A stretch of 64,000 nucleotides of DNA from an uncultured Actinomycetes bacterium (GTDB lineage: Bacteria > Actinomycetota > Acidimicrobiia > IMCC26256 > DASPTH01): NCBI GenBank assembly GCA_963782705.1, contig CAWAKX010000033.1, positions 160,196 to 224,195 of the forward strand, given 5' to 3'. Both the position numbers and the translations under genes were made by a program. The notes under the pieces were generated by a model. The model was not told the origin of the DNA and did not search any database. It was given only the letters and a program-made list of their open reading frames with translations. Position 1 is the stretch's first letter; the number at the start of each line of letters is the position of its first letter. Below are positions 1 through 64,000 of this stretch, piece after piece.

Positions 1-1140
1 GTGGGGAAGCCCATCGCCCGGTAGATCAGCCCCGAGTAGAAGTCGACGTTCGGGTAGAGCTTCCGGTCGACGAAGTACTCGTCGTTGAGTGCGACCTCTT
101 CGAGGCGCATCGCCAGGTCGAGCTGCGCGTCGAGGATGGGAAGCTCCTCGAGCACCTTGTGGCAGGCGTCCTTGAGGATGCGGGCCCGCGGGTCGTAGTT
201 CTTGTACACCCGGTGACCGAAGCCCGACAGGCGGAACGGGTCGTCGGGGTCCTTGGCCTTCTTGACGAACTTGTCGACGTCGCCGCCGTCGGCCGCGATG
301 CCGTCGAGCATCTCGACCACCGCCTGGTTGGCGCCGCCGTGCAGCGGGCCCCACAGCGCGTTGATGCCCGCGGCGATCGACGCGAAGAGGTTGGCCTCGC
401 TCGAGCCGACGAGGCGCACCGTGGAGGTGGAGCAGTTCTGCTCGTGGTCGGCGTGGAGGATCAGCAGCTGCTTGAGGGTGACCACGGTGTTGTGGCTCAC
501 CTCGTACTTCTCCGACGGCACCGCGAACATCATCGTGAGGAAGTTCTCCACGAGGTCGAGGCTGTTGTCGGGGTAGACGAAGGGCTGGCCGATCGACTTC
601 TTGTAGGAGTAGGCCGCGATCGTGGGCAGCTTGGCCATCAGCCGCAGCATCGACAGGTTGACCTGCTCGGGGTCGTGGGGGTCGTTGCTGTCCTGGTAGA
701 AGGTCGACAGCGCGGACACCACCGACGAGAGGGTGCCCATCGGGTGGGCGTCCTTCGGGAAGGCGTCGAAGAAGCGCTTGGCGTCCTCGTGCAGCAACGT
801 GTGCTTGCGGATGGCGAAGCGGAAGGTGTCGAGCTCCTCCCGGGTGGGGAGGTCGCCCTGGATGAGCAGCCACGCCGTCTCGAGGAACGACGGCGACGGC
901 ACCGACACCAGCTCCTCGATCGGGATGCCCCGATAGCGCAGGATGCCGGCCTCGCCGTCGATGAACGTGATCGACGACTCGCACGACGCGGTGTTCATGA
1001 AGCCGTTGTCGAGGGTGACCAGGCCGGTCTGGCCCCGCAGCTTCGAGATGTCGAGGCCGCGTTCGCCCTCGGTGCCCACGATCACGGGCAGCTCGACCTC
1101 ACGGTCGCCGTCACGGAGAACGGCAGGCGGTTCGCTCATG
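1..1140 (-). CDS. gltA: citrate synthase (C-terminus cut by window edge)
   Basis: Reverse translation of the window start gives the citrate-synthase signature ...LNDEYFVDRKLYPNVDFYSGLIYRAMGFP. The N-terminus MSEPPAVLRDGDREVELPVIVGTEGERGLDISKLRGQTGLVTLDNGFMNTASCESSITFIDGEAGILRYRGIPIEELV starts at the ATG whose complement is 1138-1140. Confidence 0.9.
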
Positions 1141-1240
1141 GATGATCCCTCCTGATTCGCCGCCAAGCTACACCCGCGCCCCTTGCCGGCTTCCGGGCCG
1201 GAGCCGCCCGCGTGCGACCGCGGTGGCCTACCGTGGCGCC

Positions 1241-2329
1241 GTGCCGGTGCGTGAACAGGAGCTTTCGGGCGCGTCCGCCGGTGAGGACCGGGCGCCGGCG
1301 CGTCCGGCGTGGGTCGGCATCGGCGGCGCGTGGCTGGTGAGCCGGGTGCTGTCGGTCGTCACGCTGCTCGTGGCCGTGCAGGATCCGGCACGCGGCTCAC
1401 GCTTCGACCAGATCGCGACCAGGTGGGACGGCGCCTTCTACCTCGAGATCGCCCGCTCGGGCTACGGGCCGGTCGACGTGCCCTTCCCGCGCTGGCCGTT
1501 CTTCCCCGGCCTGCCCGCGTTGGTACGCGTCCTCGGCGACCTCGGCAACGAGCGGGTGCTGATCTTCGTGGTGAACCAGCTCGTGTTCCTCGCCGCCCTC
1601 GTGGGGCTCTACCAACTCGCCCGTCGCCACGGCGGGCCCCGGGTGGCGATGCTCGCGGTGTGGGCGCTGGCGCTGTTCCCGGCGTCGTTCGTGTTCTCGA
1701 TGACCTACCCGTCGGCGATCTTCCTCGCCGCGTCGGTGTGGGGATTCCTGCTCGTCGAGCGCCGCACGGTCGGCGGCGACCTCGGCGCGGGCCTGCTCGC
1801 GGCGGTGGCGGCCTCGGTGCGGCCCAACGGCCTGGTGATCGCGGCGGCGCTGGTGATCGCGGTGTGGTGGTCGTGGCGGCGGGTGCTGTGCGTCGCCGGC
1901 CCGGCGATCGTGCTCGTCGCCGCGTGGTGCTGGTACTGCTACGACCGCACCGGCGACGCGTTGGTGTTCCTCACCACCAAGTCGCGCTGGCAGGAGATCA
2001 CGTTCGTCGGGCTCTTCGAGGGTCACGTGAAGTGGTCGATCCTGCCGCACGTGCTGCTCGCGGCCGCCGCGATCGCGGTGGTGGTCGTGCAGTGGCGGCG
2101 CCTGCCGGTGTCGTGGCTGGTGCTGGTGGGCATCTCGCTCATCCCGTCGCTCCAGCTCGGCATGGTGGGGGTGGGGCGCTACGCCAACGAGTGCTTCCCG
2201 CCGTTCGTGGCCGCCGGGCAGGTGCTCGAACGCTGGCGGACGCGCAACCTGGTCGCGGTGTACTGCCTCTCCGCGCTCGGCCTCGTGGCCTTCGCCTTCG
2301 TGAGCGGCCGCTACGAGCTCGTGCCCTGA
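1241..2329 (+). CDS. polytopic membrane protein, GT-C-like mannosyltransferase/DUF2029 family
   Basis: ORF 1142-2329. It has many TM helices and a WDGAFYLEIARSGY motif typical of PIG-V/GT87-like membrane mannosyltransferases. The start is uncertain; it is probably the GTG near 1241. Confidence 0.55.
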   Translation: MPVREQELSGASAGEDRAPARPAWVGIGGAWLVSRVLSVVTLLVAVQDPARGSRFDQIATRWDGAFYLEIARSGYGPVDVPFPRWPFFPGLPALVRVLGDLGNERVLIFVVNQLVFLAALVGLYQLARRHGGPRVAMLAVWALALFPASFVFSMTYPSAIFLAASVWGFLLVERRTVGGDLGAGLLAAVAASVRPNGLVIAAALVIAVWWSWRRVLCVAGPAIVLVAAWCWYCYDRTGDALVFLTTKSRWQEITFVGLFEGHVKWSILPHVLLAAAAIAVVVVQWRRLPVSWLVLVGISLIPSLQLGMVGVGRYANECFPPFVAAGQVLERWRTRNLVAVYCLSALGLVAFAFVSGRYELVP

Positions 2330-2405
2330 GCCCGGCCCGGGATCAGCGGCGTTTCGGCGCCGCCGGGTTCGGGCAGGCGCGAGGTGTGCCCGGTAGGCTG
2401 GAACG

Positions 2406-3540
2406 GTGACGTCGACGATTCCGCCCTCCGCCTCGCCCGGCGCGCCCGCCGGCGACGCGGCCTCCGACGACCGCCCCGGGGACCCGTCGCTCGCCGACGT
2501 GATCCGCATCGTCCCGGAGCGCTGCTACCGCAACCCCACCGCCAAGGGCCTGCTCTACGTGGTGCGCGACTTCGCCATCTACGGCGCTGATCGTGTTCGG
2601 GCTGCTCGCCACCAACACGTGGTGGCTGCTGCTCCCGCTGTGGGCCCTCGCCGGCCTCTCGGTCGCCGGGCTCTTCGTGCTCGGCCACGACGCCGCCCAC
2701 GGCTCGCTCTTCGCCTCGAAGCGCCTCAACCGCTGGGTGGCGCGAGTCGCGTTCCTGCCCGCCGCGCACGTGCGCGAAGCATGGGACCTCGGCCACAACC
2801 GCATCCATCACGGTCACACCGTGCAGCAGGGCATGGACTTCGTGTGGCACCCCGTCACCGTCGAGGAGTACCAGGCGATGTCGCGCTTCGCGCGGCTGCG
2901 CCACCGGGTCGAGTGGTCGTGGTTCGGCGCCGGCCTCTACTACGGCCGTCAGGTGTGGTGGCACAAGATCATGCGCTTCACCCCGCCGCGGAAGTGGGCC
3001 GAGCGCATCCGTCGTGACCGCGTGCAGGTGATCGCCGCGCTGGTGCTCGTGGGCGCAGGGCTCGCGGCGCTCGGCTGGGTGCAGCACGGCGGCGTGCTCG
3101 GCGCGCTGTGGACCTTCGTGAAGGTCGCGCTGATCCCGTGGGCGCTGTTCACCTGGCTCATCGGCTTCACCGTGTACGTGCACCACATCGACGAGGACAT
3201 CCGCTGGTACCCGCGTCGGGTGTGGAGCCGGTTCAAGGGCCAGATGGAGGGCACCACCAACCTGCGCTCGCCGCGGTTCATGACGGTGTTCTTCCACAAC
3301 ATCTTCGTGCACGTCCCTCACCACGTCGACATGCGCATCCCGTTCTACGAGCTGCCGCGTGCGGCGCGGGCGATCCGCGACGCGTACCCGGACACGGTGC
3401 ACGAGCGCCGGTTCTCGCTGCGCCGCTACCTGCGCACCACCCGCACCTGCAAGCTCTACGACTTCGAGCGCGGGGTGTGGCTGCCGCTCTCGAGCGCCAA
3501 GGTGCGCCCCGAGACGCCGTCGGTGGCCCAGGCCGCGTAG
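2406..3540 (+). CDS. membrane fatty-acid desaturase (DesA3-like), one frameshift
   Basis: The N-terminal LADVIRIVPERCYRNPTAKGLLYVVRDFAIYGA (frame of 2406) continues as LIVFGLLATNTWW...GHDAAHGS...HNRIHHGH...HVPHH (frame of 2593), giving the three His boxes. A 1-bp deletion is apparent at about 2585. Confidence 0.8.
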
Positions 3541-3723
3541 CGGTCGGCGGCGCGTAGCCGCTGCCGGGTGCACCAGGTGCGCACCCGGATCGGCTGGTCA
3601 AAGGTGGTTCTCAGGCACTTCCCGGCACGATGGGGCTCCCCCCGTCGGTCGACCGAGGAGTTTCCGTGAACGACCAGCAGCCCGGGATCCCCACGCCCGA
3701 GCCCACACCTCCCACCCCTCCGG

Positions 3724-4111
3724 TTGCCCGCGTCCGGCCCGCCGGCCGCCGCGGCGCCGACGCCCGAGCGAGCCGGGTTCGTCATCCCCAAGTGGGTCGC
3801 GGCGGTGGTCGCCGCGGTCGTGGTCGGAGTCGGTGGCTACGCCATCGGCAGCGCCACCGCCGACGACGGCTCCAACGGTCGGCCCGCCGGCTTCTCGCAG
3901 GGCCAGGGTCCCGGCGGCATGGGCCAGTCCGGCGGCTTCGGCCAGCAGGGCAGTCGGCCAGAGCGGTCAGGGTACGAGCGGCGGTTTCGGACCGCAGGGC
4001 CAGGGTGGCCAGTCGAGCCAGGGCGGCCAGAGCGGCGGCTTCGGCCAGCAGGGCCAGGCCGGCGGTGGCATGAGCCAGAACGGCCCGATGACCCGCAGCG
4101 GCGGCAGCTGA
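3724..4111 (+). CDS. small Pro/Gly-rich membrane-anchored repeat protein (GGFGQQGQ repeats), frameshifted
   Basis: It has a TTG start and a TM helix VAAVVAAVVVGVGGYAIG followed by repeats GFSQGQGPGGMGQSGGFGQQG. The frame switches at about 3950 to ...GGFGPQGQGGQSSQGGQSGGFGQQGQAGGGMSQNGPMTRSGGS*, ending at 4111. Confidence 0.35.
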
Positions 4112-4394
4112 GCCACGTCCCAGCACCATCGTACCGGCGCACGTGACCGTGCTGCCGGTCGCCGGACTCGGCAGACGTGCGCACGGCCGAGCGTCCGGTG
4201 CATTCCGATCCGACGGCGGAGCTCGGACGCAGTCGGTCTCCGGCCGAGTCGATCAGCCGACCCGAGGCCGCCGACGTCGGACCGCGACACATGCCGGGCC
4301 GCGTCTGCTGATCCCGCTCCGGACGGGCAGATGCGGTACGGAGCGGGCAGTTAGTCGTCTGGCGATCGACCGAGGACCTGAGGAGAGGTCGCTC

Positions 4395-5183
4395 GTGGCC
4401 GGGAAGCTCGAAGGGTCGGTGGCCATCGTCAGCGGGGCGGGATCGGTCGGCGCCGGGTTCGGCATCGGCAAGGCGACCTCGGTGCTGCTCGCACGCGAGG
4501 GCGCGAGCGTCGTGCTCGTCGACATCTCCGAGGAGCGCGCCGCCGACACCCTCGCGGTGATCGAGAGCGAAGGCGGCACCGCGGCGATCGTGGTCGCCGA
4601 CCTCGAGCAGACCGGCAGCCCGAGGACGATCGTCGACGAGGCGATCCGCGCCTTCGGCGGTGTCGACATCCTCGTGAACAACGCCGCGCACACCGGTGGC
4701 GTCGGCATCCTCGACACGTCCGACGAGCTGCTGCAGACGATGTACGCGATCAACATCGCGGCGCCGTTCATGCTCTCCAAGGCCGCCATCCCCTCGATGA
4801 TCGAGCGGGGTGGCGGATCGATCGTGAACATCACGTCGATCATGGCGATCCGCGGCCAGGGCAGTTCCGCCGCGGCGTACGCGACGACCAAGGCCGCGCT
4901 CCTGGGTCTGACCGTCGACCTCGCCGACGCCTACGGCCGCGACGGGATCCGCGTGAACACCGTCGTCCCGGGGATGGTGGGCACGCCCCTGCTCGCCGGG
5001 CTCCTCGAGAGCAAGGGGCTCGACCCGCGAGCCCTCGACCTCGCCAACCGCACCGCCCTCGGCGTGACCGGCGAGGCCTGGGACATCGCCAGCGCGGTGG
5101 CGTTCCTCGCCGGCCCCGACGCGAAGTACGTCACGAACGTGGTGCTGCCCGTCGACGGTGGTGCGTCGATGCGCACGCGCTGA
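4395..5183 (+). CDS. SDR family oxidoreductase
   Basis: The GTG start is preceded by GAGGAGAGG. It carries the motifs VAIVSGAGSVGAGFGIG (Rossmann), NNAA, and YATTKAAL (YxxxK). Confidence 0.85.
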   Translation: MAGKLEGSVAIVSGAGSVGAGFGIGKATSVLLAREGASVVLVDISEERAADTLAVIESEGGTAAIVVADLEQTGSPRTIVDEAIRAFGGVDILVNNAAHTGGVGILDTSDELLQTMYAINIAAPFMLSKAAIPSMIERGGGSIVNITSIMAIRGQGSSAAAYATTKAALLGLTVDLADAYGRDGIRVNTVVPGMVGTPLLAGLLESKGLDPRALDLANRTALGVTGEAWDIASAVAFLAGPDAKYVTNVVLPVDGGASMRTR

Positions 5184-6909
5184 CGGTCGCGTCCTCCGAC
5201 AGCAGTCGCGTCAATTCGAGTCGGGCCGTCTCCGGCGCGCGGGTCTGGTCGAAGAGACGCCCGCCGGTCGGGTACTCGTGGGAGGGGTGGCCCACGCGGT
5301 CGTGGTTCGATCGCAACGTGGTGATGCGCACCGGTCGACCGACGTGGCGCTGCACGTCCGCCTCGTCGACCCGGTACAGCTTCAGGTGCGGACCGCCTTC
5401 GGGGTTCGACGGTCGCTCGTCGGCGAGCAGGTGCCCGTGCCAGCGGAGGAACTGGTAGAAGGCGAAGTGGTCGGCCCACCGCTTCGGGTGCAGGCGGTAC
5501 TGGAGCGCGACGTACACGTTCACCACGAAGTAGTGGTACCCGTGCGCGACGTAGTCGGCGACGCTGCCGTTCGTGGGCAGGTCGAACGCGTGGTACGTCC
5601 GGTATCCGCGGTCACCCAGGCTCGGTCCCTTGACCTCGACCGCGACCCGGGCGCCGGCGGGCACCTCGCGGATCACGTCGGATCGCATTGCGTTCCTGGT
5701 GGTCGGTGACGTCACGTCGAACGTCCTGACCGCGCTGGTGACGGCCGGCACCGCGAGGATCGCGAGTACGCCGATCACCGCCGTGATGCCGAAGGTGCGG
5801 GAGGACTGCTCCGTCGTGCGGCGGGCGGCGAGCGCCGCGGCGAAGGCCAGCACGGCATCGACCGCGAAGAGCGCGAGCGAACGGCAGCACCGGGATCACC
5901 CACCGCTGCCAGTGCAGCTGGGCGGGGAGCAGCGCCGCGAGGAACGTCCCGACGAACGCCGCCGCCAACAACGCGAGGCGGTTGCGGCGTACGACGGCGA
6001 GCACGATCCCGGACAGGGCGAGCAGGAAGCCCGGCCACGCGACGCTGTCGGGCAACGCGTGGAACAGGTAGAACGCGAAGTTGTCGAGCGGGCCCCGACT
6101 GACGTCGGCGAAGTGGCCGCTCTGTTCCGCGGTGAGCGAACGCACCGCCACGTCGGCGTCGATGAAGAGGTACGGCGTGGTGAGGGCGAACGCGGCGAAC
6201 GCAGCCGAAGCGCCGGCCACGAGCGGCAACCAGCCGACGCCACCCACGGACGACTTGGAGTTCGCGCGCCAACCACCACGCGCCGACCAGCACCACGAGC
6301 AGCGTGATCATGAGGTACCGCGTGCTCACCGCGAGCCCGATCGCTGCGCCGGCGAGCGCGAACCGTCGCCACGACGGCGCGTCGATCGCGCGCAGACACG
6401 CGAGGAAGGCCAGCAGACCGAAGCAGGTCGCGGCGGAGTCGCTGCGGACCAGGCGCCCGTAGTCGAGCACGAGCGGCAGCATCGTCCAGGTACCTGCCGC
6501 GACGAGACCGACGAGGGGCGACATGATCCGCCGGCCGACGAGGTACACCAAGGGGATGGTGAGCAGCGTGCACGCGATCGTCCACAACCGGCCGATCACG
6601 TAGAAGCTCGACGGGTCTTCCACGTAGCGGCGCGCCACCGACGGCGCGGCGCCCGCGATCGGCGCGCCGTGGAACACGACCTCCCGCGCCCGGTACACCA
6701 GGGCGAGCGGCGTGATCACCGTCGACGCCGGGTGGCCGAACCAGTGCGGGTCGAGACTCCCGTGGGCGGCCATGTGGACCGCCGGGAGCACGAAGAACGG
6801 TTCGTCGGGTTCGGGCGACGGAAGGTCGCGAGTGAGTCCCGCGAGGAGGAACACCGCGGCGAGCACGACGAGCGCCGCCAGCGTGCCGACGGTGGCGCGA
6901 CGTCCCGGC
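5131..6909 (-). CDS. GT-C fold membrane glycosyltransferase (PMT_2/ArnT-like), at least 2 frameshifts
   Basis: TM-rich segments ...LLAFLACLRAIDAPSWRRFALAGAAIGLAVSTRYLMITLLVVLVGAWW... (frame of 7652), ...FALTTPYLFIDADVAVRSLTAEQSGHFADVSRGPLDNFAFYLFHALPDSVAWPGFLLALSGIVLAVV... (frame of 6247), and ...YHAFDLPTNGSVADYVAHGYHYFVVNVYVALQYRLHPKRWADHFAFYQFL (frame of 5853). The TTG start overlaps the stop of the MBL gene (ATGGGTTGA). The C-terminal end is uncertain. Confidence 0.5.
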
Positions 6910-6916
6910 GCCGCGC

Positions 6917-7652
6917 TCAACCCATGAACGCGCGCCACTGATCGATCCCGGAGATGCGGAACACGAAGTTCCGTTCGCGGGTCTCGCCCATGGTGGCGGA
7001 CGGGTCGGCCGAGTAGAGGTGGCCGGGGAAGAGGATCGTGTCGTCGGGCACGGTCGCGAGCCGCTGCGTGAGGCTGAAGTACATCTCGTCGGGGTCCGAC
7101 CCGGGGAGGTCGGTGCGCCCGCAGCCCTCGAGGAACAGGGTGTCGCCCGCCACCAGGCGGTGCTCCACGTGGAAGCACTGGCTGCCCGGCGTGTGGCCCG
7201 GCGTGTGCATGAGCGTGATCGGGATGTCGCCCGCGTGCACCACGTCGCCGCTCTCGTGCAGCACGAGGTCGCTGTCGGAGAGGCCGGTGCCGCGCTTCAC
7301 CCACCGCGCTTCGGGCGCCTGCACGTGCACCTTGGCGTCGACGTCGTCGCGTGCGAGGAGCTCCCGCACGCCCTGGATCGGATGACCCATGAGGTCGCCG
7401 CCGCAGTGGTCGGCGTGGAAGTGCGTGGCGAGCACGCCGCTCGAGGCGCATCCCGTCGTCGTCGAGGATCTCGACCAGCTCGTCGACGCCGTACGCGGGG
7501 TCGACCGCGATGGCCTCGCCCTTCTCGCGGTCGCCGATGAGGTACACGAAGTTCACCATCTGGCGCGCGATCGGGTCGTGACGCGCGAAGTCGCGTCCGG
7601 CGAGGAGCTGGCGGAAGTAGAAGCGGCCGGCGTCGCCGGGAGCGGTGGCCAT
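6917..7652 (-). CDS. MBL-fold metallo-hydrolase (hydroxyacylglutathione hydrolase-like), one frameshift
   Basis: The N-terminus MATAPGDAGRFYFRQLLAGRDFARHDPIARQMVNFVYLIGDREKGEAIAVDPAYGVDELVEILDDDGMRL shifts at about 7438 to LATHFHADHCGG...HTPGHTPGS... Confidence 0.8.
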
Positions 7653-7663
7653 CGTGCCCGCGC

Positions 7664-8443
7664 TCAGGTGATCTCGACGGGCGTGCCGAGCGGCAGCTGC
7701 TTCGACAGCATCGTGATCGCGGCGTTGTCCATGCGCACGCAGCCGTGCGTCACGTCGGAGCCGAGCACCGACGCGTCGTTGTTGCCGTGGATGCCGATCT
7801 CGGCGTCGCCGCCCGCGAAGGTCTCGAGCACGTCGGAGTGGCTCGACAGGCCGTAGGCGTAGGGCCCGTAGACGGTCGTCGGGTCGATCGCCTGCACCAG
7901 CACCCGCAGGTAGTACTCGCCCTTCGGCGTGGGGGTCTCGGGCGCGCCCACCGCGACGGTGCCGGTGTAGATGAGGTCGTTGCCGCGGCTCACGGTGATC
8001 TTGTGGTCACCGAGCGACACCTCGATGTGATACGGGTTCGGCGACACGGTCACGTCGCTGCCCTTCACCCAGCCCTTCGAGCCGTTCGGGCGCACGGGCA
8101 GCAGCACCTGGACCCAGCCGTCCTTGCGCTGCTGGGTGACGAGGAACACCTGCGGCACGAGCGCCTCGGGGTAGTCGGGGTCGACCTGCCACGGGTTGTC
8201 GAGCACCCGCGCCGGGTCGGAGTCCGTCGGCGCGTCGTAGACCGCCACCTTGGGCACCGTGGTCTTCACCGTGGCCGTGTAGCTGGTGTGCGGCGCGATG
8301 GTGGTGGAGGGCGTCCCCGGACGGGAGATGGTGACGCCGGTCTTGTCGGTGACCGTCGACCCGCCGCCACCCCCGCATGCCGCGGCCGCGATCGGGAAGG
8401 TGAGCGCGAGCGCGACGAACAGGGCGCGGCGCAAGCGATTCAT
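7664..8443 (-). CDS. L,D-transpeptidase (YkuD domain), lipoprotein
   Basis: The signal/lipobox is MNRLRRALFVALALTFPIAAAACGGGG and the catalytic motif is HGCVRMDNAAI. Confidence 0.85.
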   Translation of the reverse strand: MNRLRRALFVALALTFPIAAAACGGGGGSTVTDKTGVTISRPGTPSTTIAPHTSYTATVKTTVPKVAVYDAPTDSDPARVLDNPWQVDPDYPEALVPQVFLVTQQRKDGWVQVLLPVRPNGSKGWVKGSDVTVSPNPYHIEVSLGDHKITVSRGNDLIYTGTVAVGAPETPTPKGEYYLRVLVQAIDPTTVYGPYAYGLSSHSDVLETFAGGDAEIGIHGNNDASVLGSDVTHGCVRMDNAAITMLSKQLPLGTPVEIT

Positions 8444-8485
8444 GGGGGCAGCGTAGTGGTCGGTTTCGCCCGCTACGGTTCGCCC

Positions 8486-9124
8486 GTGGCCCGGAAGCCG
8501 GTGGTGCCGAAGGCGATGAGGGAGGCGAGTGAGGAGCTGGCCCGACACGTGCCCGCGCTGGTGCCGGTGATCGACGCGGTGGGCCCGCCCGACCTCGTCC
8601 GCCGCCCGCGGCGGTCGCACTTCGCCGAGCTCGCCCGCATGATCTGCTACCAGCAGCTCGCCGGACGCGCCGCGGCCGCGATCCACGGACGCTTCGAGGC
8701 GCTCTTCGACGGGGAGCCCACGCCGGCGGCGGTGCTCGCCGCGCCGATCGACGCGCTGCGCGGCGCGGGGCTGTCGGCCAACAAGGCCGCGTCGATCCTC
8801 GACCTCGCCGCCAAGGTCGAGGCGGGAGAGGTGGAGCTCGACCGCGTGGCGCGCCTCGGCGACGACGAGCTCGTCGCCGAGCTGGTGACGGTGCGGGGGA
8901 TCGGGCGCTGGACCGCGGAGATGTTCCTCATGTTCCAGCTCGGTCGCCTCGACGTGTGGCCGGTCGACGACCTCGGCGTGCGCAACGGCTACGCCAAATT
9001 GTTCCGGTTGGAGCAACCGCCGACGCCGAGGGAGTTGCAGCCGCTCGGCGAGCCGCTGCGGCCCTACCGCTCGGTGGCGGCCTGGTACTGCTGGCGCGTC
9101 CTCGACATCGTCACGCCGGGCTGA
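8486..9124 (+). CDS. DNA-3-methyladenine glycosylase II family (HhH-GPD, AlkA-like)
   Basis: AELARMICYQQLAGRAAAAIHGRF...VRGIGRWTAEMFLMFQLGRLDVWPVDDLGV contains the HhH-GPD motif. The start is GTG 8486 or ATG 8516. Confidence 0.75.
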   Translation: MARKPVVPKAMREASEELARHVPALVPVIDAVGPPDLVRRPRRSHFAELARMICYQQLAGRAAAAIHGRFEALFDGEPTPAAVLAAPIDALRGAGLSANKAASILDLAAKVEAGEVELDRVARLGDDELVAELVTVRGIGRWTAEMFLMFQLGRLDVWPVDDLGVRNGYAKLFRLEQPPTPRELQPLGEPLRPYRSVAAWYCWRVLDIVTPG

Positions 9125-9127
9125 GCC

Positions 9128-9640
9128 TCAGGGACTCGGCGGGCGCCCCTCGGCCCAACGACGCCGCATCTCGGCTTCGTGCGCGGCGAGGGGCGGGAGC
9201 CCGAGGCGGGCCCGGCGGGCGTCGACCTGCACCGGGTCGTCGAGGTGCCACACCACGAGTTCGCCGTCGTCGCCCAGCACGAACTGCGACCCGTAGCGCT
9301 GCGGCCGGCCGTCGTTCATCCGCACCCGGTCCTCGAGGAACGCGCGGTGCACGGGATCGGCGTCGCCGAGGTCGACCGCGCCATCGAGGAGCTCGAGACA
9401 CCGGCGCTGGAGGCCCACGTCGTCGATGGCGCGCTGCGCGACCAGCCACGCGGCCTCGGCGCCGTCGTCGCCGACCAGCGCGCGGCCGGGCCAGCACTCG
9501 TGGTCGTCGAGGATGTCCCAGAGACGGTCGCGCGCGGCCGGGGTGTCGGGCGCGGCCGCGAGCGCGAGGAGCTCGTCGTGCAGCTCCACGTCGTACGCGG
9601 GCTGCCGTGCACCGGAACGGAATTGCCGCCGGGACGCCAC
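9128..9640 (-). CDS. hypothetical protein
   Basis: ORF with a GTG start, VASRRQFRSGARQPAYDVELHDELLALAAAPDTPAARDRLWDILDDHECWPGRALVGDD...MRRRWAEGRPPSP. Its composition looks coding rather than Arg-rich junk, and it is divergent from the ABC-F gene. No family recognised. Confidence 0.4.
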   Translation of the reverse strand: MASRRQFRSGARQPAYDVELHDELLALAAAPDTPAARDRLWDILDDHECWPGRALVGDDGAEAAWLVAQRAIDDVGLQRRCLELLDGAVDLGDADPVHRAFLEDRVRMNDGRPQRYGSQFVLGDDGELVVWHLDDPVQVDARRARLGLPPLAAHEAEMRRRWAEGRPPSP

Positions 9641-9667
9641 GCTCACCCAGGGTACGCTCGACCGCTC

Positions 9668-11299
9668 ATGTTCTCGCTCGTCGCCCGCGACCTCGCCCGC
9701 GCGTGGGGCAGCTTCACGGTGCTCGACGGCGTGGATCTCACCATCGGGCCCCGCACCCGCCTTGGCATTGTCGGCCCCAACGGGGTGGGCAAGTCGACCT
9801 TGCTGCGCCTCCTCGCCGGGCTCGACGGGCCGGACCGCGGCAGCGTCACCCGCACGCCGCCGTCCGCGCGCGTGGGCTACCTGCCGCAGGAGCCGGAGCG
9901 GGGCGACGAGACCGTCGCCGAGTTCCTCGCTCGGCGCACCGGCGTGACCGCGGCGGCGGCCGCGTTCGATGCGGCCGCGCATGCGCTCGCCGACGGCGCA
10001 CCCGGCGCCGACGACACCTACGCCGCCGCGCTCGACGACTACCTCGCGTCGGGCGCCGACGACTTCGAGGCGCGCGTCGGCATCGTGTGCGCGGACGTGG
10101 GCCTGCCCGAGCGACTGCTCGCGCTGCCCACCGCTGCGCTGTCGGGTGGTCAGGCCGCGCGCGCGTCGCTCGCCGCGATCCTGCTCGCCCGCTTCGACGT
10201 GTTCCTGCTCGACGAGCCCACCAACGACCTCGACTTCGCGGGCCTCGAACGTCTCGAGCAGTTCCTCGACGAGCTCCCCGGCGGTGTGGTGGTGGTGAGC
10301 CACGACCGCGCGTTCCTCGAACGCACCATCGACCGCGTGCTCGAGCTCGACGAGCACACGCGCCAAGGCGCCGAGTTCGGCGGCGGGTGGCTCGGCTACC
10401 TCGACGCGCGCGCGACCGCGCGTCGCCACGCCGAGGAGGACTACGCGACCTACCGGGCCGAGAAGTCGCGTCTCGAGGATCGCGCCCGTACGCAGAAGCA
10501 GTGGTCGGTGCAGGGCGTGGCGAAGGCCAAGCGCGACACCGACGAGAAGGACAAGAACATCCGGCAGTTCCGGCGGGCCACGTCGGAGAAGGTCGCGGCC
10601 AAGTCGAAGATCACCGAGAAGGCCCTCGCGCGGCTCGACGCGGTCGACAAGCCGTGGGAGGGCTGGGACCTCCGCTACCAGCTCGCGGGCGCGCCCCGCA
10701 GCGGCGACGTGGTGGCGCGCCTGGCGCACGCGGTGATCGAGCGGGGCGACTTCCGCCTCGGGCCGGTCGACCTCGAGATCGGTTGGGGCGAACGCCTCGC
10801 GATCGTCGGGCCCAACGGCACCGGCAAGACCACGTTGCTGCTCGCCCTGCTCGGTCGGCTCCCGCTCGCCGAGGGTGAACGGTGGATGGGCCCGGGTGTG
10901 GTGGTCGGCGAGCTCGCGCAGGGGCGGGGCAGCTTCGCCGGCGACGCCACGCTGCTCGACACCTTCGTCGCCGAGACCGGGCTTCTGATCTCCGAGGCGC
11001 GGTCGCTGCTCGCCAAGTTCGGTCTCGGCGCCGAGCACGTGGTGCGCGCCGGGTCGTCACTGTCGCCGGGGGAGCGCACCCGCGCCGGGCTCGCGGTGTT
11101 CGCGGCGCGGGGCGTGAACTGCCTGGTGCTCGACGAGCCCACCAACCATCTCGACCTGCCGGCGATCGAACAGCTCGAACAGGCGCTCGCCGGCTACGAC
11201 GGCACGTTGCTGCTCGTCACCCACGATCGTCGCCTGCTCGAAGCGGTGCACCTCACCCGCGCCGTCACCGCCGACGGCCGCGACACCGACCTCACCTGA
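9668..11299 (+). CDS. ABC-F family ATPase (two ABC domains, no TMD)
   Basis: It has two Walker A motifs (GPNGVGKST, GPNGTGKTT), two signature motifs (LSGGQAARASLA, LSPGERTRAGLA) and a charged inter-domain linker. Confidence 0.9.
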   Translation: MFSLVARDLARAWGSFTVLDGVDLTIGPRTRLGIVGPNGVGKSTLLRLLAGLDGPDRGSVTRTPPSARVGYLPQEPERGDETVAEFLARRTGVTAAAAAFDAAAHALADGAPGADDTYAAALDDYLASGADDFEARVGIVCADVGLPERLLALPTAALSGGQAARASLAAILLARFDVFLLDEPTNDLDFAGLERLEQFLDELPGGVVVVSHDRAFLERTIDRVLELDEHTRQGAEFGGGWLGYLDARATARRHAEEDYATYRAEKSRLEDRARTQKQWSVQGVAKAKRDTDEKDKNIRQFRRATSEKVAAKSKITEKALARLDAVDKPWEGWDLRYQLAGAPRSGDVVARLAHAVIERGDFRLGPVDLEIGWGERLAIVGPNGTGKTTLLLALLGRLPLAEGERWMGPGVVVGELAQGRGSFAGDATLLDTFVAETGLLISEARSLLAKFGLGAEHVVRAGSSLSPGERTRAGLAVFAARGVNCLVLDEPTNHLDLPAIEQLEQALAGYDGTLLLVTHDRRLLEAVHLTRAVTADGRDTDLT

Positions 11300-11330
11300 G
11301 GTCGCCTGGCCGTTCCGAACGCCGACGCGC

Positions 11331-12314
11331 TCAGGGGCAGTGGCCGCCCCACGGGCCGGCGCCCTGCCACTGGTAGAGCGACCACGCGACCTCGTCCTGG
11401 TCGTAGGGGGTCGCGACGTTGGCGGGCACACCGACGAGGTCCATGCGGCCTGCGTGCGCGGCCGCGCCGTTCCAGGTGGCCTGGAAGAACTGGTAGGCGC
11501 CGAGGTACGGACCGGCGGGGTTCACCGCGCCGTAGTTGCCGCCGCTCTCCCGGGTCCGCACGCACGCGAGGAACGGGTCGTCGTGGTGCGGGTTGGTGCC
11601 GGGCGTGCCGCCGTAGTTCGGCGGGGGCACGGGCGCGGGCTTCGGCGCGGGGGTGGTCGTCGTGGCGGCGGCTGCTGCGCGAAGCGGCGGCCTGGCGCTG
11701 TTGGGCCTGCTGGGCGGCCGCGGCGGCTGCCTGTGCCCTGGCCTGGGTCTCGGCGAGCTTGGCGTCGAGCGCGGTGGCCTGCTGCTTGAGATCGGCGAGC
11801 GACTGCTCCTGGCGAGCGCGGGCGTCGCGCAGCGGCGGCCTGCTTGGCCTTGAGCTCCTTGGCCGTGGCCCGGAACGACCTGTAGGCCGAGCGGTCGCGC
11901 TGGTTCACCTGGTCGATGAGGTGGGCCCGCTTGGCTGCGTCGAGCGGTGTCGCTCCCCGCCACGATGGCGGCCAGACCCGCGCCCGACGACTTGTAGGCG
12001 AGCAGCGCCCGCTCCCGGGCGAGGGCCTTGGCCCGTGCCGCCTTCGCCTTGAGGTCGGCGACCACGGTCTCGTTGTCCTTCACGGCGACGTCGGCCGCGG
12101 TGTACTCGGCCAGCGCGCTGAAGTACTTGCTGTTGACGGCGTCGACGTCGGCCTGCAGCTGCGAGACCGACGGGTCGGACGTCTGCGCGGTCGCCCCCGG
12201 CACTCCGGTCAGGAGCAGTGTCAGTGCCATCGCACCCGCCGCGACGCCGGCCCCGAACGCGCGGATCGGGCGCGCGTTTCGCCACGGGTGCACCGTGATG
12301 GGGTGGGCGAACAC
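11331..12314 (-). CDS. secreted transglycosylase-like domain protein with N-terminal coiled coil and Pro/Thr-rich linker
   Basis: It has a signal peptide and a coiled-coil SQLQADVDAVNSKYFSALAEYTAADVAVKDNETVVADLKAKAARAKALARE. The C-terminus is LACVRTRESGGNYGAVNPAGPYLGAYQFFQATW (transglycosylase-like/Rpf-like fold). The middle is low-complexity and may hide a frameshift. Confidence 0.55.
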   Translation of the reverse strand: MFAHPITVHPWRNARPIRAFGAGVAAGAMALTLLLTGVPGATAQTSDPSVSQLQADVDAVNSKYFSALAEYTAADVAVKDNETVVADLKAKAARAKALARERALLAYKSSGAGLAAIVAGSDTARRSQAGPPHRPGEPARPLGLQVVPGHGQGAQGQAGRRCATPALARSSRSPISSSRPPRSTPSSPRPRPGHRQPPRPPSRPNSARPPLRAAAAATTTTPAPKPAPVPPPNYGGTPGTNPHHDDPFLACVRTRESGGNYGAVNPAGPYLGAYQFFQATWNGAAAHAGRMDLVGVPANVATPYDQDEVAWSLYQWQGAGPWGGHCP

Positions 12315-12502
12315 TCTCGGGCGTCCTCCTCGGCGGATCGGGAGCCCCGTGGGGCCGCGCGCGATCCAGCCAGTGGGCGTGCGAATCCCGCCACGCTAGT
12401 GGGACGGGCGGGCCCCGGCGCGGCCGGCGGGGTCGCCGGGGGCCTTCGTGGGCGCATCGGGGCTGGTCAGGGCGTTGAGGGGCCGGGTTGGGTAGCGTCC
12501 GG

Positions 12503-13192
12503 ATGGTGCCGATCGAGCCCCCGCCGACCCGTTTCGCGCTGCCACCGGCCGCCGCGGCGGGCGACGGCGAGATCGCGGGGGTGGGCGCCGATCTCGAGGC
12601 CGGCACCCTGCTGGCCGCGTACCGCGGCGGACTGTTCCCGATGCGGTTGCGCGCCCGCGGTCCGCTCGGATGGTGGTCGCCCGACCCGCGCGGGATCATC
12701 CCGCTCGACGGTGTGCACCTGAGCCGGTCGCTGCGCCGGTCGTGTCGCGACTTCGAGGTGCGCGTCGACACCGCGTTCGAGCAGGTGATGCGCGGCTGCG
12801 CGGACCCGCGCCGTCCTCACGGATGGATCGACCGCTCGTTCCTGCGCGCGTACACGCATCTGCACGAGCTCGGATGGGCGCACTCGGTCGAGACGTGGCA
12901 GACCGACGCCGACGGCCGTGATGCGCTGGTCGGTGGTCTCTACGGCGTGGCCATCGGTGGCCTGTTCGCCGCCGAGTCGAAGTTCCACCGGGTGCGCGAC
13001 GCGTCGAAGGTGGCGGTGGTCGCGCTGGCCGAGCTCATGCGCGACGGCGGGGGACTACTCCTCGACGTGCAGTGGACCACCGACCATCTGCGCACCCTCG
13101 GCGCCGTCGACGTGCCCCGCGACGAGTACCTGGAGCGCCTGGCGGCGGCGATCGTCGCTCCCACCATGACCTGGTTCCCGTCGGCCGGATAG
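12503..13192 (+). CDS. aat: leucyl/phenylalanyl-tRNA--protein transferase
   Basis: AYRGGLFPM...WWSPDPRGIIPLDGVHLSRSLRRS...HGWIDRSFLRAYTHLHELGWAHSVETW...GGLYGVAIGGLFAAESKFHRVRDASKVAVVAL. Confidence 0.85.
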   Translation: MVPIEPPPTRFALPPAAAAGDGEIAGVGADLEAGTLLAAYRGGLFPMRLRARGPLGWWSPDPRGIIPLDGVHLSRSLRRSCRDFEVRVDTAFEQVMRGCADPRRPHGWIDRSFLRAYTHLHELGWAHSVETWQTDADGRDALVGGLYGVAIGGLFAAESKFHRVRDASKVAVVALAELMRDGGGLLLDVQWTTDHLRTLGAVDVPRDEYLERLAAAIVAPTMTWFPSAG

Positions 13193-13202
13193 CCTGCGCG
13201 CC

Positions 13203-13556
13203 ATGGCTGACATCGTCGTGTACCACAACCCCGTCTGCAGCAAGTCGCGCGGCGCCCTCGAGATCCTCGACGAGCGCGGCGACGCCCACGAGGTGATCGA
13301 GTACCTCCAGGTGCTGCCCACCCGTGCCGACCTCGAGCGCATCGTCGACAGCATCACCGACGAGCCCGCGGCGCTCGTCCGCAAGGACAAGCGCTTCAAG
13401 GAGCTCGAGTTGAACGCGGACGACTACACCACGAAGGACGAGGTCATCGTCCTGCTGCTCGAGCACCCGGAGCTCATGGAGCGCCCGGTGGTGTTCGTGG
13501 GCGACAAGGCGATCATCGCCCGCCCCAGCGAGCGCGTCCTCGAACTCCTCGACTGA
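13203..13556 (+). CDS. ArsC/Spx-family protein (arsenate reductase-like thioredoxin fold)
   Basis: MADIVVYHNPVCSKSRGALEILDERG... Confidence 0.8.
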   Translation: MADIVVYHNPVCSKSRGALEILDERGDAHEVIEYLQVLPTRADLERIVDSITDEPAALVRKDKRFKELELNADDYTTKDEVIVLLLEHPELMERPVVFVGDKAIIARPSERVLELLD

Positions 13557-13653
13557 CTTCCCACCGTCGCTCGCTCCGCTCGCTCCGTCCCAGCGGCGGC
13601 AACCGGGCGGAGCCCGGCAGCCGCCGGTGCACCGGGCCGGGATCCCGCCCCGG

Positions 13654-15879
13654 TCAGACCGCGGTGGCGACCGGAGCGCGGCCGGCGTCCTTGTCGGATG
13701 CGCTCGGCGCCGTGCCCTCGAGGTCGAGCGTGGGCAGGAACGACAGCCACTTCGGGAACCACCAGTTGGCGTCGCCGAGGATCTCCATCGTCGCGGGCAC
13801 CAGCATCATGCGCACGATGGTCGCGTCGACCAGCACCGCCACCGCGAGACCGAGGCCGAACATCTTCACCTCGGGCGTCGGGTTCAACACGAACGCGCCG
13901 AAGACGAAGATCATGATCAGCGCGGCCGACGTGATGACGCGCGCGGTACGGGCCAGACCGCGCACCACACCCTCGCGCGTGTCGCCCGTCTTGTCGTACT
14001 CCTCGCGCACGCGGGTGAGCAGGAACACCTGGTAGTCCATCGACAGGCCGAAGAGCACCGCGAACATCATCATCGGCACGAACGGGGTGATGGGCACGGT
14101 GCTCTCGAGCCCGACGAGCCCCTTCGCCCAGCCCCACTGGAACACCGCGACGGTCACGCCGTACGCCGCGCCGACCGACAGCAGGTTCATCACCGCGGCG
14201 GTCGCCGGCACCAGCACCGAGTGGAACACCAGCAGCAGCAACAGGAACGACAGCAGCACCACCGCGAGGATGAACCACAGCAGGCGACTGCTGATGCGGT
14301 CGCCGATGTCGATGAACGTGGCGGTGAGGCCACCCACGTAGGCGACCGCGCCGGAGTTGCCGACCGCGGCGGGCAGCACGTCGTCGCGCAGGGTGCCCAC
14401 CAGGTCGGCGGTCGCCTGGCTGTCGGGCGCCGAGCTCGGGATCACCGCGATCTGGGCGACCTTGCCGTTGGGGCTGAGCGCGGCCGGCGCCACCTCGCTC
14501 ACGCCGGGAGTCTTGCCCACCGCGGTGGCGATCGAGTCGGCGAGCGTGGTGTCGCCCGCCTCCGGGAGTTGGACCACCACGAGCAGCGGGCCGTTGGCGC
14601 CCTCGCCGAAGCCGGCGGCGATGAGGTCGAAGGCCTGGCGCTGGGTCGACGACGACGGGAGGTTGCCGTCGTCGGACTCGCCGAGGCGCATGGAGATCAC
14701 CGGCCAGGCCAACGCCACGAGCACCGCGACCGCGAACACCGCGAAGGGCCACGCGTGACTCGCGACGAGGTGCGCCCACTTCTCCCACACCGTGCTGCGC
14801 GGCGACACCGGATCGGGATGGCCCGCAGCCTTCGCCCGGTCGGCGTGGTGCATGAGGCTCGGCACCTTGAACTTGTCGATGCGGTCGCCGACGATCGCCA
14901 GCGCCGCGGGCAGCAGTGTGAGCGCGGCGACCATCATCACCAGCACCACGAGCCCGGCCATGTAGCCGAGGCGCGCGACGTAGGGGATGCCCGACACCAT
15001 GAGCCCGCAGATCGCGATCACCACCGTGGTGCCCGCGAACAACACCGCGGATCCCGCGGTGGCGACCGACCGGCCGATCGCGCTCTCGATGTCCATCCCG
15101 AGCGCGCGGTTCTCGCGATAGCGCGACACGATGAACAGCGAGTAGTCGATGCCCACGCCGAGGCCGATCATCTGGGCCAACGTGGGCGCGAGGGTGCCGA
15201 TGTCGGTGAACGCGGCGACGACCTTGATCAGGGAGATGCCGATCACGAGGCCGAAGAGCGCGGTGGTGATCGGCAGCCCCATCGCGACCACCGACCCGAA
15301 CGCGAACAGCAGCACGACCACCGCCGCGAGCAGACCGATGAGGTCGGCGTTGCCCGACGGGGGCTGATGCGAGTAGTCGATCACCGCGCCGCCGTACGCG
15401 GCGCGCACGCCCGCGTCGGTGGCGGGCGCGGTGGCCTGCACGATCTGGTCGTAGATGTCCTTCGGCAGCTCCTGCGCGGGCACCGAGAACTGCACGTTGA
15501 TCAGGGTGATCTTCCCGCTCTTGGAGATCACCGCGGCGCCGAGCGGACCGTAGGGGTCGGTGACGCTCACCACCTTCGGGAGCTTCTCGAGGTTGGCGAC
15601 GCTCTCGGAGATCGCGGGTTGCACCTTCGGCGAGCGGATTCCCGCGTCGGACTGGAACACCACCGACGCGCTCTGGCCCGACGCGCTCGGGAAGTCCTGC
15701 TCGAGCAGGTCGAGGGCGTCCTGCGACTGCGCGCCGGGGATCCGGAAGTTGTCGGTCTCCTGGCCGCCGAGCGCGCCCGCGAGCACCACCACGCCGACGG
15801 CGGCGATCACCCACGCGACGACGAACCGCCACTTGTGGCGGGCCGCGGTCCGTCCGAGTCGTTCGAGCACCCCTGACAC
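13654..15879 (-). CDS. MMPL family RND-type transporter
   Basis: 741 aa with 12 TM helices, two periplasmic loops and an MMPL-typical N-terminus. Confidence 0.9.
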   Translation of the reverse strand: MSGVLERLGRTAARHKWRFVVAWVIAAVGVVVLAGALGGQETDNFRIPGAQSQDALDLLEQDFPSASGQSASVVFQSDAGIRSPKVQPAISESVANLEKLPKVVSVTDPYGPLGAAVISKSGKITLINVQFSVPAQELPKDIYDQIVQATAPATDAGVRAAYGGAVIDYSHQPPSGNADLIGLLAAVVVLLFAFGSVVAMGLPITTALFGLVIGISLIKVVAAFTDIGTLAPTLAQMIGLGVGIDYSLFIVSRYRENRALGMDIESAIGRSVATAGSAVLFAGTTVVIAICGLMVSGIPYVARLGYMAGLVVLVMMVAALTLLPAALAIVGDRIDKFKVPSLMHHADRAKAAGHPDPVSPRSTVWEKWAHLVASHAWPFAVFAVAVLVALAWPVISMRLGESDDGNLPSSSTQRQAFDLIAAGFGEGANGPLLVVVQLPEAGDTTLADSIATAVGKTPGVSEVAPAALSPNGKVAQIAVIPSSAPDSQATADLVGTLRDDVLPAAVGNSGAVAYVGGLTATFIDIGDRISSRLLWFILAVVLLSFLLLLLVFHSVLVPATAAVMNLLSVGAAYGVTVAVFQWGWAKGLVGLESTVPITPFVPMMMFAVLFGLSMDYQVFLLTRVREEYDKTGDTREGVVRGLARTARVITSAALIMIFVFGAFVLNPTPEVKMFGLGLAVAVLVDATIVRMMLVPATMEILGDANWWFPKWLSFLPTLDLEGTAPSASDKDAGRAPVATAV

Positions 15880-16050
15880 CCAGCGCCTCCCACGGCGTCA
15901 CGGCCCACCGCACACGGGCCTGCCCGAGAATGTCGGCGCTTCCGGGGCCCGCCTTGACGTCGGATCCGACGGTACGTCCGTGCGAGCATGGGGGCGCGGA
16001 CCGTCCCGGGCGGTCCGCGCGGGCCGGGATCGTGGGACGGAGGAGCGGGA

Positions 16051-16821
16051 GTGGCGGTGGAGCACGGTGTGGAGCTGGTGGACCCGTCGGTCGCCGGTCG
16101 CCGCTATGAGGTCACGCGCCGGGTGCATCTCAACGACACCGACGCGCGCGGCGTGCTGCGCATCGACGCGTTGGCCCGCTTCCTGCAGGACGTCGCCACC
16201 GACGACGCCCACGACGCGGGCCGCGCGCACAACCGCGGCGTGTGGGTGCTGCGCCGCATCGACATGTTCGTGCTGCGCGAGCCGGTGCTCTACGACACCG
16301 TCACCCTGCTCACGTTCTGCAGCGGCACCGGGCCCGCGTGGGCCGAGCGTCGCACGCGTGTCACCGACGCCGCGGGCGACGTGCTCGCCGAAGCGGTCGC
16401 GGTGTGGGTGTACATCGACCGCGAGCGCGGCCGCCCGCTCGCCCTCGACGACGAGTTCACCCAGTGGTACGGCGAGGCGGCCGCGAGCCGGCGGGTCAGC
16501 GGCAAGCTGCACCTGCCCGCGCCGCCGGCCGACGCCTCGTCGCGCGACTGGACGGTGCGGGCCACCGACTTCGACGTGCTCGACCACGTGAACAACGTGC
16601 GCTCGTTCGAGGCGGTGGTCGACGAGTTGCGCCGCCGCCTGCCCGGGCTGCGGCGTGGAGCACGCCACCGTGGAGTACCGGGGCACGCTCGAGCGGGACG
16701 AGTCGGTGGAGCTGCGCAGCACGGTGAGCAGCCTCGGTGACGGGCTGGGCGACCGCCTCGACGCCTGGCTGCTGGTCGACGGCGAGGTGCGGGTGTCCGC
16801 CCGGCTCGTGGGCGGGGTTCC
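16051..16821 (+). CDS. acyl-ACP thioesterase, one frameshift near 16650
   Basis: The motif DHVNNVRSFEAVVDEL is present, and the C-terminus RVEHATVEYRGTLERDESVELRSTVSSLGDGLGDRLDAWLLVDGEVRVSARLVGGVPLH* is recovered in the +1 frame. RBS GGAGGAGCGGGA. Confidence 0.75.
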
Positions 16822-16830
16822 CCTACACTG

Positions 16831-17866
16831 ACGGCGCTCTGGACGCTCTCCCGCACGACGCGCTGACCGGGCGCCGGTGCCTGGTCACCGGCGGGCCTCG
16901 GCTTCATCGGATCCAACCTCGCCCTCGACCTCACGCGTCGCGGTGCGGAGGTGACGGTCCTCGACTCGCGCGTGCCCCGCCACGGCGCCAACCCGTGGAA
17001 CCTGGTGCCCGACGGCGCGGCGAGACCGAGGCCGATCCGCGCATCACGGTGATCGAGGCCGACGTGGGCGCCACCGACCGGGCCGACGTGCGCGACGCCG
17101 CGGTCGGCGCCGACATCGTGTTCAACCTCGCCGGGCAGGTGAGTCACGTCGACTCGATGCACGACCCGCTCTTCGACCTGTCGGTGAACACCACGAGCCA
17201 GTTCGCGTTCCTCGAGCTGCTGCGCAAGGAGAACCCGGGCGCGCGGGTGGTGTACACGTCGACCCGCCAGATCTTCGGGAAGCCCAAGTACCTGCCGGTC
17301 GACGAGGAGCACCCGGTCGCGCCCGGTCGACGTGAACGGCATCACCAAGTACGCCGCCGAGCAGCTCCACCTCCTGTACCACGAGGTGTACGGCCTCGGC
17401 GGCCACCGCGGTGCGGCTCACCAACGTGTTCGGCCCGCGCCAGCGCCTCACCGACGACCTGCAGGGCTTCCTGCCGATCTTCGTGCGCCGCGCGCTCGAC
17501 GACGAGGTGATCACCGTGTTCGGCGAGGGTGAGCAGGAACGCGACTGCCTCTACGTCGACGACGTGGTGGAGTGCCTCGAGCTCGCGGCGGTCGCACCCG
17601 ACGCGTCCGGGCAGATCTTCAACGTGGGCAACGACGAACGGCTGTCGCTGGCGGCGATCGCCGCGAGCATCGTCGACGTGGTCGGCAGCGGACGCGTGGA
17701 GCACGTGCCCTGGCCGCCCGACCGCGACGCGATCGACATCGGCTCCTACTTCGGCGACTCGTCGAAGGCGAAGCGCCTGCTCGGCTGGGAGCCGCGCACC
17801 GCGTTCGCCGACGGCGTCGCGGCCACCGTCGCCTTCTACCGCGAACGGCGGTCCTGGTACCGGTGA
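16831..17866 (+). CDS. NAD-dependent epimerase/dehydratase (SDR extended family), at least 4 frameshifts
   Basis: The LVTGG(L)GFIGSNLALDL Rossmann motif is split over two frames. Later segments are ...NLAGQVSHVDSMHDP..., ...NGITKYAAEQLHLLYHEVYGL... and ...RLTNVFGPRQ...FYRERRSWYR*. The start is uncertain and overlaps the thioesterase 3' end. Confidence 0.7.
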
Positions 17867-18908
17867 CGGTCGATCCCGCCGACATCCCGGTCGTCGATCT
17901 CGCCCGTCACGCGGCGGCGCTCGAACCGGAGCTCTCCGAGGCGGTCACGCGCGTCGTGCGCTCCGGCCAGTACCTCTTCGGCCCCGAGCTCGCGGCGTTC
18001 GAGGCGGAGTTCGCGGCGTTCACCGGCCGCGCGCACTGCGTCGGCGTGGCGTCGGGCACCGACGCGCTGCGACTGTCGCTGGTCGCGATGGGCCTGCGGC
18101 CCGGGTGACGAGGTGCTGGTGCCCGCGTTCACCGCGGTGCCCACCGCGGCGGCGGTGTGCGCGGCGGGAGCCACGCCGGTGTTCGTCGACGTCGACCCGG
18201 CGACCGCCACCCTCGATCCGGTGGCCGCGGCCGCCGCGGTCACCGACCGCACGCGCGCGGTGATCCCGGTGCATCTCTACGGCCGCCCCGCGGCGATCCC
18301 CGACCTGGGCCTGCCCGTGCTCGAGGACGCCGCCCAGGCCACCGGCGCGCTCGACCCGGCGTCGGGCTCGGTCGCCGCGGCCTACAGCTTCTATCCCACC
18401 AAGAACCTCGGCGGCATCACCGACGGCGGCGCGGTCGTCACCGACGACGCCGCGCTCGCGGCCGAACTGCGACTGCTCCGCGCACACGGCGTCACCGACG
18501 GCTACGTGCACACGCGCGTGTCCACCAACGCGCGCCTCTCCGACCTCGCGGCGGCTGCGCTGCGGGTGGGGTTGCGCCGGCTCGACGCCGACAACGCGCG
18601 CCGCCGGCGCGATCGCGGCACGCTACCGGGAGGCGGCGCCCGGTCTGGCCTGGCAGCCCGACCACCCGCGCCACGTGTACCACCTGTGCGTCGCCCGGGT
18701 GCCCGACCGCGACGCGTTCCGGGCCGCCGCGCCCTTCGGGACCGGGGTGCACTACCCGCTCGCGCTCACCCAGCAGCCCGCCTACACGCAGTACGTGCGG
18801 GGCGGGTGCCCGGAAGCCGAGGCGTGGGCCGCGCAGTGCGTATCCTTCCCCTGCTTTCCGGAGTTGACCGACGACGAAGTCGAGGCGGTGTGCCGAACGA
18901 TCCCGTGA
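17863..18908 (+). CDS. DegT/DnrJ/EryC1/StrS family sugar aminotransferase, at least 2 frameshifts
   Basis: The GTG overlaps the epimerase stop (GTGA). Segments are VTVDPADIPVVDLARHAAALEPELSEAVTRVVRSGQYLFGPELAAFEAEFAAFTG..., ...VLVPAFTAVPTAAAV...YSFYPTKNLGGITDGGAVVTDD... and C-terminal ...HVYHLCVARVPDRDAFRAAAPFGTGVHYPLALTQQPAY.... Confidence 0.75.
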
Positions 18909-19630
18909 ATCCGGCCGTCGTCGCCGTCTCCGCGTTCTTCCCCTGTTACAACGACGAACCCACGATCGCCGCGATGGTGAACGTGGTGCTCGGGGCGATG
19001 GACCGCTGCGGCATCGACGACTGCGAGGTGATCGTCGTCAACGACGGTTCCACCGACGGCTCGGCCGTGGTGCTCGCCGAGCTGGCGCGCAAGGAGCCGC
19101 GCCTGCGCGTGGTCACCCACGACCGCAACCGGGGCTACGGCGGCGCGCTGCTCTCGGGGTTCGCGGCGTCGACGAAGCAGTGGGTCTTCTACACCGACGG
19201 CGACGGCCAGTACGACCCCGCCGAGCTCGAGCTGCTGATCGCCCGGGCGTCGGAGCAGGTCGACGTGGTGCAGGGCTACAAGCTGCGCCGGGCCGACGGC
19301 TTCCTGCGCGCCATCGTGGGCCGCACCTACCACTGGTTCGTGAAGATGGCCTTCGGGCTCGAGATCCGCGACACCGACTGCGACTTCCGCCTCATCCGCC
19401 GGGCCCGGCTCGACGAGGTGAAGCTCGTGCACACCACCGGTGCGATCACCGTGGAGCTGGTGCGCAAGCTCCAGGACGCCGGCGCGCACTTCACCGAGGT
19501 GGGGGTGCACCACTACCGACGGGTGTTCGGCAAGTCGGAGTTCTTCCGCATCGGCGCCATCGCCCGCACCCTGTGGGCGCTCGCCGGCCTCTGGGTGCAG
19601 CTCGTGCTCCTGCGCCGCGGCCGCCGCTGA
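18905..19630 (+). CDS. family 2 glycosyltransferase, polyprenyl-phosphate sugar transferase type (DPM1/ArnC-like)
   Basis: The GTG overlaps the aminotransferase stop (GTGA). The intact sequence is VVNDGSTDGS...YTDGDGQYDP (DxD-type) with a C-terminal TM segment. Confidence 0.85.
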   Translation: MNPAVVAVSAFFPCYNDEPTIAAMVNVVLGAMDRCGIDDCEVIVVNDGSTDGSAVVLAELARKEPRLRVVTHDRNRGYGGALLSGFAASTKQWVFYTDGDGQYDPAELELLIARASEQVDVVQGYKLRRADGFLRAIVGRTYHWFVKMAFGLEIRDTDCDFRLIRRARLDEVKLVHTTGAITVELVRKLQDAGAHFTEVGVHHYRRVFGKSEFFRIGAIARTLWALAGLWVQLVLLRRGRR

Positions 19631-19675
19631 CCCCCAAACGGTGAGGGGCGGCCGAATCGGTCAGGGCGCCGACGG

Positions 19676-20412
19676 TCAGGGGCGGGTGGCGCGGAGCAGC
19701 ACCGAGGTGCCGACGGGGAGGTCGTGGCGCCGGAGCCAGCGCCGTTCCTGTTCCGCGAGCGGCGCGAACACACGGTCGAGCGCGCGGCGGTCGACGTCGG
19801 AGTCGTCGGGCGGGGCGGCGCGGCGACGCAGGCGGTCGAGCGCGCCGAGTGCGGCGGCCGGCGGGGCGAGGAACGCGAACGCGTAGGTGGCGCGCTCGAC
19901 GCGCAGGCCTGCGTGGTGGGCGAGCGCGGCGAGTCGGTCGCGCCGGTAGCGCCGCTTGCCGTGCACCACGTCGTCGTGGCCGCGCCGCAGCGACATCGAA
20001 CGCCGGCTCCATCAACACCAGCGCGCCGCCGGGTCGCAACGCGCGCGCCAGTTCGCGGACCGCGGCGGCGTCGTCGTCGACGGCGTAGAGCACCGTCACC
20101 GCGATCGGCGGCGTCGAACGCGCCCGACTGCACGGGCAGCGCGGTGAGGTCGCCGAGCACGGGCCGTGTTCCCGGGCGGCGGTCTCGCACGAACGCGAGC
20201 GCGTCGGGGGAGCGGTCGACGCCGACGACGGCACCGTGCTCGGCCAGCCACGCGCCGTTCCCCCCGGGGCCGCAGCCGGCGTCGAGGACACGCAGCGGCG
20301 TGCCGCCCTGCAGGTGGTCGGCGAGCAGGTCGGCGACGAGGGCACGGGTGGAGCGGTACCACCAGTGCGCGTCCTCGACCGCGGCGATGCGCGCGTACTC
20401 CTCGACTTCCAC
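19676..20412 (-). CDS. class I SAM-dependent methyltransferase, 2 frameshifts
   Basis: Motif I is RVLDAGCGPGGNGAWLAEHGAVVGVD, motif post-I is ...GDLTALPVQSGAFDA and motif II is AVTVLYAVDDDAAAVRELARALRPGGALVLMEP. The C-terminus is recovered in the frame of 19676-19996. Confidence 0.7.
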
Positions 20413-20476
20413 GGCGTGACGCTATCCCCAGCGCGATGGCTGCGGCGGCGATGCGGGGTACCCGGTGCGTGGGCGA

Positions 20477-23162
20477 TCAGTGGTTGGCGACGCGCAGCGT
20501 GTCGATCACGAGGTCCGACGAGGACCACGCCTGCACGCCCACACGGTTGCCGACCGCGGCATCGCGGTCGCGCTCACGGGACGCCTGCTCGAGGTCGTCG
20601 ACCCGCAGCACTTCGGCGCCGTTCACCAGGGCCAGGAGGGCGTTGCCGTGCACCTCGAGGCGGACGGTGAGCTTGCCGTACATCGTGTTGGGGTCGTCGG
20701 CCTTCACCCGGGCGATGGGGTTCCACAGCTCCCGGTCGTTCTGCCACTGGCGCACGAGGTAGCCGCCGCCGTCGTAGATGGGGTCGATGTCGAACGAGTA
20801 GCCCGACATCGCGCCGTCGAGGTCGACGCTGGCCCGGAACAGCACGCCCAGACCCGGCCCCGACCGGAAGTCGAGGTCGACCTCGAGGACGTAGTCGTCG
20901 TCGGTGCGGACGTCGGCGAGGGCCCAGCGCTCGTCGGCGCGGCGCATCACCAGTGCTCCGGCGGCCTGCACCTCGACCAGCGGCACCGCGTTGCCGAGCA
21001 GCCAGTCGGTGCCGGCGGTCACGAACTCGGGCTCCGGCTCCGGCTCGGGCTCCGGCTCGTTGAACGCCGTCGGGGCGAAGCTCGCGGGCGCGAAGGCGAA
21101 GACCGGCGCGGCTTCGGCGACGTGGTCGTCGACCGGCGTGTCGGTGACGATCTCGTGGTCGCTGTCCGCGCCGACGGGGGCGACGGCATCCACGTTGCCG
21201 AACGCGTCGGCCCGCCAGACGATCGGCGGGAGCTCGGTGGTCGCGGTCGGTGAACTGCGGCTCGGTGAATTGCGGCTCGGGTTCCGCTTCGAACGGCGCG
21301 GGGTCGTCGGTCGCTCGGCGTCGAACTCGGCGACGCGGTGTCGTCGGTCGCGTCGGGGAGGTAGGTCGCGGCGAGCGTGGCGGCCAGGTCGCTCCCGAAG
21401 CTGAACTCGTGTCCGTCGAGCCTGGGAACCTCGGCGTCGGTCGGGTCCTCGACGGTGGCGGCTGTCTCGAAGCCGGCTCCGTACGGCGGCTCGGTCGACC
21501 GCAACGGTCTCGGTCGCGAACGGTTCGGTCTCGCGCGGTGGTCGACGCGAACGGGTCGGCGGCGAAAACGTCGTACGCGTCGACCGCGTGGGGTCGTCGA
21601 CCGGCGCGTCCTCGGTCGTCGTGCCGTCGCTGTGCACCTCCCACACCGGGGTGAGGGGCTCTTCCCACGTGCCGGGGCCGGCCCACTGGCCGGGCGCGCG
21701 GGGTCGTCGTCCGACGTGGCGTCGGGGGCCTCGCCCCAGTCGACGATGAAGGTGGAGCTCACTGCGGCGGGGTCGAGGTCGTGGTCCCACGGACCGAACG
21801 TGCCGGGCTCGTGCGGCGGGGAGTCGTCGGTGGTCGGGGTGATCCACGGCGAGTCGACCAGCTCCGCGACCACGGGGTCGTCGGTGAGGGTCGGCGGCCG
21901 TCGATCACGGTCTCGGCGCTGGCCGCCGGCGTGCTCCACGGGTCGACGGTCGTGGGCTCGAAGCTCCACAGTGCGTTGGGGTCGGCGGCCGCGAGCTCGG
22001 CGTCGGTCGGGTCGTGCGCGGCGACGTCGTCGGGGGTCCAGTCGTCGGTGCTCTCCCAGAACGACGTGATGTTGTCGCATGGCCGGCGCGGCGGGCGGCC
22101 CCCCCGCAGGCGTCACGGCCTCGTCGGCGGCGTGTCGGGCACCGGCCAGTCGCCGCCGCCCGTCGTGACAAACTCGTCACGCACGAACGGTTGCCGCTGC
22201 GCGAGCCGTGCACCGGGGTCGGGCTCGACCCAACCCCACTCGTCGGCCGGTCGGGGGGCCACGTCGATCGGGGGCGCGTCGGCGCCGCTGTGCAGGACGG
22301 CGGCGTGGCGTCGCGGCCGCGGGGCGGTCGCCTCGGCCATGGCCGGCTGCTGGAGGTTGAAGCCGAAGCCGCTCCCCAGGGTCGGGAACGTGCCGTCGAC
22401 GAGCTCGACCGCGTTGGCCGCGGCGGGCGGCGTCGAGAGCAGGTCGGGCATGCTCGACTCGTCGGGGAGCGGCAGCGGCTCGGGGAGACGGGCCAGCTCC
22501 TCGAACACGTCGACCACCTCGTCTCGGCTGGGGCGGGCTCGGTGGGAGCGGGCGGCGGCACGATCGGGGCCGAGTAGCGCGCCGCGGGCGCGACCTCGGC
22601 CGCGCCGAGCGCCTTGGCCTTGCGGTGCCGTCCGCTCGCAGTCTCGAGCAGCATGGCCCGGATGCGCGCGGCCTCGAGCGGGTCGACGCCGAGGATCTGC
22701 TGGAGGTTCAGCTCGATGGCGCCGGGCTCGCCACCGAGGTCGGCGGCGATCACCGCGAGTTCGCGGTCCTTCACCGGGATGCGCTTGCCGGCCGGGAGCT
22801 GCTGCAGCACGCGCAGGGTGCCGAGGTGGGGAGAGGCCTCCGTCGTGCTCCGTCGAGCGGCGCAGGCTGGCGACCGCGTCGGTGACCGACTCGGCGCCGG
22901 GATCCGTGCGCAGCGCGGGAACGCTGGTGGACGGCGCAGGCGGCACCAACTCGCTCACGTCGACACCGATCGACCCCGCGAGGACCCACAGGTCGCTCTC
23001 GGGGATCGCGGTCTTGCCGCGTTCGTAGTTCACGAGCTCTCGACGGTTGAGACCTGCGCCGCGGGCCACCTCGGAGAGGGAGAGACCCTTGCGGCGCCGG
23101 ACCGCCCGGAGGTGGTTGCCCATCTGCTTCGGAGTCGTCGGGGTGGACGTCGCCTGCGCCAT
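20477..23162 (-). CDS. large multidomain protein: N-terminal XRE-family HTH, long acidic/Pro-rich disordered region, C-terminal DUF1080 (LamG-like jellyroll) domain; several frameshifts
   Basis: The N-terminus is MAQATSTPTTPKQMGNHLRAVRRRKGLSLSEVARGAGLNRRELVNYERGKTAIPESDLWVLAGSIGVDVSELV. The middle pieces, across three frames, are ...GKRIPVKDRELAVIAADLGGEPGAIELNLQQILGVDPLEAARIRAMLLE..., ...DEVVDVFEELARLPEPLPLPDESSMPDLL... and EPEPEPEPE. The C-terminus is DYVLEVDLDFRSGPGLGVLFRA...GYSFDIDPIYDGGGYLVRQW...LTVRLEVHGNALLALVNGAEVL...RVGVQAWSSSDLVIDTLRVANH. Confidence 0.5.
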
Positions 23163-23207
23163 GACAGTCGTATCGGCGGCGCTCCAGCCCGCCTGTAGGG
23201 TCAGCTC

Positions 23208-23726
23208 ATGGCGATCTACGCACTGGGCGACCGGAGCCCCGAGATCCATCCCGAGGCGTTCGTCCACCCCGACGCGGTGGTGATCGGCGACGTCGTGATC
23301 GGCCCCGAGGCCTCCGTCTGGCCCCAGGCGGTGCTGCGGGGCGACTACGGCCGCATCGAGGTGGGAGCCCGCACCAACATCCAGGACGGGGCGGTGATCC
23401 ACGCCACCCACCGCTTCCCGACGGTGATCGGCGACGAGGTGGTGGTCGGCCACCTGGCCCACATGGAGTGCTGCACGGTGGTGGGTCACGCCTTGGTGGG
23501 GACCGGGTCGATCGTGCTGCACCGGGCGGTGATCGAGCGTGACGCTCTCGTCGGGGCGGGCGCGGTGGTGCCCAACGACATGGTGGTGCCGTCACGGGCC
23601 ATGGCCCTCGGGGTGCCGGCGAAGCTGCGGCCCGACACCGTCGACCCCGCCGAGATCGACACCCTCGTCGCCGGCTACGTGGCCAACGCCCAGCGCTACC
23701 GCTCGGAGCTCCGCCGCCTCGACTGA
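23208..23726 (+). CDS. gamma-carbonic anhydrase / hexapeptide-repeat family protein (YrdA/PaaY-like)
   Basis: MAIYALGDRSPEIHPEAFVHPDAVVIGDVVIGPEASVWPQAVLRGDYGRIEVGARTNIQDGAVIH. Confidence 0.85.
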   Translation: MAIYALGDRSPEIHPEAFVHPDAVVIGDVVIGPEASVWPQAVLRGDYGRIEVGARTNIQDGAVIHATHRFPTVIGDEVVVGHLAHMECCTVVGHALVGTGSIVLHRAVIERDALVGAGAVVPNDMVVPSRAMALGVPAKLRPDTVDPAEIDTLVAGYVANAQRYRSELRRLD

Positions 23727-23752
23727 GCCTCGCGGCGTCAGCCCTCGCCGCG

Positions 23753-24115
23753 TCAGCCCTTGACGTAGGAGAACTTCTCGGCGACCAGCCCGTCGCGCAC
23801 GCGCAGGATGTCGACGCCGCGCACCGAACCGCCACCGTCGTCGTCGGTCCAGGTGTAGCGCCAACGCACGACGCAACGGTCGCCGGCGACGACAACATCC
23901 TCGTCGTCGAAGTGGGCGGTCGGCGATGCGGCGAAGAAGGCCGCCCACGCCTCACGAACTGCCGCTGCGCCTTCGTGACGGTTGCCCTCCGGCGGCGACG
24001 TGTCCTCGAACACGCAGTCGGTCGTCATCGCCGCCATGACCGCGTCGACGTCGTGGCGGTTGAACGCGTCGTTGAAACGGTCGACGGCGGCTCGGGTCTC
24101 GGCGTCGCTCGGCAT
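23753..24115 (-). CDS. SnoaL-like / nuclear transport factor 2 family protein
   Basis: MPSDAETRAAVDRFNDAFNRHDVDAVMAAMTTDCVFEDT... Confidence 0.65.
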   Translation of the reverse strand: MPSDAETRAAVDRFNDAFNRHDVDAVMAAMTTDCVFEDTSPPEGNRHEGAAAVREAWAAFFAASPTAHFDDEDVVVAGDRCVVRWRYTWTDDDGGGSVRGVDILRVRDGLVAEKFSYVKG

Positions 24116-24120
24116 CGGGG

Positions 24121-25065
24121 TCACCCCTGTTCGTCCACTGGTTCCTGTTCCTCGCGGCCGCGCCGGAAGAGATCCGGTTCCACGAAGATGAGCGCGGCCT
24201 CCGGCGTGCCGGCGCGCACGCGCGCCTCCACGGTGTCGATCGCGGCGGCCACCTCGGCGACCGACGTCGCCGCGAACTCGAGCTTGGTGGCGAGCAGCAG
24301 CTCCTCGGGACCGAGGTACTGCGTCCGCAGATGGATGATCCGTGTGACCTCGGGGCCGTCGAGGATCGCGCTGCGCAGCTGTTCCTCGACTCCGGGCGAC
24401 GCCGCTTCGCCGATGAGCAGGCTCTTCATCTCGATGGCGAGCACGATCGCGATCGCGCCGAGCAGCAGGCCGATGCCGATGCTGCCCACCGCGTCCCACC
24501 GCGCGTTGCCGGTGATCTCGGCGAGGGTGATGCCGACGAGCGCGAAGACGAGGCCGACCAGCGCGCCGGTGTCCTCGAGCAGCACGACCGGGAGCTCGGG
24601 GTTCTTGGTGGTGCGCACGAACCGCCACCACGTACGCCCACGGCGAATCGAGTTGGCCTCGTTGCGCGCGGTGCGCAACGACAGGCCTTCCGCGACGATC
24701 GCGATGCCGAGCACGGTGTAGGCGACGATCGGCGAATCGAGGTGTTCGGGGTGCAGCAGCTTGTCGATGCCCTCGACGATCGCGAACATCGAACCGAGGG
24801 TGAAGAGCACCAGCGACACGATGAACGCCCAGAAGTAGCGCTCGCGCCCGAAGCCGAACTGGTGCTCGGCGGTGGGCGCCTTGCGGGCACGCTTGCCGCC
24901 GAGGAAGAGCAGCCCCTGGTTGCCGGTGTCGGCGACGGAATGGATGCCCTCCGCCAGCATCGATGCCGAACCGGTGACCGCGAACGCGCCGAATTTCGCG
25001 ATGGCGATCACCAGGTTGGCCACGAAGGCGGCAAAGATCGCCTTGCGCGACCCGTCGGTGCTCAT
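24121..25065 (-). CDS. cation diffusion facilitator (CDF) family transporter
   Basis: MSTDGSRKAIFAAFVANLVIAIAKFGAFAVTGSASMLAEGIHSVADTGNQ... It has six TM helices plus a cytoplasmic C-terminal domain. Confidence 0.85.
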   Translation of the reverse strand: MSTDGSRKAIFAAFVANLVIAIAKFGAFAVTGSASMLAEGIHSVADTGNQGLLFLGGKRARKAPTAEHQFGFGRERYFWAFIVSLVLFTLGSMFAIVEGIDKLLHPEHLDSPIVAYTVLGIAIVAEGLSLRTARNEANSIRRGRTWWRFVRTTKNPELPVVLLEDTGALVGLVFALVGITLAEITGNARWDAVGSIGIGLLLGAIAIVLAIEMKSLLIGEAASPGVEEQLRSAILDGPEVTRIIHLRTQYLGPEELLLATKLEFAATSVAEVAAAIDTVEARVRAGTPEAALIFVEPDLFRRGREEQEPVDEQG

Positions 25066-25081
25066 GCGGGCGACGGGGCGA

Positions 25082-25706
25082 TCATGCGGCGGCGACCGCC
25101 CACACCGTCGAGGTGGTGACCCGCGTGCCGTCGGCGAAGCGCAACACCGACGAGCCGCGCTCGTAGCCCTCGAACACCGCGGTGTGCGCGAACGCCGCAC
25201 CGTCGTCGGTCACGTACGACACCCGCAGCAGGCGGCCCTTGCCGAGGCGGAGTCGTTCGTCCCAGCCGTAGTGCAGCCGGCCGTCGGGCCCACGTCGGGG
25301 CGGTCGTCCGACGTGCACGCCGTGCTCCCGGTACGACTCCGCGAGCGCGCACGCCGCGCTCGGGGCCGCAGAACTCGGTCATCGCGTCGAGCAGCACGCG
25401 GGCGAAGGTGCGGCCGTGGTGGGGGAGCCCGGAATCGATGCCGAGCGCCCAGTGCGCCAGCTCGTGGAGCACGACGGCCTTCGTGCGGTAGCGGCGCGGC
25501 AACGTGATGGTGGGCCCGGTCGGCTCCTCGCGGTAGAAGGCCTGCCGCGCGCCATTGCCCGGACGCAGGCGCGGCACTCCGGCGAGGTCGCGCTCGGGGA
25601 AGCGCTCGTGCCACCAGAGGCTGCCCACCACCTTGTCGACGAAGCCCGCGCACGCGGGGATCCCCGGCAGCGGACTCGACGGCAGCGGTGTCTCCGCCAG
25701 GTACAC
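25082..25706 (-). CDS. putative zinc metallohydrolase (HExxH, TIGR04338-like), one frameshift
   Basis: [13 protein letters not shown] carries the HELAH motif. The C-terminus continues in the frame of 25082-25318 (...[51 protein letters not shown]...). Confidence 0.55.
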
Positions 25707-25834
25707 GCGCCGCCGTTGTGCATCGCGGGGCCGGCGGGGGGCCGCCGCCGTCCGGACCCGAAGATGAGAAAGTCGGCCAAGGGTTCGTGAGGCGAGGCGT
25801 GCGGCATCGCGTCCCCAAACTACGCTCCCGACCT

Positions 25835-26793
25835 GTGACCGCCGTACAACCCACCGACCGTGTGCTCGACCGTGCTGGCGAGGCGGTGGTCGAGATCAAG
25901 GGGCTGTCGAAGCGGTTCGGCGCCGGCGTGCTCGCGGTCGACGACCTGAGCTTCGACGTGCAGCGCGGCCAGGTGGTCGGACTGCTCGGGCCCAACGGCG
26001 CGGGCAAGACCACGTGCCTGCGCATGCTGCTCGGTCTGATCCGTCCCACTGCGGGCGAAGCGCGGCTGTTCGGCACCCGCGTGAAGCCCGGGCACGCGCG
26101 AGTTGCGGCGGGTCGGTGCGCTGATCGAGTCGGCGGCGTTCGTGCCGCACCTCTCGGGAATGCGCAACCTGCGCATGTGGTGGGAGGAGGGCGGCGCGAA
26201 GTGGCGCGACGCCGATCTCGAGCACCGCGCTGGCGATCGCCGATCTCGGCACGGCCATCGACCGCAAGGTGAAGACCTACTCGCAGGGCATGCGCCAGCG
26301 CCTCGGCCTGGCCCGGGTGCTGCTCGGCCGTCCCGAGATCCTCGTGCTCGACGAGCCCACCAACGGTCTCGACCCGCAGGAGATGCGCGAGGTGCGCAAC
26401 CTCGTGCGCCGCGTCGCCGATGCCGGCGCCACCGTGCTCTTCTCCAGCCACGTGCTCGCCGAGGTGGAGCAGATCTGCACCCACGCGGTGGTGATGGACC
26501 GCGGGAAGTTCGTGGCCGGCGGCTCGGTCGCCGAGCTGATCGGCACCTCGGGCTCGGTCTACCTCGAGGTGAGCGACGTCGACGGCCGCCGAGCGGCTGC
26601 TCGCCGACGTTCCCGAACGTCACCTCGGTCGGACGCGAGCCACCGGGGCTGGTGCTCGACCTCGCAGGACCACGGATCGCGGGCCGAGTTGGTGAAGGCG
26701 CTGGTCGACGCGGGCATCGGCGTCGACACCGTGATGTTGCGCCGCCGGCTCGAGGACGCGTTCCTCGGCCTCGTCGAGGAGTGGCGCTCGTGA
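25835..26793 (+). CDS. ABC transporter ATP-binding protein, 2 frameshifts
   Basis: Walker A is [12 protein letters not shown], the signature is [12 protein letters not shown] and Walker B is ILVLDEP, spread over three frames. Confidence 0.75.
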
Positions 26794-27632
26794 TCGCGCT
26801 GCTGCGGGTCGAGTTGGTCAAGGCGCTGAAGCGCATGCGCACCTACATGGTGTTCGCGATCGTGATCGGCATCCCGGTCGTCATGACGATCGCGGTGAAC
26901 GCCAACCCGCCCGAGCGCGCCCGGGCGGGGCGACAGCGGGCGGAGCGGGCGGCCTCTTCTACCTGGCCACCCAGACCGGTCTGGTGATGCCGGCGGCCGC
27001 GCTGCGGCTGATGAGCGGGTTCCTGCTCGTGATCATCGTCGCGGTCTTCGGCGGCGATGCGATCGCGGGCGAGGCGTCGTGGGGGAACCTGCGGTACCTG
27101 CTCATGCGCCCGATCGGGCGAGGGCGGCTCCTCGGCACCAAGTTCGCGGTGGCGCTGCTGTGCGCCTGGATCGCGGTGACTCCTCGTGGTGCTCACCGGT
27201 TTCGTGGCCGGCGTGATCGCCTTCGGCTACCACGACCTCAACGTGCCCGGCCTGTTGTTCTCGTCGTACTCGCAGTCGGCGACGACGGTGCTCGGCCATC
27301 TCGGCATCGCCACGGTGTACGTGGCGTGGAGCCTCGCGGCCGTGGTCGCGTTCTCGTTCCTGTTCTCGATGCTCACCGACGCACCAACCGGCGCGGTGTT
27401 CGCCGGCGTCGGCCTCTACATCACGTCGACGATCCTCGACGCCATCGACTCGATCCCGAGCGGCATCCGCAACATCCTGCCGACGCACTACTTCGACAGC
27501 TGGGTCGACATGTTCACGCAGAACCACGTGAGCAGCGACATGTGGAAGGGCGCGGGCCTCACGCTCGTGTACGTCGTGGTGTTCGTCGCGGTCGCGGCCT
27601 GGCACTTCCGCCGCAAGGACATCCTCAGCTGA
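26790..27632 (+). CDS. ABC-2 type transporter permease, at least 2 frameshifts
   Basis: The GTG overlaps the ATPase stop. TM segments are ...MVFAIVIGIPVVMTIAV..., ...LMSGFLLVIIVAVFGGDAIAGEASWGNLRYLLMRPIGRGRLLGTKFAV... and ...FSFLFSMLTDAPTGAVFAGVGLYITSTILDAI... Confidence 0.65.
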
Positions 27633-28545
27633 GGTCGGGGAGGTCCTGGGTGCCGGCGAGGCTGGCGGCGTAGAGGTCGCCGAGCTCGTCGACCCGGGTG
27701 AGCACGACGTCGGGCGTGAACACCAGCGCGTCGGTGTCGCCGTCGGCGCCGGCCGCGACCTCGTCCCACGACACCGGGGTCGACACCCCGGGCGTGTCGG
27801 TGGCGCGCAGCGAGTAGGCGCACACCGTCGTCTTGTGACGGTCGTTCTGGCTCCAGTCGACGAACACCTTGCCGCCGCGTTCGTTCTTCGCCATGTTCGT
27901 GGTGACGCGCTTCGCGTCGCGCGACTCGAGCACCCGCCCGAGCGCGAGCGCGAAGCCCTTGGTGTGGTCGTCGTCGACCGACGGCCGGATGCCCACCGAC
28001 AGGTGCAGGCCCTTCGAGCCCGACGTCTTGACGACCGCGTCGAGGTCGAGCTGCAGCAAGCAGGTCGCGCAGGTCGAGCGCGACGCGGGCGCAGTCGGCG
28101 AGGTCGCAGCCCGGCCCGGGGTCGAGGTCGAAGACGATCGCGCTGGGCTTCCACGGATCTGCGGCCCGGGCCTGGGGCGTGTGCAGCTCCAGCGCCGCGA
28201 GGTTGGCCGTCCACACCAGCGCCGCGGGTTCGTCGATCGAGCACGCGCCGATCTCGGAGTCGGCGTCGAGCGGCACGGTCGGCAGCCAGGCTGGACGGTG
28301 CCGGGGGCAGCGCTTCTCGAAGAACCGTTCGCCGGTCACGCCGTCGGGGAGGCGCAGCATGGTGACCGGCCGGTCGTGCAGGTGGGGGAGCATGACGGGC
28401 GCGACCTGCGTGTAGTAGTGGATCACCTCGCCTTTGGTGAACCCGGTGGCGGGGTACAGCACCTTCTGCAGGTTGGTGAGGCGGAGCCGCCGGCCGTCGA
28501 CCTCCACCTCGACCGGAGCGCCGCCATCGGGGGAGTGCTTGGTCC
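27625..28545 (-). CDS. stand-alone LigD polymerase/primase domain protein (NHEJ), one frameshift
   Basis: ...VEVDGRRLRLTNLQKVLYPATGFTKGEVIHYYTQVAPVMLPHLHDRPVTMLRLPDGVTGERFFEKR... continues as ...LDLDAVVKTSGSKGLHLSVGI...FVDWSQNDRHKTTVCAYSLRA... The start is uncertain. Confidence 0.65.
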
Positions 28546-28598
28546 GGGGGGCCACGACCTGCGAAGGTAGTAGGGAAGCCGCCAGGGGAGAAGAGGCC

Positions 28599-29530
28599 TT
28601 GCCGCAAGCCATCTGGACTGGATCGATCAGCTTCGGGCTGGTGACCGTGCCCGTACGAGTCGTGTCCGCCACCCGTTCGCTCGACGTGCGCTTCCACCAA
28701 TTGGAGGAGGGCACGGGTCGCGCGTGCGGATGCGGCGCGTGTCGGAGCAGACCGGCGACGAGGTGCCCTACGACCGCATCGTCAAGGGGTACGAGGTCGA
28801 GCCCGGCCGCTACGTGATGGTGGAGCCCGACGAGATCGCCGCGCTCAAGCCCACGGCGAGCCGGATGATCGAGATCGAGGACTTCGTCGACCTCGCCGAC
28901 ATCGACCCGGTCTACTTCGAGCAGCCCTACTACCTGATCCCCGACAAGGACGCCGCGAAGCCGTACCAGCTCCTCGTCGACGTGATGGAGCAGGAGCAGA
29001 AGGTGGCGATCGGCCGGTTCGTGATGCGCTCCAAGGAGTCGCTGGTGGCGATCCGCCCCCTCGACGGGGTGCTCTGCCTCGAGACGATGCGCTACCACGA
29101 CGAGGTGCTCGCGCCCGACCGCGACCAGCCGTTGCCCGAGCCCGCGAACGAGCCGTCCGAGCGGGAGATCGAGATGGCCCGCCAGCTCGTGGCCACCCTC
29201 TCCACCACGTTCGATCCCGAGAAGTACCGCGACGAGTACCGCGAGGAGCTGCTCGCGCTCATCGACAAGAAGGCGGCGGGCGAGGAGATCATCACCCACG
29301 CCGCGCCCGAGGAGCCGGGCAAGGTGCTCGACCTCATGGCCGCGCTCGAGGCGAGCCTGGCCCGGTCGGGGGCCCGTCAGGCCGCGAAGGCGCCGCCGCG
29401 CACGACGGTCCGCAAGGCGGTGAAGCAGCCGGCGACGACCGCGGCCAAGGTCGAGAAGGCCACACCGGCCAAGGCGACCAAGAAGGCCGCGGCGGCGAAG
29501 CCGGTGAAGCGGGCCAAGAAGAGCGCCTGA
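28599..29530 (+). CDS. ku: Ku protein (NHEJ), one frameshift near 28720
   Basis: A TTG start gives (M)PQAIWTGSISFGLVTVPVRVVSATRSLDVRFHQLEEGTG... and then ...RVSEQTGDEVPYDRIVKGYEVEPGRYVMVEPDEIAALKP... with a Lys/Ala-rich C-terminal tail. Confidence 0.8.
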
Positions 29531-29553
29531 CCCGCGGCGCTGACCCGGGCGGA

Positions 29554-29763
29554 CTACGACGCGCGGCGGGCGGGCACCCGCGCCGCAGGACCGCGGCGGC
29601 GCAGCGGGATGGCAGCCCCGACCGGGGAACGGTGATCGTCGGCGAGCCAACCGCAGGAACACACGTCGGCGTCGTCGGTGGGGCGGAAACCGGTGCAGGC
29701 CTCGAAGGCCACCGACTCACCGCGGAACAGGCGGGCCTCGAAGCGGACTCGTCGTGGGCTCAT
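29554..29763 (-). CDS. small hypothetical Cys-containing protein (69 aa)
   Basis: An ATG start has the strong RBS GAGGGAGG 8 nt upstream. The protein is MSPRRVRFEARLFRGESVAFEACTGFRPTDDADVCSCGWLADDHRSP... No family recognised. Confidence 0.3.
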   Translation of the reverse strand: MSPRRVRFEARLFRGESVAFEACTGFRPTDDADVCSCGWLADDHRSPVGAAIPLRRRGPAARVPARRAS

Positions 29764-29788
29764 GGACGTCGGCCTCCCTCGACCGGGC

Positions 29789-29808
29789 GAATCACAGAAG
29801 TGTGATTC
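29789..29808. promoter_or_regulatory. perfect palindrome GAATCACA-N4-TGTGATTC in divergent promoter region
   Basis: Read directly: gaatcacagaagtgtgattc lies between the small ORF (29763, minus strand) and the GNAT gene (29923, plus strand). Confidence 0.5.
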
Positions 29809-29922
29809 ATCTCGCTCAGCGTAGTGACACGCACGCTCCGCGTGGTGGATAGTGGGTGGTTGGGTGGATGTGGGACGCTCCGACCTTCGCGCCGGGCTGT
29901 GACACCAACGGGAGGTGACGGA

Positions 29923-30945
29923 ATGGCCACGGGGAACACCGACACCGGAGGCGGCGGGGTGCAACCCGTCGAGGTGCGGGATCTCGCGCCCGCCGAGGCC
30001 CCGGCGTTCACCGACCTGATCCGGCGCTGCTACGGCGACTCCTACGACCAGGCCTGGGTCTACGACCCTGACGAGATCGCCGGCCGCCTGCGTGACGGCA
30101 CCCTGCACTCGACCGTGGGCGTCGACGGCGCGCGGGTCGTCGCGCAACTCGCGCTCCTGCGCGGCGCGCCCACCGACGACGTGGCGGAGTCGGGCCAGGC
30201 GGTGGTGGATCCCGAGCACCGCGGCCAGCACCTCTTCACCGCGCTCAAGCGCCACGCGGCCGAGTGGGCAGCGGGCGCCGGCCTCTTCGGCCTCTACAGC
30301 GAAGCGACGGCCGCGCACCCGTTCAGCCAGAAGGCCAACGTCGCGCTCGGCGCGGTCGAGACCGGTGTGCTCGTCGGCTACATCCCCGCGAGCGTCGAGT
30401 ACACCGCGATCGACGCCAAGCCCCACCGGCAGTCAGTCGTCCTCTACTACCTCCGCACGAACGACGGCCACGACCGCCCGGTGTACGCGCCACCCGGCGA
30501 TCGCGACGTCGTCGCCGCGATCCTGGCGACCGCCGGACTCCGCGGCGTGCTCGCCGACGCGCCACCGCGCACGTCGTTGCCCGCGCGCTCCGACATGCAC
30601 CACGAGCGGCGGGATGACCACAACCACCTGACCATCACCGCGCGCGTCGTGGGCGATGACCTGTCCACCGCGGTGCTCGCGGCGCGCGAGTTCGCGCACG
30701 AGGAGGGCATCGACTGTGTCTACGTCGACCTGCCGCTCGCCGATCCCGGGACGGAGCTGGTGGGCAACTGTGCGCGCGAGTTGGGGTTCGCCTTCGGCGG
30801 CGTGTTCCCCAACAAGCTGCACGACTGCGACGTGCTGCGCTATCAGTACCTCGCCGGCGTGGAGCGCGACGTGCGCGACATCGCGCTCGCCTCCGAGCAC
30901 GGCAAGGATCTGCTCGCCTACGTGCTCGGCGTCGACCGCGCCTGA
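29923..30945 (+). CDS. GNAT family N-acetyltransferase (two-lobed, about 340 aa)
   Basis: RBS GGGAGGTGACGGA. The protein has ...VEVRDLAPAEAPAFTDLIRRCYGDSY...QAVVDPEHRGQHLFTALKRHAAEWAAGAG... and a second acyl-CoA-binding-like half. Confidence 0.7.
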   Translation: MATGNTDTGGGGVQPVEVRDLAPAEAPAFTDLIRRCYGDSYDQAWVYDPDEIAGRLRDGTLHSTVGVDGARVVAQLALLRGAPTDDVAESGQAVVDPEHRGQHLFTALKRHAAEWAAGAGLFGLYSEATAAHPFSQKANVALGAVETGVLVGYIPASVEYTAIDAKPHRQSVVLYYLRTNDGHDRPVYAPPGDRDVVAAILATAGLRGVLADAPPRTSLPARSDMHHERRDDHNHLTITARVVGDDLSTAVLAAREFAHEEGIDCVYVDLPLADPGTELVGNCARELGFAFGGVFPNKLHDCDVLRYQYLAGVERDVRDIALASEHGKDLLAYVLGVDRA

Positions 30946-30958
30946 CGACGCCGCACGT

Positions 30959-33043
30959 CTACCGCTCGGGGGGCACCTCGGGGAGTCCGGTCGCGTCGGC
31001 GTCGGCGACCTCGGCGCCGACGAGCTCGGCGGCCGCAGTGGGCTCGGCCGGGTCGGCTGCGCCCTTGCCGTTCGCGCCCTCGCCGCGGCGGTCACTGCTG
31101 CCGTTCGTGAGCGTGCGCATGAACGTGGCCGCCAGCCCTTCCAGCGCGCCACCTCCACCGGTGACGAGCACCTCGGGCACCACGGTGATGTGGCCGTCGG
31201 CCACCGCGTTGGCGACCGCCACCACCGCGGTCGCGGGCCCGCCCAGCGCTTCCTTCTGCGCCTCGAAGCCCGTGGCCCGCGCGAGACCGAGCGCCTCGGT
31301 GGCCTTGGCCTCGGCGAGACCGATCGCCTGGGTGCGCGCCGCCTCGGCCTCGCCGGTGAGCTGGACGTAGGCGGCCTCGCCCCTGGCCTCCGCCTCGCGG
31401 GCCTCGGCCTCGTTGGTCTTGATCTGCACACCCACCTGCGCGCTCGCGAGCTGGGCCTGCATGTTCGCGGTGCCCTTGGCCTTCTCCATCTCGACGCGCG
31501 ACGTCTCCGCGCGCTGCTGCTCCTCGAACGTCGCCTTCTCCTGGTTGGCGATCTCGCGCTCGGTGAGCACGCGCACGAGCTCGGCGGGGAACACGACGTC
31601 CTGGATGTAGACGCCCTTCGTCTCCACCTGGTACTGCTGCAGATAGCCGGTGATCGCCTCGAACGCCGCGTTCTGCACCTCCTGGCGGGTCTCGATGAAG
31701 CGCACCGCCTCGAGCGCCTGCAGCGTGTTGCGGAAGTGGTTGCCCACCGCGCTCTGCAGCACCTCGCTCACGAGGTTGCGCATCGTGCCGACCATCGAGA
31801 TCACCTTCGGCGCACGCGTGTCGGGCACGTGGATCTGCACCTGCAGGTCGATCTGGAACACGAAGCCTTCACGGCTCTTGCCGACGATCGACGACAGGTG
31901 TGCGTCGAGGTCGTGCGCCTCGGAGCTCGCCTCGGCCCAGTTGAGGGTGAGGATGAACGTGGGCACGATCTCCGCGGCGTACACGCGCGGGTTGATCGCG
32001 TACTTGCCGGTGCGCAGGGGCTCCTGCCAGATGCCGCGGTGGCCGGGGCGCACGATGGAGCCGAACTTGAACTCCTCGCCCGACGTGTCGGCGGTGGGGA
32101 GGCCCACGAAGCCCTTGATCACCGCGACCTCGCCCTGGTTCACCACCAGCATCGGCACGAGGTCGACCCGCACGAGGAACGGGTTCAGCAGGTACGCGCC
32201 GTAGAGGAGCGTGTCGTGCTGGAGCCCGATCTTGCCGCCGGCGTCGAGGAAGGCCTGGAAGTCCTGGTAGTTGTTGTGCAGCGTGTTCTTGCTGCCGAGC
32301 AGCAGGTCGATGAGCTCGGCGTCGGTGGTGTTGGTGTCGCCGCCCTGGTTCGACGCCTCGATCTCCGCGACGTCGGCGAAGCCCCCGAGCCGGCTGGCGA
32401 TGTCGCCCGACGGCAGCGGCTCGCCCTCCAGCGCCGTGACCACGCCCACCATGTCGACGCCGGAGTCGGGCGCGATCACCGTGACGCGCAGCTGATCGGG
32501 TGACAGGCCGAACGACGCCGGCATGAGCACGCCGCCGCGCGACTGGTCGGCGAGATCGGGCGACATCGGGAGGCCGTACACCGAGTTCGCCGTGAGCACC
32601 ATGAATGCAACCGGGTGGATCGGCACCAGCGTCCCGGGCGGGAGCACGGGTCGCTGCACGCCCTTCTGGCCGCCGTGCTGCACGAAGCTCGCGATGTCGG
32701 AGAAGTTGGCCAGCTCGGGGCGGTACACCGCGCTCTTCGCGCCGATCGGCAGCGGCGCGCCCACCTGCGCGATCACCACCCCGATCTCCCCCGCGGGCAC
32801 CTGCACCCACGGGAACTTGGTGACCCGGAACATCGGCCAGAGCTTGAAGCGCAGCCCGGGCATCAGCAGCGTCGCCTGGTACCCGGCCTCGCCGCGGAAC
32901 GCGATCGGGTTGTCGTCCCCGAGCTTGCGGAAGGCGAATCGCTTCGCGACCAGCCCCACCTCGGCGGCGCCGATCGAGTGGAAGGAGCGCCACACGACGA
33001 ACGCGAACACCACCACGACCGCGATGACGACGATGATCTCCAT
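30959..33043 (-). CDS. flotillin family protein (SPFH/band-7)
   Basis: 694 aa with an N-terminal TM, an SPFH domain and a long Ala/Glu-rich coiled-coil (...EQQRAETSRVEMEKAKGTANMQAQLASAQVGVQIKTNEAEAREAEARGEAAYVQLTGEAEAARTQAIGLAEAKATE...). Confidence 0.9.
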   Translation of the reverse strand: MEIIVVIAVVVVFAFVVWRSFHSIGAAEVGLVAKRFAFRKLGDDNPIAFRGEAGYQATLLMPGLRFKLWPMFRVTKFPWVQVPAGEIGVVIAQVGAPLPIGAKSAVYRPELANFSDIASFVQHGGQKGVQRPVLPPGTLVPIHPVAFMVLTANSVYGLPMSPDLADQSRGGVLMPASFGLSPDQLRVTVIAPDSGVDMVGVVTALEGEPLPSGDIASRLGGFADVAEIEASNQGGDTNTTDAELIDLLLGSKNTLHNNYQDFQAFLDAGGKIGLQHDTLLYGAYLLNPFLVRVDLVPMLVVNQGEVAVIKGFVGLPTADTSGEEFKFGSIVRPGHRGIWQEPLRTGKYAINPRVYAAEIVPTFILTLNWAEASSEAHDLDAHLSSIVGKSREGFVFQIDLQVQIHVPDTRAPKVISMVGTMRNLVSEVLQSAVGNHFRNTLQALEAVRFIETRQEVQNAAFEAITGYLQQYQVETKGVYIQDVVFPAELVRVLTEREIANQEKATFEEQQRAETSRVEMEKAKGTANMQAQLASAQVGVQIKTNEAEAREAEARGEAAYVQLTGEAEAARTQAIGLAEAKATEALGLARATGFEAQKEALGGPATAVVAVANAVADGHITVVPEVLVTGGGGALEGLAATFMRTLTNGSSDRRGEGANGKGAADPAEPTAAAELVGAEVADADATGLPEVPPER

Positions 33044-33145
33044 GGTCAGACCCCCGAATTGCGAGCACGCCGCCAGGTCGGCGAACTGCGCGGAGCGTAC
33101 ATTGCCGACGGAACGGTCGCACCGGGGCGCGGGTTACGCTCGGGC

Positions 33146-33859
33146 GTGGTGTCCTCCGACTCTCCCGCACCCCATGTCGCCGCGCGGTGGCGCGACGCCG
33201 TGCTCGGCTCCGCGTCCACCGCGGCCGGCGACGCGATCGACGTGCTCCGCGAGCGGGCCGCACGCCTGGCGACGATCGGTCCGCGTTCGCGGCGGGCCCG
33301 CCGTTTCCATCGGTTCGGTGCCGGCTCCGCGATCTGCTTCCCGGTGACCGCGCTCTACGGCGAGGAGTACATCGACCTCGGCGACGACTGCATCATCGGC
33401 CCGTACACGAGCCTCTCCGCGGGCGTGATGCCCGGGCACGTGCTCGACCACACCCCGGTGGTGAGCATCGGCGACCGCGTCCTCGTCGGCAAGGGCAGCG
33501 GCATCGTGGCCCACGACCGCGTCGTCATCGGCGACGACGTGTTCACCGGTCACCACGTGTACATCACCGACGCCAACCACGGCTACGACGACCCCGACAC
33601 CCCGATCGGCCGCCAGTTCGCGCCACCCCGCCCCGTGAGCGTCGGCGCGGGATCGTGGCTCGGCCACGGCAGTGTCGTCCTCCCGGGCGCGCAGATCGGG
33701 CGTCACGTCGTGGTGGGGGCGGGTTCGGTGGTCACCGGGGTGCTGCCCGACTTCTGCGTCGCGGTCGGCAACCCGGCGCGGGTGATCCGCCGTCTCGTGC
33801 CGGGTGCAGGCTGGGTGCGGGTCGACGAGGCCGCCGGCCGTCCCGGCGCCGTCGGCTGA
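33146..33859 (+). CDS. hexapeptide-repeat acyltransferase (left-handed beta-helix)
   Basis: ...IGDDCIIGPYTSLSAGVMPGHVLDHTPVVSIGDRVLVGKGSGIVAHDRVVIGDDVFTGHHVYITDANHGYDDP...VGAGSWLGHGSVVLPGAQIGRHVVVGAGSVV... Confidence 0.7.
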   Translation: MVSSDSPAPHVAARWRDAVLGSASTAAGDAIDVLRERAARLATIGPRSRRARRFHRFGAGSAICFPVTALYGEEYIDLGDDCIIGPYTSLSAGVMPGHVLDHTPVVSIGDRVLVGKGSGIVAHDRVVIGDDVFTGHHVYITDANHGYDDPDTPIGRQFAPPRPVSVGAGSWLGHGSVVLPGAQIGRHVVVGAGSVVTGVLPDFCVAVGNPARVIRRLVPGAGWVRVDEAAGRPGAVG

Positions 33860-33865
33860 CCGCGG

Positions 33866-34468
33866 ATGGTCAACCGCGGGATCCGGCGCGCCGAGCGGCT
33901 CGAGGTGCTCACCATCGCGTGGAACGTGATGGAGGTCGTCGTGACCCTCGCGCTCGGCATCTCCGCGGGATCGCTGGCGTTGGTCGCGTTCGGGCTCGAC
34001 TCGCTCGTCGAGATCTTCGCCTCGGGTGTGGTGCTCTGGCAGTTGCGTGGTGACGGCGGCTCACGGACGCGGCGCGCGATGTTGATGGTGGCGCTGGCGT
34101 TCTTCGCGCTGGCGGCGGTGTTGACGATCGGCGCGGTGATCGCCCTCGCATCGGGCCACCGGGCCGACGACTCGGTGTGGGGAGTCGTGTACCTCGGCCT
34201 CACCGCGTGCGTGATGTTCGTGCTGTCGTGGCGGAAGTGGCGACTCGCCACACAACTCTCCAACCACCCCCTCGCCCACGAGGCGCGCATCACGTTCCTC
34301 GACGGCTGCCTCGCGACCGGCGTGCTCGTCGCGCTGGTCGCCACCATTGCGTTCGGTTGGTGGTGGGCCGATCCCCTCGCCGCGATCCTGGTCGCGGTGG
34401 CGTGCATCCCCGAAGGTCTCGACGCCTGGTCGGACGCGCGGTTCGGGGTGCCCGGCGAACCGGCGTAG
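33866..34468 (+). CDS. membrane protein resembling the TM domain of cation-efflux (CDF) proteins
   Basis: RAERLEVLTIAWNVMEVVVTLALGISAGSLALVAFGLDSLVEIFASGVVLWQL... 200 aa with 5-6 TM helices. Confidence 0.55.
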   Translation: MVNRGIRRAERLEVLTIAWNVMEVVVTLALGISAGSLALVAFGLDSLVEIFASGVVLWQLRGDGGSRTRRAMLMVALAFFALAAVLTIGAVIALASGHRADDSVWGVVYLGLTACVMFVLSWRKWRLATQLSNHPLAHEARITFLDGCLATGVLVALVATIAFGWWWADPLAAILVAVACIPEGLDAWSDARFGVPGEPA

Positions 34469-34477
34469 ATTGCCCGC

Positions 34478-35157
34478 ATGGGACACCGACCTCGTTTCCG
34501 TGCTGCCGCCGTCGCCGTGCTCGCCGCGACCACACTCCTCGTCGCCGCGTCCGCCGCCGGCGCCGCGTCGAAGGGCAACGACCTGAAGACCGCCCGCACC
34601 GGAGTGCTGGTGAGCAGCGACTTCCCGGCCGGCTGGACCGGATCGCGCCCCCCGGCCACCTCCGACGCCGACGTGATCAAGGCGGCGAAGAAGATCCCGA
34701 GCTGCAGCGACTTCGTGAAGTTGCGCACGATGACCGCGCCGCTGCCCGAGGCGCGGTCGCTGGCCTTCGACGACGGCGCGGGTATCACCGCGTCGAACCT
34801 GGTCAACGTGCTCTCCAGCACGGCGAAGACCAAGCAGCGGCGATGAAGCTGTGGTCGAGCTCCAAGATGCCGGCGTGCCTCGAGAAGTTCACGCAGCAGG
34901 CCGTGGGCACCTCGGCCACCGTCACCGTCGACATCGCCGACATGTCGTCGCTCAGCCCTGACGCGGTCGGCTACACCGCGAAGGTCACCGATTCCGGCGG
35001 CGCGACCCAGGAGATCCTCCTGAGCTTCGCGGTGCCGGTCGGTCGCTACATCTCGGTGTACACGGTCGACGTGTCGAGCGCCGACGCGGTGCTCGACCCG
35101 GTCGACGCCGCGGTCGAGTCGTCGCTCGCCCGCCTCGACGCCGCCGTCAACTCCTGA
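34478..35157 (+). CDS. secreted hypothetical protein, one frameshift near 34840
   Basis: The signal peptide is MGHRPRFRAAAVAVLAATTLLVAASAAGAAS, and ...KLWSSSKMPACLEKFTQQAVGTSATVTVDIADMSSLSPDAVGYTAKVTDSGGATQEILLSFAVPVGRY... follows in the +1 frame. Confidence 0.5.
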
Positions 35158-35159
35158 CC

Positions 35160-35949
35160 GGCCCCCACACCCACCCTTCGCGGGTGGCGATCGCGGGCAC
35201 AGGCGGCGCGGGAGCGCCGAGACGCGGCCAGGTCGTCGGCGTGCGCGGCCATCACCAGCGCGGTGAACCCGGCGTCGAAGGCGTCCTCGCTCGCGGCCAT
35301 GAGGTCGCGCATCCTGCCCTGCACGTGCGGGAGGTGTGCCTCGAGGTGGTCGACGCGCGCCAGCGGGTCGGACTTCACGACCGGACCGGTGCACAGACGG
35401 GGCCAGACCTCCACCACCACGCGGCGGGGCGCGGCGCGCGTCGAGGGGTCGTCGAAGGGCCAGATCGCGTAACCGGCGTCGCGCAGCGTGAGCAGGTGGG
35501 GCCAGCCCCGCACCGAACCGGTGCCGACCGCCCCCGCCCCGCCGATCTGGAACGTCGATTTCGGCACGATGCCGCCGACGGCGAGGGCCCGCTCGGTGGC
35601 GCGCAACGGCTCGCCGCCGTGGACGTTCTTGCGGCCGGGCCGCCCCCAGAACGGTGGGGGACAGTCACGCAACCACGTCTCGCCCTCGTGGCGGGCCAAC
35701 GCCCACAGCGCGGGACCGTCGGCCAGGCCGCGTTCGTCGAGGAACCACGCCGGCAGCGAGAACGAGAAGTCGAGCCCCACGGTGACGGGTTCGTCGTCGC
35801 CCGCGACCGCCGCGAGATGCTCGACGAGCTGCTCGCGCGTGCGTCCGCACTCCAGCCGCACCAGTGCGCCGTCGCGCGCTTCTGCGAGCCAGAGGTGGCG
35901 GGCCGCGCCGGTGATCCGCCCCGACCAGTCGACCGCGATCACGCGCACG
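35160..35949 (-). CDS. DUF429 family protein
   Basis: VRVIAVDWSGRITGAARHLWLAEARDGALVRLECGRTREQLVEHLAAVAGDDEPVTVGLDFSFSLPAWFLDERGL... The C-terminal end is uncertain and may be frameshifted. Confidence 0.5.
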
Positions 35950-35970
35950 GACGCGCCCCGGCGGCGTGGT

Positions 35971-36686
35971 TCAGGCGGTGAGCCACACGAGCGCTTCGCA
36001 ACCCTCGGGGCCCGCGGTGAGCGTGAGCGCGCCGGCAGCGGTGGCGCGCACGGCGTCGCCGGCGGCGAGTGCGAGCGGCGCCGCATCGCCATGGAGCGTC
36101 GCGCTGCCCACCGCGGCGAAGACGTGCGCGTGCGCCGCGCCGGGGACCTCGACGCGCTCGTCCTCGCGCGAGGCGACCCACGAGGAGCGTGGCATCGCGT
36201 TGGTGGATCGTGACCGCGCCGTCGTGGTCCTGGCCCGACGCCACCACGACGAGACCGCCCGTGTCGAGACGCGCGGTGAGGTCCTGCTGTTCGTACCCCG
36301 GCGGCAGCCCGCGGGTGTCGGGGAACACCCACATCTGGACGAGGTGCACGTCGGCGGTCGCGCTGGCGTTCATCTCGGAGTGGCGGATCCCGGTGCCCGC
36401 GCTCATCCGTTGCGCGAGGCCGGGGTAGATGATCCCCTCGTTGCCTTCGCTGTCGCGGTGCTCGAGCTCGCCGCGCAGCACCCAGGTGACGATCTCCATG
36501 TCGGAGTGGGGATGGGTGCCGAACCCGCCGCCGCCGCGCACGACGTCGTCGTTGTTGACGAGCAGCAACCCGTGATGGGTGTTCTCGGGGTCGCGCCAGG
36601 GCCCGAAGCTGAAGCTGTGCCACGAGTCGAGCCAGTCGAGCTCGGTGTGGAATCGGGACGGCGCGGGGCGGAGGTCGAGGGCCATC
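35971..36686 (-). CDS. pirin family protein, one frameshift near 36190
   Basis: MALDLRPAPSRFHTELDWLDSWHSFSFGPWRDPENTHHGLLLVNNDDVVRGGGGFGTHPHSDMEIVTWVLRGELEHRDSEGN... Confidence 0.75.
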
Positions 36687-36755
36687 CCGCGAGCGTACGA
36701 CCCCGATCGCGGTGCGCGTCCGCCGCCGGCGCGTGCTCTCCCTAGAATCCGCCCG

Positions 36756-38057
36756 ATGTCACCGACTCTGCCGGACCCCGCTCGTCGCGTTGCTCGTCGC
36801 CACACTGATCGCCGCCGCGGCCGCCACCGCCGGGGCGCAGACCACGACCACGACGACCACCCGCCCCACCAGCTCGGGCAACGCGCGGCGACGCCAAGGC
36901 CGCGACGACCACCACCAAGCGCCGGGAGCACGGCGGTCCGGGGCGTCACGCCCACCACCATCACCGTGGCCGGCCTCGGCACCACCGGCCTCTACGGCGA
37001 CGCGCAGGTGGGAGCGAAGGCGCGCTTCGAACGTGCCAACGCCGAGGGCGGCGTGAACGGGCGCACCATCACGTTCCGGGGCCTCACCGACGACGGCGGC
37101 ACCGCCGAGAGCAACAAGGCCGCGGCCGCGAAGCTCGTCGACGGCGTGCTTCGCGGTCGTCCCCGCGGTGGCGGCCGACATGGGCTCGGCCGACGACCTC
37201 GCGCTCGGGCAGGTGCCCTACTTCGGGTGGGCGCTCTCGTCCGACTTCTGCGGCAACGGGTTCGGCTTCGGCTTCTCGGGGTGCATCGCGGCGAGCGGGC
37301 TCACCACCGACATCTGGGGCCGCCTGGTGAAGCAGACGTTCGCGGCGCCCAACCCGCTCGGGCAACACCGCGGCGGTGCTCACCGACAACTCGCCGGCCG
37401 GGCAGTACGCGTTGAAGGCCACGAGCGCGGGACTGAAGGCCGCGGGCCTGAAGGTCACCTACGGCGCAGGCGTCGTTGCCGGTCCCGCCCGGTGGCGACT
37501 ACGCGGCGATGCTCAAGGACGCCCTCGTGAGCAACGGCGGACAGGCGCCGCGCTCGATCTTCGTGGTGGGGAGCTACTCGAACATCGTCGGGATCCAGCA
37601 GGTGCTGCGCGACAGTGGCTACGCCGGGCACCTTCACCAACCAGATCCAGTACGACCCCAACCTCGTCGCGCCAGCCGTCGGGCGCGTCGATCTTCGTGC
37701 AGACCGCGCCCACCGAGGCCGCGGGCAACACCCCGGCGATGAAGCAGCTCGTCGCCGACGTGCAGAAGGTCGCCCCCACGCAACCGATCAACCAGTCGGT
37801 GATCGCCGGCTACCTCTCGGCCGATCTCTTCCTCGCCGCGGTGAAGAAGGCGGGCAAGAACCTCACGGTCGGCAAGCTGGTCGCCGCCGCCAACCAGAAG
37901 TTCACCTACCAGCTCGGCGGGAGTGGCCGGGCCCACGAAGTTCCCCGCCGCGCACGACCAGCCCACGCCGTGCGGCTCGCTCGTGCACAGCTCCGGCACC
38001 GCGTTCGACATCGCTGCCGCGTACTCGTGCGGCAAGGTCGTCAAGGTTCCGAAGTGA
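36756..38057 (+). pseudogene. ABC transporter substrate-binding protein (Peripla_BP_6/Liv-like), at least 5 frameshifts
   Basis: The signal peptide is ...LVALLVATLIAAAAATAGAQTTT. Segments follow over three frames: ...TPTTITVAGLGTTGLYGDAQVGAKARFERANAEGGVNGRTITFRGLTDDGG..., ...NSPAGQYALKATSAGLKAAGLKVTYGAG..., ...APTEAAGNTPAMKQLVADVQKVAPTQPINQSVIAGYLSADLFLAAVKKAGKNLTVGKLV... and ...CGKVVKVPK*. Confidence 0.6.
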
Positions 38058-39316
38058 CGCGGCTCCGGCGCGGCGCGCCGGTCACGGCCATGGTCGGCGG
38101 GTCTCGTCGCTGGCCGCCGCGCTCGCGATCGCTCGGCGGCGATCGTCGGCGGGCGCGCAGACGCACCACGACCGCCGCCCACGACGACGACCGGCGCCGA
38201 CCGACCGACCACCACGCTGCCGGCGGGGCCGCTCACCGCGAACACCGTGAGCGTCGGCGGCATCGTGAGCGACCTCCCGGGCTACGCGGGCGCCGACGTC
38301 GGCGCGCAGGCCCGCTTCGCCCGCGCCAACGAACGCGGCGGGTCGCGGGGCGACGGGTCGTCTACGTGGGCACCGAACGTCCGACCGACGCCGCGACGAG
38401 CGCCGCCGCGGTCGGCCCGGCTCGCGCCCGAGGTGTTCGCCGTCGTGCCCGCCGCGAGCCCGGTGCTCGACCCGAGCGCGCTCACCGCGGCGCGGTTGCC
38501 GTTCTTCGGCGCGGCCGACGACGCGTCGTGGACCGGCGTGCCGCCTGGGCTTCGGGTTCGCGGGCGCGCAGGTGCCGGCGCCGTCGCGCACCGTCAGCCC
38601 CGCGTGGGGGATCACGCTGCGCGCGCTGCTCGGCGGCTCACGTGGTCGCACCTTCGCGGTGCTCACCACCGGTGATCCCGCCGGTCTCGCGGCGGGCCGC
38701 GCGACGCGCGCGCGTCGCTGCGCGCCGCGGGCTTCACCGTGCCCGCGCCACTCGTGAGGACTGCTCCGGGCCCGACGCGGCGACGATCGCCGCCGCCGGA
38801 CCGGACGGTGTGGTGCTGCTCGTCGACGCGCCCACGGTGGCGTCCACCGCCGCCGGCCTCGCCGCCGCGGGGTACACCGGCACCGTCGCCACCGGTCCTG
38901 CGTTCTACCGACCCGATGTGCCGGCGGTCGGGCGGGGGATCACCGTGTTGCTCCCGTACGCGCCGCCGGAGCAGGCGACCGCCGCGAACCGGCGGTTGCT
39001 CGCCGACGTCGAGCGCTTCGCGCCCGGCACCGTCGTGACCCCCGGCGTGATCGCGGGCTACTGGGCGGCCGACGAGTTCCTCGCGCTGCTCGCCGCGGCC
39101 GGCCGCGGTGCGGGGGAGGCGAAGCTGCTGCGGGCTGCCCGCACGCTCGAGTACGAGGTCGCGGGCACCGTCGGGCCCACGAGGTTCCCGGGGGCGCACT
39201 CGCAGCCGGCGCCGTGCGGCGCGCTGGCCCAGGGCGACGGCACCACGTATGCTGGTGCCGGTCACGTACCGCTGCGGGGCTCCGGTACCGCCTCGCATCG
39301 ACCTGCCAAGCGCTGA
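38054..39316 (+). pseudogene. second, paralogous ABC substrate-binding protein, at least 5 frameshifts
   Basis: Segments parallel the upstream gene: ...TANTVSVGGIVSDLPGYAGADVGAQARFARANERGG..., ...APEVFAVVPAASPVLDPSALTAARLPFFGAADDASWTGVP..., ...GPDGVVLLVDAPTVASTAAGLAAAGYTGTVATGPAFYRPDVPAVGRGITVLLPYAPPEQATAANRRLLADVERFAPGTVVTPGVIAGYWAADEFLALLAAAGRGAGEAKLLRAARTLEYEVAGTVGPTRFPGAHSQPAPCGALAQGDGTTY... Confidence 0.5.
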
Positions 39317-39646
39317 ATCCCGGCACGACCTGTCACTGATCGCGGTATTCGCGGCGTTTCCGGGGCCGTGGGCGGGCGACGCCCCGGTTCGTGCCGCGCG
39401 GCCTGCCCTCGATGGGGTAGTGCCATCACTCCCTCGGGCGCCGGAACCGGCTACCCTGTCGACACGGCCTCCGGGCTGTGTGAGGATGTGTCGACTGCAC
39501 TCCGTGGCGGACGGGCAGCGCGATCTGCAAAGATGGCGTGTCCGGGCGAGGCGCCACCGCGGAGAGTGGCGATCGTGGCAAGAGTTCGAGTGGCCGAGAG
39601 TGGCGAAGACCGGGCGACAGTTCCGGTGGCAGAGGGAGGCACGATC

Positions 39647-40207
39647 GTGCGGAAGTCCGTACGCAGGTTGCTGGGCGTGGCCCTGATCGGGTTGGTGAGC
39701 GCGTTCGTGCTCGCGCCGACCCTGGCCGGCGCGCAGACCGTTCCCGGTGAGGGTCCGGCACCGGAGCCTCCCGGCGACTGCACCTACGTCGCGCCCGCGA
39801 CGGTCGCCGCGCTCGGCGACACGATCACCATCACGGGCAACGCGCCCGCGGGCGTGACCGTGCAGCTGTTCGTGAACGGCGGCGCCAACCCGGCGCAGCA
39901 GGTCGTCCTGCCGAACAGCCCGGCGTTCCCGGCGTTCAGCTTCAACCTGCAGATCACCGCCGACCCGACGTCGTTCGCGGTGAGCTACCTCTACGGCAAC
40001 AAGAACGCCTACACGGCGACCTGCTCCGCAGGTGGCGTCGAGGGTGCGGTCGTCAGCCGGGTCACCGTCGCGAACAACACCGCGAGCCGCCTGGCGTTCA
40101 CCGGTTCGTCCGACACGCCCACCTACGTGATCGTGGGCGCGGCGGCCGTGATCCTCGGTCTCGTGTTCGTGGTCGGCGCCCGTCGCCGGGCCCGCACCGA
40201 CGCCTGA
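39647..40207 (+). CDS. sortase-E-type (LAxTG) cell-wall-anchored surface protein
   Basis: RBS AGAGGGAGG with a GTG start. The signal peptide is VRKSVRRLLGVALIGLVSAFVLAPTLAGAQT. The C-terminal sorting signal is LAFTG followed by the hydrophobic stretch YVIVGAAAVILGLVFVVGA and the RRRARTDA tail. Confidence 0.8.
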   Translation: MRKSVRRLLGVALIGLVSAFVLAPTLAGAQTVPGEGPAPEPPGDCTYVAPATVAALGDTITITGNAPAGVTVQLFVNGGANPAQQVVLPNSPAFPAFSFNLQITADPTSFAVSYLYGNKNAYTATCSAGGVEGAVVSRVTVANNTASRLAFTGSSDTPTYVIVGAAAVILGLVFVVGARRRARTDA

Positions 40208-40233
40208 TCCCGCTCCGGCAACCAACGTTTCGT

Positions 40234-40261
40234 CATCGGCGGCGCTTCGGCGCCGCCGATG
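40234..40261 (+). terminator. GC-rich hairpin (12-bp stem, TTCG loop) downstream of the surface-protein gene
   Basis: catcggcggcgc-ttcg-gcgccgccgatg, a perfect inverted repeat read directly. There is no U-tract, as is usual for high-GC actinobacteria. Confidence 0.55.
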
Positions 40262-40363
40262 CGCGTCCGGCGTCCGACACCTCGGGTCGGTTGTCCAGCC
40301 GAACGTGTGCCTCGCGTCTGCGGGGCGTTAGCATCAGCGCGAACACCGAGAGGGGAGACACAC

Positions 40364-40564
40364 ATGGCCTGGAAGGTCGAGGTCGACTGGGACCTCTGCG
40401 AGAGCAACGCGATCTGTATGGGCATCGCCCCCGAGGTCTTCGAGCTCCGGGACGACAACTACCTCTACATCCTTCAGGACAACCCGCCGGACGAATTGCG
40501 CGAGCGCTGCGAGCAGGCCGTGCGGCAGTGCCCGAAGCAGGCCGTCAGCATCACCGAGAGCTGA
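40364..40564 (+). CDS. small ferredoxin (66 aa, 3Fe-4S/4Fe-4S single-cluster type)
   Basis: RBS GAGAGGGGAG. MAWKVEVDWDLCESNAICMGIAPEVFELRDDNYLYILQDNPPDELRERCEQAVRQCPKQAVSITES has the Cys pattern Cx5C...CP. Confidence 0.85.
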   Translation: MAWKVEVDWDLCESNAICMGIAPEVFELRDDNYLYILQDNPPDELRERCEQAVRQCPKQAVSITES

Positions 40565-40688
40565 CGACTCCGACGCGCCGCACGGCGCGTCCTCGCGGTC
40601 GGCGCCCGTGCGCCTTCGCCGCCCCACGCGCACCTGGTCCGCCGGGTGCGCGTGTCGCTGTCCGGCGTCGTGACTACGGTGCGGCGCG

Positions 40689-41814
40689 ATGACCGCCCCC
40701 CGCGTCGAAGCTCGTCGCCTGCGCCGCCGCCGCCGTCGGCTCGCGGTCGGCCTCGGGCTCGCGGTCGTGGTGTTCGCCTTCGGGTTCGGCGCGGCGGCCA
40801 TCGCGCTGTTCGGCAGCGGTGACGGCAGTGCGTCGTCGGGCCCGCCGCGCGTCACCTCGGTGGTCGAGGCGTCGACCACCACGGCCGCGCCGCCGACGAC
40901 CGGCTCCGCCGACCACCACGCTCGCGCCGGGCACGCTGACGGCCATCGACACCGAGCGGCGGTACGCGGTGGGGACCCGCTCGGCCACCTACGTCGACGG
41001 GTCACGCTCCACGTCGGCCAACGGCGACTTCGCCGGCGCGGCCAACCGCACCATCCCGGTGGAGTTCTGGTATCCCGCCACCGGCGCCGCGGGCGGCGAC
41101 AGCACCGCCGACGCGCCGCCCGACCGGGCCCACGGGCCCTACCCGCTGATCCTGTTCTCGCACGGCTACGCGGTCACCCCCGACTTCTACCGTCCGCTGC
41201 TCGAACGCTGGGCCGCGGCCGGCTACGTGGTGGCCGCGCCGGTGTACCCCATCCTCAGCGGCACGCCCGGCGGCGCCAGCCACACCGACTACGAGAAGAC
41301 CTTCGACGACGCCCGGTTCGTGATCTCCCAGGTGCTCGCGCTGCCCGGGAACGATCCGCTCGGCGGGCTGGTCGACGGCACGCGGATCGCCGCGGCCGGG
41401 CATTCCGACGGTGAGGTCGTCGCGTTCGGCGAGGGGCTGCTCCAGTGCTGTCGCGACGACCGGGTGCGGTCGGTCATCGCGATGGCGGGCGACCTGTCGA
41501 ACGCCAACAACCCGCACGTGCGCAACTCCGGGGTGCCGATCCTCCACGTGATGGAGACCGAGGACGAGTACGACCCCTACCAGCACTCCATCGACTGGGA
41601 CCGGGCGAACCTCGACGCGCCGCGGTGGATGCTCTCACTGCTCGGCGCGAGCCACGTGCCGCCCTACACCCAGCCGGGCAACGCGGCCTTCGAACTGGTG
41701 AGCGCGACGACGATCGCGTTCTTCGACGGCACGCTGAAGGGTCATCCCGAGCGACTCGACGCGATCGCGGCCACCGTCGACTCGTCGAACGGCGTGGCCT
41801 CGCTCGAGCGTTAG
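40689..41814 (+). CDS. membrane-anchored alpha/beta hydrolase (lipase / PAF-acetylhydrolase-like), one frameshift near 40910
   Basis: N-terminal TM LAVGLGLAVVVFAFGFGAAAIALFG; ...YPLILFSHGYAVTPDFYRPLLERWAAAGYVVAAPVYP...; the nucleophile elbow is AAGHSDG. Confidence 0.7.
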
Positions 41815-41863
41815 CGCCCGAGCGATGGCGCGAGCGCGTCGCAGAGCGACGCCGCGGGTGGCG

Positions 41864-43325
41864 TCAGGCGTCGCGTTCGGGGTACTTGGCGAGGAGGTCG
41901 TCGCGCACCTGGCGGCGCAGCACCTTGCCCGTGGCGGTCTGCGGCAGCTCGTCGGTGATCTCGATGATCTCCGGCACCTTGAGCGAGCCGATGCGGGCCT
42001 TCACCCACTCCTGCACGTGCTCGAGGTCGATCTCCTCCACGCCGGGGCGCAGGGTGATCGTCGCGGCGACGATCTCGCCCCACTCCTCGTCGGGCAGGCC
42101 GACGACCGCCGCGGTGGAGATGGCGTCGTGCTGGAGCAGCGCGTCCTCCACCTCGGCGGGGCCGATGTTCTCGCCGCCGCGGATGATGGTGTCGTCGGCG
42201 CGGCCCTCGCAGAAGAGGTAGCCCTCGATGTCGAGCCAGCCGCGGTCGCCGGTGTGCAGCCAGCCGTCGGCGTCGACCTTGGAGTCGGTGCCCACGTAGG
42301 CGCCGCTCACCTGGTCGCCGCGGATGAGGATCTCGCCGGGCACGTCGGCCTCGAGCGGGTTGCCGTGCTCGTCGGCGATGCGGATCTCGATGCCGGGCAC
42401 CGGGCGGCCGACCGACTCGAGCCGGTTCTTGAACAGCGGCTCGTCGCTGTAGAGGCCGAGGCGGTGGTCGTCGGGGCCGAGGAGCGCGACGGTGCTGCTC
42501 GTCTCGGTGAGGCCGTACGCGTTCACGAAGTCGGTCTCGGGCATCAGGTGCAGCGCGCGTTCGAGCACCGAGCGGTGCATGCGCGCGCCGCCGTACGCGA
42601 GGTTGCGCAGCGTGGGGACGCGCAGTTCGGGGTCGGCCTCCATCACCTGCACGATGCGGGCCAGCATGGTGGGGACGACGGTGGCGTGGGTGACGCCCTC
42701 GTCGCGCACGGTGCGGATCCAGTCCTCGGCGGTGAAGCGCGGCAGCGGCACGATGCGCCGCCCGACGTAGGTGGAGCTGATGATGGCGGCCACGCCCGCG
42801 ATGTGGAAGGGCGGCACCGACACGATGGCGGCTTCGTCGTCGCCGGCCGAGCCGAACTCCAGCGTGTTGAACACGTAGCTGAGGAGCTGGTCGTGGCGGA
42901 GCAGCGCGGCCTTGGGCGCGGCCGACGTGCCGCTGGTGAACAGCAGCACCGCGGGGCGCTCGGGCGCGGGGTCGAAGTCGCCGACGGCGTCGGACTCCGG
43001 GTCGAGCCAGTGCGAGCCGGCGACCACGACGGGCTCGAGGCGCGTCGAGCAGCTCCTGCACCTGGTCGTCGGGGAGACGGAAGTTGATCGGCGCGTAGCT
43101 CACGCCCGCCCACGCGGCGCCGAAGAGCGACGCGGGCACCAGCGGCGACAGCGGCTCCATGAGCGCGAGGGTGTCGACGTGGGCGTGCTCCTCACCGACC
43201 CGCACGGCGATGGCGCGCGCGGCACGGCGGAGCTGCTCGTAGGTGAGTCCGTCGGCGCGGGTGCCGACGGCGAGGCGGTCCCCGAGGGCGTCGGCCGCCA
43301 TCTCGAGGATCATCGCGATGTTCAC
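41864..43325 (-). CDS. acyl-CoA synthetase (AMP-binding, FadD-like), one frameshift near 43030
   Basis: N-terminus VNIAMILEMAADALGDRLAVGTRADGLTYEQL...; AMP motif LLFTSGTSAAPKAALLRHDQ; ...YGLTETSS...; TGDRGWLDIEGYLFCEGRADDTIIRGGENIGPAEVE; GKVLRRQVR. Confidence 0.8.
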
Positions 43326-43381
43326 TGGTTCCCCCCGATCGGCGGGTGCGCACCGCGGCGTGCAGCCGCGGACGTCGACGG

Positions 43382-43525
43382 TCAGTCGGAGGACGGCAGC
43401 GGCTTCGCCGCCGCGAGCTCCATCGGCGTGTCGTGGCAGGTGAGGGTGCCGTCGCCGGCCTTGGTCACCAGGACGGTGGCCTCGCACTCGCTGCACGTGT
43501 AGCGCTTGCCCATCTGGTTGGCCAT
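43382..43525 (-). CDS. small Cys-knuckle protein (47 aa), paralog B
   Basis: MANQMGKRYTCSECEATVLVTKAGDGTLTCHDTPMELAAAKPLPSSD*. The SD GAGGGG lies 7 nt upstream, inside the 3' end of paralog A. Confidence 0.45.
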   Translation of the reverse strand: MANQMGKRYTCSECEATVLVTKAGDGTLTCHDTPMELAAAKPLPSSD

Positions 43526-43529
43526 GACG

Positions 43530-43652
43530 TCACCCCTCGCGAGCAGCCATGGGCTGCTCGCAACACGACACCTCGCCGTCGGTGCCCTTCACCACGATGA
43601 TTTCGGTCTCGCACTTCTCACAGCGCAAGCGGGTTCCAGCTGCAGTCGGCAT
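43530..43652 (-). CDS. small Cys-knuckle protein (40 aa), paralog A
   Basis: MPTAAGTRLRCEKCETEIIVVKGTDGEVSCCEQPMAAREG*. Its stop is 4 nt from the paralog B start. Confidence 0.45.
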   Translation of the reverse strand: MPTAAGTRLRCEKCETEIIVVKGTDGEVSCCEQPMAAREG

Positions 43653-43733
43653 GGGCCGCAGACTACCCAACACCCCCGCCTCGCCGACCATCCGCACGCC
43701 CTGCGGCCGAGGTGGTCGGTTAGCGTGCGCCGG

Positions 43734-44586
43734 ATGGGAGCAGGGAACGACCCCGCGCCGGTCGTCGTCGACCACGACGGCCTGCGGATCGCCGCGCTCG
43801 ACTGGGGCGGCGACGGCCCGCCGCTGCTGCTCCTGCACCCCAACGGATTCTGCGCCGGGCTGTTCGATCCCCTGGCCCGTCGGCTCCGGGACGACCTACC
43901 GGGTGGTGGCGGTCGACCTGCGGGGCCACGGGGCGAGTGACGCCCCCACCCGGGTGGAGCAGTGCGGCTACCGCGACGTCGCCGCCGACGCCCTGGCCGT
44001 GCTCGACGCCCTCGGGCTCGACGACGTCCTCGTCGTGGGCGAGTCGCTCGGGGGGTCGGCCGCGATCCTCCTCGACGAGCTGCGCCCGGGTCTCGTGCGG
44101 CATGCGCTGCTGTGCGAGGCGATCGCCTTCCCCTCGCTCGGCGGGGGGCGGGGGAACGAGCGGGCCGACGGCGCCCGGCGCCGCCGGGTGGTGTGGCCGA
44201 GTCGCGACGCGGTGTTGGAGTCGTACGGCGCGCGTCCGCCGCTCGACGTGCTGGAGCACGCGGCCCTCGCCGGCTACGTGCACCGCGGATTTCGCGACCG
44301 GCCCGACGGTCACGTCGAGCTGGCGTGCCCGCCCGAGGTGGAGGCCTGGTTCTTCGAGGGCGGCGCCGATGGCGACGGCCCGCAGCTCACGCTGGCGCAC
44401 CTCGGGTCGCTGCACGCCGGGGCCACGATCGTGCGGGGCGAGGACACCGACCTGCCGTCGTTCTTCTTCGCCGCGCAGGCCGAGGCGTTGGGCACCGAGG
44501 CGCTGGTCGTGCCCGGCGGCCACTTCTTCCTGCAGCAGAGCACCGACCTCGCCGAGGACCTCGTCCGCACCCACCTCCCCGCCTGA
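43734..44586 (+). CDS. alpha/beta hydrolase fold-1 protein, one frameshift near 43890
   Basis: MGAGNDPAPVVVDHDGLRIAALDWGGDGPPLLLLHPNGFCAGLFDPLA... shifts to ...YRVVAVDLRGHGASD...LVVGESLGGSAAILL... Confidence 0.75.
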
Positions 44587-44628
44587 CCGACCGCCTCCGG
44601 GATATCCGACGCCGGTTCGTGGAGGGGG

Positions 44629-46260
44629 TCAGTCGAGCAGGGTGCGGGTGGTGGGGTAGTCGACCTTGCCGATGGTGGTGCGGGGGACGGCGTCGACGAT
44701 GCGCACCCGGCGCGGCCGCTTGTAGTGCGCGAGGCGAGTGGCGACCCACGCCGCGAGGTCGTCGGCGGTCGGCGCGGGCACGTCGGCGACGGTGCCGTCG
44801 CGCGTGAGGGCGACGACCGCGGCGACGATCTCGCCCCACTCGTCGTCGGGGAGGCCGACGACCGCGGCGTCGGCGACCGCGGGGTGGGCCTTGAGCGTCT
44901 CCTCCACCTCTTCGGGCCACACCTTCTCGCCGCCGGTGTTGATGCAGTGCCCGCCGCGACCGAGGAACACCAGCGTGCCGTCGGCGTCGAGGCGGGCCTG
45001 GTCGCCGAGGATCACGTAGCGGTCACCGTCGATCACCCGGAAGCTCGCGGCGTTGCGCTCGGGATCGCGGTAGTAGCCCTCGGAGATCGAGTCGCGCACC
45101 GCGAGCATGCCGGTGGTGGGCGAGCCGGGCGCGAGGTCGCGCCCGTCGTCGTCGAGCAGGCGCGCGTTGGGGCCGAGGCGGAAGCGCGCGGTGGCCGACG
45201 TTCCCGGTTCACGTGTCGAGGCCGACGCGAAGCCCGTGCCCTCGCTGCCGCCGAGCACGTCGTAGAACTCCATGGTGCCGCGCGCGAGGAGCGCGTCCTT
45301 CGTCGCCGCGCTCACCATCGCGCCCGAGTTGTGGATGCGGCGCAACGACGAGAGGTCGTAGGGCTCGCCGCGCGCCTCGGCCTCCTCGAGCGCGCGCACC
45401 ACCCGACGCAGCACCGTGTCGCCCACCACCTGCAGCACCATCGGTCGTTCACGCTGGATCGTCGCGCACACCACGTGACCGTCGAGGTGCCCGCGTTCGA
45501 GCAGCACGACGGTGCCGCCGGTGTTGCACGCGGTGTTGGCCTGGTACACCGCGCTCGCGTGCACGAGCGGGGTGGTCACGAGCGGGCGGGCCACGTCGCC
45601 CTCGGCGCGCCGGCGCGCGGTGTCGGCCACCAGCGCGGGCAGGGAGTCGGGCGGGATGGCGCCCCGGATCCCGTAGGTGGCCCGCACGCCGTGACGCAGC
45701 AGCGTGCCCTGCTTCCACATCGCGCCCTTGGGGAGACCGGTGGTGCCGCCGGTGTACCAGAGCACCAGGTCGTCGCCCGAGCGCTCGATGCGCGCCGCGG
45801 GGTCGTGGGCGCGCAGGAGCGTCTCGTAGTCGAGCGCGTCGGGGAGCGGATCGACGCCGGTCCCGTCGTCGATGTCGACGAAGGCGCGCACCGTGGTGAG
45901 GCGCGCCCGGGCCGACGCGACGTTCGGCGCGAGCTGCCGGTGGGAGATCACGACCTCGGCGTCCGCGTTGTCGAGCAGGTAGGCGAGCTCGTCGCCGAGG
46001 TAGCGGAAGTTCACGTTCACCGGGACCGCGCGCAGCTTCGAGCACGCGAAGAGTCCCTCGAGGTACTCCGCGGCGTTGAACTGGTGCAGCGCGACGTGCG
46101 TCCCGGCTCCGACCCCGAGCCCGGCGAGCGCGGCGGCGAGACGCGACGAGCGTTCGTCGAACGCCTGCCAGGTGTGGACCCGGTCGCCCTGCACCACGAC
46201 GGGAGCGTCGGGCATGGCGTCGGCCATGAGCTCCCAGACCGTGGCGAACGACTCGTACAC
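44629..46260 (-). CDS. acyl-CoA synthetase (AMP-binding), intact
   Basis: 543 aa with YTGGTTGLPKGAMW, ...GTLVFLGRGGHCINTGGEKVWPEEVEE..., GKVDY. Confidence 0.9.
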   Translation of the reverse strand: MYESFATVWELMADAMPDAPVVVQGDRVHTWQAFDERSSRLAAALAGLGVGAGTHVALHQFNAAEYLEGLFACSKLRAVPVNVNFRYLGDELAYLLDNADAEVVISHRQLAPNVASARARLTTVRAFVDIDDGTGVDPLPDALDYETLLRAHDPAARIERSGDDLVLWYTGGTTGLPKGAMWKQGTLLRHGVRATYGIRGAIPPDSLPALVADTARRRAEGDVARPLVTTPLVHASAVYQANTACNTGGTVVLLERGHLDGHVVCATIQRERPMVLQVVGDTVLRRVVRALEEAEARGEPYDLSSLRRIHNSGAMVSAATKDALLARGTMEFYDVLGGSEGTGFASASTREPGTSATARFRLGPNARLLDDDGRDLAPGSPTTGMLAVRDSISEGYYRDPERNAASFRVIDGDRYVILGDQARLDADGTLVFLGRGGHCINTGGEKVWPEEVEETLKAHPAVADAAVVGLPDDEWGEIVAAVVALTRDGTVADVPAPTADDLAAWVATRLAHYKRPRRVRIVDAVPRTTIGKVDYPTTRTLLD

Positions 46261-46313
46261 GCGGCGAGCCTACGCGGGTGGCGCGGCGTGGATCAGCGGA
46301 TCAGATCAGTGGA

Positions 46314-47190
46314 TCAGGAGGCGCCCATGCCGAGGAGGCGTTCGCGCGAGACCGCCTTCGACGCCCGCCACAACGCGAACAGCGCGCCCGCCCACGCCAG
46401 TGCGCCGATGCCGATCGCGAGGCCCTGGCCGCGGAAGAGCGTGTTGCTCGACACGCCGTAGGCGATGACGATCAGCGGCAACGTGGCCAGCGCCGACGCC
46501 TGCTGGGCCGCGGCCGCGCTCGACACGCGGGCGGAGATGGCGAGGATCACCGCGAGCGCCAATGCGATGAACGGCGGCAGCACCCACAGCACGAGGATCC
46601 ACCAGTTGGTGGTCGGGAAGAACCAACCGCCGACCTTCGGGCCCACGATGAGGTTCACCACGAGCGAGTAGCAGATGAAGCCCATCGCCGCGGTGAAGTA
46701 GCCGGGGATGAGGCTGGCCATCAGCTTGCCCAGGTAGATCTGGCGTTCGGTGGCGGGGGAGTGCGAGAGGAACTCGCCGCTGCCGCGCTCGCGCTCACCG
46801 ATGATGGTGTGCGCGCCGACCGCCGACGACACGGTGAGCGGCACGATGATCGCCAGCGGGGCGAAGAGGTACACCGCGAGCGCGTACGACGCGCCGGCCG
46901 TGCCCTTGGAGCCGTGGACGTGGGCCTGGAGGTCCTTCGGCAGGCTGCCCGACGACGTCGCTGAGCTTGGTGGCGAGCGTGGAGTCCTTCACCGAGCCCA
47001 CGATCAGCAGCAGGAAGGTGGGGATGATCACGAAGAACAGCAGGGCGACGATCGACAGCGGCATCCAGAAGTCGCGCGCCTGGACGAGCTGGCGCAGGTC
47101 GGTGCGGGCGATCACCCACGACGGGCGCTGCGAATGCCGCTTCGGCGGACGGGTCGACGTGCGGGCGGGAGTGATCGCTTCACTGGCCAC
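46314..47190 (-). CDS. ABC-2 type transporter permease, one frameshift near 46930
   Basis: The N-terminal frame 46795-47265 (...WMPLSIVALLFFVIIPTFLLLIVGSV...) continues in frame 46314-46874 (six TM helices). Confidence 0.6.
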
Positions 47191-48127
47191 GGTGCTGCTT
47201 CCTGATCGTGAAGTAGAGCTCCTCGAGAGTGGGGGTGCGCGGCTCGACCCGGGTGAGGCGCGCACCGGCCGCGACGAGTGCGTCGACGAGATCGGGGACC
47301 TGCGTGTCGTCGTCGAGGTCGACCATCGCCACGCCGTTGCGCTCGTAGGCGCGCACGAACGGCAGCGCCGAGGCGGTGTCGAGCACCGACGGGTTGTCGG
47401 CGGCGAGCAGGACGCGCGTGTTGGGCCAGTACTGCCGGGTGAGCTCGCTCGGCGAGCCCGACACCATCGCGTGGCCCTTGTCCATCACGATCACCTGGTC
47501 GGCGAGACCCTCGGCCTCGAGCAGCAGGTGGGTGCACATGAGGACGGTGCGCCCGTCGTCGGCCATCTCGTCGATGAGACCGAGCACCGCGCGGGCCGAC
47601 TCGGGGTCGAGACCGGCGGTCGGTTCGTCGAGCAGGAGGAGATCGGGCTCGTGGAGCACCGCGCGGGCGAGCGCCAGACGGGCGCGCATGCCGGTGGAGT
47701 ACCCGCCGACCTTCTGGCCGAGCGCGTCGAGGATGCCGAACCGCCCGGCGGCCTCGGTGATGCGGGCGTCGCTCACCGCGGGGTCGACCCGGAAGAGATC
47801 AGCCGCGTAGCGGAGGTTGTCCTCGCCGGTGAGGCGGTCGTAGAGCGCGGGGCGCGCCGGCACCACCCCGCAGCGCCGGCGCACCTCGCTGCCTGCCGCC
47901 TCGGTGCCGGGATCGATCCCGAGCGTGTGCACGGTGCCGGCATGGGTGTGCAGCGCACCGGTGACGAGACGGACGACGGTGGTCTTCCCGGCGCCGTTGG
48001 GGCCGAGCAGCACGGTGACGCTGCCCGACGGGACGACGAAGCTCAGGTCGGCGACGGCCTGCACCTCGCCGAAGGCGCGCCAGACGCCGTCGAGCGCGAC
48101 GGCTTCACCTGCTCCAGTCGGGGCCAT
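47180..48127 (-). CDS. ABC transporter ATP-binding protein, intact
   Basis: [21 protein letters not shown] and LLLLDEPTAGLD. Its stop overlaps the permease start. Confidence 0.85.
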   Translation of the reverse strand: MAPTGAGEAVALDGVWRAFGEVQAVADLSFVVPSGSVTVLLGPNGAGKTTVVRLVTGALHTHAGTVHTLGIDPGTEAAGSEVRRRCGVVPARPALYDRLTGEDNLRYAADLFRVDPAVSDARITEAAGRFGILDALGQKVGGYSTGMRARLALARAVLHEPDLLLLDEPTAGLDPESARAVLGLIDEMADDGRTVLMCTHLLLEAEGLADQVIVMDKGHAMVSGSPSELTRQYWPNTRVLLAADNPSVLDTASALPFVRAYERNGVAMVDLDDDTQVPDLVDALVAAGARLTRVEPRTPTLEELYFTIRKQHRGQ

Positions 48128-48207
48128 GACTGTTGTTCGGCGCGTCCGCTGCGGGAGTGAAGGGGTAACCTCGGCCCCTCGTCCACGGCGTTTCGGCGTC
48201 GCGGCAC

Positions 48208-48279
48208 GGCGGTGTAGCCGAGTGGCTCAGGCAAGGGTCTGCAAAACCCTGGACACGGGTTCGATTCCCGTCACCGCCT
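48208..48279 (+). tRNA. tRNA-Cys (GCA)
   Basis: Hand-folded cloverleaf. The acceptor stem is GGCGGTG/CACCGCC. The anticodon stem is AGGGT/ACCCT with loop CTGCAAA (anticodon GCA). The T-arm is ACGGG-TTCGATT-CCCGT and the variable loop is 4 nt. CCA is not encoded. Confidence 0.85.
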
Positions 48280-48372
48280 CAAACAGGCGCAACCGTCGCG
48301 GGGTCGCACCTCGCCCTCCTCATGTTCCGCAGAGTCAACTTCTCGGTGCGAGGTGGGCAGTGGTGCGGGCCA

Positions 48373-49143
48373 TCACCCGACGATGTTGTCCGACCAGGTC
48401 GGGGTGAGTTCCCGCCAGAGCGCGACGGTCAGGCCACCGACCCAAAGAGCGGCGAGAAGCCAGGCTCCGAGCACGTCGGTGGCCCAGTGATCGCGGAGGT
48501 ACACGCGAGAGATGCCGACGGCGACGATGATCACGAATGCACCTGCCCACACGGCGGCGCGGAGCACGGGTGATCTGGTCAAGAGTGTGGTCACGACGAC
48601 GAGCGCGAGGCAGATGGTGGCTGACTGGGCGGCGTGACCGGATGGGAACGACGATCCGAAGGGGCCTACGGGTGGCCGATCATGCGCGGCGACGTTCTTC
48701 GCGATCACCACCAGGAATCCGTTCCCGGCGAGAGCAAGGGCGAGGAACAACGCGAGCCACCTTCGCCGAAGCGTCCACAGCACGAGGACGACGACGATGG
48801 CAATCGGCACGACGACTTCGCTGCTCCCGAGCCAGGTGACCACACGCAGGAGGTCGGTTCGGCGGTTCGTTTGATGCGAGGCGAACCAGCGAGCGATGTC
48901 ACCATCGCGGCCGGTCCGACCGTCCGCCTTCCAGGTGCGTTCGAGCAGCAGCGCTGCCCCACAGACGAATCCCAATGCCGCGACGAACGCGACCGCAACC
49001 CGGATCCCGATTCGCCAGGGAAATGCCCCGTCGCGCACGGGCGCCGAGAAACCACGGTGTTCCTCGAGCCCAGGCGGAGGCAGCAGACTCGCGTCCGGAG
49101 CTGGCGAGGCCGTCCCTGAAGTTCCTGGTTGCTCGAGATCCAA
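48373..49143 (-). CDS. PAP2 family phosphatase (membrane)
   Basis: ...SSFPSGHAAQSATICLALVVV...ISRVYLRDHWATDVLGAWLLA carries the PAP2 motifs SGH and SRxxxxxHxxxD. Confidence 0.8.
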   Translation of the reverse strand: MDLEQPGTSGTASPAPDASLLPPPGLEEHRGFSAPVRDGAFPWRIGIRVAVAFVAALGFVCGAALLLERTWKADGRTGRDGDIARWFASHQTNRRTDLLRVVTWLGSSEVVVPIAIVVVLVLWTLRRRWLALFLALALAGNGFLVVIAKNVAAHDRPPVGPFGSSFPSGHAAQSATICLALVVVTTLLTRSPVLRAAVWAGAFVIIVAVGISRVYLRDHWATDVLGAWLLAALWVGGLTVALWRELTPTWSDNIVG

Positions 49144-49965
49144 ATTCGGTCCTGGCCAGGATTCCAGTGGTACCGGGACGACTCTACCGCTCTCGCACTC
49201 GCCCCACTTCGGCTGTGCCCGCTCGCGAGGCGAAGCCGAGCTTTCGGGCGGGTCATTCCAGAAATCCTGAAAGCCGCGTGCAGGCTGAAGGCACGCCGAC
49301 GGGTGCTCGCGTCGAAACTCGCCGAGCGGCTCAGCGGGCTGGTACTCGTGCGTACGTCGCCAGCGCGGTCGTGGGTGGCCCGCTGCGCTGCACCGTTGAG
49401 GACGCCTTCCACCAGGACCGAGCGAGTTAGCTCCTGGTGCGACGCTTCAGGGGCAGCGATCGCATCGTCCGCAGCCCCCCGTGCCGAGAACCTGCCGGAC
49501 TTTCGTCCTGGGAGATCGCGCGCCGGAGTGCCTCGCGCATCGCTTCGAACTGTTGCGTTTCCCGGAGCGGATCGCACGACGCCATCGATTCGAAAGGGTA
49601 CTGGCCTCGCCCCGTTGTCCACAAGCCCTTCCACAGGGGTGGGGTCCACGCACCCGGGGGCGAGCAACCCGGTCAAGTCCCTGGGGGTCGAGCACCTCTG
49701 GAGCACCCGCTGGTCGGCCGTCCGCCTGCCGATGTCGACCGAACGATCGGTGAATGTTTGCCGGACAAGTTGACCGTGTCGGGTGTGATCACTACGTTGT
49801 CCCCAGCGACGGGATGTGGCGCGTGATTCGCCCGCCCGAGATATTCCAGCGAAGTGATACCGACACGGGTCACGCGGCAGATGCTGCGGCGCGATCCGAT
49901 CCGACTTGTCGAAGGACGGTGGCCCCGCGCCGCCGCTTCCTGCTGTCGCTGGAGGCCTCTCCTAT

Positions 49966-50420
49966 ATGCGCAAGCTCCTGCTCGTCGTCGTGCTCATCGC
50001 GTGCTCGGCTCCGCTCACGGTGTCCGCCGCACACGCCGCGACCGAGCCCGATGTCACGATCCCTCTCGATACCGTGGTCTCTGGCGATCCTGGCACCGCA
50101 TACGTGATCGCCGAAGCGGACGTGGATCCCGCACTGGTCGGTCGCTCCTGCGTGGTGTCGGTGACCGCCGAGAACAACCCATCGGTGCATCCCGGCACCA
50201 CGATGGTGGTGGCGTCCGGCGGCGACACCGTGAGCGCCTCCGACGTGGAGGCAACCCCCGAGAAGATCACCACGGCGGATCGGCCGCTCCAGCTCGGTGC
50301 CGTGATCACCGTCTCCGTGGTGCTCGGTGACGACGGTGTCTCGTCGTTCGGGGGGAAGGTCGAAATCGCGTGCCCGGTCCAGCCCCCGCCGACGGTCGGC
50401 CGCGCCGCCCGTGGCTTCGG
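49966..50420 (+). CDS. secreted hypothetical protein (3' end uncertain)
   Basis: ATG 49966. The signal peptide is MRKLLLVVVLIACSAPLTVSAAHAATEP, and the mature part is ...VTIPLDTVVSGDPGTAYVIAEADVDPALVGRSCVVSVTAENNPSVHPGTTMVVASGGDTVSASDVEATPEKITTADRPLQLGAVITVSVVLGDDGVSSFGGKVEIACPVQPPPTV. The downstream in-frame stretch is Arg/Pro junk with no stop, which suggests a missing stop or a shift. Confidence 0.5.
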
Positions 50421-50552
50421 AGGTGGTCCTCCTTCCGCCCGCCGCGCCCGCCCCGCCCGAGCCTGCCCCAGCGGTCCAAGTCCCGCCGGCGACCGCGGGC
50501 TGACGGCCGGGAGGTCGGCTCCTCGATACCGTCCTGCGGCGCTGTCGCCAGG

Positions 50553-50614
50553 TGGCGGCGACCTGCACGGCCGCCCGTCCCGTCGGCGGCGACCTGCACG
50601 GCCACCCGTCCCGT
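50553..50614. repeat. 31-bp tandem direct repeat x2 (plus partial third copy)
   Basis: ggcggcgacctgcacggccgcccgtcccgtc / ggcggcgacctgcacggccacccgtcccgtc / ggcggtgac... The unit is not a multiple of 3. Confidence 0.7.
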
Positions 50615-50697
50615 CGGCGGTGACCCCGCCCCTCGGTCCTCGGCCGGGCCGGCAGCGTGCGGTTGCACCGCTCGCGGTCACACGACAATCTCTCGGC

Positions 50698-50913
50698 ATG
50701 GCCAATTTGAAGCTCCGCGTCAGTCGGGCGATGGAAGTCGTCAATGCCGATGCCGAGATCGAGGTGCGAGATACCGACGGCGAGCTGCTCGGCCGTCTCC
50801 TGGTCAGCAGGGGCAGCGTCGACTGGGTGCCGGCGAACAAGCAACTTCGGCACCGCATGAGCTGGAAACGGTTCGCTCGCGTGATGGAGCAAGAGGGCCG
50901 ACTGGTCCGGTAG
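50698..50913 (+). CDS. small hypothetical protein (71 aa)
   Basis: MANLKLRVSRAMEVVNADAEIEVRDTDGELLGRLLVSRGSVDWVPANKQLRHRMSWKRFARVMEQEGRLVR*. The composition is protein-like (not Arg/Pro junk), but there is no recognisable family and the RBS is weak. Confidence 0.35.
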   Translation: MANLKLRVSRAMEVVNADAEIEVRDTDGELLGRLLVSRGSVDWVPANKQLRHRMSWKRFARVMEQEGRLVR

Positions 50914-50929
50914 GTGGCTCACCCGGTTC

Positions 50930-51300
50930 GCCACGACACGGGAGGCCTGGCCGTGCGGCTGGCGGCGGAGGGCGCACAGGTCGCCATCGCCGCCCGCACC
51001 GTCGCCGGACTGGAGCGCACCCGCGACCTGATCGAGGAGGTCGGGGGCGAGCCCTCGTGCTTCCGTGCGATCTGAGCGAGCCGACGGCGGACGCGCCAAC
51101 TTGGTCGAGCGCACCGAGGTTGCCCTGGGTCCGATCGACCTCCTCGTGAACGACCCGGTGCTCCACGTCGTGAAGCCGGTGCACGAGTTCACGCCGGACG
51201 AGCTGCGCCTCGCCACCGAGGTGAACCCGTGGGCGCCGTGGCTGCTGATGTCGCAGGTGATCCCGCGGATGCGCGAGCGCGACGTGCTCCGCCGGGGCTG
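50930..51300 (+). pseudogene. remnant of an SDR oxidoreductase gene (internal fragment, frameshifted)
   Basis: ...TGGLAVRLAAEGAQVAIAARTVAGLERTRDLIEEVGGEP... and ...GPIDLLVNDPVLHVVKPVHEFTPDELRLATEVNPWAPWLLMSQVIPRMRERD... The fragment begins inside the Gly-rich NAD motif and lacks the YxxxK catalytic region. A 7-bp-stem hairpin (cgacggg-gctccgt-cccgtcg) follows at about 51306-51326. Confidence 0.5.
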
Positions 51301-51487
51301 AACCCCGACGGGGCTCCGTCCCGTCGTCGGAGAAATTCCTCCCGCCGCCAAACCTCCTGGCCTCGCCGGGCGTGCCCTTCCGGGTGCTCAAGCAATCACC
51401 CCCGTTCCGCCGATACGGGACGGACCCCCCACCCGGGACCACGACCTGCCGGACCGCCTCCATGGCCCGGCTCAGGGAGGACCACCA

Positions 51488-52017
51488 ATGATCCGCAGCA
51501 AGATCGCCGCCGTCACCTTCGGCGCCGCACTGGGCCTCGGAGCCCTCGCGGTGCCCGCCACCGCCGACTCGAGCAGCTCCTCGAGCTCCTCGACCGAGAC
51601 CCACACCGCGGTCCCCGGTGGCGGCCCCACCCAGATCGTCCTCGCCGGCATCGGCACCCTGACCCTCGAGGTCGACGCCACCACCGGCGCGGTGAGCAAC
51701 GTGGGCCTCGTGCCGCTCGACGGCGTGGTGCTCGACTCCATCGTGGTCACCCCCACCGGCGCGATCGTGAACGTGACCCTCGCCGACGGCACCACCCAGC
51801 AGGTCAAGGTCGAGGGTGAGCTCGAGGACGGCGTGCCCGAACGTCGAGACCGAGGTCGAGGGTCCCGAGGACGAGCAGGAGTCGGAGTCGGAGCACACGA
51901 CCGGCGACGACTCGAGCGGCGACTCGCACACGCGGAGACTCGTCGAGCGACAGCGGCGGCGACTCTTCGGGCCACGGCGGCGGCGACTCGTCGGGTCACG
52001 GTGGCGGCGACGACTGA
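51488..52017 (+). CDS. small secreted acidic/Ser-Gly-rich protein, frameshifted
   Basis: The signal peptide is MIRSKIAAVTFGAALGLGALAVPATA. ...DSSSSSSSSTETHTAVPGGGPTQIVLAGIGTLTLEVDATTGAVSNVGLVPLDGVVLDSIVVTPTGAIVNVTLADGTTQQVKVEGELEDGVP... then shifts to ...NVETEVEGPEDEQESESEHTTGDDSSGDSH... and ends ...GDSSGHGGGDSSGHGGGDD*. Confidence 0.45.
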
Positions 52018-52097
52018 CGGGTCCGCGACGTCGCGAGCGACCGCCGGTGGCTCCGCGCCACCGGCGGTCCCGCGTCGCGGCCCGTCATCTCCTGCCG

Positions 52098-52692
52098 ATG
52101 CTCCTGGCGACCGTGGTCGCCGGGGTGCTGGCCCTCCCCGTGCCCGCCGGTGCGGCGACCACGTCACCCAAGGCGCAGCTGGGCGCGGCAGTGGCCCAGA
52201 TGCAGGAGGTCGGCGGGCTACTCGTTCTCCGCCATCGTCGGATCGGGCGCCGCGGCGAAGAAGGTCAAGATCGCCGGCGAGTACCAGGCGCCCGACCGCA
52301 TCCACGAGGTGGTGCAGGTCGGTACCGGTCCGGCGTCGGAGCTGGTGATGATCGGCTCCGAGGTCTACGCCAAGAACTCGTCCGGCGTCTGGCAGCGCAC
52401 CCGGGCCGCCAACGGCACGCAGACCGACCTCCGGTCGACGTTCGCCGCCCTGGCCGCGGCCGCGCGTCAGGTGAAGCGCAACGGCGCGGGCGTGAGCTTC
52501 GTGCTGGGCTCGGCGGCCTCCAAGCGCCTGGCCGGCTCGCAGGCGACGGGGACGACCACGGGTCGGGTCACGTTCGCCGGCGACCGCATCGCCCGACTCA
52601 AGTACACCGCCAAGGTCAACGGCACCAAGGTGCCCGTGCAGATCGACTACACGGTCACCGATCCTCCGCCCACGGTGAGCGCACCGATCTGA
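52098..52692 (+). CDS. secreted hypothetical protein, one frameshift near 52225
   Basis: The signal peptide is MLLATVVAGVLALPVPAGAATTSPKAQLGAAVAQMQEVGG. The shifted continuation is ...YSFSAIVGSGAAAKKVKIAGEYQAPDRIHEVVQVGTGPASELVMIGSEVYAKNSSGVWQRT...KVPVQIDYTVTDPPPTVSAPI*. Confidence 0.5.
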
Positions 52693-52763
52693 GCGCGCCG
52701 ATCTGAGCGAAGCGGACGCGCGGGCGGGACCATCCGCCCGCGCGTCTGGCAACATCGTCGCCC

Positions 52764-53767
52764 GTGACGCTGCATCTCGACCCCGAATCCGTGCCGGCGT
52801 TCGTCGCGGGCCTGCGCGGCGTCACCGACGTCGACGGCGGGGCGACCGACGAGCAGGAACGGGTGTTGCGGGCGGTCGCCCGGCACCTCTGGGCGATGAG
52901 CCCGGTCACCTACGACGCGTGCGTGCCCTGCACCCCCGACGACGTGGCCGAGGGCGTCCCCGAGGAGGAAGCCCGTCGCCGGTTCGTGCAGCTCGGGATC
53001 GTGCTCGAGCTGTGCCGTCACCCCGACTCCGTCGCGCAGGTCTGCCGATTGGGCGAGTACGCGGCCGCCGTGGGGATCGACGGTCCGCAGCTCGACGCCA
53101 TCCGCTCCTGGGTCACCCGTGACGCCACCGCGGCGACGGACGACTTCGTGCGCAACTACCAGGCGTTCATCGCCGGTCTCTCCGATCCCGACGTGACCGT
53201 GCCGCCGCGCGACGACCCGTCGTGGGGCGAGGTGCTGCCGCAGGTGGCGGCGTTGCGCGAGCTGCCGGAGGGCTCGCTGGGCTGGGCCTACCTGCGCTTC
53301 TACGCGCGCCACGGGTTCCCGCTGCCGGGACGGCACACGCCCGAGCCCGCCTACTACGTGAGCCACGACATGAACCACGTGATCGCGGGGTACGAACCCA
53401 CCGGGCCCGGCGAGATCTCCCTCGGCGCGTTCAAGCTCGCGATGAGCGACACCGACGCGAACTGGATGGCCTTCGTCGCCAACCTGATGATCCACGAAGC
53501 GGGGATGATCAAGCACGGCACCACCGAGCAGGCGCAGTTCGTGCCCTACGGCGGCGAGATCTATCCCGACGCGCAGGGCCAGGGTGCACTGCACCTCCCG
53601 GGCGCGGCGGAGGAGCTCGCCGAGGCGTTGGAACGCGGGGCGCGGTGGAGGGCGACTTCAGCCAGATCGACCACCTCGCCATCGCGCACCGACCACTCGT
53701 CGAGATCCGCGACGAGTACCACGTCGTCGCCCGGCGCGACGGTTTCGACGAGGGTCCCGCGCCGTGA
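52764..53767 (+). CDS. hypothetical protein (about 330 aa), one frameshift near 53640
   Basis: VTLHLDPESVPAFVAGLRGVTDVDGGATDEQERVLRAVARHLWAMSPVTYDACVPCTPDDVAEGVPEEEARRRFVQLGIVLELCRHPDSVAQVCRLGEYAAAVGIDGPQLDAIRSWV...HVIAGYEPTGPGEISLGAFKLAMSDTDANWMAFVANLMIHEAGMIKHG..., with the C-terminus ...DFSQIDHLAIAHRPLVEIRDEYHVVARRDGFDEGPAP* in the +1 frame. No family recognised. Confidence 0.5.
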
Positions 53768-54682
53768 CCGGGCCGGTCGCCGCGGCCTCGGAGGTGCGCT
53801 TCCGCGGGCAGCCGGCGGTCGAGCTGTGCAGCGGTGCGCTGCGCGCCCGCTTCGTCCCCGGGCTCGGCATGACCGGGGTGTCACTCGAACGCGACGGGCG
53901 GCCGTATCTCTCGTTGCGCGGCGGGCTCGACGCGCTGCGCGGTGGTCACACGACGGGCCTGCCGCTGCTCGCGCCGTGGGCCAACCGCCTCGGCGGCGAT
54001 CGGTACCGCGTGGGTCGTCACACTGTCGACCTCGCCGGACGTGCCACTGCACCGCGACGCGAACGGTCTCCCGATGCACGGTCTGCTCGTCGGCCGCGGC
54101 GCGTGGACGGTCGAGCGGCTCGCTGTGACGCGCGGCGCCGCCCGGGTGCGCGCCGCGTGCGCGGTGGACGACGTCGCGTTCCCGTTCCCGCACACGGTCG
54201 TGGTCGAGGCGCGTGTCCACGACGACCGCTTGGTCGTCGACACCAGCATCCTGCCCACCGGCCGACGTGCCGTGCCGGTCGCGTTCGGGTGGCACCCGTA
54301 CCTTCGCCTGCCGGGTACACCGCGACGAGAGTGGCGGCTGCGGCTCCCCGCACGCGAGCACCTCGTCCTCGACGCGCGCGGTCTGCCGACCGGCGAGCGT
54401 CGCGCCGCTGCGGCCGAACGGGCGCCGATCGGCCGGCGGACCTTCGACGATCTCTACGCGCTCACCGGCGCCCGCACCCTCGGCCTCGACCACGACGACG
54501 CCGGTGTGGAGCTGCGCCTGGGACGGGGCTACGGGTTCGCGCAGGTCTGGGTGCCCGCGGCCGGCAACTTCGTGGCACTGGAGCCGATGGTCGCCGCGAC
54601 CGACGCGCTGCGGGCCGGCACGGCGCCCGTCGTGCAGCCCGGCGATCGCTACCGGGCGCGTTTCACGATCGTGCTGCGCTGA
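53764..54682 (+). CDS. aldose 1-epimerase family protein, one frameshift near 54040
   Basis: The GTG overlaps the upstream stop. ...LERDGRPYLSLRGGLDALRGGHTTGLPLLAPWANRLGGDRYRVGRHTVDL... then shifts to ...NGLPMHGLLVG...VAFGWHPYLRLPGTPRREWRLRLPAREHLVLDARGLPTGER...GYGFAQVWVPAAGNFVALEPMVAATDALRAG... Confidence 0.7.
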
Positions 54683-54719
54683 ACGGCCGGGCACCGGCCG
54701 CGTGCCAGACTTGCCCCCG

Positions 54720-56570
54720 ATGAGCAACTTCCCGCCGATTGCCGACTACGCATTCCTCTCCGACTGCGAGGTCAGCACCCTGATCGCTCCCGACGGCTCG
54801 GTCGAGTGGCTGTGCCTGCCCCGGCCCGACGGGCCCAGCGTGTTCGGCGCGCTCCTCGACCGCAGCGCGGGCCACTTCCGTTTCGCGCCCTCGAACGCGG
54901 AGGTGCCCGATCAGCGTCGCTACGTCCCCGGCACCAACGTGCTCGAGACCACCTGGCACTCGCCGACGGGCTGGATGACCGTCTACGACGTGCTCGTGAT
55001 CGGTCCGGCGTCCGCCGACGAGCGGCGGCCCGAGTACCGCCGTGCTCCCGGCGACGAGGTCGCGCAGGGCACGCTCCTGCGCATCGCGCGCTGTTTCAGC
55101 GGCCGGGTCGAGCTCACCGCGGAGTGCCTCCCGCAGTTCGACTACGGCCGAACGTCGGGCGACTGGGAGTACTCCGACGGCGGCTACGGCCACGTGCAGG
55201 TGAGCCACGACGACGTCACGCTCACCATGGCGAGCAGTCTGCGGCTCGGATTCCTCGGGGCGCGCGTCTACGGACGCACCACGCTCGAACAGGGCGACGC
55301 CGCGTGGATCGCGCTGTCGTGGCGGGGCGCACTGCCCGCCGATCTCGAAGAGGCCGACGACCAGCTCGAGAACACGCAGCGGTTCTGGCGCGACTGGCTC
55401 AGCCTCGCCGACGTGGCCGACCACCGGTGGCGCCCCTACATCGAGCGCAGCGCGCTGGCGCTCAAGGGTCTGAGCTACGCGCCCACCGGGGCGATCATGG
55501 CCGCGGGCACCACGTCGCTGCCGGAGACGCCCGGCGGTGAGCGCAACTGGGACTACCGCTACTCGTGGATCCGTGACAGCGCGTTCATGCTGCGGGCGTT
55601 GCACGGGCTCGGCTTCGACTGGGAGGCCTACGAGTACTTCGCGTTCGTGCTCGACGCAGTGGGACAGGCCGCGATCGAGGCCGGCGAGCTGGGCCTGCAG
55701 ATCATGTACGGCATCGGGGGCGAGACCGACCTCACGGAGCAGACCCTCGATCACCTGTCCGGCTATCTCCACTCGCGCCCGGTGCGCATCGGCAACGGCG
55801 CGTTCGACCAGCACCAACACGACGTGTGGGGGATGCTGCTCGACTCGGTCGCCACCCACTCCCGTCGCGGCGGCGAGATCCCCCATCCGTTGTGGGAGGC
55901 GATCGCGGGGATGGTGGAGCAGGCGATCGGGCGTGTGTCGGAACCCGACCAGGGCATCTGGGAGATGCGCGGCGCGCCGCAGCATTTCGTGGCGTCGAAG
56001 GTGATGTGCTGGGTCGCGGTCGATCGCGGGATCAAGCTCGCCAAGGAGCGTGACGACGACGAGCGCGTCGAGCGCTGGCAGAAGTGCGCCGACGCGATGA
56101 AGGCCGAGATCCTGGAGCGGGGACTCGACCAGCGCGGCTCGTTCACCCAGTACTACGGCACCGACGCGCTCGACGCGTCGTTGCTGCTCCTCCCGATCAT
56201 GGGATTCCTCCCGCCCGACGACGAGCGCGTGCGCACCACCGTGCTCGCGATCGCCGACGAGCTCACCCGCGACGGCCTCGTGTTGCGCTACCGCGTCGAG
56301 ACCACCGACGACGGTCTCTCCGGTGAAGAGGGCACGTTCACCATCTGCTCGTTCTGGCTGGTGTCGGCCCTGGCGATGATCGGCGAGCTCGACCGGGCGC
56401 GACGACTGTTCGAGAAGCTGCTGTCCTTCGCGGGCCCGCTGCTGCTCTACGCTGAAGAGATCGACGTCACCACCGGCTACCACCTCGGCAACTTCCCGCA
56501 GGCGTTCACCCACCTCGCGCTGATCGACGCCGCGTCGCGGCTGCTCGAACGCGAACCGCTCAGCTCGTAG
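54720..56570 (+). CDS. glycoside hydrolase family 15 (glucoamylase/trehalase-like), intact
   Basis: 616 aa. MSNFPPIADYAFLSDCEVSTLIAPDGSVEWLCLPRPDGPSVFGALLD...NWDYRYSWIRDSAFMLRALHGLG...GLVLRYRVETTDDGLSGEEGTFTICSFWLVSALAMIG... Confidence 0.85.
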   Translation: MSNFPPIADYAFLSDCEVSTLIAPDGSVEWLCLPRPDGPSVFGALLDRSAGHFRFAPSNAEVPDQRRYVPGTNVLETTWHSPTGWMTVYDVLVIGPASADERRPEYRRAPGDEVAQGTLLRIARCFSGRVELTAECLPQFDYGRTSGDWEYSDGGYGHVQVSHDDVTLTMASSLRLGFLGARVYGRTTLEQGDAAWIALSWRGALPADLEEADDQLENTQRFWRDWLSLADVADHRWRPYIERSALALKGLSYAPTGAIMAAGTTSLPETPGGERNWDYRYSWIRDSAFMLRALHGLGFDWEAYEYFAFVLDAVGQAAIEAGELGLQIMYGIGGETDLTEQTLDHLSGYLHSRPVRIGNGAFDQHQHDVWGMLLDSVATHSRRGGEIPHPLWEAIAGMVEQAIGRVSEPDQGIWEMRGAPQHFVASKVMCWVAVDRGIKLAKERDDDERVERWQKCADAMKAEILERGLDQRGSFTQYYGTDALDASLLLLPIMGFLPPDDERVRTTVLAIADELTRDGLVLRYRVETTDDGLSGEEGTFTICSFWLVSALAMIGELDRARRLFEKLLSFAGPLLLYAEEIDVTTGYHLGNFPQAFTHLALIDAASRLLEREPLSS

Positions 56571-56573
56571 CCC

Positions 56574-57785
56574 GTGCTCGACACGCTGCGTTCGGTCATG
56601 CGGTTCCGCCGCTTCGAGACCGATCCCGTCGCGCGTCGCCTCGAACGCGTGGCGAGTGTCGCCGATCTGCGGCGCATCGCGCGCCGTCGCCTGCCTCGTG
56701 GCGTGTTCGACTACATCGACGGTGCCGCGGAGGACGAGCGCACACTCGCAGCCAACGCCGACGCGTTCGCGCGGGTGACGTTCCGGCCGCGGGTGCTCGG
56801 GGCGTGGCCCAGACCGACCCGTCGACCACGTTGCTGGGCCGGCCGCTCGCGTACCCGCTCGTGCTCGCGCCCACCGGGTTCACCCGCATCGCCGACCCGC
56901 AGGGCGAGCTCGCGGTCGCGCGCGCCGCGGCCCGGGCGGGGCTGCCCTACACGCTCTCGACGTTGGCGACCCGCTCGGTGGAGGAGGTGGCGGCGGTGAG
57001 CGACGGCCGCCGCTGGTTCCAGCTCTACCTGTTCCGCGACCGAGGTCTCGTCCGCGAGATGCTCGGGCGAGCGCGCGCCGTCGGGCTTCGAGACGCTGGT
57101 GTTCACCGTCGACCTCACCGTGCACGGACGGCGCGAGCGCGACGTGCGCCACGGCTTCACGCTGCCGCCGCAGCTCGGCCTCGACACGCTGATCGACGGC
57201 GTGCTGCACCCGGCGTGGACCTGGGCGTTCGCCCGCTCCGAACCGATCCGCTTCGCCAACGTGGAGGGGCAGGCCGTGGGCGACGGCAGCACGCCGGTCG
57301 ACCTCGCCGAGTACATACACACCGCGATGGAACCGGCGATCTCGTGGCGCGACGTGGAATGGCTGCGCGGCGAGTGGGACGGACCGATCGTGCTCAAGGG
57401 CATCCAGACCGTCGACGACGCGCGCCTCGCGGCCGACGCCGGCGTGGAGGCGATCGCGCTGTCGAACCACGGCGGCCGTCAGCTCGACGGCGCGCCGGCC
57501 ACGCTCTCGCTGGTCGCGCCGGTGGCCGACGCGGTCGGCGGACGGGTCGAGATCATCTGCGACGGTGGGGTGCGGCGGGGGAGCGACATCGTGAAGGCCG
57601 TGGCACTCGGCGCCAACGTGTGCATGGCCGGGCGGGCCTACCTCTACGGGCTGGGCGCGGCGGGGGAGCGGGGCGTCGACTTCGTGCTCGACCTGTTCCG
57701 CGCCGACGTCGAGCGCGTGATGATGCTGCTCGGGGTCGCGGCGATCTCCGACCTCGGACCCGAACTGGTGGCGACCTCCGGCTGA
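56574..57785 (+). CDS. FMN-dependent alpha-hydroxy-acid dehydrogenase (L-lactate dehydrogenase/glycolate oxidase family), 2 frameshifts
   Basis: ...RGVFDYIDGAAEDERTLAANADAFARVTFRPRVL...; ...LSTLATRSVEEVAAV...WFQLY...; ...PIVLKGIQTVDDARLAADAGVEAIALSNHGGRQLDGAPATLSLVAPVADAVGGRVEIICDGGVRRGSDIVKAVALGANVCMAGRAYLYGL... Confidence 0.75.
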
Positions 57786-57871
57786 GCGCGGGGATCGACC
57801 GCCGCGGGGCCCGGGTGGCGGTAGGGTGCGCGCACCATTCGGCGGTCGCCGGACCGCGACGGAGGTGCAGC

Positions 57872-58705
57872 ATGGCCGAGGTCGTCGTCGTCACCGGAGT
57901 TGGAGGCATGGGCGCCGCGTGCGCCCGGCGTCTGGGCTCCGGACGTGAGCTCGTGGTGGCCGACATCGACGCCCCGCGCCTCGCCGCCGTGCGCGACGAG
58001 CTCACCCTCGAGGGGTACTCGGTCACGGCCGTGGAGCTCGACGTGTCCGACCGGGCCGCGATCGACGGGCTCGCGGCACTCGCGCGCGACGCCGGCACGC
58101 TGCGTACGGTCGTGCACACCGCGGCGTTCGCGCCGTCGTCGGGTGAACCCGCGGCGCGTGTGCTTGCCGCTGCGCTCATGGGCACCGAGCACGTCCTCGC
58201 CGCGTTCGCTCCGCTCGCGGTGCCCGGCAGCGTCGCGGTGTGCATCGCGAGCAACGGCGGCTACATGTCATCCGTCTCCGCCGAGCAGGAGCGCGCGGTG
58301 CTCACCGCCGAGTCGGGCGAGCTGCTCTCGGTCCTCACCCTGCCCGACGGCTGCACGCCCGGCACGGCGTACACGATCGGCAAGCGGGGCGCGCAGCTAC
58401 GGGTCGAGCGGTACGCAGGCCTGTGGGGCGCCAACGGTGGGCGCGTGGTGAGCGTCAGCCCCGGGGTCACGATGACGCCGATGGGCCGCCGGGAGATGGA
58501 GCTCGGCCCGCCCGAGGCGATGCAGGCCCAGGCGACGCTGCCGGCGATCAAGCGCCTCGGCACGCCGGCCGACATCGCCAACGCGGTGGCGTGGCTGGCC
58601 GGCCCCGAGGCCACGCTGGTGACCGGGTGTGATCTGCGCGTCGACGGCGGGATGGTGGCCGCGTTGCACGCGATGGGAATCGATCTGAGCGCGTCGTCGA
58701 AGTGA
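57872..58705 (+). CDS. SDR family oxidoreductase, intact
   Basis: RBS GACGGAGGTG. MAEVVVVTGVGGMGAACARRLGSGRELVVADID...; YTIGKRGAQL (YxxxK). Confidence 0.8.
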   Translation: MAEVVVVTGVGGMGAACARRLGSGRELVVADIDAPRLAAVRDELTLEGYSVTAVELDVSDRAAIDGLAALARDAGTLRTVVHTAAFAPSSGEPAARVLAAALMGTEHVLAAFAPLAVPGSVAVCIASNGGYMSSVSAEQERAVLTAESGELLSVLTLPDGCTPGTAYTIGKRGAQLRVERYAGLWGANGGRVVSVSPGVTMTPMGRREMELGPPEAMQAQATLPAIKRLGTPADIANAVAWLAGPEATLVTGCDLRVDGGMVAALHAMGIDLSASSK

Positions 58706-58727
58706 CGCGCCGACCGGGAGGGCAACG

Positions 58728-59589
58728 ATGACCGATCCGCAGAACCCGGCCCAGAATCCACCCCGCTGGGCGGCCGACCCGACGGGCCGGCACCAGTACC
58801 GCTACTGGGACGGCGCGGCCTGGACCGACCAGGTGTCGGACAACGGCGCGGTGTCGGTCGACCCGCCGGTCGCGTCCCCGACGCCGACGCCGACGCCCGC
58901 CGCCGACGCCCGACCAGACGTCGAGTCCGCCCCCGCCGGGCGGCTGGGCCGCAGCCGCGGCCGCGGCCGGAGGCGCGCCCACCCCGCCGCCGGGCGTTCC
59001 CGGTGTGCCCCCGGCCCCGGGATTCTGGGGTCGGCGTGACCCGACCGCGGTGCTCGGCCGTCGCTACGGCGCGTTCTTCATCGACCTCGCCGTCTGCCTG
59101 GTGGTGATCGCCGCCCTGTTCTCGGCGACGGCCACCCAGCGCACCGTTGCCGAAACGCTCGACCTGCCCGGCTGCCACTACGCCTCCGACAGCAGCGCGA
59201 GTGACAGCAACCGTCAGATCGAATGCGCCAACCGCACCGTGCTGCGGATCAACGACACGGTGTACGAGACGGACTTCGGTTGGTTCGGCCTGTTCGTGCT
59301 CTTCACCATCCTCTACTTCGCGATCCCCGAGGCGTTCGGCGGCGCGTCGTTGGGCAAGCTGATGACCGGGATACGCGTCGTCAGGGAGGACGGGAAGAAG
59401 ATCGGGATCGGCCGGTCGCTGCTGCGGTGGCTGCTGTTCTGGGTCGACGGTCCGATCACGCTCTTCCTGTGCGGGATCATCACCAGCGCGACGTCGAGCG
59501 GGCACCGGAGAGTCGGCGACATGGCTGCGGGGAGCTACGTGGTGGCCAAGCCCGACGCGGGCCAGCCGGTCGTGGTTCCCCCGCGCTGA
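58728..59589 (+). CDS. DUF2510 N-terminal domain fused to RDD-family membrane domain, one frameshift in the Pro/Ala linker
   Basis: PRWAADPTGRHQYRYWDGAAWTDQVSDNG is DUF2510-like. After the shift, ...RRYGAFFIDLAVCLVVIAALF...WFGLFVLFTILYFAIPEAFGGASLGKLMTGIRVVREDGKKIGIGRSLLRWLLFWVDGPITLFLCGII is RDD-like. Confidence 0.65.
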
Positions 59590-59614
59590 CGCCCGACGCC
59601 GCTCGACCGGGTGG

Positions 59615-60124
59615 CTACCAGCAGTCGAAGATCGCGCGGGTCGTCGACCACGTGGTCGACGAGGGATGGACCGCGCGGGTGAGCGTCGAGCCGTCGACGG
59701 TCAACAGGAAGCGGTCCTTCTGCGCCACGATGCGCGTCTGCCCGTCACGAAAGGCGCGTTGCCCCATGCCGAAGAGGGTGACGCGTCCGGGCGCCGCGGA
59801 CCGCTGCTTCGCGAACGCGCGGCGCGCCGCCGCGTGGCTCGGGTGGACGTCCACGGTGGCGACGATCGCGCCACGCGCGCCGAAGCTGTAGGTGCACGTG
59901 TAGCGGGTCGGGCTCTCCCAGACGCCTCGTCGCGGCTTGGACAACGGTCGACCCGCGGCCGCGATCACGGCCTCGCGCACCATCGGCTCGCAGACCTCTT
60001 CGGCCGTCTCGCGGGGATGACGGTCCTGGTCGGTGGCGGTGGCGGCCCGCGCCGGGGCGCTCACCACGACGGCTCCCAGGAGCGTGGCCGCGACGATCGC
60101 GATGCGGACGGGACGGGAGTGGCG
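59615..60124 (-). CDS. secreted hypothetical protein
   Basis: The signal peptide is VRHSRPVRIAIVAATLLGAVVVSAPARAATA. The mature part has two Cys pairs (...EEVCEPMVREAV...TRYTCTYSFGARGAIVATVDVHPSHAAARRAF...AIFDCW*). Confidence 0.5.
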   Translation of the reverse strand, partial: RHSRPVRIAIVAATLLGAVVVSAPARAATATDQDRHPRETAEEVCEPMVREAVIAAAGRPLSKPRRGVWESPTRYTCTYSFGARGAIVATVDVHPSHAAARRAFAKQRSAAPGRVTLFGMGQRAFRDGQTRIVAQKDRFLLTVDGSTLTRAVHPSSTTWSTTRAIFDCW

Positions 60125-60189
60125 CACCGCGCCAGTGTGCCGTATCCGTCGGCCGACCCGAGATCCGCGGGTTGCCGTAAGCTCCGCGG

Positions 60190-60665
60190 CCATGGATCTC
60201 TCGAAGTACCACCTCACGGTGTCGGTGACGGTCGCGGCGTCGCCCGAAGCCGTCTACGACATCATCTCCGACGTCACCCGTGTGGGTGAATTCAGTCCCG
60301 TCTGCAAGTCGGCCGAGTGGACGGCCGACGACCACAGCGCCTTCGCCGGCACCAACGAGATGGGCGATCGCCAGTGGACCACGCACTGCCGCGTCGACGT
60401 GGCGGAGCGGGGCAAGGAGTTCACGTTCGTGAACCAGGGCCAGGACGGTGCGAATGACCTCGTGCGCTGGTCGTACACGTTCGCCCCGTCGGGTGACGGC
60501 ACCGAGGTGTCGGAGCACTGGCAGCTCCTGCCGGCCTACCCCGAGCTGTTCGCGGGGCGCATGAGCGACGAGGACACGGTGGCCCAGCTCGACGCGTCGA
60601 TCGACCGCACGCGCGGCAGCATCGAGGCGACGCTCGCCGCGCTGAAGGCCGCCGCCGAATCCTGA
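60190..60665 (+). CDS. SRPBCC (START/polyketide cyclase-like) family protein
   Basis: MDLSKYHLTVSVTVAASPEAVYDIISDVTRVGEFSPVCKSAEWTADD... Confidence 0.75.
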
Positions 60666-60674
60666 CGCGATGGA

Positions 60675-61403
60675 TCAGGTGGTGGCGGCGTGGAGGCGGT
60701 GCTCGTAGACGTCGGCGAGGGCGCGCAGCGCGCCCGGCGCGTCGCCGGTGTACGACGAGCCGTGCATGATCGCCAGCGTCGTGGGTGCGAGCTCCGCGAG
60801 GCCGCGGATGGTCGGCGCGGTGGACGGCGTGAGGCACGTCGCCCCGAACACGTCCTCCGCCTCGGTCGCCGGCCCGACGACGTCGTCGCTGGTGAGCGCG
60901 GGACCGTCACCGAGGTGGCTGAACAGGTCGCCGCAGAGCAGCGTGCCGGTGGTCTCCTCGAAGAGCACGTGCGCGTCCCAGCCGTGGGGGACGTGCGGGG
61001 TCTCGATCGCCCGCACGCGCTTGCCACCGAGGTCGAACACCGTGTCGGGCGCCATCGGGAACGGCTCGCGCGCGGCCTGGTCGGCCACGCTCACCATGCA
61101 GCCCAACGCGCCGTGGGCCACTTCGGCATTGGCGGCGACGCCGAGGAAGTCGTTCATGGCGCCACATTCGTCGGCCTCGTAGTGGCCGAACGTGATCCAG
61201 CGCAGCTGGTCGAGCGGCGTGACCGTCGCCACCGCGGCACTCACCGACGGGAACATCGCGCGCGGTCCCGTGTGGAAGAGCAACGACTCGTCGGCGCCCC
61301 GCACCACGAACTGGTTGAACGTGAAGCCGGTGGGTCCGATGTCGGGCACGAGCGTGGAGAGGCGGAAGACGCCGTCGGCGATCTCGTCGATGCGGGTGTC
61401 CAT
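60675..61403 (-). CDS. MBL-fold metallo-hydrolase
   Basis: MDTRIDEIADGVFRLSTLVPDIGPTGFTFNQFVVRGADESLLFHTGPRAMFPSVSAAVATVTPLDQLRWITFGHYEADECGAMNDFL... Confidence 0.75.
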   Translation of the reverse strand: MDTRIDEIADGVFRLSTLVPDIGPTGFTFNQFVVRGADESLLFHTGPRAMFPSVSAAVATVTPLDQLRWITFGHYEADECGAMNDFLGVAANAEVAHGALGCMVSVADQAAREPFPMAPDTVFDLGGKRVRAIETPHVPHGWDAHVLFEETTGTLLCGDLFSHLGDGPALTSDDVVGPATEAEDVFGATCLTPSTAPTIRGLAELAPTTLAIMHGSSYTGDAPGALRALADVYEHRLHAATT

Positions 61404-61446
61404 GGGTGCTCCTGTCCGCGCCCGGATGGGCGCTCCTGAGGGATGC

Positions 61447-62199
61447 CTAGAGGGGAAGCGAGTTCGTACGCACGATCCCCGAGTCGGGGAGACGGCCCGA
61501 GACCACGCGCACGAACTCGACCGCGTCGAGCTCCTGACGCGTGTCCACCGGTGCCGCGGGTGAAGACGCCGCCGGCCGGGCCGGTGAGCACGAGCTCGTA
61601 GGCGAGGTCGTGCAGGTCGCCCCATTCGCCCACCATGTCGGCCACCAGGCGGCCGTCGTGCTCGGCGGTGAGCTCGAGCTCGCGCCCCGTGCGCCTGCGC
61701 GATGTCGATGCGGTGGGCGAAGACGTCGCGCGTGAACCCGACGTCGAGGAGGTAGCTCAATCGCTGCCAGCCGACGGGCTCGGGGAAGAAGATCGGGAGG
61801 TGGCGCATCGGCGCCGGGGTGCGCCAGCGTCCCCGCACGGCCTTCGGGCCCACGGCTTCGAGCTGTGCGACCAGCTCGGCGTTGGTCAGCTGCGCGCGGT
61901 CGCGGATCTGCAGCTTCGTTCACGCCGTCGACGAAGTGGTGCGCGTCGGGCATGGTCCGGGCGAACCGGTAGCCCGTGACGAACTGGTGCAGGAACTCCT
62001 TGACCGAGGCCTGCGCGTCGGCCGCGCCGAGCACGTGCAACGACAGCTTGCGCACGTCCCAGAGGGTGCAGTCGGTGGGGGCGCGCCATTCGTCGTCGGT
62101 GAGCGACGCGTTGAGCGCGGCGTAGCGACGGAACTCCTCGAGCGCGATCCGCTTCGCCTCATCCCGCGCGATGCGCGCCGCGTTGGTCGTCGTCGTCAT
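61447..62199 (-). CDS. TIGR03083 (mycothiol-dependent maleylpyruvate isomerase N-terminal/DinB-like) family protein, 2 frameshifts
   Basis: MTTTTNAARIARDEAKRIALEEFRRYAALNASLTDDEWRAPTDCTLWDVRKLSLHVLGAADAQASVKEFLHQF... Further segments appear in frames 60675-61853 and 61241-61645, ending ...VDTRQELDAVEFVRVVSGRLPDSGIVRTNSLPL*. Confidence 0.6.
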   Translation of the reverse strand: MTTTTNAARIARDEAKRIALEEFRRYAALNASLTDDEWRAPTDCTLWDVRKLSLHVLGAADAQASVKEFLHQFVTGYRFARTMPDAHHFVDGVNEAADPRPRAADQRRAGRTARSRGPEGRAGTLAHPGADAPPPDLLPRARRLAAIELPPRRRVHARRLRPPHRHRAGARGASSSSPPSTTAAWWPTWWANGATCTTSPTSSCSPARPAASSPAAPVDTRQELDAVEFVRVVSGRLPDSGIVRTNSLPL

Positions 62200-62781
62200 G
62201 CGCTGCACTCCTCGCGGGGCGTCGTCGACGTAGAGGTCGACGAGACGGTCGAGATGGCGGACCCAGCGGTCGCCGCCGGGGTCGTTGCTGAGCTGCGCGT
62301 CGAGGATGCCGGCGACCATCGCGACGATGCAGTCGACGTCGCCCGGGTCGGTGACGCCGGCGACGTGCAGCAGGGCCACGCTCTGGGCGAGCACCTGCTC
62401 GGCGACCGCGTACGACTCCGGCGTGGGCTCGAAGCCGGGGATCGTCCGGGTGAAGAGCAGCGTGTGGCACTCGGGGTGGTCGAGCGAGAACTGCACGAAC
62501 TCGCGGAGGTGCGCCTTGCCGGCGGCCACCGGGTCGTCGGGGAGGTCGAGCGCGTCGAGGCGGGCGAGGAGGCGGCGGTTGCCGTCGGCGAACATCGCGT
62601 CGTAGAGCGCGTGCTTCGAGTCGAAGTAGGAGTAGAGCGACGGCTGACGCATGCCGACCCGCCGGGCGAGCTCGTGGAGCGAGATGCCCGCCACGCCCTC
62701 GTCGCGGGCGAGCTCCCAGGCCACCGCCACGATCTCGGCGATGCGCTCCTCACGCCGTTGCTGCACCTTCGTTCCTATCAT
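62197..62781 (-). CDS. TetR family transcriptional regulator (no in-frame stop before the downstream gene)
   Basis: MIGTKVQQRREERIAEIVAVAWELARDEGVAGISLHELARRVGMRQPSLYSYFDSKHALYDAM is the HTH_TetR region. About 196 aa then run straight into MTTTT... of the next gene. Confidence 0.75.
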
Positions 62782-62882
62782 CGATAGGTAGTTTACCTAT
62801 TAGTGATAGGATGTCAAGGGCGCCGAGGTGGGGTTGACTGCTCGGCAGCCGATCGTTCGGCGCCGAGACGAGGAGGCCACTG

Positions 62883-63389
62883 ATGGACCGCGACGACCTG
62901 AAGGCGATCCAGTCGCCGTTGAAGGAGCGCTACGTCGCCGAGCCCGAGGCCGCCCGGATCACCCTCCGCGCCGAGGGCTCGTTGGGCGAGGGGATCAGCT
63001 GCAAGGTGTCGACCGGACGGGCCATCGCCGAGGCCGGACTCCATCCCGCCACCGGGGGCGACGGCACGCTGCTCTGCTCCGGCGACATGCTCCTCGAGGC
63101 GCTCGCCGCCTGCGCGGGGGTGACCCTGCGGTCGGTGGCGACGTCGATCGACGTGCCGGTGCGCGGCGGCACCGTGCATGCCGAGGGCGATCTCGACTTC
63201 CGCGGCACCCTCGCCGTCGACCGCGGCGCGCCGGTCGGCTTCATCGACATCCGCCTGTCGTTCGCGCTCGACACCGACGCGACCGACGAGCAGCTCGACA
63301 CCTTGCTGAAGCTCACCGAGCGCTACTGCGTGGTGCTCCAGACCCTCGCCCGCTCGCCGGCGCTGTCGGTGTCGCGCACACGCGTCTGA
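62883..63389 (+). CDS. OsmC/Ohr family peroxiredoxin-like protein
   Basis: ...GDGTLLCSGDMLLEALAACAGVTLRSVATSIDVP...LKLTERYCVVLQTLARSP has the two conserved Cys. Confidence 0.8.
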   Translation: MDRDDLKAIQSPLKERYVAEPEAARITLRAEGSLGEGISCKVSTGRAIAEAGLHPATGGDGTLLCSGDMLLEALAACAGVTLRSVATSIDVPVRGGTVHAEGDLDFRGTLAVDRGAPVGFIDIRLSFALDTDATDEQLDTLLKLTERYCVVLQTLARSPALSVSRTRV

Positions 63390-63453
63390 GCGCGACGCGC
63401 CCGACGGCCGAAACGCGCGGCGCGCGGCGTCCCCGCCTCCGTAGGCTGCGCGC

Positions 63454-64000
63454 ATGGCACGAGTCCACGAATCGATCGGCGCCGCGCTGGCCGGCTGGAT
63501 CGCCGAACAGCCGATGTTCTTCGTCGGCACCGCGCCGCTCGCGGGTGACGGCCACGTCAACGTGTCGCCGAAGGGCCTCGGCGGATCGTTCGCGGTGCTC
63601 GGTCCGCGCGAGGTCGCGTACCTCGACCTCACCGGGAGCGGCGTCGAGACGATCGCGCATCTCCGCGAGAACGGCCGCATCACGCTGATGTGGTGCGCGT
63701 TCAGTGGCCCGCCGCGGATCGTGCGGGTCGCGGGCGCCGGTCGCGTGGTGTTCGCCGACGACCCCGCGTGCGACGCGCTGCTCGCGCGCTTCCCGGACCC
63801 CGCGGCGGTCACTCGACTGCGCACGGGGTTGCGCTCGGTGATCGTGGTCGACGTCGACCGTGTCGCCGACTCGTGCGGCTACGGGGTCCCCCGCATGGAC
63901 CTGCTCGGCGAGCGCGACCAGCTCGTCACCTGGGCCGACGGCAAGGGCGCCGAGGGCCTCGCCGAGTACCGCGCCACCCGGAATGTGACGAGTGTCGACG
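63454..64000 (+). CDS. pyridoxamine 5'-phosphate oxidase-like (FMN/F420-binding split-barrel) family protein, 3' end beyond window
   Basis: MARVHESIGAALAGWIAEQPMFFVGTAPLAGDGHVNVSPKGLGGSFAVLGPREVAYLDLTGSGVETIAHLRENGRITLMWCAF... Confidence 0.7.
   Translation, partial: MARVHESIGAALAGWIAEQPMFFVGTAPLAGDGHVNVSPKGLGGSFAVLGPREVAYLDLTGSGVETIAHLRENGRITLMWCAFSGPPRIVRVAGAGRVVFADDPACDALLARFPDPAAVTRLRTGLRSVIVVDVDRVADSCGYGVPRMDLLGERDQLVTWADGKGAEGLAEYRATRNVTSVD

Follow-up and report, generated by a model that had tools for sequence, protein, structure and literature searches.

Two short adjacent genes, A and B, on the minus strand of the 64,000-nt window (the whole stretch of DNA analysed here) encode paralogous proteins of the desulforedoxin domain family, which recur as a conserved tandem, are naturally fused into a single chain in other lineages and are linked by gene order to one orthologous clade of acyl-CoA ligases. 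With confidence that we would put at roughly even, we favour an explanation in which the two products form an A·B heterodimer that assists the co-transcribed ligase as an accessory protein, acting through the C-terminal tail of B.

Layout and conservation of the gene pair

Gene A (43652-43530) encodes a tail-less 40-aa protein with a C11-x2-C14-x15-C30-C31 site, and gene B (43525-43382) a 47-aa protein with a C11-x2-C14-x15-C30-H31 site followed by the C-terminal tail KPLPSSD (codons 43405-43385). Re-reading the window sequence returned the same positions and peptides as the first-pass annotation. The stop codon of A (TGA, 43532-43530) is separated from B by a spacer that is indeed 4 nt long, but its letters are cgtc rather than the gacg given earlier. 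A Shine-Dalgarno-like GAGGGG (43533-43538, minus strand), read from the sequence, lies within the 3' end of A, 7 nt from the ATG of B. Across loci, the distance from the stop of A to the start of B is most often +4 nt (23 loci); spacings of -1 and +1 occur in 8 loci each, a distribution characteristic of translationally coupled genes.

The comparisons confirm at the sequence level, and far beyond chance, the earlier claim that A and B are real, paralogous genes: both match the Pfam family PF06397, 367 related loci were found in species-representative genomes, the tandem is conserved, and diversity at the third codon position is twice that at positions 1 and 2, with pN/pS of 0.38 for A and 0.35 for B. 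B-type proteins yielded 245 database matches; the GC3 of B itself is 0.98. An A gene is present upstream of B in 66 of 68 Acidimicrobiia-type loci and in all 12 Dehalococcoidia-type loci, giving 78 of the 80 loci fetched, the other two being truncated by the contig end. Mean column identity over the whole peptide is 85%, and residues N3, G6, K7, R8, Y9, C11, C14, P42, L43, P44, S45 and D47 of B are invariant in 46 sequences. All four cysteines of A are at least 97% conserved among the Acidimicrobiia copies.

The description of the pair as unannotated applies to the A-type genes, which are almost never called, but not to the B-type genes, hundreds of which have been called, in some sources as a 'desulfoferrodoxin-like iron-binding protein'. 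In place of A, the annotation of sister contigs has an antisense ORF of 55 aa; gene callers thus systematically overlook a conserved, putatively leaderless 40-aa gene and call the antisense ORF instead.

The putative promoter and the start of A

A -10-type hexamer, TAGTCT (43660-43665, minus strand), which conforms to TANNNT, is located 7 nt 5' of the ATG of A. Such a TANNNT starts 12-15 nt upstream of the ATG in 68 of 82 loci, and 65 of these have it at -13 or -12; nearly all Acidimicrobiia-type loci are among the 68, and the sequence flanking the box is variable. The mycobacterial -10 motif is centred 7-12 bp upstream of the transcription start site, and the spacing between the box and A agrees with this (PMC3898074). 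Since the box stands only 7 nt before the ATG, its geometry suggests a putative leaderless transcript beginning at A. A scan for sigma-70 consensus promoters and terminators found nothing, the analysis of the actinobacterial TANNNT motif being informative instead. A longer in-frame ORF for A (43530-43838) and an in-frame ATG further upstream (43694) were both rejected as its start because the upstream region lacks protein-level conservation, contains stops in many loci and holds the conserved -10 box.

The three features that we found most informative, namely the C-terminal tail of B, the naturally occurring fusions of A with B and a promoter geometry of the leaderless type, were all absent from the first-pass annotation.

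Domain family and fold

The first-pass annotation could place neither peptide in a named family. Both in fact score above the gathering threshold (23 bits) of PF06397 (Desulfoferrod_N, the desulforedoxin domain): A with 23.6 bits (E 4e-5) and B with 24.3 bits (E 2e-5). Cys-rich fused relatives reach 42.7-46.3 bits with two domains apiece, the N-extended single-domain members P0154 and P0213 fall slightly under the threshold (21.5-22.7 bits), and the Cys-poor relatives P0273 and P0216 score 15.3-18 bits. The desulforedoxin fold, a unit of about 36 residues with beta-hairpin knuckles, is recovered in full, with a family member superposing on 1cfw over 36 of 36 residues at 1.0 Å. The ligand spacing of A, C-x2-C-x15-C-C, is identical to that of desulforedoxin. 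B lacks this ligand set: its second pair is C-H in 79 of 85 loci and C-C in the Dehalococcoidia type only, whose copies are Cys4 + Cys4.

The earlier reading of the C-x-x-C ... C-C/C-H pattern as a rubredoxin-class metal knuckle holds. Rubredoxins themselves have two C-x-x-C knuckles; in A and B the second pair is an adjacent C-C or C-H, and no rubredoxin Pfam match was obtained for either. Among solved structures the best matches (E 0.008) are to the N-terminal domain of desulfoferrodoxin (2Fe superoxide reductase; 1DFX, 2JI1), and it is this knuckle domain that is shared. Desulfoferrodoxin has in addition a superoxide-reductase catalytic domain, which is found nowhere in the proteins of the A/B family, and the NCBIfam model TIGR00320 (dfx_rbo) aligns over its N-domain region alone, at 19-22 bits against a cutoff of 146.9; the label 'desulfoferrodoxin' carried by some source records is therefore an over-call. 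A literature search on desulforedoxin-like proteins, the LPSSD tail and accessory proteins of adenylate-forming enzymes returned nothing on the A/B family.

A fused branch across phyla

In Gordonia, Dietzia, Rhodococcus, Streptomyces, Sphingomonas and Myxococcota, an A-type and a B-type domain are fused into a 'hypothetical protein' of about 101 aa. At least 7,991 members of this branch were scored in one search, and the family as a whole spans at least four phyla. In P0001 and P0002, A is fused in frame to B, and the domain order in the natural fusions, tail-less and then tailed, is that of the A-B tandem. The fusion P0001 was modelled as a compact two-domain unit (pTM 0.69).

Most of the cysteines have been lost in the fused branch, with retention of the fold and the tail. 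Among 113 proteins the common patterns of cysteine counts in the tail-less and tailed domains are 2+1 (51), 2+0 (31), 1+1 (12) and 1+0 (11). The terminal Asp and the LP-x-x-D motif persist across phyla even where all cysteines are gone; the Asp is near-invariant and is preceded by small residues (SSD, ASD, SAD, GSD or SGD), and the tail is the least ordered region of the structure model. No desulforedoxin-like domain fused to an enzyme was found among the best 150 representatives, and the long matches P0245 and P0255 were rejected as enzyme fusions, as they look like frameshift or junk read-throughs.

The family thus offers a clean natural case of a metal-knuckle fold that retains its shape, and apparently its role, after loss of the metal ligands, and it probably also illustrates how a homodimeric fold can become a heterodimer or, by fusion, a pseudo-dimer. 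It is also a very abundant family of tiny proteins, labelled only 'hypothetical protein' or mislabelled 'desulfoferrodoxin', with members in the cultured and genetically tractable Gordonia, Rhodococcus, Dietzia, Streptomyces and Sphingomonas.

Genomic association with one clade of acyl-CoA ligases

The third cistron after A and B is a FadD-like acyl-CoA ligase of the class I adenylate-forming type (41864-43325, minus strand; AMP-binding and AMP-binding_C Pfam domains in its orthologues), which starts at a GTG at 43325, 56 nt past B. The gene is present as first described, but in the window its reading frame is broken by the insertion of one base near 43046; its orthologue on the 95%-identical contig L172 is intact at 481 aa. 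Beyond A lies an alpha/beta-hydrolase (ATG 43734, stop 44586; identified from its translations, with Abhydrolase_1/6 in the orthologues), which does flank the pair as claimed but is on the opposite, plus strand, divergent from A, and carries a one-base insertion near 43892. The two genes have an 81-nt promoter region in common between them, and the hydrolase is conserved at the same place in the class-1 loci. It is followed by a second, paralogous acyl-CoA synthetase (44629-46260, minus strand; NCBIfam NF005863, 530 bits), which falls outside the partner clade, being only 25-28% identical to the ligases that adjoin the small protein. On the far side of the ligase are a convergent chlorophyllase/PAF-AH-like lipase-type hydrolase (40819-41814, plus strand; PF07224, PF03403), which is a conserved neighbour, and a small single-cluster ferredoxin (40364-40564, plus strand; Fer4_15/Fer4_13), a conserved neighbour in the class-1 loci.

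The tie to the adjacent FadD-type ligase that the first-pass annotation had surmised proved to be the best-supported element of the context. An orthologous ligase lies downstream in 49 of 62 evaluable Acidimicrobiia-type loci (31 directly, 17 after one gene and 1 further away), and in the fused branch it is adjacent on the same strand in 38 of 52 loci, mostly with a gap of 7-40 nt. The same cassette is found in Gordonia, Dietzia, Rhodococcus DK17 (pDK3), Sphingomonas and Myxococcota. The ligases adjoining the small protein constitute one orthologous clade across four distant lineages, with 43-52% identity within the clade and 25-28% to paralogues. This tight, cross-phylum link in gene order suggests that the activation of fatty or branched acids involves an accessory component not recognised before. 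The link is not universal: 13 of the 62 Acidimicrobiia-type loci fall outside it, as do all 11 Dehalococcoidia-type loci evaluated, the neighbours in the latter lineage being HpaB-type, luciferase-like and flavin/F420 oxidoreductases and a thioredoxin-like protein.

The cassettes also carry an alpha-methylacyl-CoA racemase, a crotonase, an SDR and TetR regulators. In Mycobacteriales the racemase gene is as near to the small gene as the ligase gene is, so that a different enzyme of the cassette could be the real partner; in other lineages the fused gene sits mid-operon between ligase and racemase. The ligases look catalytically complete, with the TGK lysine motif present and no Cys specific to the clade, and hence nothing in their sequence demands a helper. 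Two specific forms of interaction were considered and rejected. The tail Asp is not taken to be supplied in trans to a crippled CoA-transferase, since the adjacent CaiB/BaiF gene of Gordonia encodes a close homologue of the Mycobacterium tuberculosis alpha-methylacyl-CoA racemase (1X74, E 1e-143) in which the stretches aligning with the catalytic His and Asp motifs of that racemase are conserved. An intermolecular zinc clasp, with the two residual cysteines of the fused proteins on one side and the ligase on the other, was likewise set aside, the ligase clade having no conserved Cys.

Proposed function and alternatives

In the explanation that we favour, A, B and the acyl-CoA ligase would be successive cistrons of one operon, probably leaderless. 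A and B would each fold as a single desulforedoxin-type beta-knuckle and, being made in equal amounts through translational coupling, would most likely associate as an A·B heterodimer. We infer this dimer because desulforedoxin has only ever been seen as one, every desulforedoxin entry found in the PDB consisting of two chains (6 entries, 12 chains); the tandem with its coupling-type spacing, the order-keeping fusions and the compact model of P0001 favour it further. A would hold a Cys4 and B a Cys3His site for Fe or Zn, chiefly structural, whereas the flexible, invariant tail of B (...KPLPSSD-COOH) would engage the partner. The heterodimer, or the one fused chain in most other lineages, would then serve the co-encoded ligase as a small partner of its own; this class I adenylate-forming enzyme is placed in operons that probably degrade CoA-thioesters of lipids or 2-methyl-branched acids. 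Binding might activate or stabilise the ligase, in the way that MbtH-like proteins assist the adenylation domains of NRPSs, or gate its active site.

The foremost alternative, unlikely in our estimation but deserving of some weight, is that A·B with Fe(Cys)4 and Fe(Cys)3His sites is a rubredoxin-type electron carrier supplying an oxygenase, desaturase or dehydrogenase encoded among the nearby lipid-degradation genes, such as a P450, a flavin monooxygenase or an acyl-CoA dehydrogenase, with the tail docking the carrier to its partner. Desulforedoxin and the desulfoferrodoxin N-domain, which A and B match, are Fe(Cys)4 redox centres; the ligands are strongly conserved in the A copies of Acidimicrobiia; a ferredoxin and P450s recur near the loci; and the Cys4 + Cys4 copies of Dehalococcoidia lie among oxidoreductase genes and beside the thioredoxin-like gene. 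Against this, the largest branch of the family is without the ligands and yet keeps its fold and tail and its place in the ligase cassette, and the operon of the window (A, B and ligase) has no obligate redox enzyme. As the fused majority has lost most or all of its cysteines, electron transfer cannot be the family-wide conserved function, and the same holds for the redox or metal-chaperone role envisaged in the earlier annotation. A pure electron-carrier reading is thus poorly supported, but a redox role within the lineage of the window would be compatible with the strong constraint on the Cys ligands there.

A more improbable proposal, again centred on the tail, is that B is a carrier or modifier whose C-terminus of two small residues and Asp is itself acted upon by the adenylate-forming enzyme, through adenylation of its carboxylate or through transfer of an acyl group onto the tail, in the manner of LysW or of ThiS-, MoaD- or Pup-type activation. 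The near-invariant terminal Asp after small residues on a disordered tail, and the tight coupling of the gene to that of an adenylating enzyme, are what one would expect of such a system, for which LysW, a zinc-ribbon protein with a conserved C-terminal tail serving as carrier, provides a precedent. The neighbours, however, are ordinary CoA-thioester enzymes (crotonase, SDR, acyl-CoA dehydrogenase, MCR racemase) that need no protein carrier, the ligases bear all the hallmarks of normal acyl-CoA ligases, A and B match no LysW or ubiquitin-like model in NCBIfam or Pfam, and we know of no ANL enzyme that adenylates a protein C-terminus. Were it true, the pair and its fused relatives of Mycobacteriales, Streptomyces and sphingomonads would constitute a hitherto unrecognised type of protein carrier or modifier for the bacterial breakdown of lipids and branched acids, equivalent to LysW or to ubiquitin-like activation at the C-terminus but dependent on an ANL enzyme.

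We give little credence to a regulatory role, in which A and B would be small zinc-ribbon regulators or A a leaderless, Cys-containing uORF attenuating the downstream ligase. Leaderless polycysteine sORF attenuators exist in mycobacteria, and A is a leaderless-type first cistron with a Cys-Cys pair; but amino-acid conservation extends over the full length and the fold is confident, the domains are fused elsewhere with the gene mid-operon between ligase and racemase, neither protein has a DNA-binding domain while the cassettes already hold TetR regulators, and an Rfam scan of 41500-45000 found no RNA family. Short Cys-containing tandem peptides beside an ATP-dependent enzyme had also raised the idea of duplicated RiPP precursors processed by neighbouring enzymes, which is poorly supported and scarcely credible, as the entire peptide is conserved with no variable core and forms a structured domain, and no YcaO, radical-SAM, lanthipeptide, protease or export gene occurs in any A/B-family context inspected.

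Comparison with known systems

The closest relative is desulforedoxin of Desulfovibrio gigas (1DXG/1CFW), with which the A/B family shares the domain family, the fold and the two-domain functional unit. Desulforedoxin is a homodimer of identical Cys4 chains, whereas the A/B family has two different genes encoding unlike chains (Cys4 and Cys3His) or one two-domain chain with non-identical halves, which we infer to be arranged as a hetero- or pseudo-dimer. Moreover, desulforedoxin comes from anaerobic sulfate reducers, in contrast to the Acidimicrobiia, Mycobacteriales, sphingomonads and others that host the A/B family, and it has neither the extra invariant tail KPLPSSD and GKRY motif, nor the loss of cysteines seen in most members, nor the placement of the genes within acyl-CoA catabolic operons.

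The remaining likenesses are ones of possible function. The ChsH2/DUF35 zinc-ribbon scaffolds of thiolase complexes are small Cys4 ribbons that act as structural partners of CoA-ester enzymes, and a gene of this type occurs in Dehalococcoidia neighbourhoods; unlike A and B, they combine PF12172 with an OB fold, have C-x-x-C ... C-x-x-C ligands and are without the tail. LysW resembles B only in how it works, being a small globule of the zinc-ribbon type whose functional element is a flexible, conserved and acidic tail at the C-terminus: neither NCBIfam nor Pfam indicates homology, its ligase is an ATP-grasp enzyme whereas the one adjacent to A and B is of the ANL superfamily, and no LysW-pathway or ATP-grasp genes occur in the contexts inspected. 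MbtH-like proteins, too, are comparable only in mode of action, each being a tiny protein encoded beside, and co-evolving with, an adenylating enzyme of the ANL superfamily; A and B have no match to MbtH (PF03621) in Pfam at E up to 10 and no relationship to it in sequence or fold. The partner of MbtH-like proteins is an NRPS, whereas the partner proposed for A·B is a stand-alone acyl-CoA ligase. Confirmation would give enzymes of this kind their first known MbtH-like helper, or else reveal a stranger, tail-based mode of action.

Domain affinities and conservation of the tandem genes

Two tandem minus-strand ORFs, A (43652..43530) and B (43525..43382), encode a tail-less 40-aa protein, MPTAAGTRLRCEKCETEIIVVKGTDGEVSCCEQPMAAREG, and a 47-aa protein with a C-terminal KPLPSSD tail, MANQMGKRYTCSECEATVLVTKAGDGTLTCHDTPMELAAAKPLPSSD, with coordinates and translations exactly as read in the first-pass annotation. 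In the window sequence the TGA of A is separated from the ATG of B by the 4-nt spacer cgtc, and a GAGGGG lies 7 nt ahead of this ATG. A and B have GC3 values of 0.76 and 0.98, respectively, in a window of 72% G+C. The two peptides had initially been left outside any named family; instead, both exceed the gathering threshold of 23 bits of the Pfam model PF06397 (A: 23.6 bits, E 4e-5; B: 24.3 bits, E 2e-5), “Desulfoferrodoxin, N-terminal domain”, which is the desulforedoxin (Dx) domain. The ligand spacing of A, C-x2-C-x15-C-C, is that of desulforedoxin itself, and B displays C-x2-C-x15-C-H. The only solved structures recovered by sequence matching were the desulfoferrodoxin N-domain (2ji2, E 0.008) and desulforedoxin (1cfw/1dxg, E 0.04). 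A and B are members of the desulforedoxin fold and family; since their matches to the NCBIfam models desulf_FeS4 and dfx_rbo are weak and below the cutoffs, they are not superoxide reductases. Beyond the generic Dx domain we found no curated model for proteins of this type and no paper describing such a small-protein family. They are best classed as tailed, heterodimeric or tandem desulforedoxin-fold proteins tied to acyl-CoA ligases.

A profile search with A and B recovered 245 proteins, nearly all 47-aa B-type versions from Acidimicrobiia metagenomes, a few of which carry the source name “desulfoferrodoxin-like iron-binding protein”. Their consensus is MANQMGKRYTCxxCEATVLVTKAGDGELxCHGQxMExAQAKPLPSSD, and the tail of B is invariant (P-L-P-S-x-D). 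A scan of one genome per species yielded 367 loci; those fetched comprise Acidimicrobiia MAGs and more divergent copies from Dehalococcoidia/Chloroflexota. In 66 of the 68 Acidimicrobiia-type loci, six-frame inspection revealed a tail-less A-type ORF directly 5' of B, and contig ends truncate the remaining two; all 12 Dehalococcoidia-type loci have a second Dx-like ORF upstream. The distance from the A stop to the B start is most often +4 nt (23 loci), and -1 and +1 occur in 8 loci each, a pattern of translational coupling. Codon position 3 has twice the nucleotide diversity of positions 1 and 2, pN/pS values are 0.38 (A, 52 sequences) and 0.35 (B, 83 sequences), and the four cysteines of A are each at least 97% conserved. 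A and B are real genes, as had been proposed from the sequence at the outset, and form a conserved tandem.

A is rarely annotated. On contigs with an identical B gene, automatic callers place a 55-aa plus-strand ORF exactly over it (L172:5810-5977 and L174:668-835, equivalent to window ~43530-43700), so that A is systematically mis-annotated. Two database proteins (P0024 and P0043) are A/B chimeras whose N-terminus resembles A and whose tail resembles B, with C-Q replacing C-C or C-H at the last ligand pair, which suggests recombination between the paralogues.

Contig L172 is 95.4% identical to the window over 8.8 kb, with identical A and B genes. Relative to it, the window has single-base insertions in the downstream ligase (~43046), the divergent hydrolase (~43892) and other genes, all of which are intact in L172, so that the apparent frameshifts most probably reflect misassembly or lesions of very recent origin. 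Further single-base coding indels (~46951 and many sites in 37300-40900) probably break other genes. These indels, which point to error-prone (long-read?) assembly or to decay of the locus, leave A and B unaffected.

Putative promoter and translation start

A TANNNT hexamer (e.g., TATCCT, TAGTCT, TAGGAT) begins 12-15 nt 5' of the ATG of A in 68 of 82 loci, including nearly all Acidimicrobiia-type ones; in 65 of the 68 it sits at -13 or -12, amidst variable flanking sequence. The version in the window is the -10-type hexamer TAGTCT (43665..43660, minus strand), with 7 nt between it and the ATG. In M. tuberculosis, where leaderless mRNAs are common, the centre of the TANNNT -10 motif lies 7-12 bp 5' of transcription start sites (PMC3898074). 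Together, this geometry and spacing imply a putative leaderless A-B transcript with its 5' end at the start codon of A, which would thereby be fixed. An alternative start at the upstream in-frame ATG (43694), or a longer ORF, was rejected because it would span the promoter box and the region is unconserved as protein. The Dehalococcoidia copies have GGAG-type Shine-Dalgarno sequences and not the leaderless-type geometry. A sigma-70 consensus scan gave no match, and an Rfam scan of 41500-45000 found no RNA family. A and the hydrolase are separated by an 81-nt divergent region, in which a further conserved minus-strand motif, cgACTGGCCgac (window version cgGATGGTCggc, ~43683-43695), lies upstream of the ATG of A, at about -43..-32 in class-1 loci L001-L042; it may represent a -35-like element or the operator of a regulator.

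Association with a clade of acyl-CoA ligases

In the window, A is divergent from an alpha/beta-hydrolase gene (ATG 43734), and A and B are followed on the same strand by a FadD-like ligase (GTG 43325 to 41864); beyond it lie a convergent chlorophyllase/PAF-AH-like hydrolase and a small ferredoxin. Upstream of the A-B locus are a paralogous FadD and an ABC transporter. This second acyl-CoA synthetase (44629-46260, minus strand) scores 530 bits with NCBIfam NF005863, just under the cutoff of 543; class-1 loci keep it, along with the ABC transporter pair, at the same position upstream of the hydrolase. The orthologous ligase immediately follows B in 31 of the 62 evaluable Acidimicrobiia-type loci, lies one enoyl-CoA-hydratase-like gene beyond B in 17 and further off in one, and is absent in 13. 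In class-2 loci (L023, L026, L040, L045 and others) the intervening gene encodes a ~340-aa enoyl-CoA-hydratase-like protein with a ~150-aa N-terminal extension, and a divergent paralogue of this gene lies upstream of the A-B pair. Other recurrent neighbors are an APH-type kinase, SCP-x-type thiolase, family-III CoA-transferase, 4HBT thioesterase, SDRs and P450.

The association extends to a branch in which the A and B domains are fused in a single ~101-aa chain: a same-strand ligase is adjacent in 38 of 52 evaluable metagenomic loci, usually 7-40 nt off, and within 3.5 kb in 41. In annotated genomes, the cassette comprises CaiB/BaiF protein(s), the small protein, a class I adenylate-forming enzyme, a crotonase and an SDR, frequently with an acyl-CoA dehydrogenase and a TetR regulator. 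The ligases adjacent to the small protein share 43-52% identity across Acidimicrobiia, Mycobacteriales, Myxococcota and Sphingomonas, as against 25-28% with the other FadD of the window, indicating one orthologous clade travelling with the small protein. Thus, gene order ties the A/B-type proteins to a single ligase clade, whose members are generic acyl-CoA ligases that retain the catalytic TGK lysine motif and have no specific equivalog in NCBIfam. The CaiB/BaiF genes beside the fused small protein in Gordonia (L085:8299-9390 and L170:7353-9542) encode racemase homologues, the one after the small gene being closely related to M. tuberculosis alpha-methylacyl-CoA racemase (1X74, E 1e-143); this homology suggests that the cassette probably degrades 2-methyl-branched acyl-CoAs. 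Rhodococcus DK17 carries two racemase-type CaiB/BaiF genes in tandem and, directly upstream of the ligase, an fdxA ferredoxin.

The Dehalococcoidia pairs stand apart, with no ligase within about 5 kb. Their neighbors include luciferase-like and HpaB-type flavin monooxygenases, an F420-dependent oxidoreductase, a thioredoxin-like protein, a Zn-dependent alcohol dehydrogenase, an acyl-CoA-dehydrogenase-like protein and a thiolase/ChsH2-type pair. This may be a redox-type context, and an ancestral one. In these loci (L076-L084), both copies frequently retain C-C.

Natural fusions, loss of ligands and proposed function

Of 1.84 billion representatives searched exhaustively with a profile, 970 matched at E<1e-3 and, of these, 160 at E<1e-10; many are natural 80-120-aa fusions of two Dx-like domains in the A-B order, with the tail-less domain first and the tailed one last. 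The ~101-103-aa branch, with at least 7,991 proteins, is found in cultured Gordonia and Dietzia, on Rhodococcus plasmids (including pDK3 of DK17), and in Mycobacterium branderi, Streptomyces, Sphingomonas, Sphingobium and one Myxococcota MAG. These proteins are annotated as “hypothetical protein” in every case, match no NCBIfam model and show only sub-threshold Pfam matches. A separate sub-branch (P0154, P0173, P0182, P0188, P0196, P0209, P0213, P0215, P0251) has a single tailed Dx-like domain, with an unrelated conserved ~60-aa N-terminal domain replacing the second one.

The predicted structure of the natural fusion P0001 (pLDDT 80, pTM 0.69) has two beta-hairpin domains with a low-confidence linker and tail, and that of the Gordonia fused protein (pLDDT 94.5, pTM 0.83) has two repeated three-strand units with a less ordered tail. 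Given that the domains occur as separate or fused forms, that their translation is coupled and that the Dx fold is dimeric, we infer that A and B assemble as an A·B heterodimer, of which the fused forms would be a pseudo-dimer.

Most cysteines have been lost in the ~101-103-aa branch: the common counts in the tail-less and tailed domains (n=113) are 2+1 (51), 2+0 (31), 1+1 (12) and 1+0 (11). What this branch retains is GKRY, the ...LVTK.G.G.L... strand and AKPLP(S/A)SD. The main rival to a ligase-linked role, that A·B is a rubredoxin-type electron carrier, draws on the cysteine conservation in the lineage of the window and on the Dehalococcoidia gene context, but as the function of the family it is unlikely, the ligands being lost across most of it. 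As the family tolerates the loss of the metal sites, these are probably mainly structural, though constrained in the lineage of the window.

Among 145 representatives of the wider family, the C-terminus is LPSSD in 71, with the variants LPASD, LPSAD, IPSSD, IPGSD and LPSGD; the terminal Asp is near-invariant and preceded by small residues. By analogy with LysW and ubiquitin-like proteins, the ligase might conceivably activate or load this small-small-Asp tail, which would serve as a covalent handle, a reading that we consider more doubtful still. A regulatory uORF fits poorly, as does the RiPP-like precursor option of the first-pass annotation. Two further ideas were rejected: completion of a CoA-transferase active site by the tail Asp, as the adjacent Gordonia CaiB/BaiF is a racemase homologue, and a clasp formed by Cys residues between the small protein and the ligase, as the ligase clade shares no conserved Cys.

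We favor A·B as a partner dedicated to the acyl-CoA ligase with which it is co-transcribed, and on which it would act via the flexible tail of B. The family is large, conserved and present in tractable organisms, and points to an unrecognized component of acyl activation, with a mechanism that we infer. Its closest functional analogy is with the MbtH-like proteins and their NRPS adenylation domains, a likeness of role and not of membership.
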